A stretch of 62,629 bases of DNA, filler included, from Calcarisporiella thermophila CBS 279.70 (Eukaryota > Fungi > Calcarisporiellomycota): NCBI RefSeq assembly GCF_041956535.1. It is 11 parts of 10 records of this genome, joined end to end, with 100 filler letters (N's around TTAATTAATTAA, not from the genome) between each part and the next. Parts side by side here need not be neighbours in the genome. Positions count along the whole stretch, not along the records: positions 9,178 to 24,059 come from NW_027192220.1; 10 more parts are not named here. One strand, 5' to 3'. Shown piece by piece: positions 1 to 62,629 of this stretch. The translations under genes were made by a program, and so were the position numbers. The first letter of the stretch is position 1; the number at the start of each line of letters is the position of its first letter. The notes beneath the pieces are model-generated. The model did not search any database. It saw only the letters and a program-made list of their open reading frames with translations, and was not told the origin of the DNA.

Positions 1-3000
1 AATTTCGTCAATTTCAAACAAGCCATTACACAAATTGTGAGCCATCATGATATGATCAGAACACGCTTTACCAAGAATGACGATGGCTCGTGGACGCAGG
101 TTGTGCTGGATGTGAGTGCGTGTGATATTAATGTCCATCACATCGAGTGCATAACAGGGGAAGAGGTACAAGAGCACGTGAAACAAATGGCCACTACATT
201 GAACATTGCCAGTGGCTCTATGCACTGTGCTGCACTCTTCGAGGTGAGTTAATTTTTGAATTTTATCGCGATACATTATATTAAAACTAACTCTATATTG
301 CTTTTACCCCCAACAAAAATAATAGCTCGGTACTGAGCAGAGGATTTACTTCACCATTCACCATCTTGTGGCGGACTTGGTTTCGTGGCAAATTCTTCTT
401 GGAGATCTCGAACGCTTGCTTCAGGGCGACAGACTCGAGGAAAAGACTACATCATTCCAGGAATGGGCCAATTCACAAGTACATCAAGCTTCGCTTTTCT
501 GCCCAGCTAAATGGACACAGAATATCCAACATATCGATATGTCAGATCTCTCTGAGAGCAGTAGCACAGAGTAACAACTTTCTATCTAGCTGTCGTATAA
601 TAACTCTAATTCATTCTATCAAATCTGTTGCTATATTAGACCCATCTCTAGCGACAACCAAGTCCTCGTAAGCAAGCTCTGTGCATCCATGTCGAGCCTT
701 CTTGATACGGCCAATGAACCATATAGAACAAGCAACCAAGATTTAATTCTTGCTGCACTATTGATGAGTTTCCATGCAACGACAAGGAAAACGAATCTAT
801 CACTCAGCCTGGAAGGTCATGGTCGTGAGCCATGGGACAATCAACTGGACGTGTCAAGAACGGTTGGATGGTTTACCACAATATATCCCGTTACATTATC
901 GGTGACACCTTCATATTCAATTGGTCAAGTGATTATGGGTGTTAAGAACAGTCTTCGTATGGTTCCGGACAAAGGATTGTCCTATGGAGCAATCAAATAC
1001 CTTGCATTCTCGACGGATTCATTAAAGGAGATCAAAAGTCATAAGTTGGCGCCAATCAGCTTCAACTATTTAGGGCGTTTCCATAACTTCCAGAAGGCTG
1101 ATGCATTCTTTATTCCCGATAATCGTATAGATGCCAGTAACCATGATGAGAATGAGATATTCGAAGAAATTGCAATTAACTGCTCATTCAATGCTGATGG
1201 ATATTTGGAATTGAATGTTCGCTTTAATTCTTCTCTTTTCCAATCTGGTGTTTTGGAGGAATGGGGCAAAAAATGGGTAGAATCAATGGAGGTCATTGTT
1301 AATCATTGCACTAATCCTGAAACCCCTGGCAGTATCTCATCCTATGATCTAACACTGCTAACTGATCCCATTTTAATATCCGAAATTGAGGAAGAGCATT
1401 TGCTACTTTTGGGCGTCAAACCGCGCAATATAGAGGATATCTATCCTGCTACACCTCTGCAGGCAAGCTTTATCTCGGCTCTTGCCCTAGATCCTCAAGC
1501 ATATATGGTGCAATCAGTGTATGAGGTCGAAGGGATTTTTGATGAGCATCGCTTTAAATATGCGTGGAAGAAAGTCGCAGCTGCAAATCCCATACTTCGT
1601 ACTGCGTTCATCTCTACTCAACGTGGAGTCTATCAAGTGGTGCTCAGAAATCCCCCAAATGTGCTCGAAGAATCATTTGAATGGGCGGAAGATGCGGTTA
1701 GCATGCAACAAAAAGCCATGCTGATTGCAGATCGTAATCGAGGTTTCCATCTAAAACACGTTGTATACGCTAGGTTCACTATTGCCAAAATCAAAGATAC
1801 CAACCGCTCCCGGCTTTTGTGGACCGTGCATCATTCAATCATCGATGGGTGGTCCAAGCTCCTCCTATTCAACGATTTAATGAAGGCGTATTCAGGGGAT
1901 AAATTGGAAATCCGCCCACCGTTCAAAGCACATATTGAGTCGATCCTCTCAACAAATATCGATGAGGCTAAGGTGTATTGGACATCAGTGTTTGAAGGAG
2001 CGACGGTTCCTGAGAAGCTGAGTATATCTGATGAGATCACGCCAAATGGGGGTTCAATCTCTCAGACATACAAACTTGATATCACAATCGATCGACTCCA
2101 TGGTTATTGTAATGAGCTCGGTGTAACCATCTCGAATTTCCTCCGAGCAATATGGGCCATTGTGTTGCGGCACTACACTCGGTGTGACGATATCATATTT
2201 GGGTGCGTGGTCATGGGCCGTAATGAAAGGGTCGACAATGTTACAAGGTACCGCTCGCCCCTATATGCTTGATTTCTATTTTAACATATTATCTATTTAT
2301 TAAACTTCCATTAATTATAAATATATGTAGTATTATCGGAGCGCTCATCAACACTATACCAATTCGAGCTGTTCTGAAAGACACCATGACAATCAATGAA
2401 CTTCTACACGCTATGCAAGATTTTCATATTGCCTCTCTCCCTTATAGCCATATTCCACTGGGTGACATTAAACGCTGGACGGGGCTGCCGTGGATGCAAG
2501 AAATGTTCCCCACCATCTTATCGTATCAGGATACCAGTTCACAGTACGATGACACAGGGAACATGAGTAATGAATTCCGCATAACCGAGATTGAGAATCA
2601 CGAGAGCACTGAATATGCAATCAGCATTAGCATTCACCAAACCAACTCGCATCTTAATCTTACCGCATTAATTGATACGTCAATTATCGGTCTCGGAGCA
2701 GTTAATCGAATGGTTTCTAAATTCGAGGATGTGCTGATGAGAGTTTTGAATGGCTCCTGCCAATATCCCCCAACCCTTTTAGAACTTGATGCTCTGACTT
2801 CAACGGATCAATTCATTTTGAACGATATTAGCCATGGAGAACAAGCAGAGCTTGCTTATCGGTGTCTTCATCACGGTTTTGAACTCAACGCATCGTGGAA
2901 TCCTGATTCTATAGCCGTCATGGCTTATTCAGGAGACTCTATCACATATGGAGAACTGGACCAATATGCTAACGCTCTTGCGCACGAATTGCGCAGACTA

Positions 3001-3708
3001 GGAGTAATTCCTGGGTGCAATGTTGGTCTCGTCATCAAGCGTTCAATAGAGATGATCATCGGAATTCTTGCAATCCTCAAGGCGGGAGGAGCTTATGTGC
3101 CAATCGATGCAACCTTCCCAAGAGATCGTATAGAGTACATATTGAATGATGCGGATTGCTCGGTTGTGGTAACTATGAGAGATGCCATCAACTCCATTCC
3201 TGATGCGGAAAGCAACGTGATTATCCTGATAGAGAAGTTCATGTATTCTGGCACTGCCAGCATAACAAAACCAGCAGATATATCAACTAGTGAAGACACT
3301 GCTTACATTGTGTATACTTCAGGAACTACTGGGGAACCAAAGGGAGTGCCAATTCATCATGGGGGTGCCATGAACTGCATACAAGATCTTCTTCACAAAA
3401 ATGGATCTGGTCCTGGGGTCTTGCAGTCGCAATTCATGTCAGTTGGCTTCGACGGTGCAATTGGAGAGATATTTACTTGCTTCACCCATGGGGGAACTCT
3501 GATACTTCGCTCTGAAGATGATGTTATTGCATCGCTGAACAATGTGCAAACGCTTTTTATTACGCCAACTGGATTACAGCATATTAAACCTGAAGATGTT
3601 CCAAACCTTCGTGTCATAACTGTGGGTGCAGAGCCAGTCCCACAAACATTAGTCGATACGTGGTTGCCCCATGTAAAGTTGTTAAATGTTTACGGCCCAA
3701 CCGAAACT
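1..3708 (+). CDS. Nonribosomal peptide synthetase, internal fragment (epimerization - condensation - adenylation domains), spliced, truncated at both ends
   Basis: GT-AG introns at ~244-325, ~571-639 and ~2248-2329 join the ORFs. E-domain motifs HHLVADLVSW, LEGHGRE, SRTVGWFTTIYP, FNYLGRF. C-domain motifs IEDIYPATPLQ, HHSIIDGWS. A-domain motifs LKAGGAYVPID, YTSGTTGEPKG, NVYGPTET. Ends at the contig linker. Confidence 0.95.
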
Positions 3709-3808
3709 NNNNNNNNNNNNNNNNNNNNNNNNNNNNNNNNNNNNNNNNNNNNTTAATTAATTAANNNNNNNNNNNNNNNNNNNNNNNNNNNNNNNNNNNN
3801 NNNNNNNN
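3709..3808. other. Artificial contig linker (N-run with TTAATTAATTAA, stops in all six frames). Repeated at 7200-7299, 9078-9177, 24060-24159, 30920-31019, 33378-33477, 37496-37595, 49079-49178, 55986-56085, 58682-58781
   Basis: The same 100-nt structure occurs at all ten sites. Confidence 0.98.
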
Positions 3809-3827
3809 GTTGGGGGAGGTACTAGGT

Positions 3828-4086
3828 TGGGTTAGTAAATAAAGAAAAACCTACTAGAGGAAGGGAGAATTTTGATGGTGGTTTTTAGAAAGCTACTACA
3901 AGTGATTGTGTATCGATTGCACTAAAAATGAGAGCTCTAGGATGTATATTCGCAGAGTTATTAGCCCTCAAAGATTTTGCTATAATTCTGGAGATTTATA
4001 TCTAAATAGATTGGTCCAATCAAATCTCATAATTCTTATTTCTATATTTCTGATTCTGTCTGATTTTTTGTGGAAACTCCCATATA
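3828..4086. repeat. Dispersed repeat, probable DNA-transposon end; near-identical inverted copy at ~30661-30919
   Basis: Reverse-complement match over ~260 bp; ORFs 3906-4106 and 30507-30842 share the same translation. Both copies abut contig ends and terminate in GTGGAAACTCCCATATA. A diverged copy of the same terminus lies at ~26951-26986. Confidence 0.85.
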
Positions 4087-6332
4087 AAAGATTAGACAAA
4101 CAGTAAATAATCCTCGGCCACTTTTTTGCTCATACCGGTTACCGTTGGGCTACTTATTAAGTCATCTCAAGATGAACATGCTGGCGAGGTCTCTCTTCGA
4201 GTGTAGAAGGAAATTCTTACTGGAGAAGATGAGCCTGAGGAGATCATATACACTGCTAAGCCCAAACACTACCAAAGGACCCCACAGTGAGTGATGGACG
4301 CGTTCCCTCAAATCCTGGACCTCATTTTTTTTGCCCGAGCACCGAATCCGCTAAAGGGACCTTCGCGCAAAATAGTGGGCCCGCGCGCCAGCAATGCCAA
4401 GCAGCTTGCTTTAAGATGTGTCACAACAATCCAAAGCAAATGATCGTTCATTTGCAGACTTCCAATACCGTCTGGCCTTAACTACGAGAACGATCGACAC
4501 GCTTTCCCTTTCGCTCCCGATATTCGTGGAACACAATCACGACGTGGTCTCAGATACTCTTTGCCACTTTTGGCTGCAACTATATCGGGACATCACTTTG
4601 TAGATGCAAGACCATCTCGCTGCAGTGTCAATATCAAGACTCGCAGAGATCAGACAAGGGGATACTATAGCGCTAGTCTCCGTTATACAACTCCGGAGCA
4701 TACCCTCAGCCCCGAGGCAATGGCCAGAGATGCGCATGCAACAGTCTCGTTTTAACCTCTGCAGCAAAAAGTATAGCTTAGTGTCCAACCAAGTCATCAC
4801 TCTGAATCGAAAGAATTGTTCCATGTCCTCGCCTTACCTGTCCTCATTTCGTAGTTGCCTCTCAGGGCCAACGCTGATCGCCACAGCTTCAGAGAAATCG
4901 GCCAAATTCTAAACATGCGAACGCTTTTGCAAGAAATAGGCTGGGCCCACATGGTAGCCAATCAGTGTTTTTTTATCATGTACTTGAAATAAAGAAACTA
5001 GTAGTAGTATCCTTTCTTTTCCGAGCATTCACAACTTGATTATATACTTGGATTTTTTTCCTTTGCCAAATCTTTTGGCCAGAAATACCATTAATATATC
5101 GCAAACATTAAGTTATCTTGGTAAAATACTCTTAATATATAATATTAAAACTGAAAAAGATAGAATAGATCACAAATATCGTAATTCTTTTTGAATTTTT
5201 TTAATGTTCCTCACCGATACATTATATTTAGGATAAAACCTTTCAATCGACTAGCTGGAGTATTATTTCAACTGCCCTCAACAAACTGGTCAAATATAAA
5301 AAACTATTTTGATTTTCAATCCCCATATTTTATTTTATATACTTATCATCTCCTTTTTCTAAACTATCCTATTTTCCTGCTAAGATGCTTTCTACCTCAC
5401 CTACACTTCTGCACTTGTATTGTTTCCTTCATAGGCTGACAATCAGCTTAACCTATGTCAATCTTGATTAATCATCAAGATCCTCAACCCGACGAATACG
5501 CAGCTAGAAAAGAACATATATGCGGAATGTTGCTTGTGTGAGAATAACGCCATCTTGAAATATTCCTAACAGAATCTTGCCAGACTTTTCTTTCATTGAG
5601 TGGAGTTACGTAAGATGCATATGGAATGAATTCAAAGGGATACAATTGGAAAAATAATTCATTTTTACGCTCTTTAACCTCTGTATTTAAGTTGTATCTA
5701 CCGTCCAATAAGGGGAAATGAAATTATAGATTTTGATGTCGAGCCGCTAGTAGTAAATTTTCTTTTTTGATTCATCAAGATCAAGACATATTTCGTTGAA
5801 AAAAATTTAGCCTAATTGGAAAGTAATAACCATTTGAAAATTGGCGCAGTATATTAATCAATAGAAGATTGCCGTTTAAATATTATTAGCAAGCTTTTTT
5901 AACTATTGTATCCTAGCAAATAGGTAATAGATAAGTGAAATATGTATATGTTCTATAAAATATGCTTAGACTAATCTGTTGATACCCCGTATCAGTCTCT
6001 TTGTGAGGCGTCGAAAACTTAATTATTTAGAATCCCTACTAGTATTAAATATGTCAATTAAAATATCATACTTTATTTTTATTGTTGAAATTACCTTTCA
6101 AATCTCTTTTTATCATCGCAGTGCTTATAAGCAATAATCCATTAAATTCATATTATTCATATTTGATATCATCAGAGTAGCATAAATTCTTTGTTTGAAA
6201 GATTTATCAAATTGATAACGCAGGAATGATATCCTAATTAGATTTGAGAAGTATATAAAAGGGAGCATTTGCAATTATTGAATTGCTCAGAACACTTCGA
6301 ACAAAAAACAATCAACGACAAGCACAAATAAA

Positions 6333-6842
6333 ATGCTCAAGAACTATTCCTTTGTACTTCTTCCTTTCGCTCTTCTTGGCTTTTTCTGCCCTTCCCTCGC
6401 TTCTCCCTCTGCTGATGTAGATTACACAGTTGACAAGCGTAGTGGTGGGTACAATTGGGATTATCCATGTGGATATTGCGATTATGATGTATATGGAGGC
6501 TATCCATGTGGCTATGGCAACTATGGAGGATATTGCGGTTATGATTATTATCCCTTCATTTATAACAACGCATATTATGCCAATGCCGCTAACGTGGATA
6601 ACTGTTTCAAACATCGCGCGAACCTTGCCGCTAACGTCAAAGCTAGTGAATGCACCGATGCATCGAACCACGCCAATGTGTTCAACACAGCTAATACGAA
6701 CACAATTGTGAAGCGCAGTCATAGATATAGCTATTGTGTCCCATACGGTATCTACGATAGAGTTGGGTACGGATGCTTGCCCTATGGTTTTGGAAGATTT
6801 GGATTCGATCTCCCTTATGGTTGCTGTAACTGGCTTTGGTAA
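6333..6842 (+). CDS. Small secreted Tyr/Gly/Cys-rich protein with two KR (Kex2-type) sites, 169 aa
   Basis: Hydrophobic N-terminal signal peptide (MLKNYSFVLLPFALLGFFCPSLA). DKR and VKR dibasic sites. YPCGY/GYCGY repeats. TATATAAAA ~80 bp upstream. Intronless. Confidence 0.85.
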   Translation: MLKNYSFVLLPFALLGFFCPSLASPSADVDYTVDKRSGGYNWDYPCGYCDYDVYGGYPCGYGNYGGYCGYDYYPFIYNNAYYANAANVDNCFKHRANLAANVKASECTDASNHANVFNTANTNTIVKRSHRYSYCVPYGIYDRVGYGCLPYGFGRFGFDLPYGCCNWLW

Positions 6843-7729
6843 ATACCTCTGGCTTTAAAAAAACAAGAGCATCTTCGACATTGTGGGGATAATAACAACA
6901 TAATGATTACCTTCAATAAAAATATCATAAATAACGTATAACTGGAATTGTGAACATAGCTCGGTATATACTGGCGCATAAAGGATCTTAAGTAGATGTC
7001 TTTTCCTTATATTCCATCTTCGATCTCAGTGAATACCTAAGTTATTTTATATTCATTCAAAATTTACCAAATATACGTCGTTTAATCTAAAAAATTTAAG
7101 AAGAATAAATTAATGGAGTTTTGGGGTTAGTAATCAACAGTAGTCTTGAACTGGATGAATTCACCCCTACAAAAAGTCTTTTTAAGGAAATTGCTTAGAN
7201 NNNNNNNNNNNNNNNNNNNNNNNNNNNNNNNNNNNNNNNNNNNTTAATTAATTAANNNNNNNNNNNNNNNNNNNNNNNNNNNNNNNNNNNNNNNNNNNNT
7301 CCCGCGGAGTAGCACAGCAGCCATTCCGCACCAGCCAAACTACTGCCGAAACTTTGTGCTTATTCTCAAGAGAGCGGGCACAGAGTTTCGGCAGAAAGGC
7401 AAGCTTGTCGCGAGGGCATAGGGAGCATTAGAAGCCGATGGACGCTGACGAAGGGTTCCAACTGCATGGAAAGGGGCTCATTCGAGGCCACGTTGTAGCT
7501 GTATTGAAGAGGAGATGAGAAGTGGAGAGGGTGATATGAGAGGGAAAGTAAGCGAACGTATACAGCGCGGTGGAAACGACGCAAGCAATCTCGACTCCGA
7601 CCTGCTGAAGCTTGTGTACCTGTTACGGCAGTGGTACACTGCAAAGAAAAAATTGAACTTTTCCTGCTTTGGAGTAGTTTCAAGAAAGCTACTTGACTGG
7701 TTTCTTCCTCATTTCAGCGCACATCAGAG

Positions 7730-8886
7730 CTCTCATCGCTTCTCTCATCTTTTTATCTCATCTTCCTTCATCCTGATCCGCCATCCCCAGCATCACGTCA
7801 TCTCACATTGAAATCGTCAGCCATTCTCCCGAGGAATACTTCAAGCGCAAGGTCGCTCTTATCACTGGTAATAGCAACGGTCCACGTTCATGGTTTGACA
7901 TGAAAAGAGTCAATTCAAGGTGCAAGGGCGGCATTTGTTTGCCCGTCGGGATGAATATTGACGTCGTGAAGGGCGAAAGCAGTCGGATCGAAGGCGGCGT
8001 GTTGGAGTCGCTGTCGACTCGTACACCCATTTCAGACTGGCACCAACCAGATAGCCGTCTACACTTACGATGGTCAGACCATGGTCAAGGCAGTTAATGT
8101 GCCTTTTGATGATCAAAGCATCGTGAAGTTCATCCTTACCCCAACTGCTGGAAACGGGGGTGCCGTCGTGGATGATAGCATATAACTTGTCCGGTTTGTA
8201 TGGATTCATATTCTCTGGCGCCAGCGCAGAGTGGTGGCAGTCCAACGCGACAACTCCGCCACGTCAAGTCAAATTACGCGATTGTTTACGGGCCGAGAGA
8301 TTCACCAGGTGGCGATAAGACGAATGGCAATTCGAATGACCGAGGTGGCATATCGAAAAGTGGACTTGCCGGGATCCTTGTAGGAGTGCTCGCAATGGTT
8401 GCTATCGCTAGCATCCTTGTCTTTTGCAGGTGGAAACAGAAGCCACAAGCACACGACAATGCCACATTTTCGGAGAGAGTCAAAGGAGACAACGAAATTC
8501 CTATCAAAGTAGACTACTTCATTTCGTTCTTGCCATCGCAGTCCCAGCTTTCGCTTCCTCCAGCCCACTCGCATCTGTACGAGCTAGCCAGCAAGTTGCA
8601 CCAGCTGGTGGACCAACATTTTCGCATGCCTTTGGAGTACTCTACATCCCCGCAATCGCGCCTCCCCGCCACAGATTACCAGCACCTCCACCCTCTTCAC
8701 CACTCCCACTTTCTCCTCCAGAGTATGTTAACATTTCACAAGACAGGTCAACCTTACACCAAATCTACAGTTCTCCAACCTCCCTCGACCCACCTTCCCA
8801 ACATCACTCGTAGAGTCGTGCACACCCTCGTCAACACCCGAGCCGCAACCATCTTCGACGAGTTTCAGCATCGTACAGCATCTTGA
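7730..8886 (+). pseudogene. Probable frameshifted single-pass (type I) membrane protein gene
   Basis: The segment GLAGILVGVLAMVAIASILVFCRWKQK is a typical TM plus positive-inside motif, followed by a Pro/Ser-rich tail. Upstream coding-like frames are broken by stops and frameshifts. Confidence 0.4.
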
Positions 8887-11212
8887 CACACTTTCATAAC
8901 AGCCGGAATAAAGTGCATGTGCGCCACAACGCCTTGAAGGGTGGTTGACCTTTTTTAAGGAGTCGTTTGTCGTGGGGGAAGGGTTCATATCAAATAATAA
9001 TGGCAGCGACGTCGCGAAAAGAATGCGTTCCTTGAGGCATTTTCGAGGACAATGCGGGATGCGGTTCTTGTAATAATNNNNNNNNNNNNNNNNNNNNNNN
9101 NNNNNNNNNNNNNNNNNNNNNTTAATTAATTAANNNNNNNNNNNNNNNNNNNNNNNNNNNNNNNNNNNNNNNNNNNNGGCATGATTTTATTTTTCTGTGA
9201 TCTAGTTTCAATATACCAACAAATTTGTAACATACTTTTTGGCAAGCAGTTTTTAAAAGCAACTTTTACACGTATCTTCTTAAGTTCCCTTCGTTTAGAT
9301 ATTATGCAGTTAGACTTGATTAAGCTTTTTTTTTTGAATGTCAACGAAAACCTAAGAAGAATTACTATATCAATATATCCCTGACAGGAATTTCCGATGC
9401 GCTGAATAGAAGTAAAGAGAATCCAAAATTGTGCAATTAATGGTCTCTTTTATAAACTAGATATCAATATCCCTATATTGACTTTGCCTATGAATATCGG
9501 AATAGGCTCTTGGAAGATTGCAAGTGCGTCACATAGTCTGATTTACGTATAAAATAATGCATAAACTTAGATAGCTGTAATTCTTTGGTTAATACAATAC
9601 GAATCCACTAATTGAAGAAAATGGTTGATATGTGTAACGAAGTCAGTAAGAAAGAAGTACCTCTCACTCTTAAGGAAACTCATTTTATCTTCTAGAAATT
9701 CGAAATTTAACCAGCAGAATATATCAGGTAAAAATATGATCAGCACTCTTAGATGAGAAGATCTAGACAAATTAAGTTTTATTCACACAGCTTGATGATT
9801 CTAAGATTGTATTGCGCTGAAAAGTTCAACTGATATTAAAGCCATCGTGTTGCAGTATTATATTCTTCAAAGCTATCGTTTGATTATAAAAATTAATCCT
9901 AAGAGGTTACTTAGGAAAATTTATTCAGGTAAATAAAAAGGTTGATCATAATATCCATCAATATCCAATTAATTTGTGATCCAGTGCAGAATAAATAACG
10001 TGCAATTGAACAAGTATTCCACGAGGATATAATAGAAATGATACCAGGAAATATAGAGTATCTGATGAAAGCAAGTAGTGATTATAAAAGATCATGAAAT
10101 ATTTTTTTGCTTTTATACAATATTTTACTTGGTATCATAGCGAAATAAGTTTGTGTCTATACTTTCATCTTTAATGTATGTCTCATAATATTAAGGTTTT
10201 TTTACAAGCCGTGTAGGTAGTCACGTGAAGCATAACAGTTGTGTTTGCTGTTTGTAAAGCAACTCAATATAGTGGTAAATGATGATATGGAAGGAAAAAT
10301 GTGAAAAATGGCAATTTCTTATACAATATTCGGGGCAGATTGATATAGAAATCCTGTTCTCTCACATTCATGTTTCGGTTGCTAAAATCTCAATTAACGT
10401 CCTATAATCGTTCGATTTATTTCTTCATTTATTTACCTTATATAATGTTGTCAAAGATATACGCTCCGCAATGGAACGAAAAGAGTTGACGAAAAAAGAT
10501 TCAGTGAAAACAAGAGAGAGAATCGGCGTGCCAGATATTCTGGCTATGTTACTTTGATGTAATTAATGAAAAAAGACAATTTTTTAGACTGTATGAGCAG
10601 CAACAAAGAAAGCTTGAGAGAACCGCGTGTGGCTACAAGGAGGATACAAGCCACCAAATGAAGGGCAGCACCAGACGAAAAAAGGTAATTGCCAAAGTGG
10701 TTCTGTTGATTAATTATTTAATTTCTATTATTGCATAACAAGGTGTTTCTAATAAATAATTCAATAAATAGCCAAATATTCAAGCACCATTAATTAAAGC
10801 ATTATAAGTATTGGAGCAATCACCCCCTTTCAAATTAGTAATTTATTGACATAGAGAAGTTCGAATCTTCTTCATACCAGATCTAAGCATTTTATTGTTA
10901 CATTGATCCAAGCATTTTCCAAACGTAGATTTCTTATAGGGATGGAGGAATTGCTACCCATATGTTTACAGAATTTTTTAAAATTTCCCACACTTGTTTA
11001 TTTTTGTTTTGTTTAGATTGTAACTAACCTAAAAATCTCCAATTCTATTTACATTTTAATTTTTTATGAATGTTTTTTATCTTTATCTTATCTATATATA
11101 TTATTACGAATGAAGCACGATTTGGGCTCCGAAAAAGCTGTAAACATCCAGTGAATGAAGCTTGGGCTCGAAGCCTAAAGGGTATTGGCCGAAGTTTGTG
11201 AAGACTAATATC

Positions 11213-11337
11213 AGATATCCTTAAAGGGCTATAAATATTCCCAAAAATAAATCTTTCGGAGAATAAAAGGATATCCATGACACTTGGGGTTTATGGGTAG
11301 AAATTCATTTGGTAAAGGCCTCGACCAGTCTAGAAAC
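11213..11337 (+). repeat. ~125-bp degenerate duplicate of the halogenase upstream region (20072-20195)
   Basis: Collinear shared blocks: AGATATCCTTAA, CCAAAA.AAATC..TCGGAG, TATCC.TGACACTTGGG, TTATGGGTAGAA, ATTTGGTAAAG, CAGTCTAGAAA. Confidence 0.8.
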
Positions 11338-11729
11338 AATCCTATATTATGACAAACCAATTTATTGCTGTATAATGTATTATATAAATGGTCTTTCAAT
11401 ATGTTGAGTATATTTAATGGATGCGACTGAGATATGATAAGTAATGCAATATCTGTAATTTGCCCATGTCGAAATAGATTATTATATATTTTTATTCAAT
11501 ACCAAAGGAATATGTATGCGTATGACCAAGTTTTTATATTAAAGTTTTTAGAATTTTCGAAAATTATTCTCAGAGTTCTTATTGTTCAATTCACTAGTCT
11601 AGATATCAATTAGGTAACAACATTATATTTATGTGTTCCAATGGAATGTTGCAGAGATACAGTCTGTGTGCCCTATTACCATATAACTAGCTAGCTTTTA
11701 ATGGCAAATCGAGCATCACAGTGGGAATC

Positions 11730-12031
11730 GGAATAGGTAGTCAGCAGTCCATGCTTTACGATCCCGCTCTTATTATATTTTACTTATTTATGGATTTTTC
11801 TTTTGTTTTCATTCACTCCCTTCTTGTCGGGAGGGCCAAGGGAATGTGTTTGAGAGTTGACACGATTATATATGTCTCAATTAATCTTATTTTGTTTTCT
11901 TCGTTTTCTTTTATATTCCTTATTTTTTCTTTAATTTTCCTTAGGGATCTATCAATATTTTCATTGAAAGTAACTATTTATGACCAATAAAACAGCCCCA
12001 TCATCATCATGTACTGCTGACTGCCTATTCC
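11730..12031. mobile_element. MITE-like element with terminal inverted repeats
   Basis: GGAATAGGTAGTCAGCAGTCCATG (11730-11753) and CATGTACTGCTGACTGCCTATTCC (12008-12031) form a 22/24 inverted match around an AT-rich non-coding interior. Confidence 0.6.
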
Positions 12032-12530
12032 TTTTACACTAAGCCTAGCATATGCGACGGCTTAGTATTAAAGTATACTGAAGTGCCATTTGAATTCGCC
12101 GTATCAATACTGAGAAAATGTTTGACGTTATCCAAAAGTCACACCATAATAATATTAGTAATCCGAAAATGACAAATCATATAGTGTAACTAAAATGATC
12201 AATTGGAGCGTAAGTTGTATCATTTGAGATTACACAGTACAACCCTTTGTTCACGATATTACACATAATCCGCTTTGGATATCGCCCACCTGGTAACTTC
12301 TTGCTAGTATGCCAATCGATACATCTCGATCACCATTCATAAGTTGTTTACATCGACACATCCCCTCCTTCTCCATATCTTTTCTCCAAAGAGTATCTCT
12401 TTGATATAGCTCTCCTTCTTTATCTCATTAGGTAGGAATATCGGATTTTCCTCATAGGGATTGAATTCTTTTCTAAAGCATTATTCAATCATTGATGTAA
12501 CGAAATAATTTTCAAATACTTAGCATTAGA

Positions 12531-14306
12531 ATGACCGTGTCAACATTGGGGCCTGATCATGCAGAAGGTAGTCAACCAATGCAGGAATCAGTCGGCTTAA
12601 CAGCGCAACCTGTTCTTCTCAATGAGATGGCCATTCCGATTGATACGGTAACGGATACATCGTTGCGGTCTAGCTTAGACGATCAGCATGTCGACCCCAA
12701 ACAACCAGACACTATTCATAACAACGACGACTATACCCTTAGCACTCGTGGCTTTCTCCTTGTCCTTGGTAGTTTGTCCATATCATTCTTTTTGGGTGCG
12801 CTCGACAATACTATTGTTTCAACAGCATTAACGAAGATTGCAAACGACTTTCGTGAGTTTGACTCAGTCAGCTGGGTGGCCACCGTCTACTTACTGGCGG
12901 GTAGTTCGCTCCAGCCGATTTACGGTAAATTAGCAGATATTTTTGGCGGAAAAGCCACATATTTGTTCTCCATGATCGTCTTCTTGGTCGGATCAGCAAT
13001 TGCTGGCGCGGCGCAGAGCATGACCATGTTGATTGTGGCTCGTTTGATCCAGGGAATTGGCGCGGCAGGCATGATGGATCTTCCTATGGTCCTATTAGTG
13101 AAGCTGGTTGGAGTTCAGCAATCCAGCAAGTATATGGGTGTGTTTGGCATGATGTTTGCGCTGGCGAGCGCGCTTGGTCCCATCCTTGGTGGCGTTTTTA
13201 CCGACAAGGTATCGTGGCGATGGACCCTCTATATCAACGTTCCTATCGTTGTGCCGGGTATTGTGTTGACTATGATCTTCCTGAGGCTTCCCGAGGTACG
13301 CAGCTCGCTCATGACGAAGCTCCGGCGCATTGACTGGCTTGGCAGTTTGACCTTTGTAAGCGCTGTGATTTGCTTTTTGTTGTCGACTCTGTGGGGAGGT
13401 CATATCCATGCGTGGAATAGTATTGTGATCATTGCACTCTACCTCGTTAGTTTAGTTCTGTTCGGCATTTTCTTCTTCATCGAAGCTAAGGTGGCCGTCG
13501 AACCAATCATGCCTCTCATGCTCTACAAAAGTCTTAACTATGTCCTGAGTTCGCTCATGTCCTTCATATTTGGCATGTTTTTCTTCGGCATAATCTTCTT
13601 CATCCCTATCTTTTTCCAAGCCGCGCGTGGTGAATCGGCCACGCAAGCCGGTTTACAGTTGATCCCTTTCTTGGTTCCGCTCGCGTTCACCGTCACCTTT
13701 TCTGGGATAGTAGTCGCCAAGACCGGATCCTATCGCCCTTTTATCGTACTGGGTTCCGTTTTCAGCACCATCGGAAGTGGCTTATTAATCCTCCTGGATC
13801 AGCATAGCTCTCCTGGTATGTCCGCTGGCTTTCTTGTCATTTGCGGTATTGGTGCTGGTTTCTCTTTCCAAACTTCCCTCATCGCTGCCCAAGCTACGTT
13901 GGAAACGCAGGATATCGCATCGGGAACGACGCTGATCGCTTTCTTCCGTACAATTGGCGGTGTCACTGGTGTTGCCATCTTCAGCTCCATCCAGCTCAAC
14001 ATGATACAAGCCTCCCTTTCCGGCTTACCTAATGGCGCTCTTCTTCTTGATGCTGCAAATAAGGGCTTAGAATTTATTATAACCTTGTCGCAAACCGACC
14101 AAGAAATCATAAATATTGCATATACCGATGCCATCAATAAGGTTTTCATTGCCATGACGCCATTGACTGGGCTCTTGATCATAATAGCCTTGGGCATGAA
14201 ACATATCCCATTGACGCCTCCTGCCTCCTCCATGTCCACTCCAACTCCATCGAATACCGAAGATCGCATGGTCAAAGAGAAGGAATCAGACAATACGCGC
14301 GTATAA
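12531..14306 (+). CDS. MFS drug:H+ antiporter (DHA2/DHA14, EmrB/QacA-like), 591 aa, intronless
   Basis: Motifs FLGALDNTIVSTAL, GKLADIFGGK, LIVARLIQGIG, GPILGGVFTDKVSWRWTLYINVP, IDWLG. About 14 hydrophobic helices. Confidence 0.95.
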   Translation: MTVSTLGPDHAEGSQPMQESVGLTAQPVLLNEMAIPIDTVTDTSLRSSLDDQHVDPKQPDTIHNNDDYTLSTRGFLLVLGSLSISFFLGALDNTIVSTALTKIANDFREFDSVSWVATVYLLAGSSLQPIYGKLADIFGGKATYLFSMIVFLVGSAIAGAAQSMTMLIVARLIQGIGAAGMMDLPMVLLVKLVGVQQSSKYMGVFGMMFALASALGPILGGVFTDKVSWRWTLYINVPIVVPGIVLTMIFLRLPEVRSSLMTKLRRIDWLGSLTFVSAVICFLLSTLWGGHIHAWNSIVIIALYLVSLVLFGIFFFIEAKVAVEPIMPLMLYKSLNYVLSSLMSFIFGMFFFGIIFFIPIFFQAARGESATQAGLQLIPFLVPLAFTVTFSGIVVAKTGSYRPFIVLGSVFSTIGSGLLILLDQHSSPGMSAGFLVICGIGAGFSFQTSLIAAQATLETQDIASGTTLIAFFRTIGGVTGVAIFSSIQLNMIQASLSGLPNGALLLDAANKGLEFIITLSQTDQEIINIAYTDAINKVFIAMTPLTGLLIIIALGMKHIPLTPPASSMSTPTPSNTEDRMVKEKESDNTRV

Positions 14307-14815
14307 TACCAAGTTCCACGTTTATATCATGAACCATGATATTTCAATGGAAAGGCATTCGCTTCATGCTACTATACTCCAATCCGCTATTCTCCTGACA
14401 TTCTGTATACACATTTTCTTTAATTTTAATGCATGCAATCGGTGGGCTTTGTTTTATATAATTATCTTCTGAGAAAACGAGTTGCTCGACAATTATCTCC
14501 TTCAAATGTAGACGCCGCTTCGTAAAAATAAGCAAACGAGGTTTTATTTAAAAGTAATATATAAATTACTTATAAATAAAACCAGTAATTTATTCGGGGA
14601 AAACCAGTATACAAAAATATAATCGAAACTGTAGTTGTAATTCTAGTCATTGTCTAGTCGTTATTCCTCGCTCTAAATAAACAATAATATCCATTAAATA
14701 GAAAAATATAACCATAAGTATTACGTAACATTATGTATATTTCGGTTGAAGTGGATAATTAGTTATTATAATTCTATATTGTATTTATTTCGTATTTTTA
14801 CGATTTTCAAAAAGT

Positions 14816-14849
14816 ATCGAGTAATAAGTCACGTGACTTATTACTCGAT
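14816..14849. repeat. 34-bp perfect palindrome centred on GTCACGTGAC
   Basis: ATCGAGTAATAAGTCAC|GTGACTTATTACTCGAT, located just 3' of the UGT stop between the convergent MFS and UGT genes. Confidence 0.9.
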
Positions 14850-14875
14850 TCATGTTGGAATCATTTTAAGTGCAC

Positions 14876-16444
14876 TTATAATGATGCCACAATATCATTA
14901 CAAAAGTCTTGTAAGGCACGGTAAGAAGAGCCATCAGGGATATTCCATGCAGAGCGCATAATCAAGCTATACCGCTTCGCATTTTCGACGAATTTAGGGA
15001 AGTTCTCAGGGGCAAACAACTCATTAATTCTTTCAGTAATTTCGTTGTGGAGGACGAGGCGCCCACTTTCCATGCTGGGTACGGGGCCCACCGTGGGAGC
15101 GGAGGTGTTTGGGAAATTGATACCGACTCCAAGGCGCTTCAATAAGTCGGCCGAATCGGACTGGTCGCAAAATCCAGGCCACCCAATTGTGGGACGAGCA
15201 TACATGAGCGATTCCATCGTCGAGTTCCAACCACAATGCGTCAAAAATGCTGCTGTAGCACGATGTGCAAGGATAGCACGCTGAGGAGCCCATGGCACTA
15301 TTACAATCTCACCAAATTTTTCTCCCACCTTGATATTGCTTCGAACGAGGAGAATCCCTTCCGGAAGGCCGGGGATATTTTGAACATATGGTAGAATGGG
15401 CCCCATGTTTCCACGCAATACCCAGAGAATGGGCCGGCCGGTTGCGCTCAATCCACGTAACTGCTCAATCTTTTGTTCAGCGGTAGTCACGGTTACCGAA
15501 CCAAAAGCAACAAATAACACGGAGGTGTCATCTTGACGATCCATCCACTGCTGGACGTATGCGTCGATTGCATGCTGCTTTTGGAGTCTTTTGTCAAGTT
15601 GAGCTAGTGTCGGCGTAGAAGTAGCAATGGAAGGCACAGTGCTATCCACAGAATCTATCCAATTGAGTGGACCTAAGAAATGCACTGGTACTCCCGGATA
15701 ATTGGCCTGCCATAGCTTGCTGGTTCGCAAAATATTACCTTCGATGCCGTCAACCGTATTCCACAGGAATCCACGAAATTCGGGAAGTAATGTCGCCACA
15801 CGCTGACGTTGGCCAAATATTATTCCAAAATCGTCGGATGAAATAGAATCCATACGGACATCTTGGTCATACGACACTCCCGCTTTCATGTCAAGAGGAG
15901 GTAAAGGGTACATAGTGTCAGGGCTAGTCGAAAATCCCGTTGTAAGTATAATATAAAAGGGCAATTCAGCGTTGGGGGTCTTAGGGCAGCTGCGAACAAT
16001 GAATGTGTCTAAGAGCACGGTCGTAATTGGGTAACCTTTGTCAGGATTTTGTTGCTGCTCGCGAAGATAGCGCTCGATCGCTATGCCAGTCTGATGCGCA
16101 GATTCGATATAGCATTGGAAACCATTGGGGGGGTATTTGTCGTCCTCCTGAGGATTGACCTGAGGGAGATCGTATAACTTAGCGATGCGTACCTCTCCAT
16201 AGGAACCACGAAATATCACGCCACTTTCATCGGGTGAAGAAATGAGTCCCGTCGCGACAAGCTCATCGACATATGAGTTGGCGGTGGCTATCGTTACTAT
16301 GCATCGCAGCCCAGGGGTGACATCTGAACCTACGAGTGCATTTGGCATATCAATTAGGCGACGCGCAAGACATATGATTGGTACAGCATGACCATGACCA
16401 GTCGAGAAAGAAATGAAGAGATGCGGAAGGCGCGATACGACCAT
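14876..16444 (-). CDS. UDP-glycosyltransferase (GT1 family), 522 aa from the first ATG, intronless
   Basis: N-terminal catalytic His (GHGHAVP), SVLFVAFGS, and a complete PSPG box WAPQRAILAHRATAAFLTHCGWNSTMESLMYARPTIGWPGFCDQ. Confidence 0.93.
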   Translation of the reverse strand: MVVSRLPHLFISFSTGHGHAVPIICLARRLIDMPNALVGSDVTPGLRCIVTIATANSYVDELVATGLISSPDESGVIFRGSYGEVRIAKLYDLPQVNPQEDDKYPPNGFQCYIESAHQTGIAIERYLREQQQNPDKGYPITTVLLDTFIVRSCPKTPNAELPFYIILTTGFSTSPDTMYPLPPLDMKAGVSYDQDVRMDSISSDDFGIIFGQRQRVATLLPEFRGFLWNTVDGIEGNILRTSKLWQANYPGVPVHFLGPLNWIDSVDSTVPSIATSTPTLAQLDKRLQKQHAIDAYVQQWMDRQDDTSVLFVAFGSVTVTTAEQKIEQLRGLSATGRPILWVLRGNMGPILPYVQNIPGLPEGILLVRSNIKVGEKFGEIVIVPWAPQRAILAHRATAAFLTHCGWNSTMESLMYARPTIGWPGFCDQSDSADLLKRLGVGINFPNTSAPTVGPVPSMESGRLVLHNEITERINELFAPENFPKFVENAKRYSLIMRSAWNIPDGSSYRALQDFCNDIVASL

Positions 16445-17195
16445 CTTGAACACTGTAGACTATAACTTAACGAAGAGGAGAAGGGCTCTGAATTTATAAA
16501 GAGAAAACTAAATCTCGATGAGAAAATAAGATTATATGTATCAATATTATGATATGAGGCGAAAACAAATCTCCCTTGGATAGGGTTGTGGTGTAGAACA
16601 GAATCCCTCGGCTACCTCATCTATATCTACTAAGGAATTTTCGCTAACCCCTACGGGGCGCGAGTTCAATATTTGAGGAACTTTCCAACAAAAACCGACC
16701 AATGCTGTACTTGACTTTAAACCTATTTTGGATTTTTTCATTTCCAAAGTAGGTTTTCCGTACAACTTAACATCGTGTAACAACAATTTGATACGTGATA
16801 ATAAACCATCAAATTACAAATCTTGGGCCAAAAGGGTGTGGTCACGTGATATTCATCTATGCCGATATACCAGCTTGCTTACATCTAATTTTTACCGCAT
16901 TTTTAAATTTTCTTGAAGTGTAACAAATGATTTTGCAGAGATACCTAAGCAATTTCCTTAAAAAGACCCTGCTTTAGGGATACTCTCTAATGACTAACCA
17001 AAGTATATTTTATCCTATATTTTGCCATATTGCAATCATATAGAATTGAGATGGCTTGGTTTACAAATAGTCACACATACTACGACTATCTCATGAAGTA
17101 TCAACGTTAGAATAAGATATACTGCTACACTTTGTTTATATAATAATAATAATAATTTATAACAAGAATATAGATAGATATTATGCCTGCAGCTT

Positions 17196-19323
17196 TTACC
17201 AAGCAGCATCTACATGAACACGCCATAGCTCGCGATAGCCGTTCTGATATGCCGTACGTGTATGGTGCAATGCCATGTTGTCGTTGATGAGGATATCGCC
17301 CTCTTGCCACTGGTGGCGATAGCATATACGCCTGTCGTATAACAAGGTAGTCAGCTTCTCACAAATGTCATCACTCTCCTCTTTGCTAACGCCTAGAATG
17401 GTGACATATGTAGGTTGGCATGCAGCTGTTTTGGATTCGGGCCATGGCTCATGGAAGCGTAATGTTGGTACACCAGTCACAGGATGGGGCGATATCAATG
17501 GTAGTTTGATGGATTTCCCTCCAAATGCATCGTTAGCTGGCGTATAGCTGGTCCATTCGAGTTTGCTGAGCTTCTCGAGGGACAAATCAGCTGGAAGCAG
17601 TTCAAGTAGCAGTTTGGATGATGAGAAAAGGGTTATTCCGCCCACGGCAGTGTTGGCTTTGTTGCGGAACATCTGGAAACTATAGTGTTCAGTAAGTAGT
17701 AGAAGTTAGACAAATCTTGTTAGGAGATTTTACAAAAAAGACTGTTACTTACAGTGGTGGCCTTGGAATGACTTCTCCTCTGTCATTTTCGGCCATCTTG
17801 AAGCATCCATCATAATGGAAAGGCATATCTTCTCGAGTCAAGACATTGTTCATGTTGATATCAGCATTCTCTCGAACTTCGAGGATGTCGCCAAAAGGCC
17901 ACATCTGGATCTCACCCAACTCGGAAGCTTTCATGCGGAAGATATCCTTGTCTATGGGCATCGCGAAGCCACGAAGAACGACTGGAGAGTTGGAGAGAGC
18001 GAGTTGTCGAACCTTTTGCATGTTGACGTCTACGAAATTGTATTCCTGACCTTTGCGCGCAGGTTTGACCAGGATTCCGCACGGATATAAGAGCTCAAAA
18101 GTGAGATCCATACCTTCCCATTCGTATACACTGTCGATCTCTCGTAATAGCCAAGGCTTGCCCTCTTTGAGTACGACTTCGCATTTCGCCTTGCCGTCCG
18201 GAATATCCTCGCTATGAAGCACAGCAAGGTTCGCGTTACGGTCTTGATATGGCGCATTATGCCAAGGAGTTACAGGTTTTTTGATAAAATCACATCCGGG
18301 GAACAAAGATATAGCGAGTTTGTCCGTGTTGTCAGCGGCATGAATCGAAAGACGGACGCTTGAAGCGAATTTCTCAGCAATAAGGTTTGCAAAACACTAT
18401 CCCAAAATTTGCCCAAACTTTTTAGTTACGATCGTGACATAAAAGCTAAAAGTGTCTACCAGCCTGGCCTATGCTTACCTTGCCGCGCTTGATCATCTCC
18501 TTAGCAATGATGCTTTGCGCCTTCTTCTGTGCAGTCTTGCCCTCCTCGCCGTGCATAATATCCCCCAGGTCAAGAGCAAGGAAGCGAAGGTAGCCACGGT
18601 AAGTGGCCAACGCATTGGGATCTTCTGCGATATTTTTCTCAAAATCATAGTTTTCGGGAAGGTATTCGCTGAGGAGACGAGCCTTGGTACGGCCAATTTG
18701 CTCGACATATTGTTCTTCTGTCTGTGGAACCGGCTCATTCATCAGTTGGCTAACGCGAACAAACTCGATGTGTTTTAGGTCGAGATTCTCTGCCATTTTA
18801 CGGATGTCCATGCCATATCGCCAAGTGTCTTCGTCAGACACGCCCAAAAGATCTATTCATATAGAAAGGATTAGAGCATACAGGTTAATATGGGGTCATT
18901 TCATTTTATATATCATTATAATTTTATTTTTGCCTTACCATTGTATACTAAACCGTCACTGACAATAATAACCCTCGCACCAGCAAAGTAGACTTCCTCA
19001 ATTGATTGGCAGAGACCGTTCAAATGGATAAGAGAAAACTCATCAGCTTTGTCGGGATAAACGCCTATCACCTTGCGTATGCTGTTGGGACTTTTAAACG
19101 GATATGCTGGAAGGACCATATCGACCCGTTGGCCGTTCAACACCATCATTCGAATCTTGGCATGAATCTTAGGACGACCAATTTTCTCAAACTTGTCCAC
19201 AGGACTAGAGATACGATATCGAGCAAGAATGTCGCATATCTTGTGGGCTACGTAGTCGACTTTTTGACACTTGGTAGATTCGTGGCTCGGTTGGATGACG
19301 GCAGTAGAGGATAGGTTAACCAT
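17196..19323 (-). CDS. Isocyanide synthase (DIT1/PvcA/IsnA family) fused to a TauD-type Fe(II)/2OG dioxygenase (PvcB/IsnB-like); 4 exons, ~628 aa
   Basis: Exons 19323-18939, 18852-18479, 18396-17753 and 17679-17196 have GT-AG boundaries and sum to 1887 nt in frame. ICS motifs LPAYPFKSPN, PDKADEFSL, IVSDGLVYNDLLGVSD, YRGYLRFL, VRLSIH, TPWHN. Dioxygenase facial triad from PFHYDG (HxD) and DNMALHHTR. Confidence 0.93.
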
Positions 19324-20407
19324 TATGTTGATATCGGGGGTTAGCGGAGGGGTGGGGTGTATGAAAGAGTTTGAAATCAGGGATAATGAGAATAGAAAGC
19401 TTAAAGAGATAATGAGCAACGGCAGAGCGATGCTTCCTTTTATACAATCGAAACAATGACAGGTCCGATGCTGCTAAGTATCCAGACACATAAAGTATTG
19501 ATATCTCTTGTGAATTATAGCAAGGACCCATGAGAGCATGCATCCCCAGGTTACTTGCATTCATTCTCGTTCAATTCGTAGGAGCTTTAATTGATGTGTC
19601 CAATGGGTATTCTCTGGGTTTGAACAGACGACCTTCGCAGCAGAGTCGTCAAACGAATAAATCGTGCGGAATTAAATGTAGAGATACAGATGTAACGTAG
19701 GCAGCGTTGTTCTCTGGGGTTGCTAGGGGTTAAACTCGTCCTTAGTAGAACTGGGTGAGAGGGGAGAGTGGAGATTTGTAATAGTATTGTAGTTTATCTT
19801 CATAATTCTTCGACCTTATTTATTTATTTGTTTATCTATTTAATCTGGTAGAGTAAAATGGTGGCGCAGCCAAATGTGACCATGATGGTTGCATGACAAT
19901 TTTTAATTTTTAATTTAATTTTTAGGTTTTCCTTTACTTAGTTATCGGAAAGTAACAGCTGATATTTTATAATAGGCTTATTAATTTCAGGTTCCATAGA
20001 GAAAGCTTTCAAACAGGGACACGGGCGTTTTATTTCCAATTCTATGAATTCTTTGGTCATTGATTTATAATAGATATCCTTAAGCGGTTAATAGAATTTC
20101 CAAAACAAATCCGTCGGAGGACAAAATGCTTATCCTTGACACTTGGGTTATGGGTAGAATTTTATTTGGTAAAGAGCACAAGCAGTCTAGAAAAAACCAG
20201 GCGGTAATATTACTTACTATCTCATTGAAAAAACAACTGCGCATCCCCATGAAAATATCATATAAATCCAGCTTAGGATGTTTTCCCCTGGAGCTATTGT
20301 GTATCCAAAAATCTTTACATCAGTTCATTCCCCTTTGTTAAAATTCATCTTTCATACTCTATACCATCATACAAACCTAATTATAACTTAAACCCACGCC
20401 GATTTCA

Positions 20408-22384
20408 ATGATTGCAGTTGATCCCCACCATAAGTTTACCGAAATTGCCCAGGAACAAGGACTTTCAACCTCAGAGATCCTTAATTTCAATAATAACAGC
20501 CCCTCGCTTCCTGAAAACCAGGATGTAGTCGTTGCTGGTGGTGGTATTCACGGCCTCATCTACGCTATTCATGCTAAATGCTTTGATCCTAGTATTAGCG
20601 TCACTGTCGTGGAGAAATCGTCCAAGCCGGGCTATAAAATTGGGGAAAGCACGCTTCCCCTTTTTTCCCTTTGGTGCAAGATGATGGGGCTCAACGCGGA
20701 AGTGCTCCTGCGCATTTTTGGTCTCAAGGATGGCCTCTGCTTCTATTTTTTGGATGCGGAAGATCCAGAGCGCTATACCGATTTCTGTAGCAATGGAACT
20801 CCTTGCCTATTTTTATCCGGTTACCAGATTGAGCGTTCCATCAGCGAGCTGCTGTTCACTGTTTATGCCCAACGACATGGTGTCAATGTATTCCATGGGC
20901 ATTCAATTGATATTCAGGGAACAAAGCTTTCTGGTACTGGAAACTTTGTCCAAGTCGTAGAAAACAAGTCCAAAGTCTCCAAGACTATCGCTTCGAAGTA
21001 CTTAGTAGACGCCACGGGCAGATTTCGACAATTTGCTTCCAAAGAGGCTCGCATCAAACGATTTGACGGTTGGAATGTCAACGCATATTGGGGCTACTTT
21101 ACTTGCAAAGATGAGACCAAGATTCCACTTAGATTTTTCGAGGGCGACCACACCAATCACCTCTGCTTTCCCGAGGGATGGGCATGGGTAATTCGCATGC
21201 CTTCCTGGGAAGGTAGCCCTATTCCTAACTTGATGGATATGATAAACTACTTGCTTGACCATGCTGAGAATAAGACGCCTGGTGATGAAATTCCATCGTC
21301 TGAGGAGCTTGCAAAAATGTTTGATCTCAAGCTCCAGTGGATCTTTAGTATTGGGTTTGCGGTTCGCGATGATGCTAGGTATCCCGATGATCTGACGCCA
21401 TATGGAACAAAGGAAGCTGAGCAGAAGTTTAACTATTGGGTTCATCGTTATCCTATGATCTCGCGGGTGATGGAGAACTACAAATTGATTGAAAATCCAT
21501 ATGGACCTAACACCACCTGGTTCGTTCGCAAGCAACTCGCTTTTCAATCTCCTAAGGTTTCAGGACCTGGATGGTTCGCCATAGGTGATGCAGTGGGATT
21601 CACTAATCCCCTTCACTCTCCTGGAATCAACGCTAGCATGTCGACCTCCACATATGCAGCTGAGTTGACTCACAAGGCCTTGGCTACGTCGGATCCAGAG
21701 AAGCGCTTAGAATTGTTCAAGCCATATGAAGACTTTTGTGACAAGCTTATCCCCTCGCTGCACCAGATGAACAAGTTTAACTACGTCTGTTTCCGGCATC
21801 CCGAGCTTGGACCCCAAGTTTCCACCCTTTGGCAGTTCTTAGCTGGCATAGGCATCCCTGGATGGCAACTCATCCGACAAGATTACAACCTCACATTTGC
21901 TACCTATGTCGACCACTCCAAAAATTGGGCATGGGGTTCCCAAGTGCCAGAGTACGTAACGGTGGCGAAAAAAGCTATTGAGTTACTTGATGGTCCATTA
22001 TACGATCCCGTTCCGATTGAGACTGTTAATGAATTGATCGAATTTTCGAATGCTGTTAAACGTGAGGCCGTGGCTTCAAACCGCTTCAACTTCAGATGGA
22101 ATGGCCTTCTTCGATATTATGATCTTGAGCTTAACTATTTACCGGAAAAGACTTGGAAGGATCGATTCTCTAGGATGTGTGAACATTGTGGAAGTTGGGT
22201 CGCTTCACGACCGGATTGGAGAAAATGTTACACGTGTGGAAAGATGAGAAAGATCGAAAACTGTCAGGTGGAGTGGAATCCTAAATTGGAAGTCCATGAA
22301 GTTGCTGCACTGGTCCGAGCCAGTGATGCCAAAGCCACTTCTGCTGCTTCTGGGCCACATTACGATGCAGTTGGCGTTATTTAA
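20408..22384 (+). CDS. Flavin-dependent halogenase of the MalA (malbrancheamide halogenase) type with C-terminal Zn site, 658 aa, intronless
   Basis: FAD motif AGGGIHG, KIGEST, FGLKDGLCFYFLD (catalytic Lys context), DATGR, WAWVI (WxWxI halogenase motif), GDAVGFTNPLHSPG, and CEHC...CYTC Zn ligands. Collinear over the full length with MalA as I recall it; this needs alignment. Confidence 0.92.
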   Translation: MIAVDPHHKFTEIAQEQGLSTSEILNFNNNSPSLPENQDVVVAGGGIHGLIYAIHAKCFDPSISVTVVEKSSKPGYKIGESTLPLFSLWCKMMGLNAEVLLRIFGLKDGLCFYFLDAEDPERYTDFCSNGTPCLFLSGYQIERSISELLFTVYAQRHGVNVFHGHSIDIQGTKLSGTGNFVQVVENKSKVSKTIASKYLVDATGRFRQFASKEARIKRFDGWNVNAYWGYFTCKDETKIPLRFFEGDHTNHLCFPEGWAWVIRMPSWEGSPIPNLMDMINYLLDHAENKTPGDEIPSSEELAKMFDLKLQWIFSIGFAVRDDARYPDDLTPYGTKEAEQKFNYWVHRYPMISRVMENYKLIENPYGPNTTWFVRKQLAFQSPKVSGPGWFAIGDAVGFTNPLHSPGINASMSTSTYAAELTHKALATSDPEKRLELFKPYEDFCDKLIPSLHQMNKFNYVCFRHPELGPQVSTLWQFLAGIGIPGWQLIRQDYNLTFATYVDHSKNWAWGSQVPEYVTVAKKAIELLDGPLYDPVPIETVNELIEFSNAVKREAVASNRFNFRWNGLLRYYDLELNYLPEKTWKDRFSRMCEHCGSWVASRPDWRKCYTCGKMRKIENCQVEWNPKLEVHEVAALVRASDAKATSAASGPHYDAVGVI

Positions 22385-22599
22385 GTGAAGCGAACTGTCT
22401 ATTCCTTTTCAAGTTGGCTTTTTGTAACAAATTGTTTCTTAAATGTATTTTGGTGTATGCATTTCAATATGGACTCTAGGATTTTGGTAATAAAACTTAT
22501 ATGCGAAACGCAGACGGAAATGTGTCCCATCTATTATTCCTATTACATTTGGAAAGCCACTCATCTCAAAGAACTCGTTTTTTAACTTCTCTTTTCTTC

Positions 22600-23064
22600 T
22601 AGCATTTGGCCAGGTAATATATTCGGGGCGTAGTGATTCAATCGCGAGGGCAATCCGTTTGTGACGTCAATTACTGCAATCGAGTATTTTGAGGCCAAAT
22701 CATTGCCATTGGAAAGTCGGTGGAGAAAAATTAACAGCTGTACCCATATCAGCAATTGCTGCGTAGGGCAAGTTGATTGAAGGGAAGTATTTCTCTCTAA
22801 TGTCATTACCAGAACAGATAATGCCTACTGACACATGCGAGCTTTTCTTCGAAATCGCCCATCATCTAAGCGAAAAAGAATATCATCGCGAAAATGTGGG
22901 GATTTAGGAACCAAAGACCTTGGGGATAAAAATCGAGAGTCGTAAATGTAAAGGCCAAAATCCCAACTAGTACGGTCATCTACACTGTCCTCAAGTTGAA
23001 GCAAGTGCAGCACGATAAGAATTTCCAAAATCTCCCTTTCCGAGATCGATGGCATGACAATCAA
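22600..23064 (-). pseudogene. PIF/Harbinger-like transposase N-terminal remnant
   Basis: Reading through one stop gives LDDGRFRRKARMCQ*ALSVLVMTLE...QLLIFLHRLSNG, resembling the FR..FRM / QL.I.L.RL pattern of HARBI1-like proteins. Confidence 0.5.
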
Positions 23065-23149
23065 TTAGAACATGTCGATTCGTTTTGAAAATTCTGCGAT
23101 CAATAAGCAAAACGCAAATACGCCTAAAATCTAGCTCGAATGCTCGTCT

Positions 23150-23430
23150 ACAAAAGAGAAGAATTAGCAATGCATGATTGGCTAGGATAATATAATAAGC
23201 ACTTAGAGTTAGTGCTATTCCAACAAGATAATGGTCTCAAAAATACAGCCAATATCACCAATGCCTGACTAAAAAATAACTAGATACAGATACTGGAGTG
23301 ACCCTCACAGCCACTAGATCTCATTATAATAGAACACATGTGGAGTAAATTAAAGCAAAAGCTTGGTATATATCAAAAGGTGCCAAATAAGATATGCTGC
23401 GGCAACGAATTGAGACGGAATGAGTTTAGA
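23150..23430 (+). mobile_element. Tc1/mariner DDE transposase remnant
   Basis: Degenerate LFQQDN and LE*PSQPLDLIIIEHMWSKLK motifs. Confidence 0.75.
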
Positions 23431-24167
23431 TTTGCTTTTTAAATATTGAATAATCAATGGAAAGTGACCCTATTGAATATCGTGATGAATTGTTGCCTTG
23501 GATTATATGCACCGAGTCATCAGATGTGCACTTAAATTAATACAATATAGTTCACTTGGAAAATTGAAAATATAAAAAAAAAAGTAATTTTAACTAGTTA
23601 AACAGACTATTTGCTTAACGCAGTAAATATCAACACTATAGTGGATGCACCATAGCAGCTTATATGCACGAAAATGCGTATCAGATGGCTCGTGAGAATT
23701 CTGCATATGCAATGGATGGAATTCCATACTCAATATACTGAATTACATCTCCCATTAATGAAGTACATATCTCCGAGATTAGTATATCAAGATAAATCAT
23801 ACATATCCTGTTTGCAAAATCTAGATATTCGTACATGTTATTTCTCTCCTTGTATACCCATTAGACTATACAAAATTCTTGCCGAGCTTTTGCTCACTAC
23901 GGCTGATTATGCATGCCCCCAAAATCTTTGTATTATGTAGAAATGCAGAATGAAGTCGGATGATTTTTCTGAACTACCATATCATTGTGTGGGAGTGAAG
24001 AGATTATATCTATTAATACATAATTTCTGCATATGAGGATCAGAAATATCATTAGAGGTNNNNNNNNNNNNNNNNNNNNNNNNNNNNNNNNNNNNNNNNN
24101 NNNTTAATTAATTAANNNNNNNNNNNNNNNNNNNNNNNNNNNNNNNNNNNNNNNNNNNNCTGTTACA

Positions 24168-24389
24168 GATAGTCCTTATTTCAGTCCCCTATCACTTGGA
24201 CTAATGCGAGTGTTGACGGGGTGTTGACGGGGGTGTTGACGGGGTGTTGACGGGGGTGTTGACGGGGATTCCAATATATCCATATTTGTTTTTTTTTCTT
24301 GATGGCAACTGGCTAAAAAGATTTTTCTGCAGCTTTCAGACGTATAAGACATGCGCGATATCTTTTTTTCAATAGAAATCAACTAAACA
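24168..24389. repeat. Left arm of a long inverted repeat (partner 29981-30149), containing a GTGTTGACGGG(G) tandem array
   Basis: GATAGTCCTTATTTCAGTCCCCTATCACTTGGACTAATGC...GCAGCTTTCAGACGTATAAGA...TTTCAATAGAAATCAACTAAACA matches the reverse complement of 29981-30149. Confidence 0.88.
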
Positions 24390-24465
24390 TCCCCCACAAC
24401 ATATACATCGTCCTCAATAAACTGCCATAAAGCCTAACCTAAACTCGGAGGAGGAAGAAACAGGC

Positions 24466-25030
24466 GTGGAGAAGATTAACGGCTCCTCCCAGCCCTCTAG
24501 TAAGAGAAAGGCAATTGCAGTGGAATCCTCGCCCGAATCAACCGGCTCTTCCACCTGGAAGCAAGTGGAGGGTAAAAGAACGAAATTGATAGAAAAACTT
24601 GCGGAAGAAATTTCATCCCTTAACCGTCAGAACGCTGCGCTCCGGGGTCAACTTCAAATCTTGGCAAAACGAATGGAACACATGGCCAGGGAGTTACAAG
24701 AGCTCCGGGCCAACCCACCACCCCCTCATCCTCCAGCTGCTTCTACCCCACCACCGGCTGCCCCCATCGGCAACTTAGCCTCTACGGCTAATGAACCCCG
24801 GGATAAAGAAGTCGAGCAAATCTCGGAAACAGTCAAATCGAGTATAATCTCATTTTGTGATGAGGGTCTATCTTGCAGAGAAATCTCGCATCAGCTTGGG
24901 ATAAGATACCATTATCATACCGTCAATAAATATCGTAGAATACGCGCTCCAACCTTCTAAACCAGCTTCTGGTAGTCCACGTGTTCTTGCTGAGAGACAA
25001 GAGAAAGTCTTCGTACGAAACTTCAAGGCT
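24466..25030 (+). mobile_element. Chimeric TE debris: coiled-coil/Pro-rich (gag/ORF1-like) segment joined to a Tc1 N-terminal HTH fragment
   Basis: Coiled coil plus polyproline, then SIISFCDEGLSCREISHQLGI...TVNKYRR and a frameshifted GSPRVLAERQEK, as in Tc1 paired-like HTH domains. Confidence 0.5.
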
Positions 25031-25313
25031 GGAATAATATGAGGATATGCAGTCGCGTCTAAAATGGCAGTCACAACATGGTCAAAATTTGACTTGGGTT
25101 AGAGCTAAAAGAGTATTTAATACTCTTTTACCTCAATTATTTCTACTTCTCCCTACAAGAGAGGGGTGGGAAAGTTATCGTAAAAAGAGCTTTAGAGTTT
25201 ACACTACGCTATTTTTTCTTATTATTGCCTAGTACTTTGTGTATCCTCCCTTAGCTAAACACACAGCTCGTATTCTCGCCGGCATGCTTGTATAGAGTTT
25301 ATCGATGAACTCC

Positions 25314-25570
25314 TTATCGATACCTTTCCCACTCCGTCTCAATTTGTTCCCATAGTTCATCTTTGTTCTTTGGCAACTTTTGATACTTACCAAAATTTCG
25401 CTTTAATTCACCCCACATATATTCAATTATATTGAGGTCTGGTGACTGTGAGGGCCAGTCTAGTACCTGTATCTTGTTGTCTTTCAGCCAGGCTTTGGTG
25501 ATATTGGCTGTGTGTTTGGGGTCATTATCATGCTGGAATATTACTTTCGACTTATTGAGCTTATAATGAC
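25314..25570 (-). mobile_element. Tc1/mariner transposase C-terminal remnant
   Basis: IFQHDNDPKHTA...WPSQSPDLNIIEYMW motif. Flanked by an imperfect inverted repeat (~25158-25205 / ~25753-25806). Confidence 0.88.
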
Positions 25571-25859
25571 CCCAATATATGCCAAAATGGAATGAAAAAT
25601 AATAGAAAATAGTAAAAGAATTCAAATTTAAAAGAAATTGTAGACCATCTGAAAAGGATAAACAAAATGCAGAAATGCACTCTAAAAAACTCAACTTCCC
25701 CAGAACACCAGTTTTTATTTATTGAACATGGCATGCATATATCCCTGAAAAGAGTGTAGACTCTTATAGTTTTTTATATGAATTTTCCCACCCTTCTTGT
25801 ATGAGGAGTTGCCGTAATAATTGTGATATAAAGGGATTTTGACTATGTTATAACTACTA

Positions 25860-26670
25860 ATTTGGACGTACCTGCATGAGGATATACCAGATTCAAAGAA
25901 ACATCTTAGGGAAGATTACAATGTCGATTTATCATTGACATCTGTAAGGAACGCACTGAAGCGAAACCGAATGTGCTCGAGATTGTGGAGAAAAAAGCCG
26001 TTGTTAAAAGCTAGCCATAGGAAATTCGACTAGCTACTGTACATAGCAATTGAAACTGGAATTTAGATGATTGTAAGTATATCATATGGTGAGATGAGAG
26101 AATATTTTAGAATCTTCAGCAGAGGTAAAAGAAGATATTGAAAAGCTCCAGGCTATCCTAGGCGCAATCACCATTTCAATGATGCAGTCAAGCACAGCAA
26201 TGGGTTGGTTACCGTGAGGACAGGCATCACTTCCAAATAAATTGGCTTTATGTGCCGAATCGAGAAGAGACTAGACGAATAGCTATAGAAGAATATTTTA
26301 GGAGAATAATCAACGAGAACGCTCAATAGGTATAACCTAGACAAGGATCAAATAATTTTCCAGTATGATAATGATTCTAAGCATACCGCATTTAGTAAAG
26401 TGGAATGGCTGTCAAACCACAATATTACCGTACTAGAATAGCCAGCTCAGTCTCCTGATTTAAATCTTATTGTGTTCATGTGGGATGAATTAGACAGAAT
26501 AATCGAAGATCGTGAGCAGCAGCAGCTAATTCCCAGTCACTTTGGGATATACTGCAGGAAGAGCGGGAGCAGATAGAACCAAGATTGTGTGCTAAAATTA
26601 TAGGGACTAAGCCAATGCGTATAGAGGCAGTGATAAAAGCAAAGGATGGTCATAAAAGACATTGAAATAT
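25860..26670 (+). mobile_element. Degenerate Tc1/mariner transposase with multiple stops
   Basis: RKKPLLK, IFQYDNDSKHTA, LE*PAQSPDLNLIVFMW and IEAVIKAKDGHKRH* motifs. Confidence 0.85.
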
Positions 26671-27106
26671 ATTTATAAATAAAAAAATATGGATTTTATA
26701 GGGTTGTCAGAGTTTGAAAAATGGACTATAATGGATAACTATCAAGAAAGAGGTTTATTTACAAGGGCATATCGATGGGATGATCAAGCACGGGTATTTA
26801 TAATTGCGGTACTTAACGCAACTTGTAGTACCTCCATCTGGAGGTATAAGATGAAATAATGAGAAATTAAAAAACATGAATTCAAAAAGTTAGCCGAGTG
26901 TATATTGAGAATGTTTTGACCAATCAACTTTCATAATTCTTATATCATATTTTCTGATTCTATTTGATACTTTGTGGAAACTCCCATTTTACTCTAACCT
27001 AGTGAGACTTTCCTTCTGTGAAAAGAAACGTCACGATTTGCGTCGCCTATATATATGACGAATACCTAGAAGATATTCAAACCTTCCTCAAAATTTTGAT
27101 TCAATA

Positions 27107-29738
27107 ATGAACGAATATTCCAATTCGATGAAGATGGATGTAGATGAGCCTACGGAAGACGACAATACAAAGCACGACAATACAATGCAGGATTTTTTAG
27201 ATAAGGAGATACTACAAAATCGTCTGGCAAAGATTGAAAAAGAGATCGACGATGTAAAGGGTACATTATATTGTATATATCTTTATCCTATGCAATTCAA
27301 ATTTCATAAATCTTGCTTTATCCTCGATAGCAAAAATTAATTTTATTTTAAATCACAAAAATCCCCGTAGGAGAGCCGAGTTGATTGAAGAGGATTTACC
27401 GGATCTAAAGAAAGAGCTGGAAGATAAAGAAGCAGAAAAAATGAAAATTAAAGGTAAGTACATCATGATTTATCACTATACAATTGTTTAATTTTTGTTA
27501 TTATGAATTTAAACTACCTAGAAAAGATCTATGAGAGTGATCAGCAGAACAGTATTGAACCAGATGTTGCTGAAAAAGCTTTCAATACTAGTTACAAAGA
27601 TCCGCATTATGCAGTTCAACATTTTATATCTTACTTGCAATGGTGCCATAAAGAATGGTGGGATGCCGGTGGTAAGGTCGCACCATTTGTTCCTATAGTT
27701 CAGAGTTCGGGCTACGGCAAAACTCGAATGATCGCTCATATTGCTGAGAGAGTCTACGTTCTATATATTTGTAAACGTCCTCGATATTCAACTGGATTTC
27801 CCTCAGCATCTCCCCTAGTTGACTGGGTTTTAGAAGAGCTAGTGCCCACTTCCCGTGATCTGGAAAATTTTGCAGTAATTATGCTTGCTGCTGTGGAGGT
27901 AATTGAGGAACTTGCAATGGAACCTGGAAAATTTTGGAAGATGCAAATCGAAAATCGGTCAGAATGTGAGAAGTTTTGGTATCAGATTAAGGAAAGATAT
28001 ATGAGGTAAGATATATTTATTCTAAAAGTTTATCACCAGCTGCTATATCTGCGCAATTCGAATTTTGAAACAAAATTACAGTTACCTTAGCACCACTTCT
28101 TCACGTGTTGCTGCAAAATTGGCAATCGCGGATAACTCGTTCATCTCAAAGCATAAATTTGGAGAAGGTGTTGGTGGAATCCAATTGCTATGCTGCCTTG
28201 ATGAAGCGCATGAATTGATTGATGATTCAAAGGGAGATTCTCGTTCTTTAAAATTCAGAATATGGCGCCGTGGCATCCGAAGTATTGAATGGAAGGGCTT
28301 ATTTTCAGTATGTCTTAGCACAAGCGGAAAGATCAACAACTTTCATCCAAGATTTGAATTGGACCCATCAGCGCGCAGCGTGCCATTTACGCTTTTCCAG
28401 CCCTTCTTCGACGTGGCCACTATTGATGCACTTGTCTCTGATATGCCAGAATATCCTACTCCAGAACAACTTGCTTATTACGGACGCCCTCTTTTTGGAG
28501 CCCTAATATCAAAAGGATCGGGGATAATGCGTGCAGTTCAGCTAGCAAAAATGAAACTCGAAGGTACTACTGGCGATGGAAAGTTTGCATCTCTAGCCCT
28601 ACTAGCATGTTTGGCGGCAGTGAAGTTTTCACCACTGGCAACATTTGCACAAACATTAGTTGCAGACCATATGGCCACAGTTCTTGGAGTATCGGCGGAT
28701 CGCTCTGAAGTTTATCTTACATACCCATCAGAACCCTTCCTTGCAGCAGGAGCACTCTATGCGCTTAACAAAAATGAAAAATGGGTAAACGCTATTAATA
28801 CTTTGACAGATGCAGTCCACCGTGGAGTTGCTCATGGAGGAGAGTGTGGTGAAATTGTAGTTCGTCTGGCGCTACTGCGAGCAATGCACCTCTGCAGTGC
28901 GACCATTTTTGGAAATCCAATAACAGTTAGACGATTTTTTACACGATTACTGTGGGGCGGAGAGAACTTTGTTGCCAAAAGACAGAAAATGGATAGGAGG
29001 TAAATAAGGGATACTCTCCTTTACTTGATCTTCATGTAACTATTATTTTTTATTAGTAATCCACCAAAGGTCAATCAAAAAGAATGTATTTTTATTGAGG
29101 ACCCCCAGAAGCTGAATGAAATATTTGGCTCATTTGGTGATGGAGAGATAGCCTTTAATCATTTTCTCACCCTCAACGAGAGGTTATCAGCTTGCCAGAT
29201 TGATCCAGAGCTTTTTAAAGCGTGTTGGAAGCGTCGTGCGGCCATTACACTTCCAAGAAATACAAAGTCGGTAGACCTTGTTTTGCCGGTTCGTTTAGCC
29301 AATGGAGTATACTCTTGTATCGCAATTCAAGTGAAAAATTTATCGGAAGATCGACCCAGCGATATGTCGAAAAACGCAGCAAAAATGGAGGAATATATTT
29401 CTAGCCAATGGTCACTTGACAATATAGAGCACCTTAACCTTTATATCACCCTTCGACATAAACATGAAGGAGTGTTTGGACATGCGTCTTCGGCAGATGC
29501 CTCTTCTCCTAAGAATGATAGATATCTTTTTGTTAACAATTTTCGAACGTTTGCGTTCCAAGAGTCTCTATTGACTGCTTTGGATCATCTCTGCACCTCT
29601 GAAATTGGAGCTCTCCCCGACGAGGTACTCAATATTAACTACTATAATAGCTCAGGCAAAGCAATGAGTAAAACTTCATTCAATCGCAGATCTATGGTGG
29701 AGACTTTTTTGAGAGTTAATGTTGCTTCTAAAGACTAG
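27107..29738 (+). CDS. P-loop NTPase + C-terminal restriction-endonuclease-like protein (Crinkler/CR-effector-type architecture); 5 exons, ~786 aa
   Basis: Exons 27107-27260, 27331-27453, 27522-28005, 28082-28999 and 29057-29738 have GT-AG boundaries and sum to 2361 nt in frame. Walker A QSSGYGKTR, Walker B LCCLDEAH, YPSEPFLA, GECGEIVVRL, AFNHF, VDLVLPV...IAIQVKN (PD-(D/E)xK-like with QxK). Coiled-coil N-terminus. Confidence 0.8.
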
Positions 29739-29980
29739 TTATTTCATATTTTGTATTATTTCCTCTAATTTTTATATCATACTCGGCACATGTGAAAATG
29801 GATTGGATTCTAAAACCACCCACACAAGCTTTTTGGTTGCCGCATTGGTTCTAATGAATTGTAGAATATTTTCTTGGAACACGGTTGAGTTAAAAAACGA
29901 TTGCAATGTTTGAACGAAGAAATATGCAATCGAATTCTAACTGAAACTAGAATACTACTGTATCTTGAGAAAATTTTGCG

Positions 29981-30149
29981 TGTTTAGTTGATTTCTATTG
30001 AAAGAGACATTGCGCATATCTTATACGTCTGAAAGCTGCGGATAAATGTGTTTAGTCAATTGCCATCAAGAAGAAAAATATGGATATATTTGATTCCCCA
30101 TCAACACTTGCATTAGTCCAAGTGATAGGGGACTGAAATAAGGGCTATC
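29981..30149. repeat. Right arm of the long inverted repeat (partner 24168-24389)
   Basis: Reverse-complement match to the left arm; carries only one copy of the tandem unit. Confidence 0.88.
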
Positions 30150-30180
30150 CCTCTTGGATATTCCTATACATTCATACTCG

Positions 30181-30316
30181 CTGTTTAACAGTTTGATTAC
30201 GGTACCGTTCTCTAATCATCCACTTGAATCGATTAAATCGATTTTCGTATACAGGTAAAATGGAATTTTCATTTTATCTGTATACGAAAGTATCGATGTT
30301 ACAGTATGTTAAACAG
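30181..30316. repeat. Fold-back (hairpin) element
   Basis: TTTCGTATACAGGTAAAATG / CATTTTATCTGTATACGAAA (19/20) flanked by ATCGAT on both sides, with outer arms CTGTTTAACA / TGTTAAACAG. Confidence 0.7.
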
Positions 30317-31942
30317 GTTAACTTGGTTAAGAATAAAAGAACACAGATCCATTCCAAGTCAATAGTAAGTAAATAGTTACCCTATCTGATCTAAGAATAT
30401 GGCAACGGATCCAAGAAATAATAAAAAATGATATCTTTTTTCTGTCTAAAACCATCTTATCTTTGAATTTGTTTAGGTTTACAGAGTATAAATGTCCGAA
30501 AAGTTTTTATTCAAAAAAATTGATCATGTAGCTTGGAAATTTTTTCTCAAATTCTTTGCAGGAGGGTGGCTTATTACTATTCTTGATTTTTGTGACGGGG
30601 GTTTTTAGTTGGAGAGAAAGATTTAACTCCTTATAATTTATTACAATCTCAAATGTACGTATATATGGGAGTTTCCACAAAAAATCAGACAGAATCAGAA
30701 ATATAGAAATAAGAATTATGAGATTTGATTGGACCAATCTATTTAGATATAAATCTCCAGAATTATAGCAAAATCTTTGAGGGCTAATAACTCTGCGAAT
30801 ATACATCCTAGAGCTCTCATTTTTAGTGCAATCGATACACAATCACTTGTAGTAGCTTTCTAAAAACCACCATCAAAATTCTCCCTTCCTCTAGTAGGTT
30901 TTTCTTTATTTACTAACCCNNNNNNNNNNNNNNNNNNNNNNNNNNNNNNNNNNNNNNNNNNNNTTAATTAATTAANNNNNNNNNNNNNNNNNNNNNNNNN
31001 NNNNNNNNNNNNNNNNNNNGTTGTTATTGAAAAAAAATTAATTGTAATAATCGGAAGTGAAACCGATTATTCATTTTGGCAATAAAAACCAGTGCCACGT
31101 TAAACATTGGCATTAAATAATGTAGTGTGGCGATGCATGGCAAACTCTAGGTCTTCATCGAATGTTTGGTTTATCCATTTTGCCTTAATAATCCTGGGAA
31201 AAATTTATTTGTGCTTAGTAAATAATAGAATTAGATATTTCATCCAAGTAATATACTATACGTACGAATAGGAAAGAGGTTTAAACCAAAATTGGATTTG
31301 AGCGGAGCAATAGTAACTTTAATACCCAAGCGATTCACTCTTGCATCACAATAATACTGCATGTTTTAGATACGTAGTGCATTTCATGAGTAAAGTTCAT
31401 ATATTCAAGGGTTTGTAGAAAAGCTCGCTGCCACTATTTCCTTATAATTTAATTATAATTTACCGACATTTTGAGAATTTTTTTGAGTGAAGAGCATAGA
31501 AAGTGTTGGGAAAAAGTAGGCAAATTATAGTTAAACAATAAGGAAATTATTGGGAAACTGCAATATTTCCCATAATTTCTACATTTTTCTCCTATGCTTT
31601 CCAAGGTACACTTCTTATAGAGCATACCCAGGTCATATTAGAATTTTATTTTGTATATCTGAATTAACGTAATTAACCTTAACATCAATATACAGTACTG
31701 TATTTTGCAAGTCGCAATATCCTATCTGCACACTTGTGTAAAAAAACTGCCAATTAGAATGGAAGCTGAGACAATTGCGATATACTCAGAGTTTCGAGAG
31801 TATATCCATCTATTGGTAGTTTAGTGGTCTTTTGCTGTGAAAATTATTATAAAAGGAGGTATTGTCACTTTCTCTCTTCCTTCATCCATAGATTTCTCTT
31901 TATTTGTGTACTCCGTTCATCTAACGCACTTTTACCGAAGTC

Positions 31943-32260
31943 ATGTATCTCAGATTATTCGCCCTCCTGTTCGCCGTAACGTATGTCTTGGCATGCAGTC
32001 GCGACGAGGTCCAGATCCGCGTACTCACTCGAGGTGGCGGCATACAGAGCAAGTGCCAGAAGGCTAATTCCTCATGGTATGTGTGGCGAGATGACCATCC
32101 TCAACTGAAGTTGTATATCGAGGCACACTCAGGAAAGGCGTGCTACCATTGTGATTTGCACTCTGCCGACAAGCGTAACTTGGGGCGGTTCAGCTGTACC
32201 GGTTGGCATGATCTGACCCATGTAGAACGATTCCGGTACATTAACTGCTGGGAAGCATAG
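31943..32260 (+). CDS. Small secreted cysteine-rich protein, 105 aa
   Basis: Signal peptide MYLRLFALLFAVTYVLA, six Cys in the mature part, intronless, TATAAAA at ~31848. Confidence 0.75.
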   Translation: MYLRLFALLFAVTYVLACSRDEVQIRVLTRGGGIQSKCQKANSSWYVWRDDHPQLKLYIEAHSGKACYHCDLHSADKRNLGRFSCTGWHDLTHVERFRYINCWEA

Positions 32261-34369
32261 GCCCAAAGATTATCTTAAAACAGAGAGAAAAACATGTGGC
32301 TCTTTCATTTTAAAAAATTGAAAGCATCATTATAGATTTATCGATGAAATACATACGAATAAAAGTAATATATAAACCGCCTTCGGAAGATGATCGAATG
32401 TTTGTGTATTTTAAATTTGATTTTCCATTTCTCCCCCAAAAGAATTGTAAAAAGAGTACTACCAAGTGTTGATGACTTTGTAACAGTTTTGAGGCTGTTA
32501 GATACTCGAATTTCTTAATAATAGAATCCAAGAAAGAGGCGAGGAACAATAAACAAAAAGGAGTGAACTTAGATAGAATCTCGGGAGTATCGGAGTTGTA
32601 ACAGTTCAGGTACTGTTAGAACATAATAGTTTCCTAAAGGTCCAAAAAAGAGCTGACCTATTCCGTCCAAAAAGCCTCTCCCCCTTCAAAACAGCGAGAT
32701 TTGGGTATTAAGTAGGGACCAAGTTAAAACTTAATTAAAGAAACAAGTAAGAGTGTAAATTAATGAAAATATCAAGCGGGAATCAGGTTGAAAAATAGGG
32801 TCTTCAAATCAAAAATAAACGGGATTAGCCTTCACAGGCTCGGCCAATGCCCTTTAGGCATCGTGCCCAAGGTTCTCTCCCTGGATGGTAGGTTGGGAAA
32901 CGCAAGTGGGCAAGTGCAAATCGTAAATCCAAAAAACTTAAGATTATGGAAGAAAAATCAATAAGCACACGGCAGGAAATATCCCATTCAGCCCCCGTTG
33001 AAGATGTCATTATAGATATGAGGGAGAGCGAGGAGAGGTAGAGTAAAGGACTTTTGCAAATTACACTGCAGTATTAGAGTACATGTACATGACAGTGTGG
33101 GTGATTTATTAACCTGTTGCTCATTATGCCTAAAAATTTCTTGGAAACTATGATGCTGCCACCCTAGAATCGAAATGGAACCGAGTTACTTTGCAGAGGA
33201 TCCTAAGATCGGAGCGAGCAGTTCAAGCTTCGGACCAACGATCGAGGCGGAGATGAGCCCTGACTTTGCAGAAGCTCAAGAAGCAACTCCAAATGGTCAG
33301 AATCAGGACTATATTGACATTGAAGAGGAATATTCTAGTGATCACAGGTACAATGATAGTTATAGTACACTGGCATTNNNNNNNNNNNNNNNNNNNNNNN
33401 NNNNNNNNNNNNNNNNNNNNNTTAATTAATTAANNNNNNNNNNNNNNNNNNNNNNNNNNNNNNNNNNNNNNNNNNNNGGAGAGTGTGAGAGAGAGGTGGA
33501 GGGGGAGAGTGGGCGAGAGAGAGGCAGATATATAGAAATATTGGAGTAAGACAAGTGGGCGTGGAATAAGCGGGGCCGCGAAGCGCTGAGGGAAGAACAA
33601 TTTTCACTATTTCTCCCACACGGTTAATATATGAAAAAAAATAATAAAAAGTCCAGAAAGGCAAGAATCGCTGCAACCAGACTCGCAATCTCAAAATGCG
33701 CGGCAACGCTAATTTGGCGAATATTTCATTAGTATTACAAGCGGCTAAGCTCTACGTTCTGTCCGACTCGGATTGCTTGTGCGGTTTGGTTACCCAACAA
33801 CAAGGTGGTCAAGGATCCGATCAGCTCTCGGTCGGATAAGGAAGGTTGCAATTCGGCTGGGCTTGTTTTCTGGCCCAGGCTTCCTGCTCGCGCAGCCCCC
33901 CCCCCCCTTCCCGCTCCACTTCTCCCCCCCCCCAAACTCCCGCTACAAAAACGGCGGGCAAAAGGGTTTGCAGGGTGGGCATAAGCACGAGTCCGCGGAT
34001 CATTCGCCAGCCAAGGTTGCCAATGCCATCGGAATATGCATCGCCCTTCCAATGCAGAAGGGGCCATTTTCAAGAGACAACAAAGTTTAGCCAGAGGCTG
34101 GCGGTTGGGGTTCCATTTCTCAAGAAAAGCATATCTATATCCTCACCACAAGATGGAAACTCGGTTAATTCCATCCCATATTCACAAACAGGGGAAAAAA
34201 AAATAATAAAACCAACCCCCTCTCTCTCTTTCCCACACAAATTAACAAACAAAAAGGAAAATACGGAAGAGCTGGCCCCAAAACAGGCTCTCCTTACGCG
34301 CTCCCCCGCTCCCCCCCTCGTTTTAAAAAAGAAGAAAAAAAAAGGAAAAAAAAAGAGAAAAAAATTCAT

Positions 34370-35715
34370 TTATAAACTAAGGGCCGGCTCGGTGTTGGTG
34401 TAGACGACGCGGCTCTTCTGGAACCCGTTGAAGCGCGAGGCGGCACAGATCGTGTAGGCCCCCATGTTCTCATAGCACACCCAGTCCCCCACCTCGAGCC
34501 GCGGCAGCCTCCCGCGGGGGGTGACGCAATCAATGGAGTCGCACGTGGGGCCCCACACGCTGCAGGCGAACTCCTCGGACGCGTCGGGGTCGTCGGCGGG
34601 GGGGGCCTGCCGGTACCAGAACCGGTCGTTGCGCTTGAGCACCAGGGGGTGCACCTCTTGGTGGTCGAACATCGTGCAGTTGAAGCTGCCGTACACGCCA
34701 TCGTTGATGTAGTACATGTACTCGGGGCCGGGCTGGGTGCGGCGGGCTATGACCTGGGTGGCGAGCGTGAAGGCCGCGGCGGCGTAGTATCGGCCGGGCT
34801 CGCCGATGATCTTGACGGCCTCGTCGGGAAAGTGGCGTGCTACGGCGTCCGAGAGCACCGCGGCCACGCGCTCGAAGCCCTCGCCGTCGCCGGGGAAGCC
34901 GCCCCCCACATCCAGCAACGTCAGGCGGAACCCGAGCCGCTCCGCCTCGTCAAACACGATGCGCGCCCGCTCGATGGCGTCCACAAACGCGCCCTCGTCG
35001 AAACACCCGCTCCCCACGTGGAAACTGACGCCCACCACGTTCAGCCCCAGCTCCTTGGCGACCTGCAAGAGCTCCGGGCACACGTCCAACGGAGCGCCGA
35101 ACTTCAGCCCCAGCTTGCACAGCGAGTTGGAGTCGTCCGTCAAGATGCGCAGCACAAGTTCTGCGTCGGGGTGCAGGCGCCGGATCTTGTGCAGCTCCTC
35201 CACGTTGTCAAAAGTCAACTTGCGGACGCCCACCTCGGCGGCATAGCGGAGATACGAGGCCTGCTTGCAGGGGTTGGCGTAGATGATGCGGTCGGGAGCG
35301 ACCCCCAGCTCGAGGACCTGCTGGATCTCGGACTTGCTGGCGCAGTCGAAGCCGTTGCCGAAGTCGGCCATAAGTTTGAGTACGTATGGGTCGGGGTTGC
35401 ACTTGACCGCTAACACATCAAAATACACACACGTTAGCCGGGGGAGACCCAAGACAGCAGGGGGAGGGACACTGTACCATAGAACGGCTCGATACGAGGC
35501 AAACACTTCTTCCAGCGCCTATCCTGCCGATAGACGGCGCCAAGATCCGCGACGAAGAAGGCCTCGTCTCTCTGCTCGACGCACAATCGCAGGACTTCCG
35601 CGGTGGGCAGCGTGTAGATCTCAGCGGTGCGCGAGACCGCGTTTTTGGCCATGAGCTTCTTCGTGGCGATTTCTACCGTCGACATGTCGATGGGCGGCAT
35701 CTCGGCGATGATCAT
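34370..35715 (-). CDS. SPE1: Ornithine decarboxylase; 2 exons (35715-35478, 35409-34370), ~425 aa
   Basis: PFYAVKCN (PLP Lys) reconstituted across the intron; [50 protein letters not shown]. Confidence 0.96.
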
Positions 35716-36714
35716 GGCTTATATGGGGTGATGTTTGTTTCTCTTTTTTTTTGGGTAGGAAGGACGAAAAGGTCGAGGCGTATATCAATCGAGGGAACTT
35801 GCCGGTAAAGGGTAAAGGGGAATAAATAATAAGCGAGATGGGGTTAAGCAATAGTATAGAAGTGGTAGCGAGAAGGGAAAGCGGATTCCCCCCCAAACAA
35901 CAATAGCCTAGAGAATAGTAAACAATCTAATTTAGCCTGGGATGAAGAGGAAGATGAGCGGGGCCCAGAGGAAACGAAGAGTAGGTGAGAAGGTTGTTTT
36001 CAGTTGAATGGTTAATATCATTTATGAAGAGAACGGCATCGAGCTGTGCCGGTTTGGCGAGAGAGATATGGGAAAGAGTTGCGACGAGGGGGAGGGGCGG
36101 CAGAAGTCGCATTTTATTTTTGTTCTGATGTAATCTGATGGCCTGATGTAGAAATTTTCAACTTCAGCGGATGGATCCGGCCAATGCCCGGCCCTCTCCT
36201 TGCGGGCCAACGCCCAATGGCAGCGAGTGAGCATGGGGTGCCCGGGGAACTCGCAACTGGGAGATAATCGGGCGAACAACAGCAATTCGTGGGAGGCCTT
36301 CCATTGAGTCGCCGCGCCCCCTCCCCCAACACTCAGACCCTCGCGCGACCGAACCACGGCCCGTGGCCCACGGCTGCGGCGGCGAGGCGCCGCTCCCACC
36401 TTCCCGCCCTCTTCCCCCTCCCCCAACTGCCGCGGTGTCCTTCCCTTGGCTTAGGGGAGGGGCGGCCGTCTTTTTTTTTTAATTCCACTATTTGTTGGTT
36501 TTGATAGGGAGAGGATGATCTGCGCCACTTATAGCAAAAATCCCCTTTGACAGGACCAAAATTTGGCCTTGTTCCCCTGCTTCTAGATCTGTAGAAAAGA
36601 GGGCGAAGATCCCAACAGGGAGGGTTCACCCTTATTATATCGGATTAATTTGCGTCCATTGTGCTCTGCTATTCCGCTGACGACTTTCACTTTCATTGCG
36701 TGTTGTGTTGGAAA

Positions 36715-37495
36715 ATGCCCGCCAAATCCAAATCCAAGCCAAAGCCCAAATCCAAGGCCCTGCGCCGTTCCCAGGTGGCCACCGCCACCCACACCCCTTC
36801 CAAATCCACCCCATTTCCTCTCAATGACCACAGCCTCTGGCGCAACGATGAAGAGCGCGCACAGCTCCATGAGTTCTGGCGCGAGCTCGACGAGCAAGAG
36901 CGCCGCTCTCTCGTGCGCATCGAGAAGGAGGCCATTCTGCGAAAAATGAAGGAACAGCAGCGACACTCGTGCTCTTGCACCGTGTGTGGCCGAAAACGGT
37001 AACCGCGATGTTTTTTTGTGGCCCACCTGGTCTTTCATGGGTGGTAACCGCTGCCTTTTTCTAGATCGGTGATTGAGGAAGAGCTGGAGTTGCTGTATGA
37101 GGCGTACTATGAGAAACTCGAGCAGTACGCACATACGAACCAAACATCCGATGCCGGGGTCAATGAACCAGTAGAGGACAGAAAGGATGACGTGGCAACG
37201 AGCGCCGGCGATGGATTCAGTTTCGGAAATGGTTTTACGGTGAAAGGTTCGTGATACTGCGAGTGTTTGGAGGTTCATGGGATCACCATGTTCTATTGTA
37301 TTTTTCCCGAATCATATAGACAATATCCTTACCGTGGCGGACGATCTGTTGAAGAACGACGGCCGGAAATTCCTCGAAATGATGGAGCGACTGGCAGAGC
37401 AACGTTTGCAACGCGAGGAGGAGCAGGAGTACGATGATGAAGAATATGATGAATATGTAGATGGAGAGGATGAAGAGAAATACGACGAAGAAGGA
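36715..37495 (+). CDS. NST1: Stress-response protein Nst1-like, 5' part (3 exons, truncated by linker)
   Basis: EFWRELDEQERRSLVRIEKEAILRKMKEQQRHSCSCTVCGRKR, IEEELELLYEAYYEKLE, ILTVADDLLKNDGRKFLEMMERLAE. Introns 36999-37064 and 37247-37319. Confidence 0.88.
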
Positions 37496-38767
37496 NNNNN
37501 NNNNNNNNNNNNNNNNNNNNNNNNNNNNNNNNNNNNNNNTTAATTAATTAANNNNNNNNNNNNNNNNNNNNNNNNNNNNNNNNNNNNNNNNNNNNCATTT
37601 CGCGCGACTGATCAAACACGAAAATAAGTTCAAGGCTCTCATACTATCCCCCGTTCCGTTACTTTGGTTTTTACTATTTTTTTAAAGATCTTTATACGAA
37701 TTTTCAAAAAGACTAGCGTATTATTAATAATTAGAGCCTTTAAATCTTACAGGATTAAATGGATTCAACCCATCTTATGTCGCATTAATCTATAGCAAAA
37801 AATTGCAATACACTATGCTTTTCTTTTCCATTTAAGCATCTTTTCAGAAAGGATCATGATGAAATACTGTATATGGCAGCATATTTACTTAATAATTGAT
37901 TCTATATGTGGGGACTATTTAATTTGGAATCGGTGTATAGTTGGCCAAGCTATTTCTTGCTCATGATTATGGTAGATCGAGTAAGGCTAATCTAGGCTGC
38001 AACAAGGCATATCAGCAGAGATTGCTACATATGAGGCGAACTTGATGCTGACACTTTTATAATCCTCCCATTGTTCTTAAAACGTCGAGCTACAACGATA
38101 ATGGGATTTATCTCATAAGAAATGCATTATAATATACTACTACCCGCACTTCATTGAAATGATTTACGCAATCTTTTTTATGCCCTGAACCACTCTGTTT
38201 CGGCGTCACGACAAAGCTTTATGCCGATAGAGAGTTTAGTGTAGATGACGCATAGTACAGTGAACTGTTCTCAAAGGAGAAGCAATAAGCTCTGCCTATA
38301 AATGAATAGTAAGGGATATGCTCTGGGCATGGGAATGAGACATTCTACATAAGGAAACCTGTATTATAATCCAGCGGAGCGGTTTGACAGAGCTTATCAC
38401 GATATGCTGAGTAAACTTTGAGCGCGAGAAGGTTTGATGCTGTCCTAGCTTGCCCGCCGCTAACCTCCATATCAAATCCGCGCCTACCCGTCCAAGCGGT
38501 AGGGGCGCGTTCGTTGCGACACCGGGCGTATCAAGCCGGGCCGCTGGCCACACAACCACCAGGCGAGGGGAAGATGTGGGAGTATCAGAGTACGCATCGG
38601 TTTGATGAGCATAGGGGGGCCTGGCCGTCCAGAGAAGACACAGTACGAATAGGGGCCTCAGCGGCTCTAGAATCCCTCCGGAGAGCCTTGAATGATCCTC
38701 GATTTCAAATATTGCCGATCAGGGTTTCAGATCGAAATTCTAAAGAACGAGACGCGGGGAAAAAAGA

Positions 38768-39154
38768 ATGAGATTGCGTTTTTTGATCATTTCCTCTTCT
38801 CCGCGCTGCCCTCTTCTTTTCTTCTATCGCTGTGTGATATCCTTCATTCCGCAACTCCTGCCATTCATTCTTTCATTCTTCATCTCCACCTCATCCCTCT
38901 CCGTCACAACCACCATGTGGGCGCTAGTTTCGCATCTCTTCCTTATTCTCTCCATCCTCACGTTTCTTCCCGTCATCCTTCTCTTTACCGGGGACTTTGT
39001 CCTGTTCTGCGGCGTGCGCGGAATCAGCATTGCAAAACAAATCAATAAACTGATGCACGAGTTGGTGAATCGTGCAATGGTACGAGCTACTAAGGTGTGC
39101 GTCAAGGGAATGGAGCAAAAGAAGAGATGGAGCGTCGTCGCGGTGAAAGGGTAG
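38768..39154 (+). CDS. Possible small hydrophobic membrane protein
   Basis: 128-aa ATG ORF with hydrophobic stretches; no family recognised. Confidence 0.25.
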   Translation: MRLRFLIISSSPRCPLLFFYRCVISFIPQLLPFILSFFISTSSLSVTTTMWALVSHLFLILSILTFLPVILLFTGDFVLFCGVRGISIAKQINKLMHELVNRAMVRATKVCVKGMEQKKRWSVVAVKG

Positions 39155-39450
39155 GTTCCCCATGATGCTTCCGATGAGGATGCCACGGTGTTTCTGATTG
39201 ACTCTCGCCATTTCTTCTATTTTCTAGCACTTAATCCCTCCCCCTGTGCCTCACCCGAGTGGCTCTCCAATTTCTCTGGAAATCTCCCCCTCTCTTATTC
39301 TTACATTCNNNNNNNNNNNNNNNNNNNNTAATAATCTACTAAGTCTTTTTTATTCTCTCCCTTTCCGGTGCACCTACTCTTAATACAATTATTTAACTAT
39401 ATAAAGAACATATATCTGTATATATGTATATATATATATATATATAGAAA

Positions 39451-40280
39451 CTATACAATGTTCGAGGTAAACTCTGCAGAGGTCTTGGCCCGTAGTAGCA
39501 GTAGCTCATCGCCCTCGGGAGCGGTGTAGCCTCGTGCGATACGCATCGGTAGATGCGGCGAGAAATCAAAGGAGAAGTCGTCGGAAGACATATCGCTCAC
39601 GGAGGAGGTGGACCACAGGGGCGCGGGAAAATGCGGGATGGTGGAGGGGTTTTGAGTGGCTGTGAATGCGAAAAAAGGATCAAAGAAGTTCACTTGCGAA
39701 GACTTGAAGAAATCCTCTGCTGCCGGGATTGGGAGTTCCACATGCGGGGGCACTATTTAGTAAAAAAGCGGCTGGTTAGCAGCTGTGCTCGGTAGCCAGA
39801 AAAGCCGGAAAAGCACTGACGTGAGCTCATAAGCTCGCTGACCCCGAACTCGTCGCCAAACGTCTGCAAGGGCTCCCCCACGCCAGCCCCCACCTGCAGT
39901 ATTGGGGGGCTGGCCTCGTCCTCCTCAGAAAATTCCCCTATCATCTCTCTGCTCGTCTCCATATTCTCGGAGGGCGGAATATTTCTTGGTTGGGTTTGCT
40001 GCGTCCTTAGCGTCAATTTCGCTCGCTGAATCGGCACCGGCTCCATCTGCTCTCTTAAGGTCTTTTTCATTTTCGCCCGCCGATTTTGGAACCAGATTTG
40101 TACGGCTCGGGGCGTCATGCCTAGTTGATCGGCAAGACGTTTGCGTAGAGCGGAATTGGGTTTCGGGGTGGTGTCGAAAATGTCATTCAGGAGCTGCGTC
40201 TCGTCCTGTGTAAGGCGCCGGCGGCGCTTAACCGCACGGTCCAGATCAGTGGGACAGAGACACTTGGTGTAGTTGGACAT
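39451..40280 (-). CDS. Homeodomain transcription factor; 2 exons (40280-39821, 39752-39451), ~253 aa; an upstream exon is possible
   Basis: KRRRRLTQDETQLLNDIF...PKPNSALRKRLADQLGMTPRAVQIWFQNRRAK. Confidence 0.9.
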
Positions 40281-40713
40281 TAACAAAGGATAACGCGTGG
40301 ACTTCCAGCTCTACTCGTGGCTGAAGAAACAGATTGAGTGAATATATATACAATATAAATGACAAAAGATAGAAAAAAAAAAGAGGCGAAAGAGTGTGGA
40401 AGGGTAAACGGAAAGAAAGGGGAGAGCAAAAAAAAAAGAGGGGTGGTCAAAGGATAAAAGGAGAAATTGTGGAAAAAAGACAGAAAATACAGGTGAGCTT
40501 GAAAAATCACCGAGTAAAATTTACTGATAAAAGATAGACTCTAATTGCGGAGAAAAAAAGTACGCGTTTATTTGCCACCGAAATCCGCTGACGTCGTTGG
40601 AACCAAGGAATGCATTATTCGGTTTATTATATTGCACGGGATAACATGATCAAAAAGAAAAGAAAAGAGGGTGGGAAGCAAGAAAAAAGGGAGATAAATT
40701 ATGCCATTCCTCC

Positions 40714-43700
40714 TCAACTCTTCTCCAAACACTCAATCACCCACCCTCTCAGTCTATCCACATCGCTCCATGAATAGAGTGCTACTACTTGGCCTTTAAC
40801 AGCCCCTAGCATTGATTCGCCTTCACCTGCACCCACTGCCAGCTCAAATAGCATGATCAGGATTTCGGGGTAGAGCTCCTCGATCGATTTGGTCAAGGCA
40901 TGAACACTAGAAAACGCATCCTCGTGGGACGGGGTGATGAGCTCTGGGGATTTAGCCATGGGATTGAATGCGCATCTTTGCATGATGCTTTCACACTTCT
41001 TGAGGAGAGACTGGAGGTCTTCAGAGAGAGAGTGATCAAGGAATGATCCTTTACACACGATTGGCTCATTATTGGGATTGCCAGCTTGATTTCCATTCTG
41101 AAGCGAAGTCCTGGCTGCATAGTGCAAAAGCGCGATGGCATCATGAAGAATGGCAAGATTCGCATGCAGATTGTCTGGACTAATTCTTGAAATATCTAGG
41201 TAGCATAATGCATGAGATGCTTAGCATGATGAATGAGGGGGATAACAGGCAGGCTTCTTGCTTACCGATGGATCGGATTGCTCCGCTAACGATTCCCTTC
41301 ACTTGCGGCTCCCACACATCCTCCCCAATATACCGGAGTGCCCCACCTTTGCACGACCTGAGTGCTCGGATGGCCAAGCGAAGCCCTGCCAGCTTCGATT
41401 CATGCCCGCCACTTGAACACTGGCGCCGCAACCATGCGAACAAACCGCTCTGCGTGATCAATTCCCCGGCAAGCTGGGGAATGGCTGTCGCATAGAACAG
41501 CAACTCCAGGATCAGCTTTCGAGAAATAGCATCTGCGAGTTGCGAGTTGTTGAAACCAGTGAGTAGATCCCACACATGGCGGCGCTTGAACAGCTTATAA
41601 TCCTGGAAGGGAGCAAGATAAGAGTAAGAAAAGGGGCTGGCGCGGTAGTGAATAGAGTAGCGTTTACCTCTGAAGCTTTTAGCCCAGAAATGAGCAACCG
41701 AAGAATCCACATTCTTTCTTTCTTGAAGTTGGCTGTCGATGAGTTAAAGAGACTGTAAAACATCGGAATGTCCTATAATAAAATACATGGTTAAACACGC
41801 GGAGACATCCCTCTCTCTGAAGAAACAAGGCTACTCTACCTCAATATCAATAAATGGTCGCTGTAACAAAAACCGATTCACGTGAGCATACATGAAGTGC
41901 GCAGGATTCAACAAAATCACCAACGCATGCCCCACAAACACGGTTACTGGGGCGGGCACTCTGCCCAACTCGTTCGCCTCGTCTTCGTTTTCCGATAACA
42001 CGATCCCGTTTTTCAGCGCATCCAATAGTACGATGATATGCCTTTTCTCCCGGAACCGTACTCGATCCTCCTTGATCATTTCAGTATATCGTGCTAACAA
42101 AATAGAGGCGGCCCGGCGCATATTGCGATCAGTGCTGGAGAGGGCCGTCACAATAAAGCCAATAGCGCCGCACTCAATTAGTTTACGAGCATCTAGCAAG
42201 AGCGGATCGGAAAGTGTCACCGCGAAGAGGGGCAAGAAGAAGGAGGGGTCGTAGGTGGGCATTGCCTTTTCAAAGTGCTCATGGATCTCGCCTTCGACTA
42301 AGGTGAAATTCTCGGCTTCAAGGGGCTGATCCACTGGGAATCGGGTGTAGGAGTATGTCATATAGTATGGGTTGATAAGCTCCAGGGCCGATGCGACTGT
42401 TCGTGCGCTTACGCCTGCACTCATGGTCAGACGAAGCTTCTGTGACCCTGGGCCCCAGTGCAGCATTTTGCTCAAGACCGAGCCCTTCGTATGCTTTTCT
42501 TTCATCCATAAGGTATTCAAAATCAAGCGATCTTCAACCGAGGTTGTGGCGCTGTAGGCTTCCAAGAGCGCGTTCGATTGTTCAGGCCGTGCGAGAATCT
42601 TGGGGGACATTTGTACCAGGGAGTGACAGAGGCGCACGATGGAGTATCGAATCGGATCGTGTTGGACGGTCTGATGCGTCTGACTCTGATGAATCTTCGG
42701 TGGGGCGGTGAGCTCTTCAAAGCGGGGATGGGTCAGGGTAATGTTGAGGTATTTCTCGAGAGGTGCTGCAGCCGCCCTATTCGCGTAGGCTGTTTCCATA
42801 ATAGTACGGGTGAGGTGCATGATCAGAGGATCGGCGATCTTGTTTTCGAGGATCTGAGAGAGAAGCAGCTCAAGTGAATCGCGGTCGAGCGGGACCGAAT
42901 CAGTTATAAAAGAACACGCAATGCCCTGAAGCATTTGTAGGGTCGTCCGCCATTCGAGGTTGTCAGCGCTATACACCACCGTAGTGTCAGCCAGCTGTCG
43001 TAACGCGTTTTCCACTACTAATTTGACAAATCGGTCGCGCTGGCTATCCGAGGAGGCTTTGAGTGTTGCCTCGACGACCGACATGGCATGGACTGTGAGC
43101 AGTTTTGCTCCGGTTGTAGCTATAACTGCGGAAATTACGCTCTCATCTTTTAGGACTTCCAACTCTATAAGACGACAAAGGAGCGGAGCAAAGGCTTTCT
43201 GATCGATTCCTTCTCCCAGGAATACTGCCCTTAGTGTAAATCGATACAGAAATCCTGTCAAGTTGTCAATCACATGTTTTGTCGCTTGCAAAACATTCTG
43301 ACGCCATCGGAAAACTTTTTCTGCTGCCACGTAGGTAGAGCTAGCTACCACCAGCGCATATAAAGCGACGGCCAACCCGTGCATCTGAGACTCCTGAAAA
43401 CTCCTTTCGGCTGCCCACTCAACGAATTCTTGGCGATATTTGGATCCTCCCACGATCAGTAGCGCTAGCATATGGGTTCGCACTGGAGTCAAGTCGCCTT
43501 CCAATATCCATCTCACTATCTCTTGAGGCATGGTTCGTGGCAATCTCCCTCCCAACCGCCTCCCCATATCCTTCAACTCTTTCATTCCCACCTTATTTGG
43601 CATACTCTTCTTAAGCTCGGGAAGTAAAATGGGCGGCAAACAACCCTCCAACAGGCCGGCAAGTATTTCGTCGAGGGTCTGCGATGGCCTCGTTCGCCAG

Positions 43701-46700
43701 AGGTTTAATAGCGCAGTGAAAGATTCGTCGGCAATGAGTGATTCCACCATCCCCAGCTGAGAGAGTCGATTGAGTATAATCGAAAGGAGAAAGTGGTGGT
43801 GATCCGAGGAAAGGCTCGTAGGCTTAAGAATCCGCGTAAGAAGCATGTTCATATCTTCTGCTTCAAAGAAAATATCGAGCTGAGCAAAAAGCTTCAAAAG
43901 CTAACCGGTCAGGCAACATATACATTTATGAGTAATAGGGTCAAAATGAAAAATCGAAGTCAATGCTTCACCTTCTCGAAATGACTTTCATGAAGATCGT
44001 CGTGCGAATCAAGAAGCGCAAGCAAATTTCTAATGAGCTTTTGTTTAAAAGGGTGCCAAAGAGTGGGGCTGTGTAGCTCAGCACTAAGATGTCGCTTCAT
44101 CAAGTTTGCGAATCCTTATGTTCAAAGGGTTAGCTTCGGTAAAAAAAAAAAAAAACGCTATTCTAATAGCCCCGCCAATTTACCTTGGTTAAATTGGTCC
44201 ACAATCATCTTGTCGTTTTCGCCTATCCAGATCTCCACCATCGCTGGATGTTCAAATATTACCGATCTCAATTCTTTCCCAATCCCTTCCGCCCCCTCCT
44301 GGTCTACCCTTTGAAGTATCACATTTAATAATTCCATGTAAAACTCCCCGCTTTCCGCAGAAGCATTAGCGAGCAAGGACATGATCTGGCGACATATGCT
44401 GACCAATTGAGAAGTGGGGGCTTGTTTAGGCGAATTGGCTGCCGTTTCAATTACAGCTCGATATTTGGGAATATGCTTAGGGAGGAGGTTGGCTAGGAGA
44501 AGCGTTAAGGGGAAATGGTGTAATACTCTGGCACTTTGGCTACAAGATAATATAAATTTCATTGAATGAAAAGGAAATGCGTATTGTTACTTTAATGCCT
44601 ACCCATCTTCAAGTTGATGGAGAGAGCTATAATCCAAGAAACTTCCGCACGCAGGATGTCTATCAGAAATGTAATTGACAAGCAATAGGATCAGTTGGTG
44701 CTTCAAGGTGAGTTTGGACAGTTCAGCAAAATGATTGCTCATCGCAGTGACAGAGAGAGTGTTGATAATATTGTCCAATTCCTTTCGAGCAACTTCATCG
44801 AGACCTGTCTCGCCATCTATCGCACAGGAAAATTAGGTATGACATCGAAAAAAAGATAAGAAAAAAATGCATTTTACCCTTCAATAGTCGCACGATTTGT
44901 TTCTCATGTGCTTTGTTGGACTTTGCATTCTTTGTCTCGGGAAAGATGTCGACCTCTCTGTTGGAATGGCGCTTCAACCACATTTTCAACGCAAAAAAAA
45001 TATCAGCAGCATCCCACGCGCCCTTCTCCGCAATTAGATTGGACTGGATTTTGGCCACTTCAAGACGATCCAAACACAAATCCAGGCATTCGAGATTACC
45101 CACGTGCAAAAAGGCAACTCCTCGCATCACTCGTGCGATGAATCGTGCAGCAGTAGGCGTCCCTGTAAATCGAAATTGCTCCAACAGGGTCATCAATAGC
45201 GGGCTAAAGGGAGACATAGCGCCGTCGTAACCAGAAGCTTGAGTAATTTTGGTTACTTCATCGATGTACCGATAAGGGGTTTTTAGACACCTCTGCATGC
45301 AGTCATCAAGGAATCGGATCGAGTCCGAGGTCTCGACTCCAGCAGAACAGGCAGCAATCCAGAAGGGGATTTCGCTTGCATTGTGCTGGAAGAGGATCGA
45401 GTCAGAGAGGACCTTGACAACGACCAGGTTGGCCAAATTGTGGATATATTTGTGTGGTTGGGGATAGGCGTGAAGAAGGTGGAGTATGTGGGCCAGGTAC
45501 GAATACGAGGATGCGGAAGGCTTAGCAGACCAGCGGAATTCGGCCTCAGCAAGCAGCTCAAGTAGATGGGACAGCACAATTGGAGGTAGGGTCGCTAGGT
45601 CGGACGGGATTAGCCGGCTTACATCAAACTTGGCCTCTGAGAGCGTATCTGGAATGAATCGCTGGTAATATTTCAGGACACCCAGTAGTGTTTCGTGCAA
45701 AAGCTCGTGTGCCTGCTGTTTCTCTTTTTCATCTTCCTCTAGTTGTGTATCGGCAGTCTCACTCTCTTCCGTTTTTTGCTTCTTCTTTTTCTTTTCTGCC
45801 CCAGAGTGTCCCGTAAGTTGAGCATGCAAGCCAATCAAAGTTTGAACGTCGGGGAGCCTACGTCTCAGTTCTGCGCATAAATCTTTAACGGATTCTAGCC
45901 ACCCTCCTTTTCTCTTCGCATTGCCCTCTTTTTCCCCGAGTAGTTCCGCCACTCTACGCCATTGCTCGACCACAGCTCCAAACTTTCGTAGGGCACACAT
46001 CATTAAACCGCAGGTCACAAATTTCACCATTAAACTCTGGTGCAACAGTCCCTTGCTCAGAAGGGTCCGGTGAATGCAAGTGGGCAGTAGAGCTTCCATC
46101 ACTGTATGGATAGGAGGTGATCTGCTAGGATAGGTCGCGTTTGATGGGTAGAAGAGTGTAGGGAGAGGAAGAGCAATAATCTTATTCATTGTTGCTACGT
46201 TGGCAAGCCACTTGGACGAAAGTCGAGGGTCATAGCTCAGCGTCATTCCTTGCCAGTAGACAGCCACAAGCTCAGGGCATGCCTCAAGTATTTTGATCAG
46301 CAATTCTTGCTGTCTAAGATCCTCCGTTGGTTTTAACTGTAAAATGAATTTGGACAAGATCTTGTTATAGACTCTAATCGTGCGCTGATTCTTGTTTCCA
46401 TGAGAACCGGTTGATACTGGAGCTTTATCTTCAGATATCTGCGGTGGGTACCAGCCTGCATCCTGGAAGCAAACGCCCACTCCCGGTGTCGCGCAGATGG
46501 AGATGAGGAAGTGATGAACAAGATTGGCAGGGATTGAATTAGCATCGTTCGGAATCTCAGGGTCGCATCGCTCATAGATTTTTAGCAACTATGAATTGAG
46601 ACAAGGGTAAAACTGACATGTAAATAGAGCGGGAAAATAGTTCATTTTACCTGCTCCAATATATAGTTGTTAAAAAAGGCCACCTTTGCAGTTCGACTTA

Positions 46701-47955
46701 TATCACTGTCCATGATAACATAATCATAGAATGTAGAGAAAACATCTGCTATAAGCTACAGGCGAAAAGGTAAAGAAAAAAACATAAATATTAGTGGTAT
46801 AACATATATTCACATAGTTCTTTTACTTACCGAATACGAATCTTTCCATAGCGCCTTGAAAATGGCGCTAAGGAAATCCTTGGCAGCCATTAGTTCCCTC
46901 TTCACTTGTGCATCTCCGTGTACCAGGAAGGAGAGAGCAAAACAAATATATTGTGTTCTTGGATCTTTAGAATTGCATATTATTAGTATAGCTACATCAA
47001 GTACCAGTAGTTAATAGGCTAACTACCTGTCTTCTCTTTGTCACCAGGAAGGCCCACTTTTTTGCGCATATTGATAAGTTTGGCATTGGCCTATTAATTA
47101 GGCGACTAAGATATAGGTGGGGTGGACTATATTGGGAATATATATAGAGCTTACCTTGAGACCAAAATTGAAGCTAGCATGCAACTCCCTAGCCGCAAGA
47201 GGTCCGTGGGACACTATGGCACAAAGAAGCTTGAAGGTGGCAACACAAAGTGGAACACGACCAGAAGAAAGACTATTATATATCGACTTTAAATAGCGCT
47301 GGATAATGTATAGAAAAAATGCGTTAAGGAGAATAGAGTAAATGTGTGGTTCTTCAGGTTCCCCCCTTCAAAATTGCAAGTATAAATATATGTAAAAAGG
47401 ATATTTTTCGAATGACTGTTAAGCCCGTCATGCGCGCAACAGGCGACCGACAATGTTCGAGCACGGCAGCAATTACATCCACTGTGATTGCCTCTATCTT
47501 TTGTATGCTATTCTATAGTCAATGGAAGTATTAACAACATGACTGATGTGCAAATAAGCGAATAAATATAGACTTACTTGCTGTTGATATTCCCATATGC
47601 GAAATAGCTCGGCGCATTCTGGCGAAGACTCGATATATTCGAAAAATATAGCCAAATTCCGATCGGTAGCAGATTCAGGCAGAGAAGGGGTTGACGCGAG
47701 CTGTGTTTTGAAGCGCGCTAGTCCTAAGCAAGAGGTAAGGATTATAAATTGTTAGAATTACGCAGGCTCACTTTATGCATATGCATTATATCTACCGTAA
47801 TGAAGGACATCAACATTCTCAGAATTAAGCACCTCCTGCAACTCCTTCAGAGACTGAAAAGGCGTGTACTGTACAGTACTTGTAGTGGTCTGTTCTTCTT
47901 CTTCTCTCTCTGCGGATTCTTCTTCCGTTACTTCTTCTCGTTTTCGCTTCCCCAT
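40714..47955 (-). CDS. URB1: Nucleolar pre-ribosomal-associated protein 1 (Npa1/Urb1), multi-exon
   Basis: Large helical protein spread over many GT-AG exons. RQQELLIKILEACPELVAVYW, YDPRLSSKWLAN, AYSATTSVED, YDPSFFLPLF, NPAHFMYAHVNRFLLQRP...IPMFYSLFNSST.NFKKERMWILRLL are characteristic of Urb1/NopRA1. Confidence 0.88.
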
Positions 47956-48147
47956 GCCGTAATATTATGTCTAACCTCAACCAGGAGCAAATTAACTTAA
48001 GAAAGTCACTGTTTTATGAGTGTGACTGCTAGTAAATCAATCCTATGGGGGCAAAATGTCTGTTTTAAATCTAGATGATAGTTTAATTACCGCGTTTCAA
48101 GGGTGCTTGTTTGTCTTTTTCTTTTCTTTACTAGTATAATTTCAGAG

Positions 48148-48927
48148 ATGGCCACCCGTAGAAAACCCGCAAACACAACAGAGGGCATAGCCACTAAAGA
48201 AATTAAAATCAAAGCATCGTCGCCACCGCGAAAGCAAAAATCCATCTTAAAAGAACTTGTGCAAAATATTATTCTCCTACTCGTTCTTTCTCTTTCCGCA
48301 TCGTATCTTGTTACGGGGACATGGACATGGGGGTATGAGGGAAAATACACAAATTGGAGACATTGGATTCCAGTAAGTGTGTGTTTGAATTTTATTAACT
48401 GGAATTATATCTACTCTAGATTGCTCTACTCAAATCTGGAAGAAAGAAATATAACCGACATGCGAAGTTAGTAATAACAGTATATATTAAATAGAGAAAA
48501 GAGTTGGTGTTTTCTGAGGCTGAATTAGCCAAATACGACGGGTCCGATCCCAATCTTCCAATCTACATTGCCATCGAGTAAGTTATCTTTGGTCATTCTT
48601 TTGTGATATGGCGATTAAAATATTTTCACTCTTCAAAGTGGAGACGTATTCGACGTTTCAGTCAGTCCAATGCATTATGGAAAAGGAGGTGGCTATAACA
48701 TATTTGCTGGGAAGGATGCGGCACGCGCATATGTTACTGGCTGCTTCCAGAATCACTTGACGCATGATTTACGTGGTCTCACTAAAGACCAGCTTAAAGC
48801 ACTTGACGGTTGGAAGCGGTTCTATCGTGATAGTTCCAAATATTTTAAGGTAGGCCGGGTAGAACACCCCCCCGTGGATGGGCCTATTCCACCTGATTGC
48901 GAAGAGCCGGTTCCCAACATGCACTGA
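48148..48927 (+). CDS. Cytochrome b5-like heme/steroid-binding (MAPR family) membrane protein, 3 exons
   Basis: N-terminal TM; FSEAELAKYDGSDPNLPIYIAI, GDVFDVS, HYGKGGGYNIFAGKDAARAYVTG, W..FY...KYFKVGRV. Confidence 0.9.
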
Positions 48928-49178
48928 AAACCGCATCATCTCTAAAAAAAAATCTTGTAGTATTTCTTAAGTAGTGTGAAATTATCACGGAACTAAATTA
49001 TTATGTGTGTGGCCCCCTATACGGGGCACATAAAGTTCTAACGCATAAATGAATAAAAATATATTTTAAAAAAAAGGGNNNNNNNNNNNNNNNNNNNNNN
49101 NNNNNNNNNNNNNNNNNNNNNNTTAATTAATTAANNNNNNNNNNNNNNNNNNNNNNNNNNNNNNNNNNNNNNNNNNNN

Positions 49179-51101
49179 CAAAAAAAGTCCGCCCGTGTCA
49201 AAATAGTTGGACAAGACAAACAAATAAGTCAACGCTTCAACGAAGTGGTTGCTCTGAGCCACGACATAGCCCTGTGGATAATATACCGCTCGAGACTTGA
49301 ATTAGTGCTGGACGATGTCCAACCCAATCCGGTAGCCATAACCAAACAATTTGACCACGAACTACAACGAGGAATAAAGTCCAAGTGGTGGATGGCAATG
49401 AAACAGGAACGGAAAAGAGACTTCATCGATAAATGGTCAAGGGGAAACTGGGTGAACATCATAGATAATTCTGTGATTTTCATCCAGGACACCTCTGAAG
49501 ATCAAATCCCGGCCCCAACTCCGGCTTGAGAACTGCACCCAACCCTCCACTGCTGTATATTAATGCCATCTCTTCTATCGTTCTTTTCCCTACTTTTTCT
49601 TTTTTTTTCTCCTTTCCTCTTCCTTTACTTTTTCAATCCTTCACTTCTTTTCGTTATTTCATGTACATAAGTAGCTTATCTTAATACCATTGCACACAAC
49701 CTTTATCCCTCCCTCTTACAGTTATTCCTATCCCCTTCTTTATTAAGCTAATTGCTGTTTCCATACTTTCCTAGCTCTTTCCTCATCACCTTTTCTCTCT
49801 TCCTCTTACACTTAAATCCTTTTCTTCCCTCCTTTTTTCCGTTTATCCTCCAAATTCTGCAAGGTAGGCCAGGAGCATTACCTGGGTGATTTTGACGTAG
49901 AAGCTACCCTACCTTTTTAACAGGATAGGACACTTTTCAATAAAGGTCCTTTGTTAAAAAAAAAGTGTCAAAATAGCTGCATCAGGACAAGACCTGGGAC
50001 TCATTAACCCGAAGTATCAAACTGACGCGATACTGGCCACGTGGTTTCAAAGAATGGCTACTGCAATGTCTACGGGAATCCGCCCAACTTTGGTACAACT
50101 CACCATACACATGTTCGAAAAGTTCTACGCTCCAGCTGGAATGGGAATGGGTATTCTGGCAACGCAGTACACACAACGCAAACTCATCCGAACAGATGGA
50201 ATATGGCCTCACCTACTGAGAGTATGGAGAAGTCTGGACGGCAAATTAGATCACACCCAGAAATTCAACATTGAAGAAACGCTCTCTCTCCCCATAAACA
50301 ACAACTCTTACCTCACAATGGGTGGATGTCCTTTAAAATCGAAAGGCGAAAGTGTAGGACTGGCCAAACTAGGTGACTTCTTTAAACTCAACCGAAGGAC
50401 TAATACATATAAACCGATGGTAGAACCAGAAGTCCATGAATACGTGGCGAGAAATTCCGACCAATATTCCAGCCGATTTAGGGACAGCTACATAGTTCTT
50501 CAGTGGCACTGGAGGAAACGAGAGATCCAACTGAACCCACAACTGGCTGATGCCCTGTTACAGGATATACCACAGATTGAAGGACCATGCACGTTCCCGC
50601 TGGGTAAATGTGTGCTAGCTGGCACAAAGATCAAAAACTTCCGTACAAAAATCGGGAGGCTAGGGATAGTACCTAGGTGATATTGACGTGGAAGTCTACC
50701 CTTCCATTCCCTTCAGAAAAAAATCATCAAATGGATGTAAAAATACATCTCAAGGGAAAATAAAGTGTCAAAAAGGCATGTATATTAATACCATTTCCTT
50801 TATTTCATGTACATAAGCAACTCATCTTAATACTGTTGTACACAACTTTTTATATCCCTCCCTCTTACATTTATTCCTTTCCCTTTCTTTATTACGCTGA
50901 ATTCTGTTTTCCTCCTTTCCTAGCTCTTTCCTCTTTACCTTTTCTCACTTCCTCTTACACTTATACCTTTTTTCTTCCTTTTCCTTTTAACTTCCAGAAC
51001 CTTCACAGTAGGCCACGAGCATTACCTGAGAGATTTTAACGTAGAAGCCACTCTGCCTCTTAACAGGATAGGATAATTTTCAATAAAGGTCATTATTAAA
51101 A
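49179..51101 (+). mobile_element. Tandem non-LTR retrotransposon (LINE) 3' fragments with repeated 3' UTR and A tails
   Basis: ORF2 C-terminal-like pieces (49245-49529, 50054-50680) are each followed by the same pyrimidine-rich 3' UTR ending CAATAAAGGTC...AAAA. A third copy lies at 56086-56494. Confidence 0.7.
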
Positions 51102-51914
51102 ATGTGGCGAAGACAGTCTCCCAAGGTAATAAGAACTGATTTAATTAGATGACGAGAGCTTTCAAAATGTTACAAATTCAAGGGAGCATTCAGCAGTGAT
51201 AAAAGGAGCTATCCAAGCACAGCTGATATTGGAATAATATGACTTTCTCATTAATTTCTCATTTTCATTATTCTTTTTTCACGATTTTAATGTTCATTGC
51301 TAGCTTATCTTTACATTTCTAATCATATTAAAATGAATATTAATTTACTGCTTTTTTTGTATAAAATACTCCTTCGGGCTAGAGCTTATGGGAAATGAAG
51401 GTGAATGATAGAAAGAAATATGGCACCGCCGTTTTGTTCTATAGCATAGAATGATATCATAAGGATAGTTAAGATTTTTTTTAAAAAAAAATTATTCATT
51501 TAAAATCGCTAAGATGGTAGAGTTAACATTTCGGTTAATATATTACTTGAAAAATTTGTGAGCCAGGGATGAAATTAGCCTCCAATTCAGTGAATCGCTT
51601 TGAATATAGATTAACTGTTGATTTTCATCATTTTAGTGCCAGTATTATGATCACATATATATATATTTCGTATCACGTATATATATTGCTGAGATGAGTT
51701 TTGTGATGATAATGAAAGTAATGTATTCGCAGATTTAATACACGGAGAGTGCTTCTAAAACAGGACACTGCGATTTTAGTAGGCAAAGAAACCTTAAAAC
51801 CCTAACAAATTCGAAAGCCATTTGTGCCTCAACCCAGCTGGAAATTCTCTCTCCATTGCTAAAAATATAATTGTTTTATAGCTCGAGAAGCTCTTTTTTA
51901 AAACTAAGTGAGCG

Positions 51915-53660
51915 ATGCCTTCGTTCACAGACAATGGGTTGTTCAGGTTCTGGGTGCGTATGCCTGCAGGTGTTCGCATCGCCATCCTTACCGCACTTCC
52001 CTGCTTAGTAGTTTTTGGCATGTTCTTCTTTACATTGGGCCACATGAGAAATTATACGATCAAAGAACCCGCCATCCTACAAGGTAGTTGATGATCTAAA
52101 GATTTTAATAGCTAAAATAGCAATTCTTTACTGAATATTCTTAAATCTTAAGACATTGTCTACATAAATTCAAGTTCAACATTAATTAATCACGTAGACA
52201 TAGCCAGCCCCAGTCGGGAGTATGCTGAAGGAGTACATGATACTCCACATCTTCGAACGCCTGATAAAGGAGGTTTGAAAGTAAATTCTCTTTATATGTC
52301 CTATTTTTATTCGCCACTTAATTTTTTCCTTGCAGGGCATTCTCTACGATCGTGCATTGGGTTGTGAATTAAATCCTACTGATGCAATTCCAGCAGCCCC
52401 TCTTATCGCTGGGACATCGCGTATAGCTCTAATTTCTCGCGGAAATTGCTCTTTTGAAGATAAACTCATAATGGCACAGCAAGATGGGGCAACGGGGGCT
52501 ATTATTTATAGTAACGAGACCGTTCGCGAACTAATCTCAGTCCGACCCGGCTCTGTTGATATTCCTGCGTTCTACGTGGATAAGGAGATTGGCCTTGATC
52601 TGCTACAACTTTTAGAAATATACACTGGTTTCAATAATACTCCAAACATGACTCTGAATCACTCAGAGAGTGGCCAGCCCAGACGAGTCCGTGTTGTTTT
52701 GGCCCCTTTTATTCAGCAATCCCCAGGGATGTGGGAACTCACACTCATAATTGTCATCATACTATTATCTGTTTCATTTGGAACTTCTGTTGCATTACAA
52801 TGCCATCTGTGGCGCTTGCGACGCTTGCAAAGACATCGAGAGATTATGGAGTTGCAACAATCGCAACGTAACCAGAAAGTGACTCTCGACCCTGAGTACT
52901 TGGAAACATTCCCCGTTCGTCTGTATTACTATCCTGGTGGCATTATTCAACGAAATTGTAATTATGAGAGCGATAAAAACTTGTCTTTTATACAAGCAGA
53001 AAAGGGTTTGAAACGTCCGCCATCTATACGCTCAATCCGTTCGACGCGCTCAGAGCGAGCAATAAACTCTGCATCTGAGTTGTACCAGCGTGGCGGAGAC
53101 TCTGTAACACAAAATTCTTTGACAGCTTGTGCCATCTGTTTAGATGACTTTACGAACGGAGATGAGTTAAGAGAGCTACCTTGCTTACATAGTTTCCATG
53201 TTGAGTGTATTGGTAAGTTCCAACCAAAACTGACTATTTTTCGTCTACTAAATTTGCGCCGATGATATCTATTCTAGACCCTTGGTTGACTACAAAATCT
53301 TCCACATGTCCACTGTGCAAATTTGACTGTAGGAAACGAGATGGTTCCCTTGATAATTCATCTATATCAACTATCGCACCTGTCCCTCATAACCGAGTAC
53401 GTCGTTTATTGCGGCTGGCAAGGATAAGTAGCCGTGATAGATCTGATGGAGAGGGAGTTTCGCTGCCACAAACGTCCCTAAATAATCCAGATGATAACCT
53501 GAATCAGTCTGTTGTGGTAGATGTAGTTGATGCTCTACCTTCTATACAATCCAGAGAAGACCTAAGATATGCACAGCCACAGACAGTGGAGCAAACTGCA
53601 GACTTTACCCCACCCCAGTCAACCATATATCACCAGAAATTAGGCTGTCGATACATTTAG
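51915..53660 (+). CDS. PA-domain transmembrane RING-H2 E3 ubiquitin ligase (RNF13/GRAIL-like), multi-exon
   Basis: N-terminal hydrophobic anchor; IALISRGNCSFEDK...AQQDGATGAIIY (PA domain); TM; CAICLDDF...LPCLHSFHVECIDPWL...CPLC across an intron. Confidence 0.9.
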
Positions 53661-53966
53661 TCAACCATTTTTGCATTATCGTAGTATACAGTTCAAAATA
53701 TTTCGCTCAAACATTCACTTTTCAACCTAACATCACCTCTATTTCATTTGTGAATATACATATCATTATTTTTTTTTATTCTATAAATATTCTCCTATTT
53801 TTTAATCAATTTCTTTATTGTTGTGTTACGATTCTTCTTCCACCATTTTTATGCTTTAGTATTCGCTTGGATTTAACAAGTCGATTTAATACATAAAATA
53901 AGCTCTATTTCAGTTTTTTAAAAATGAGAATGTTTATAATACATAATACTAAATATACATGTTATC

Positions 53967-54390
53967 TTAATGGAATTTAAACACTTTGTTCCCATTTTTC
54001 GTCTTCTTTTTAGAAGCGGCTATCTTCTTTTGTTTTCGAATTTGATTACGGCTAGTTCGGGGTCCTGAAGTCGAAATCTTGGGCTTGTCAATAGACATGG
54101 CAGCTAGCACAAATAAGCATCAAAAAATGGAATTATGTTAGCAGAATATTCATATGTCAATAATGAATAATCAATCACAAATTAAATTTACTTTGTGCAT
54201 TGTCATCGGAAATCGGAACGTCCTCTACAGCCATTCCTCCTTCCGATTCTAGCAACTTCGGTCCATCTGCAGCCTCAGCCTGTTTTTTCGCAAGTCGTTC
54301 GATACGAGCATCCACAACTGGTTGAAAAATCTCTTTTCGTTTGATAGCACGGGAGCGCTTCTTAGATTGGGCACGGACACTCTTAGCCAT
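53967..54390 (-). CDS. Small basic nucleolar protein, DUF2423/LLPH (YBL028C-like), 2 exons
   Basis: MAKSVRAQSKKRSRAIKRKEIFQPVVDARIERLAKK; second exon KISTSGPR...KKK..FKFH*. Confidence 0.8.
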
Positions 54391-54622
54391 TATTGAACAA
54401 AAGGTGATCAAGGAATATCGTATTATCCATAAATCACTTAATAGTAAATAAATGCTGCGCCGCTAGAGTATTGGATTTGATGATGAAATAGTATAAGATT
54501 TCTGATTGCTATGCTATATGATTGTACTAATACTCTTCTTAAAATGATCGCTACTATTACTCAAGAATATTAATGTTTCTACCAATTGCTTGGGATACTA
54601 GAATATTATATATTCCAGATTA

Positions 54623-55642
54623 ATAGATTTTTTATTTGCGCCAATAGCGCGAGAACTTGGGTCCTGTGGTTTATTTAAACTCTATTATACATTTGAGGGA
54701 GGCTTCCGTACAAGATTATTTGATACAAGTAAACAAGAGATATAGCTTAAAGAGGTCCTCGCTTGGAAGGGTCGGGTTAGGTGCTCTATTGCTTCCTCGA
54801 AATCGAAAGTTGCCTCCCTGCTATCTTCGATCTGGATTAGCGAGCTCTTTCCCCATACGATCACGATGGATTTGCCATAACACCGAGTCGAAGGTGATTT
54901 GAGCCACGTGCCTTGCTGTTCGTGAAAATTCAGATAAGTCTCCTAATATGAGGTTGCGAGCAGCCAGCACCTGAGGATTCTGGGGGCCTGTGCTGGTGAA
55001 GTTACACCGCTCCACCCACTGCCACACTGGTGTAAGTTCTGATATTTGAAAAAGGTATAGCGAATGTGTGCCTTGAAGCGTTGCAACGGGTACACTTTGG
55101 ATCGTGGTCAGGGAATGTAGAATTAGCGATAACTTTTTCTACAAGAATCCGCCAGCGTAGCGCATGGGGTTTGGGAGGGTGAGTCGTTTGGGGACAGAGG
55201 TCCAAACCTTCTCCCAAACCTTTGGTGTAGATCCAATCTCGGTCCAGGATCGAGGCACTAGTGTATTCGGCTTTAGAGAGCCGTTGCACCGTCGAGTGGA
55301 GTATTCCTGTCATATAATGCTTGTTTATGAAGTGATCTGCACTCGATTTTTCTTCCCCTTGCGGACGAAAGTTAGTATCTCGTTAAGTAGGTACGGCGGT
55401 GTTGGAGGTTTTGGCTCCCCAATCTGTCGGCTCCCGTCTCAATCTATGATTAAAGGGCATCTGCAGAGAGGTAGCGACAAGATCTCGGTTGCCGTCCAGT
55501 TTGGTGATGCCACCGGACTACCTCCGAGCGTGCGCCACGTTTGGAGCATGTTAAACCAGAATCCGCCCTTAGGAGATTAAGGAGAACGCACGCCGTTTTA
55601 TTCGGCATCCCTGGGATAGTCCACCACACCATCCCTCCCCCA
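54623..55642 (-). mobile_element. LINE ORF2 3' fragment capped by a tRNA-derived head
   Basis: WRILVEKVIANS...KCTRCNAS (C-terminal zinc-knuckle region) and LWQIHRDR, both frameshifted. The 5' end (55589-55642) matches the SINE head at 58553-58606. Confidence 0.65.
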
Positions 55643-56085
55643 CCCAGATTATCCTAAAATAAAAAAGATAAAAATAAAAATCACTACCTGTATTCAGATT
55701 TTCTATAGATTTTCTGTTGCGTCGTATAATAGTCTAATAAGGTTCTATCTCGACAATCTTTTAGCTATTCCCAAGCTCTTGATTGTCCTTTCCTAAACAC
55801 TTCAGAAGGCTAATAAACGACACAAGTGGATCGTAAAGTAATCCGGTTCTATCCCAAAACAAAATAGCACACTTTTTATTGTAAACAAAGATGTTATACT
55901 GAAGATAACGTACCACAAACATAAATGTAAACAAGATAATAAAAATATAATGAGGTAATCAAGGAAAAATATGTTAACCGTAACCNNNNNNNNNNNNNNN
56001 NNNNNNNNNNNNNNNNNNNNNNNNNNNNNTTAATTAATTAANNNNNNNNNNNNNNNNNNNNNNNNNNNNNNNNNNNNNNNNNNNN

Positions 56086-56494
56086 CTCCTCTATCCTTCT
56101 TTCCCCTACTTTTTCTTTTTTTTTCTTTTTTTTCTTTCTCCTTTCCTCTTTACTTTTTCAATCCTTCACTTCTTTTCGTTAATTCATGTACATAAGCAGC
56201 CTATCTTAATACCATTGCACACAACTTTTATCCCCCCCTCTTACAGTTATTCCTATCCACTTCTTTTTTAAGCTAATTGCTGTTTCCATACTTTCCTAGC
56301 TCTTTCCTCATCACATTTTCTCTCTTCCTCTTACACTTAAATCCTTTTCTTCCTTTCTTTCTTTTTCCTTCTATCCTCCAAATTCTGCAAGGTAGGCCAG
56401 GAGCATTACCTGGGTGATTTTGATGTAGAAGCTACCCTACCTTTTTAACAGGATAGGACACTTTTCAATAAAGCTCCTTTGTTTAAAAAAAAAA
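56086..56494 (+). mobile_element. LINE 3' UTR copy with A tail
   Basis: Near-identical to ~49570-49964. Confidence 0.8.
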
Positions 56495-56623
56495 TCGAGA
56501 GTGTAATAAGCTAATATCGAAACCCCACCTAATCTTTCTCCAAGAAATTCACTCCCCTGACGAAGCAAATCACTCACACTCAGAAGCACATATAAAGGCC
56601 GAGAACGAAGATGACAACCACCC

Positions 56624-57895
56624 ATGGCAGAGAGAATGGGGCCGACCAGCTATATGGTCATACCATTCTGCCATACTATCTACACACCCAGACACTACCC
56701 TTTCCGACGTGGACATCACCTTGGAAGGCCGTGTCCTAAAATGTGTGGCCCATTCCCCTCTCCTCCCCTACCTGATCACCCTGATAAATGTATACGCCCC
56801 ATCCGCAGAGCCGGACACGCAGGCCTTCTACGACGCATTCCCAGCCTCACTGGAAGAACACAGGTTAATAATGGGAGGCGACTTCAACACACATCTTGAT
56901 CCAGCAATTGACCGCACTCCACCAGCTCCCAACTCCCAAAACCGCAGAGGCTCCTCTCATCGACTTCGGATGATCACGTCTGCGGCCTCCCTTACGGACG
57001 TCCACAGGCACTTCTCATCCAAAGACGACCAATTCACGTACTAACAGAGAAGCTCTCTAATGAAATCACGAAAAGACCTATTCTGAGTCAGCACAGCAAA
57101 AACAACGGACGTAAACCTACTGGACCCCTCCGGATCTTCATATGATCACATGGTTATTCAGATAGAAATAAGGAACGCTGCAGCGCCTAAATCTGGATAT
57201 GGCCAATGGCGATTTAACTCTAGCCTTGCAAACGACGAGCCTTACGCCGCCACGCTTAAGGCCCACTGGCATTATTTACTCACAACCCGCGAATCCTTCA
57301 GGACCACGGGCCTTTTCTGGAACGCTGCAAAACAGCAATTTCGATCGCTCACTACCGCATACGCGGCACAGAGACAACGCTGTTTTAGAGCAGAGGAAAC
57401 ACAACTAAGCAGAGCTCTCAAGAGATCCCAAGAAGGCCAATGGACCAGAGAATCATATGCCCGACAAGAAAAAATCCGCAACCAACTAGCTGCCCATGTT
57501 GATAGAAGGGTCGAAGCACTACGTTCCGATCTCGCCTGAATTGGACAGACCAGGGCGAGAAATCCACATTATACTTCCACCGCCGCGTTGCGGGGAGGAG
57601 AGCAGTCAACGCAATGATCTCTCTGAAAAGAGCTGACGGAACACGTACTGAACACCCGAGCGAAATAGCCAGAATGGCCGCCCATTTCTACACAGAGCTT
57701 TATATTGGGGACCCAACAAGTACAACCGACCAAGACACTATCCTCAATTATGTAGACAAAACTCTATCCCCTGACGACCGTGGAAAACTGGAAGAGGCCC
57801 ATCAGTGAAGAAGAGGTGAGGAAAGCCATTCGACCGGCCCCAAAGAATAAGTCGCCCGGCCCGGACGGAATGACGGCGGAATTCTACCAAGCCTT
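56624..57895 (+). mobile_element. L1/Tx1-like non-LTR retrotransposon ORF2 fragment (APE endonuclease and linker to RT), disrupted
   Basis: LINVYAP, MGGDFN, FTY, DH, GQWRFNSSL, GEKSTLYF, KSPGPDGMTAEFY, with stops and frameshifts. Confidence 0.9.
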
Positions 57896-58267
57896 CGAAG
57901 ATGGGTTTGATTGGGGGGTCGTGTTGGAGACTGGTTTGTCCAGTGCGTTTCTTGGCGACGTTGGCGTAAGAGATCATTTTTTGAGATGTATTAAGTGAGA
58001 AATAAAAGATTAGTTTTTTTTTGATCAATCAACGGAGACTTTTATTAGTTTCCGTAGCTTACAAGAGTTTAATGATTACAATGAAATAAGAAAGGGAGGA
58101 ATAAAGGGTAGATTAGATGTATATAGTGATCGGGTATTTGGTGAAAGGTATGAAGTAAAGAGGAGGGGAGGAGGGAAAGAGCGGATTGGGAGAGAGGAAG
58201 GGTTGCTTCGTCACTCCAGTTTTAGTCTTGCTCTATCCGAACTTTCTATTACTTGCCAAAAGATTAG

Positions 58268-58606
58268 TTTTTTTTTGATCAATCAATGGAAACTTTTTAT
58301 TTAATTTCCATATATTACATGAAGTTAATGTCAATGGACTTAACATAACGAGATATAGATCCTTGATCGATAGGCGTGCAATCGATATGCGTGTATCGTA
58401 GTTGACGTGAATAGCCTGTACGTGAAACCGATGTAATCTTTTGTACTTATCGTAAGGGCGATCTTTTTCAATAATCAAGACTCAGCTTCTGATCAAGTGG
58501 ACAGCAGTCACAAACTAAGAATAAGTGCTGGTGGGGGAAGTGGGATTCGAACCCACGCCGTTCTCATCGGCATCCCAGGGATAGTCCACTACACTAACCC
58601 TCCCCA
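58268..58606 (-). mobile_element. tRNA-derived SINE, ~339 bp, with A9 tail and 15-bp target-site duplication
   Basis: TTGCCAAAAGATTAG occurs at 58253-58267 and 58607-58621. The head has an A-box-like TAGTGTAGTGG, a B-box GGTTCGAATCCC and ends ...CCCCCACCA. T9 at 58268-58276. Confidence 0.85.
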
Positions 58607-58832
58607 TTGCCAAAAGATTAGATTTCCTTCTCGCTAGGCGATTCTCATTGGTTAAGTCCACCACGGTTCATAACACAGCTTNNNNNNNNNNNNNNNNNNN
58701 NNNNNNNNNNNNNNNNNNNNNNNNNTTAATTAATTAANNNNNNNNNNNNNNNNNNNNNNNNNNNNNNNNNNNNNNNNNNNNGTCAAGTTGTGCCATGTCC
58801 ACGTGGCGAAGTGGATACCGCGTTGCCCTCCG

Positions 58833-58885
58833 GAGACTCACTTTGCAAGATAAATAAATTTTATTTATCTTGCAAAGTGAGTCTC
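58833..58885. repeat. 53-bp palindrome (26-bp perfect arms, 1-nt centre)
   Basis: GAGACTCACTTTGCAAGATAAATAAA-T-TTTATTTATCTTGCAAAGTGAGTCTC. Confidence 0.9.
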
Positions 58886-59591
58886 TTTCATTAGATTGTG
58901 CAAATTGCGATAATATCATTATAATATAAGCGGAACCCCCTTAGTATTTAGCATCTATTTTTTCAGTCAATTGTCAATCAATCAATAAAATAATGCCGCA
59001 CGTATATTCTTTACTCAAAATTACAATAATTTCAGATACATCTTATGACATATACAACAAACTTTTATGTAGTGCTAATAATGTATGCTTGTTTTCTTGA
59101 ATACTATGGAGATGTTTCCGGAAAATTGTATGCATGTAAAGAATTATGTAAACCATAAGTTCTTCAATGGTAGTCAACATTTAGTCAAAATTTTTAAGGT
59201 CACGTCACCAGATAAAAGAAAAAAGCAATAATATGTATAAAAGTTAAAAGAATAGCAAAATAAAGAAAGAAAACTGTTGATATGCTTTCTCTACATACGC
59301 CAGTCATTCATAATCAATAAGAAAGAGTAAAGGTAAGAAATAACAATAAAATAATAGTGAAATATATATGTAAAAGGGTAACAACACGAAAAAAGTAAAA
59401 GGAAAATCTGTTAATGATGAATGTTAGGTGCAGAAAATATAGAGAGGGAGGCAAAAAAAAAGGCAATGGGGGACAAGAGAGAAAAAGTGAGTATTGGACA
59501 GACGGGTAACTGCATTTTCATTTACACTGTCATCAATACCACCTCAATCCCAGAATGAATTCATCTAATAACCCTGCTTGATGAGAGCATT

Positions 59592-61278
59592 CTACATTGG
59601 CTGATAGCATTGCCCACCTGCACTGTTTGCGCCGTACGGAGAGTAACCACTTACGGATGGACCAGGTATCCCCGTTTTTGTCTGGCTTCGAAGACTTTTA
59701 AAGTAAAAACCAATAGTTTTATACTAAGATAAATTGTATTAATAAAATGGATGAAAGGCATACTCACATTCTATCCGAGGGAGGGATTCTTTGATTCACA
59801 GGAGGTAGTACCGGATCATTTAACATATGGGATCTTGATCCTGAGATCGGAGTTCGTCCAGATGGAGAAACTCTTCCCGTTCCTGGGGTCATCACAGGCT
59901 GAGATGATAAAGCTGTGGCAGGAGCTGCACGGCTACTACCACCAGATGCTAAAATTTGATGTTGATTTGGCAGTCTCGAGTGAATATTAACACCTGAATT
60001 CGATAGCTGATTCCGCTCTGTCCCAATATTTGCCTGTTTTGATAGACTACTCTTTTCCAATACTCTCCCACTACCAGATTCCTCTGCGGCAGCTTTATTT
60101 GCGTCTCGTTCTAATTTCATTATCGTCCAATCAAATACGTAGTCATATTGAAAACCTTCGCGAACAAATAGGTCCCGGAATAATTTACGTAAATAGCTGT
60201 AATCAGGCTTATCGTCAAAACGCAATGAACGTGCATAGTTAAGATAGATGGCGAACTCGTTGGGAAATCCGCGGCACAGCACCTCCGTTGGAGTGGTCAT
60301 CTTCTTCTCCATGATTCGATCATATTTTTGTTTTTTAGTGGCAGCTTTCAGCCCTTGCCAAGGAAGTGACCCACGAAGGAAATACATAAAGACATAGCCG
60401 AGAGATTCGAGATCGTCACGACGTGATTGTTCTAAAAGTTCAATAAAAATAGTAGAATCCAAAAGGTATTAAAAAGCGCAATAGGTTAAAAAAAGGAATG
60501 ACAAGGATTGAATATCTCACCAACTCCCAAGTGCGTATTAATAGAAGCATAGCGTGCTGTACCAGTCAAATTCTTATTTTCACGATAGGGTATATGCAAA
60601 TGACTCTTTGGATCTCGGTATCGCTTTGCCAAACCAAAATCTATTACATTCACTTGATTGCCACGTTTTCCGATTCCCATCAAGAAGTTATCAGGCTTAA
60701 TGTCACGATGAAGAAAGTTCTTTGAGTGGATATATTCAATCCTCGATATCTATAGAAGAAATAAAATGTTAGTAAATTCAAGCATATCCTTTTGATTGCA
60801 GCACCCAGGCATTCAGTATAAATATATGTGAAAAAATTAAGCGTACCAGTTGGTCAGCAAGTAGTAACACGGTCTTTAAAGAAAACTTCCTTTGGCAAAA
60901 ATTGAAAAGATCCTCCAAAGATGGGCCCAATAAATCAAGCACCATGCAGTTATAATCGCCTTCAGTCCCATACCAACGAACGAACGGAATTCCTACGCCC
61001 CCCGCAAGTATTTTATACACTTTTGTTTCATAATCGAGTTGCGGGTGCCGTGAGCGAACAGATTCAAGTTTAACCGCCACTTCTTCACCATTATATATAT
61101 TAACTCCAAGATAAATATCACCAAATGATCCGGATCCAACTTTTCTTCCAAGGCGATATTTATTTCCTGTGTAATCAATTAAAAGGATGGATCAATTTCG
61201 AGTTTTCAAAAAGTGCCGGTAATTCATGACAAGCTTCAATGATTACTCACCAATCTGAAGCCCTTGTGATGAAGCCAT
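59592..61278 (-). CDS. HRR25: Casein kinase I (CK1 delta/epsilon, Hrr25/Hhp1-like), multi-exon; 3' end approximate
   Basis: [73 protein letters not shown]. Confidence 0.93.
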
Positions 61279-62542
61279 CGAGTATAAAAAATAAGGTATT
61301 ATGAATTACTGTGAACTGATTGTAATAGATGGATACGAAAATGCCTCTATAATAAAAAGAAAAAAAAACAAGAGGCAAAAAAAGGTTGGGATAAAAGGGT
61401 AAATAGTTGATAAATGAATCTTAATCAAACTCTACTCTTTTATTTCTCTATCCCAAAATTTGGACGCTAGCTGTAGAAATGTATATATAATACTGAAATA
61501 AGACGATGAGAGTAAGATGGGATTCAGGGATGAGTAGTGAAAAAGAAAGCTTTGAATAATAAATAATAAAGAGGTTTTCAAAATATTAAGGTGAAATAAT
61601 TTATGGGTGTGAGAGTGGCTGCGGAATGAGTGGATTCCTCCAGTCTCTGTTCTCCAAAGAGAATAAATTCTTTCTGACCGCACAGCATTCGTACAGTGTG
61701 CGTATTTTTATTTTAAAATACGAATAGTTTTCGTGAAAATTTTCATCCACGCACTGCATAGCGAATGTACACAAATGCCGGCATATTTATGCTAACAGCA
61801 CAACGCGAAGCTTATTATCTTCTTTAACTTAGCATATGATATAGAGCATCCAACTATTCTAATATCACATGTTGATTTTGTGTGTATGGTTATCGGCACT
61901 TGAACATATATTGTCATATCAGCAACAATAAAGAGTACGCGGTTTAGTGTATTTCTTAAATATTAAGGAATAATTATTAGTTTTATTAGATTTCTAGTCT
62001 GATGTTTGATATTATTCCACAATTGGTTTTGCAGAGTAGGGCTAAAAGCGTTTATGGAGATAGAGAAAAAGTGAACTAGCATTAGTCCGTAGTGCGATGG
62101 AATACTGAGATAGGAGCACATATATAAATAATTGTCATTGACGGCTTTCGATATTAAATAGAATAATTATATGAGCGTCTGTAAGGTATAGAATTGTAAT
62201 ACCTAATTTCTTCCTTTTCATTTCCTGGGAATCACACGCTTGTCAGAGACTTAAGCGGGACAAGTCGATTTAGTTTAACGGTAAATAAACATACTGTTTA
62301 ACTCTCTTTTTTATATTGTTTTATCGATTCTCTTAAAGTAGCCTCGATTAATAGACCAAATTAAAATTATACGGTTAATCTACAAATAAAACCCAATTTT
62401 AGATTAATCTTTATACCAATTACAATCTTAGAGTTTACTATATATTATTGATGATAAACTTAGAGATATAAAGAGAATAAAAATAGTATAGTTGTTCCGT
62501 GTAAAAAAAATAGCTTTGGGTCGATTGTAGAAATATTTAAAC

Positions 62543-62614
62543 TGCCGTCGCCCGGAATCGAACCGGGATCATCACGGCCACAACGTGATGTACTAACCAT
62601 TATACTACGACGGC
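62543..62614 (-). tRNA. tRNA-His (GTG)
   Basis: GCCGTCGTAGTATAATGGTTAGTACATCACGTTGTGGCCGTGATGATCCCGGTTCGATTCCGGGCGACGGCA folds into a cloverleaf with anticodon GTG. Confidence 0.96.
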
Positions 62615-62629
62615 ATATAATTGGATGGT

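Follow-up and report, generated by a model that had tools for sequence, protein, structure and literature searches.

Gene organization of the locus

In this study, we analyzed a stretch of 62,629 nucleotides (the window) from Calcarisporiella thermophila, an early-branching fungus of Mucoromycota s.l. that lies outside Dikarya. Four complete genes occupy positions 12531-22384, encoding a DHA2-type MFS transporter, a family-1 UDP-glycosyltransferase (UGT), a fusion of isocyanide synthase (ICS) and TauD domains, and a flavin-dependent halogenase with the MalA fold. The features of the locus are as follows:

9178..12450, no strand: left flank, AT-rich and gene-free, with dispersed repeats (67 genomic matches including the element itself)
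11730-12031: MITE-like element in the left flank, with 24-nt terminal inverted repeats
12531..14306, plus strand: predicted DHA2-type MFS efflux transporter, 591 aa, intronless (PF07690, E 4e-44)
14876..16444, minus strand: family-1 UGT, ATG at 16444 and stop at 14876, 522 aa, intronless (PF00201, E 1e-15)
17196..17679, minus strand: ICS-TauD exon 4, covering the C-terminal half of the Fe/2OG dioxygenase and the stop codon (PF02668, E 3e-26; alignment to PvcB 3EAT and PIsnB 7TCL)
17753..18396, minus strand: ICS-TauD exon 3, covering the last part of the ICS domain (RLSIH, TPWH), the linker and the beginning of TauD
18479..18852, minus strand: ICS-TauD exon 2, covering the central part of the ICS domain (PF05141 profile 73-201, E 2e-25; splice sites)
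18939..19323, minus strand: ICS-TauD exon 1, covering the start codon (ATG) and the N-terminal part of the ICS domain, with PAYPFKSP and SDG motifs (PF05141, E 1e-27)
19324..20407, no strand: divergent intergenic region between the ICS and halogenase genes, delimited from the sequence
20408..22384, plus strand: MalA-family flavin-dependent halogenase, 658 aa, intronless (phmmer, Foldseek and motifs)
22502..24048, no strand: right flank, TE remnants in the form of degenerate dispersed repeats, with some 11 further copies at 69-82% identity

A preliminary description of this DNA had reported four intact genes within about 10 kb, a divergent ICS-halogenase pair, and AT-rich, gene-free flanks with TE remnants. 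This layout was confirmed by the gene models, the GC content (28-39% in the flanks versus 45-49% in the genes) and the repeats, as the flanks consist mostly of dispersed repeats with copies elsewhere in the genome. Remnants of RT/RNaseH also lie on the same contig, some 9 kb leftward of the MFS gene. We infer that the ICS and halogenase genes, separated by 1.08 kb, share one promoter region (19324..20407); k-mer counts gave no convincing common promoter motif within it.

Copies of the cluster within the genome

All three halogenase genes and all four ICS genes of the genome are co-located in three cluster copies, C30 (that of the window), C47 and C2, and therefore their grouping is not due to chance. 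The order of the four genes is identical in C30 and C47 (dS about 0.8-1.2), and all four genes are under purifying selection (dN/dS 0.09-0.21). The halogenase of the window is 87% identical to the C47 copy and 94% identical to the C2 copy (dN/dS 0.09 and 0.12, respectively), and the UGT and MFS genes have also been kept through duplication (dS about 0.8-0.9, dN/dS 0.15-0.17). In C2, the ICS and halogenase genes are intact, the UGT gene is broken and no MFS gene is in view. C47 contains two ICS genes, one of them with a dead TauD domain, compared with a single ICS gene in the window cluster. Neither a C6 regulator nor a DJ-1/PfpI hydratase was present at any of these three loci. Co-location, low dN/dS and the conserved gene order agree with the earlier proposal that the genes form one co-conserved pathway.

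The ICS-TauD fusion

The ICS-TauD gene is composed of four exons separated by three GT-AG introns (86, 82 and 73 nt) and encodes 628 aa, with PF05141 spanning exons 1-3 and PF02668 spanning exons 3-4. The joined model, which was used for the frame check, local BLAST and trees, has one reading frame without internal stops. Independent support for its splicing comes from the publicly annotated C2 paralogue (P0396, 627 aa), with 573/628 residues identical and a single gap in the alignment. Database searches of the spliced gene were run exon by exon, with the annotated paralogue P0241 as full-length stand-in; because the query was a single exon, exon 1 scored far under the cut-off of the PvcA-type NCBIfam model (E 1e-20).

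Most of the conserved ICS columns are kept (31 of 34), and the TauD domain contains the Fe ligands His447-x-Asp449 and His607 as well as the 2OG-binding Arg621. Previously, dioxygenases of PIsnB type were distinguished by K/R at K107 and N/H at N188, as opposed to L and C in PvcB type (PMC9467999). In the alignment to 7TCL, Lys453 corresponds to PIsnB K107 and His544 occupies the N188 site. Since these are PIsnB-type residues, the enzyme is predicted to form a vinyl isocyanide rather than an isocyanoacrylate, in line with the chemistry suggested in the preliminary description. The same K/H residues are shared by a XanB-named homolog.

The best non-self match of exon 3 was the Parajaminaea ICS-TauD. 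Over its whole length, the window ICS shares 46-47% identity with IcsA-type proteins from A. clavatus and from P. oxalicum (PDE_01188). Other fungal ICS-TauD genes have intron 1 at the identical codon. In phylogenetic trees, for which orthologue-type proteins were used in place of A. fumigatus IcsA and IcsB themselves, both domains proved homologous to the IcsA/IcsB lineages: all halogenase-linked ICS domains except that of locus L062 formed one ML clade (support 99/96), and the window TauD clustered with IcsA-type TauD (100/99). The ICS domain grouped with the monodomain copy of the Dikarya pair and the TauD domain with the fused copy. The single ICS-TauD resembles an unduplicated version of the Dikarya two-gene pair.

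The halogenase

The halogenase is about 55% identical to MalA/MalA' (phmmer E 5e-245 against MalA') and adopts the MalA fold (Foldseek TM 0.94, rmsd 1.5 A). It shows the GxGxxG motif, catalytic Lys107 (MalA K108), WxWxI at 258-262 and a four-Cys site at the C-terminus (591, 594, 607 and 610), which place it in the MalA family; the WxWxI motif and catalytic Lys mark a halogenase, not a monooxygenase. Equivalents of MalA S82, S129, H253, S409 and F489 are also retained. The features of a premalbrancheamide halogenase were not found: the substrate lid has a 7-residue insertion, Gly occupies the MalA Glu/Asp494 site and the cluster lacks an NRPS gene. This lid sequence is nearly identical among ICS-linked halogenases, unlike that of MalA. 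MalA, the sole characterized member of the family, acts on an indole, and the preliminary description had cited it beside its proposed aryl or indolyl product. As an argument for an indole substrate, this analogy is weak because the substrate lid and the Glu/Asp494 site differ.

In the phylogenetic tree, MalA nests among ascomycete homologs, several of which are ICS-linked. A recent transfer of the halogenase gene from Aspergillus/Penicillium was rejected (AU p 9e-5). Its species-tree-like placement outside Dikarya was not (AU p 0.35), and hence both vertical descent and ancient transfer are compatible with the sequences. A recent bacterial origin was also discarded: bacterial relatives of the halogenase are 28-35% identical with no ICS gene within 10 kb, and the intron 1 position is common to fungal ICS-TauD genes. 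A link to the Trichoderma isonitriles was not supported, the Trichoderma halogenase having no ICS neighbor.

The UGT and MFS transporter

The UGT has Asp146, an N-terminal GHGH, in which the catalytic His would lie, and a PSPG-like box (385-428), all features of family-1 UDP-glucosyltransferases; the DQ at the end of this box we take to indicate a preference for UDP-glucose. It matched plant UGT structures (E about 1e-24) and is 76% identical to the C47 copy (VTP21DRAFT_9059; dN/dS 0.15), with nothing else above about 35% in a length-limited search. About eight members of this family occur in the genome. The MFS protein matched EmrB/DHA2 (E 1e-61) and TRI12 (E 5e-12). It is 77% identical to the C47 copy (dN/dS 0.17) and 58% to the next paralog, on C5, and belongs to a native family that shares only about 26% identity with the Dikarya cluster MFS proteins.

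No UGT was found in any non-Calcarisporiella cluster examined, and the earlier expectation that this gene would be co-conserved did not extend beyond Calcarisporiella; glycosylation is therefore a local add-on. A 550-aa ORF adjoining the lichen halogenase, considered as a UGT candidate, proved to be a fungal transcription factor.

Related clusters in other fungi

ICS and halogenase genes are likewise linked in lichen ascomycetes, in the basidiomycete Parajaminaea and at the intron-rich fungal locus L062, and the two genes occupy consecutive locus tags on a fungal-type contig. The lichen and Parajaminaea loci contain a C6 transcription factor and DJ-1/PfpI, and the latter cluster also carries phenol hydroxylase and intradiol dioxygenase genes. 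The sequence cluster that best matched the halogenase includes orthologues from A. fumigatus isolates and A. fischeri (NFIA_043690), and also P. oxalicum EPS26259. By accession offset, EPS26259 maps to about PDE_01195, beside PDE_01188 and PDE_01193; the P. oxalicum linkage is thus given by locus numbering only.

The A. fumigatus ICS4G cluster (icsA, AFUA_4G01370; icsB, AFUA_4G01420) was described with no product and no mention of a halogenase (Lim et al., 2018; PMC5974471), and is silent in every condition tested. It probably corresponds to GCF 1, the family with two ICS genes in Nickles et al. (2023; PMC10153163), where a halogenase is likewise not mentioned. A halogenase in this cluster family seems not to have been pointed out before. 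The novelty assigned to the window cluster by the preliminary description holds in part: our literature search revealed no characterized fungal cluster combining ICS, halogenase, UGT and MFS genes, but the core of ICS, halogenase and MFS appears common to the ICS4G-type clusters of Aspergillus/Penicillium, lichens and a basidiomycete, which indicates an old, uncharacterized family rather than a one-off. The host does lie outside Ascomycota, as had been noted, and the published ICS surveys that we compared contained no ICS clusters from its lineage outside Dikarya.

Proposed pathway and alternative explanations

Taken together, the cluster probably makes a chlorinated, sugar-capped isocyanide; to our knowledge, no fungal genes have yet been linked to halogenated isocyanides as a product class. 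The likeliest reading is a self-contained member of the ICS4G (icsA/icsB) family that would produce a Tyr-derived chloro-hydroxystyryl isocyanide O-glucoside (rough probability 0.45). Based on the chemistry of the family, the ICS domain would use ribulose-5-phosphate to convert the amino group of an aromatic amino acid to an isocyanide, with L-Tyr as the likeliest precursor. The fused Fe/2OG domain would then carry out oxidative decarboxylation to 4-hydroxystyryl isocyanide, an aryl vinyl isocyanide, as its residues suggest. The halogenase, supplied with FADH2 by an unlinked reductase, would chlorinate the ring once or twice, acting on either free Tyr or the vinyl isocyanide. The UGT could glucosylate the phenol, masking the reactive, metal-binding aglycone and standing in for the DJ-1/PfpI isocyanide hydratase of Dikarya relatives, and the DHA2 transporter may export or sequester the glucoside. 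Because XanB-like enzymes have the same K/H residues, yet xanthocillin needs further steps, the end product may instead be dimerized or hydrated to a formamide.

ICS sequence comparison did not discriminate between Tyr and Trp, which counts against the Tyr reading, and our literature search found no paper on ICS substrate determinants. A phenol would be the obvious UGT acceptor, and the phenol-processing genes of the Parajaminaea cluster point the same way. A Trp-derived route with an IsnA/IsnB-like core, leading to a chloro-indolyl vinyl isocyanide (N-glucosylated or free), is rather unlikely: although MalA chlorinates indole, the fold and the five retained MalA residues are shared, and IsnB and AmbI3 act on Trp, the premalbrancheamide-binding lid and the Glu/Asp494 site are replaced and indole offers the UGT only N-H.

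It is also unlikely that the ICS-TauD and halogenase alone make the product, a halogenated vinyl isocyanide or an N-formylated or dimeric derivative of it, with the UGT and MFS as hitch-hiked detoxification genes and the glycoside a side or storage form, or not made at all. Both genes belong to native multigene families, other clusters either lack them or have non-orthologous counterparts, and the C2 copy is consistent with such a two-enzyme core; the retention of both genes under selection since duplication, in a cluster without the usual DJ-1 protection gene, speaks against this reading. We consider it highly improbable that the halogenase acts outside the isocyanide pathway, either as one of two activities brought together in a repeat-rich, duplication-prone block or as a flavoprotein hydroxylase. 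Many MalA-family halogenases occur without an ICS gene nearby and the region is TE-rich and duplicated, but the linkage spans three phyla with a congruent ICS sub-clade, and WxWxI and Lys107 are intact. As for the preferred Tyr-derived glucoside, the absence of the UGT outside Calcarisporiella, its broken C2 copy and the silence of ICS4G speak against it, as do the indole substrate of MalA and the many MalA-family halogenases with no ICS gene close by.

More tentatively, the cluster might be a compact, ancestral-type version of an ancient pan-fungal halogenated isocyanide pathway, whose four genes would give a new chloro-aryl vinyl isocyanide glucoside and reveal the core product of ICS4G, with MalA having been recruited from isocyanide metabolism into malbrancheamide biosynthesis.

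In the literature searched, ICS4G is the only isocyanide cluster of A. fumigatus with no product assigned, and recognition of a halogenase in its family provides a Cl/Br isotope handle for the product search. The Calcarisporiella version needs just two core genes, and its chemistry could be tested in a laboratory host. These results also extend ICS clusters to a lineage outside Dikarya, provide a clear example in which a bifunctional enzyme gave rise to a pair of genes, apparently on two occasions, and suggest a native substrate type for the numerous orphan halogenases resembling MalA, a group attractive for biocatalysis.

Comparison with known systems

The window cluster resembles xan in its ICS-TauD architecture and in the diagnostic TauD residues of the XanB-named homolog, but its ICS and TauD domains belong to different clades and it lacks the P450 for dimerization; we know of no halogenase or UGT in the xan cluster. 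The halogenase shares fold, catalytic Lys, WxWxI and C-terminal Cys residues with MalA/MalA', and differs in the lid insertion, the missing Glu/Asp494 and the absence of NRPS or prenyltransferase genes nearby.

The bacterial rhabduscin and byelyankacin pathways, whose products are glycosylated aryl vinyl isocyanides, likewise combine an ICS, a PIsnB-type decarboxylating dioxygenase and sugar transfer. They have no halogenase, their IsnA-IsnB contrast with a fused, spliced ICS-dioxygenase in the window, and they use a bacterial glycosyltransferase instead of a plant/fungal-type GT1.

ICS4G is similar in its IcsA-type ICS and its MFS, and neither cluster has a known product; halogenase orthologues occur in A. 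fumigatus isolates and A. fischeri. It differs in having a Dikarya host, an MFS of another family, and C6 regulator, DJ-1/PfpI and GST/GFA genes. What is new in Calcarisporiella is one bifunctional ICS-TauD instead of the Dikarya pair of an ICS-TauD and a monodomain protein, together with a UGT specific to this lineage that takes the place of DJ-1 hydratase and C6 regulator genes.

Gene structure and genomic copies of the cluster

The cluster is real and intact, and its parts are known enzyme families. Three of its four genes and the surrounding piece lie in the window as follows:

9178-24059: cluster piece with four intact genes in AT-rich surroundings, inside contig C30 of the genome (G000:C30:65993-80986)
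12531-14306, + strand: MFS exporter, a DHA2 efflux pump (profile matches)
16444 (ATG) to 14876, - strand: UDP-glycosyltransferase (UGT), 522 aa (profile and homology searches)
20408-22384, + strand: halogenase (match to MalA', E 5e-245)

The fourth gene encodes an isocyanide synthase (ICS) fused to an Fe/2OG dioxygenase (TauD) and consists of four exons and three GT-AG introns (628 aa, stop-free). Profile search placed PF05141 in exons 1-3 and PF02668 in exons 3-4, and the model agreed with the public model of the C2 contig paralogue with a single gap; database searches covered the exons of the spliced model one at a time. The predicted halogenase structure (pLDDT 90) superposed on the MalA fold at TM 0.94. 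ORFs, domains, splice model and paralogue agreement thus confirmed the preliminary description of four intact genes in one tight block, and its AT-rich, TE-remnant boundaries were borne out, as dispersed repeats make up both flanks.

Several repeats were observed around these genes. A MITE-like element (window 11730-12031), bounded by terminal inverted repeats of 24 nt, has many genome copies, one of them beside the C47 cluster. A 52-nt repeat (83% identity) occurs upstream of both the MFS gene (11288-11339) and the halogenase (20145-20196); it is probably a repeat remnant, with a shared regulatory site still conceivable. N stretches of C30 (~62.5-66.0 kb and 80.9-86.9 kb) adjoin the piece, and Ty3-like RT remnants are nearby.

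Three copies of the cluster are present in the genome, on C30, C47 and C2. All PF04820 halogenases (n=3) and all ICS genes (n=4) found in the genome belong to them. The C47 copy (G000:C47:31494-46220; public tags of its genes: VTP21DRAFT_9058, _9059 and _9061) repeats all four genes in the same order and orientation, as expected of one co-conserved block, and has a second ICS-TauD. In the distal ICS-TauD (44092-46220), NFDG replaces HYDG, the C-terminus is truncated, and TauD has lost both its C-terminal Arg and its first Fe-binding His, so this TauD is probably dead; in the proximal one, the ICS domain has diverged further and intron 2 is absent. Between C30 and C47, dS was ~0.8-1.2, and dN/dS was 0.09 for the halogenase, 0.15 for the UGT, 0.17 for the MFS and 0.14-0.21 for ICS exon 3. 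The rearranged C2 copy, at a contig end (G000:C2:1551252-1570740), retains intact halogenase and ICS genes (87-95% identity), separated by retroelement DNA, and its UGT is cut after ~120 codons by rearrangement and retroelement DNA.

Two further genes were observed nearby: a BBE-like FAD oxidase 5 kb past the C2 halogenase and, 1.4 kb downstream of the C47 one, an arylamine N-acetyltransferase-like gene (PF00797; G000:C47:29489-30124) that may give the C47 copy an additional tailoring or detoxification function.

Linkage of ICS and halogenase across fungi

The closest halogenases (60-67% identical) were found in Aspergillus/Penicillium and lichen fungi. Usnochroma and Antarctic lichen contigs have the order monodomain ICS, GST or GFA, halogenase, C6 factor, MFS and DJ-1 isocyanide hydratase. 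The locus of the basidiomycete Parajaminaea phylloscopi (OZ330318.1) comprises halogenase, intradiol dioxygenase, phenol hydroxylase, MFS, DJ-1, C6 factor, monodomain ICS and ICS-TauD; in this cluster, of the type of the A. fumigatus icsA/icsB cluster (ICS4G), the intradiol dioxygenase and the phenol hydroxylase could break down the product or open its ring. In an intron-rich fungus (locus L062), ICS-TauD and halogenase are transcribed divergently, as they are in the window. Consecutive ICS and halogenase tags filed under the fern Adiantum nelumboides (L7F22_037255/_037256; P0522/P0525) cluster with fungal-type metagenome proteins and probably represent a fungal contaminant contig.

The MalA-family halogenase of the chytrid Phlyctochytrium bullatum (P0074; L040:5970-8709) carries at its N-terminus a segment resembling IsnB/TauD (profile E 2e-8), and no ICS was found on its 14.7-kb contig. 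Further MalA-family genes also had no ICS beside them, so the link is common, not universal. Given this recurrence and the three in-genome copies, the gene grouping is more than chance. The suggested co-conservation held for ICS and halogenase; the UGT occurred in none of the non-Calcarisporiella loci examined. ICS-TauD relatives were observed in the aphelid Amoeboaphelidium (P0261/P0515), the amoeba Planoprotostelium (P0258) and the oomycete Achlya (P0272).

Predicted chemistry

Alignment revealed the ICS motifs and the Fe triad in ICS-TauD. Two positions tell PIsnB-type enzymes, which form vinyl isocyanides, from PvcB-type ones (PMC9467999); here they hold K453 and H544 and match the PIsnB type, which supports the proposed vinyl isocyanide chemistry at the level of residues. 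The halogenase has Lys107, WxWxI and four C-terminal Cys. Its lid is near-identical among the Calcarisporiella, Aspergillus, Penicillium and lichen enzymes; compared with MalA, it has a 7-residue insertion and lacks Glu/Asp494. This points to a substrate shared by the ICS-linked halogenases other than premalbrancheamide, and the MalA-type indole analogy is weakened accordingly. No flavin reductase was found in the cluster; one PF01613 gene is on C7.

The UGT, whose PSPG-like box ends DQ, belongs to a Calcarisporiella-specific, intronless, plant-like family of ~8 members without close relatives elsewhere. Family sites include a tandem array (G000:C35:139217-150321), C22:52639-54075 and 141295-142755, and C8:1224752-1226179. 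In Dikarya relatives, by contrast, DJ-1 sits where this cluster has the UGT; DJ-1 genes occur elsewhere in the Calcarisporiella genome.

In the proposed pathway, Tyr or Trp and ribulose-5-phosphate would yield an isocyano acid and then a vinyl isocyanide, the halogenase would chlorinate the aromatic ring, and the product would be glucosylated by the UGT and exported by the MFS. Tyr is the favoured precursor, since its phenol would be a fitting acceptor for an O-glucosyltransferase and genes for phenol degradation are present in a related cluster.

Evolution and relation to known clusters

ML trees placed the ICS domain of the window gene with halogenase-linked monodomain ICSs (support 99/96) and its TauD with IcsA-type fused proteins (100/99). 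ICS domains of the latter have long branches and retain 20-29 of 34 conserved columns; window and monodomain ICS enzymes retain 31-33. The simplest reading of these sequences is that the window gene would be the unduplicated bifunctional form, whose two jobs the Dikarya pair divided. The C47 pair, with TauD Fe-binding His and Arg lost in one copy, shows a parallel split. The halogenase was placed outside both the ascomycete and basidiomycete clades; a tree-topology test rejected transfer from Eurotiales, and vertical descent was not rejected.

Calcarisporiella is placed in Calcarisporiellomycota (NCBI) and has been treated as Mucoromycota (PMC11393059). Fungal ICS were reported in Ascomycota and four basidiomycetes (Lim 2018, PMC5974471), and Nickles 2023 (preprint, PMC10153163) mentions neither Mucoromycota ICS nor halogenases in its main text. 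In the literature searched, the halogenase link, non-Dikarya occurrence, bifunctional backbone and UGT were unreported.

The best-matching halogenase cluster includes many A. fumigatus isolates, A. fischeri NFIA_043690 and P. oxalicum EPS26259.1. Since PDE_01201 is EPS26265.1 (PMC5048463), EPS26259 should correspond to about PDE_01195, close in numbering to the ICS genes PDE_01188 and PDE_01193, whose domain ranges are as in AFUA_4G01370 and AFUA_4G01420 (Lim 2018 Table S1, PMC5974471). It is therefore most likely that the halogenase is part of the ICS4G family, with adjacency taken from the P. oxalicum locus numbering. For icsA and icsB, Lim 2018 (PMC5974471) found no expression; it describes no product and makes no mention of a halogenase, and our literature search found no later paper on the two genes. 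The earlier suggestion of a candidate new pathway was upheld only in part: the core of the cluster most likely falls within the published yet uncharacterised ICS4G family, and, being built from known enzyme families, it is a variant of that family and no new category.
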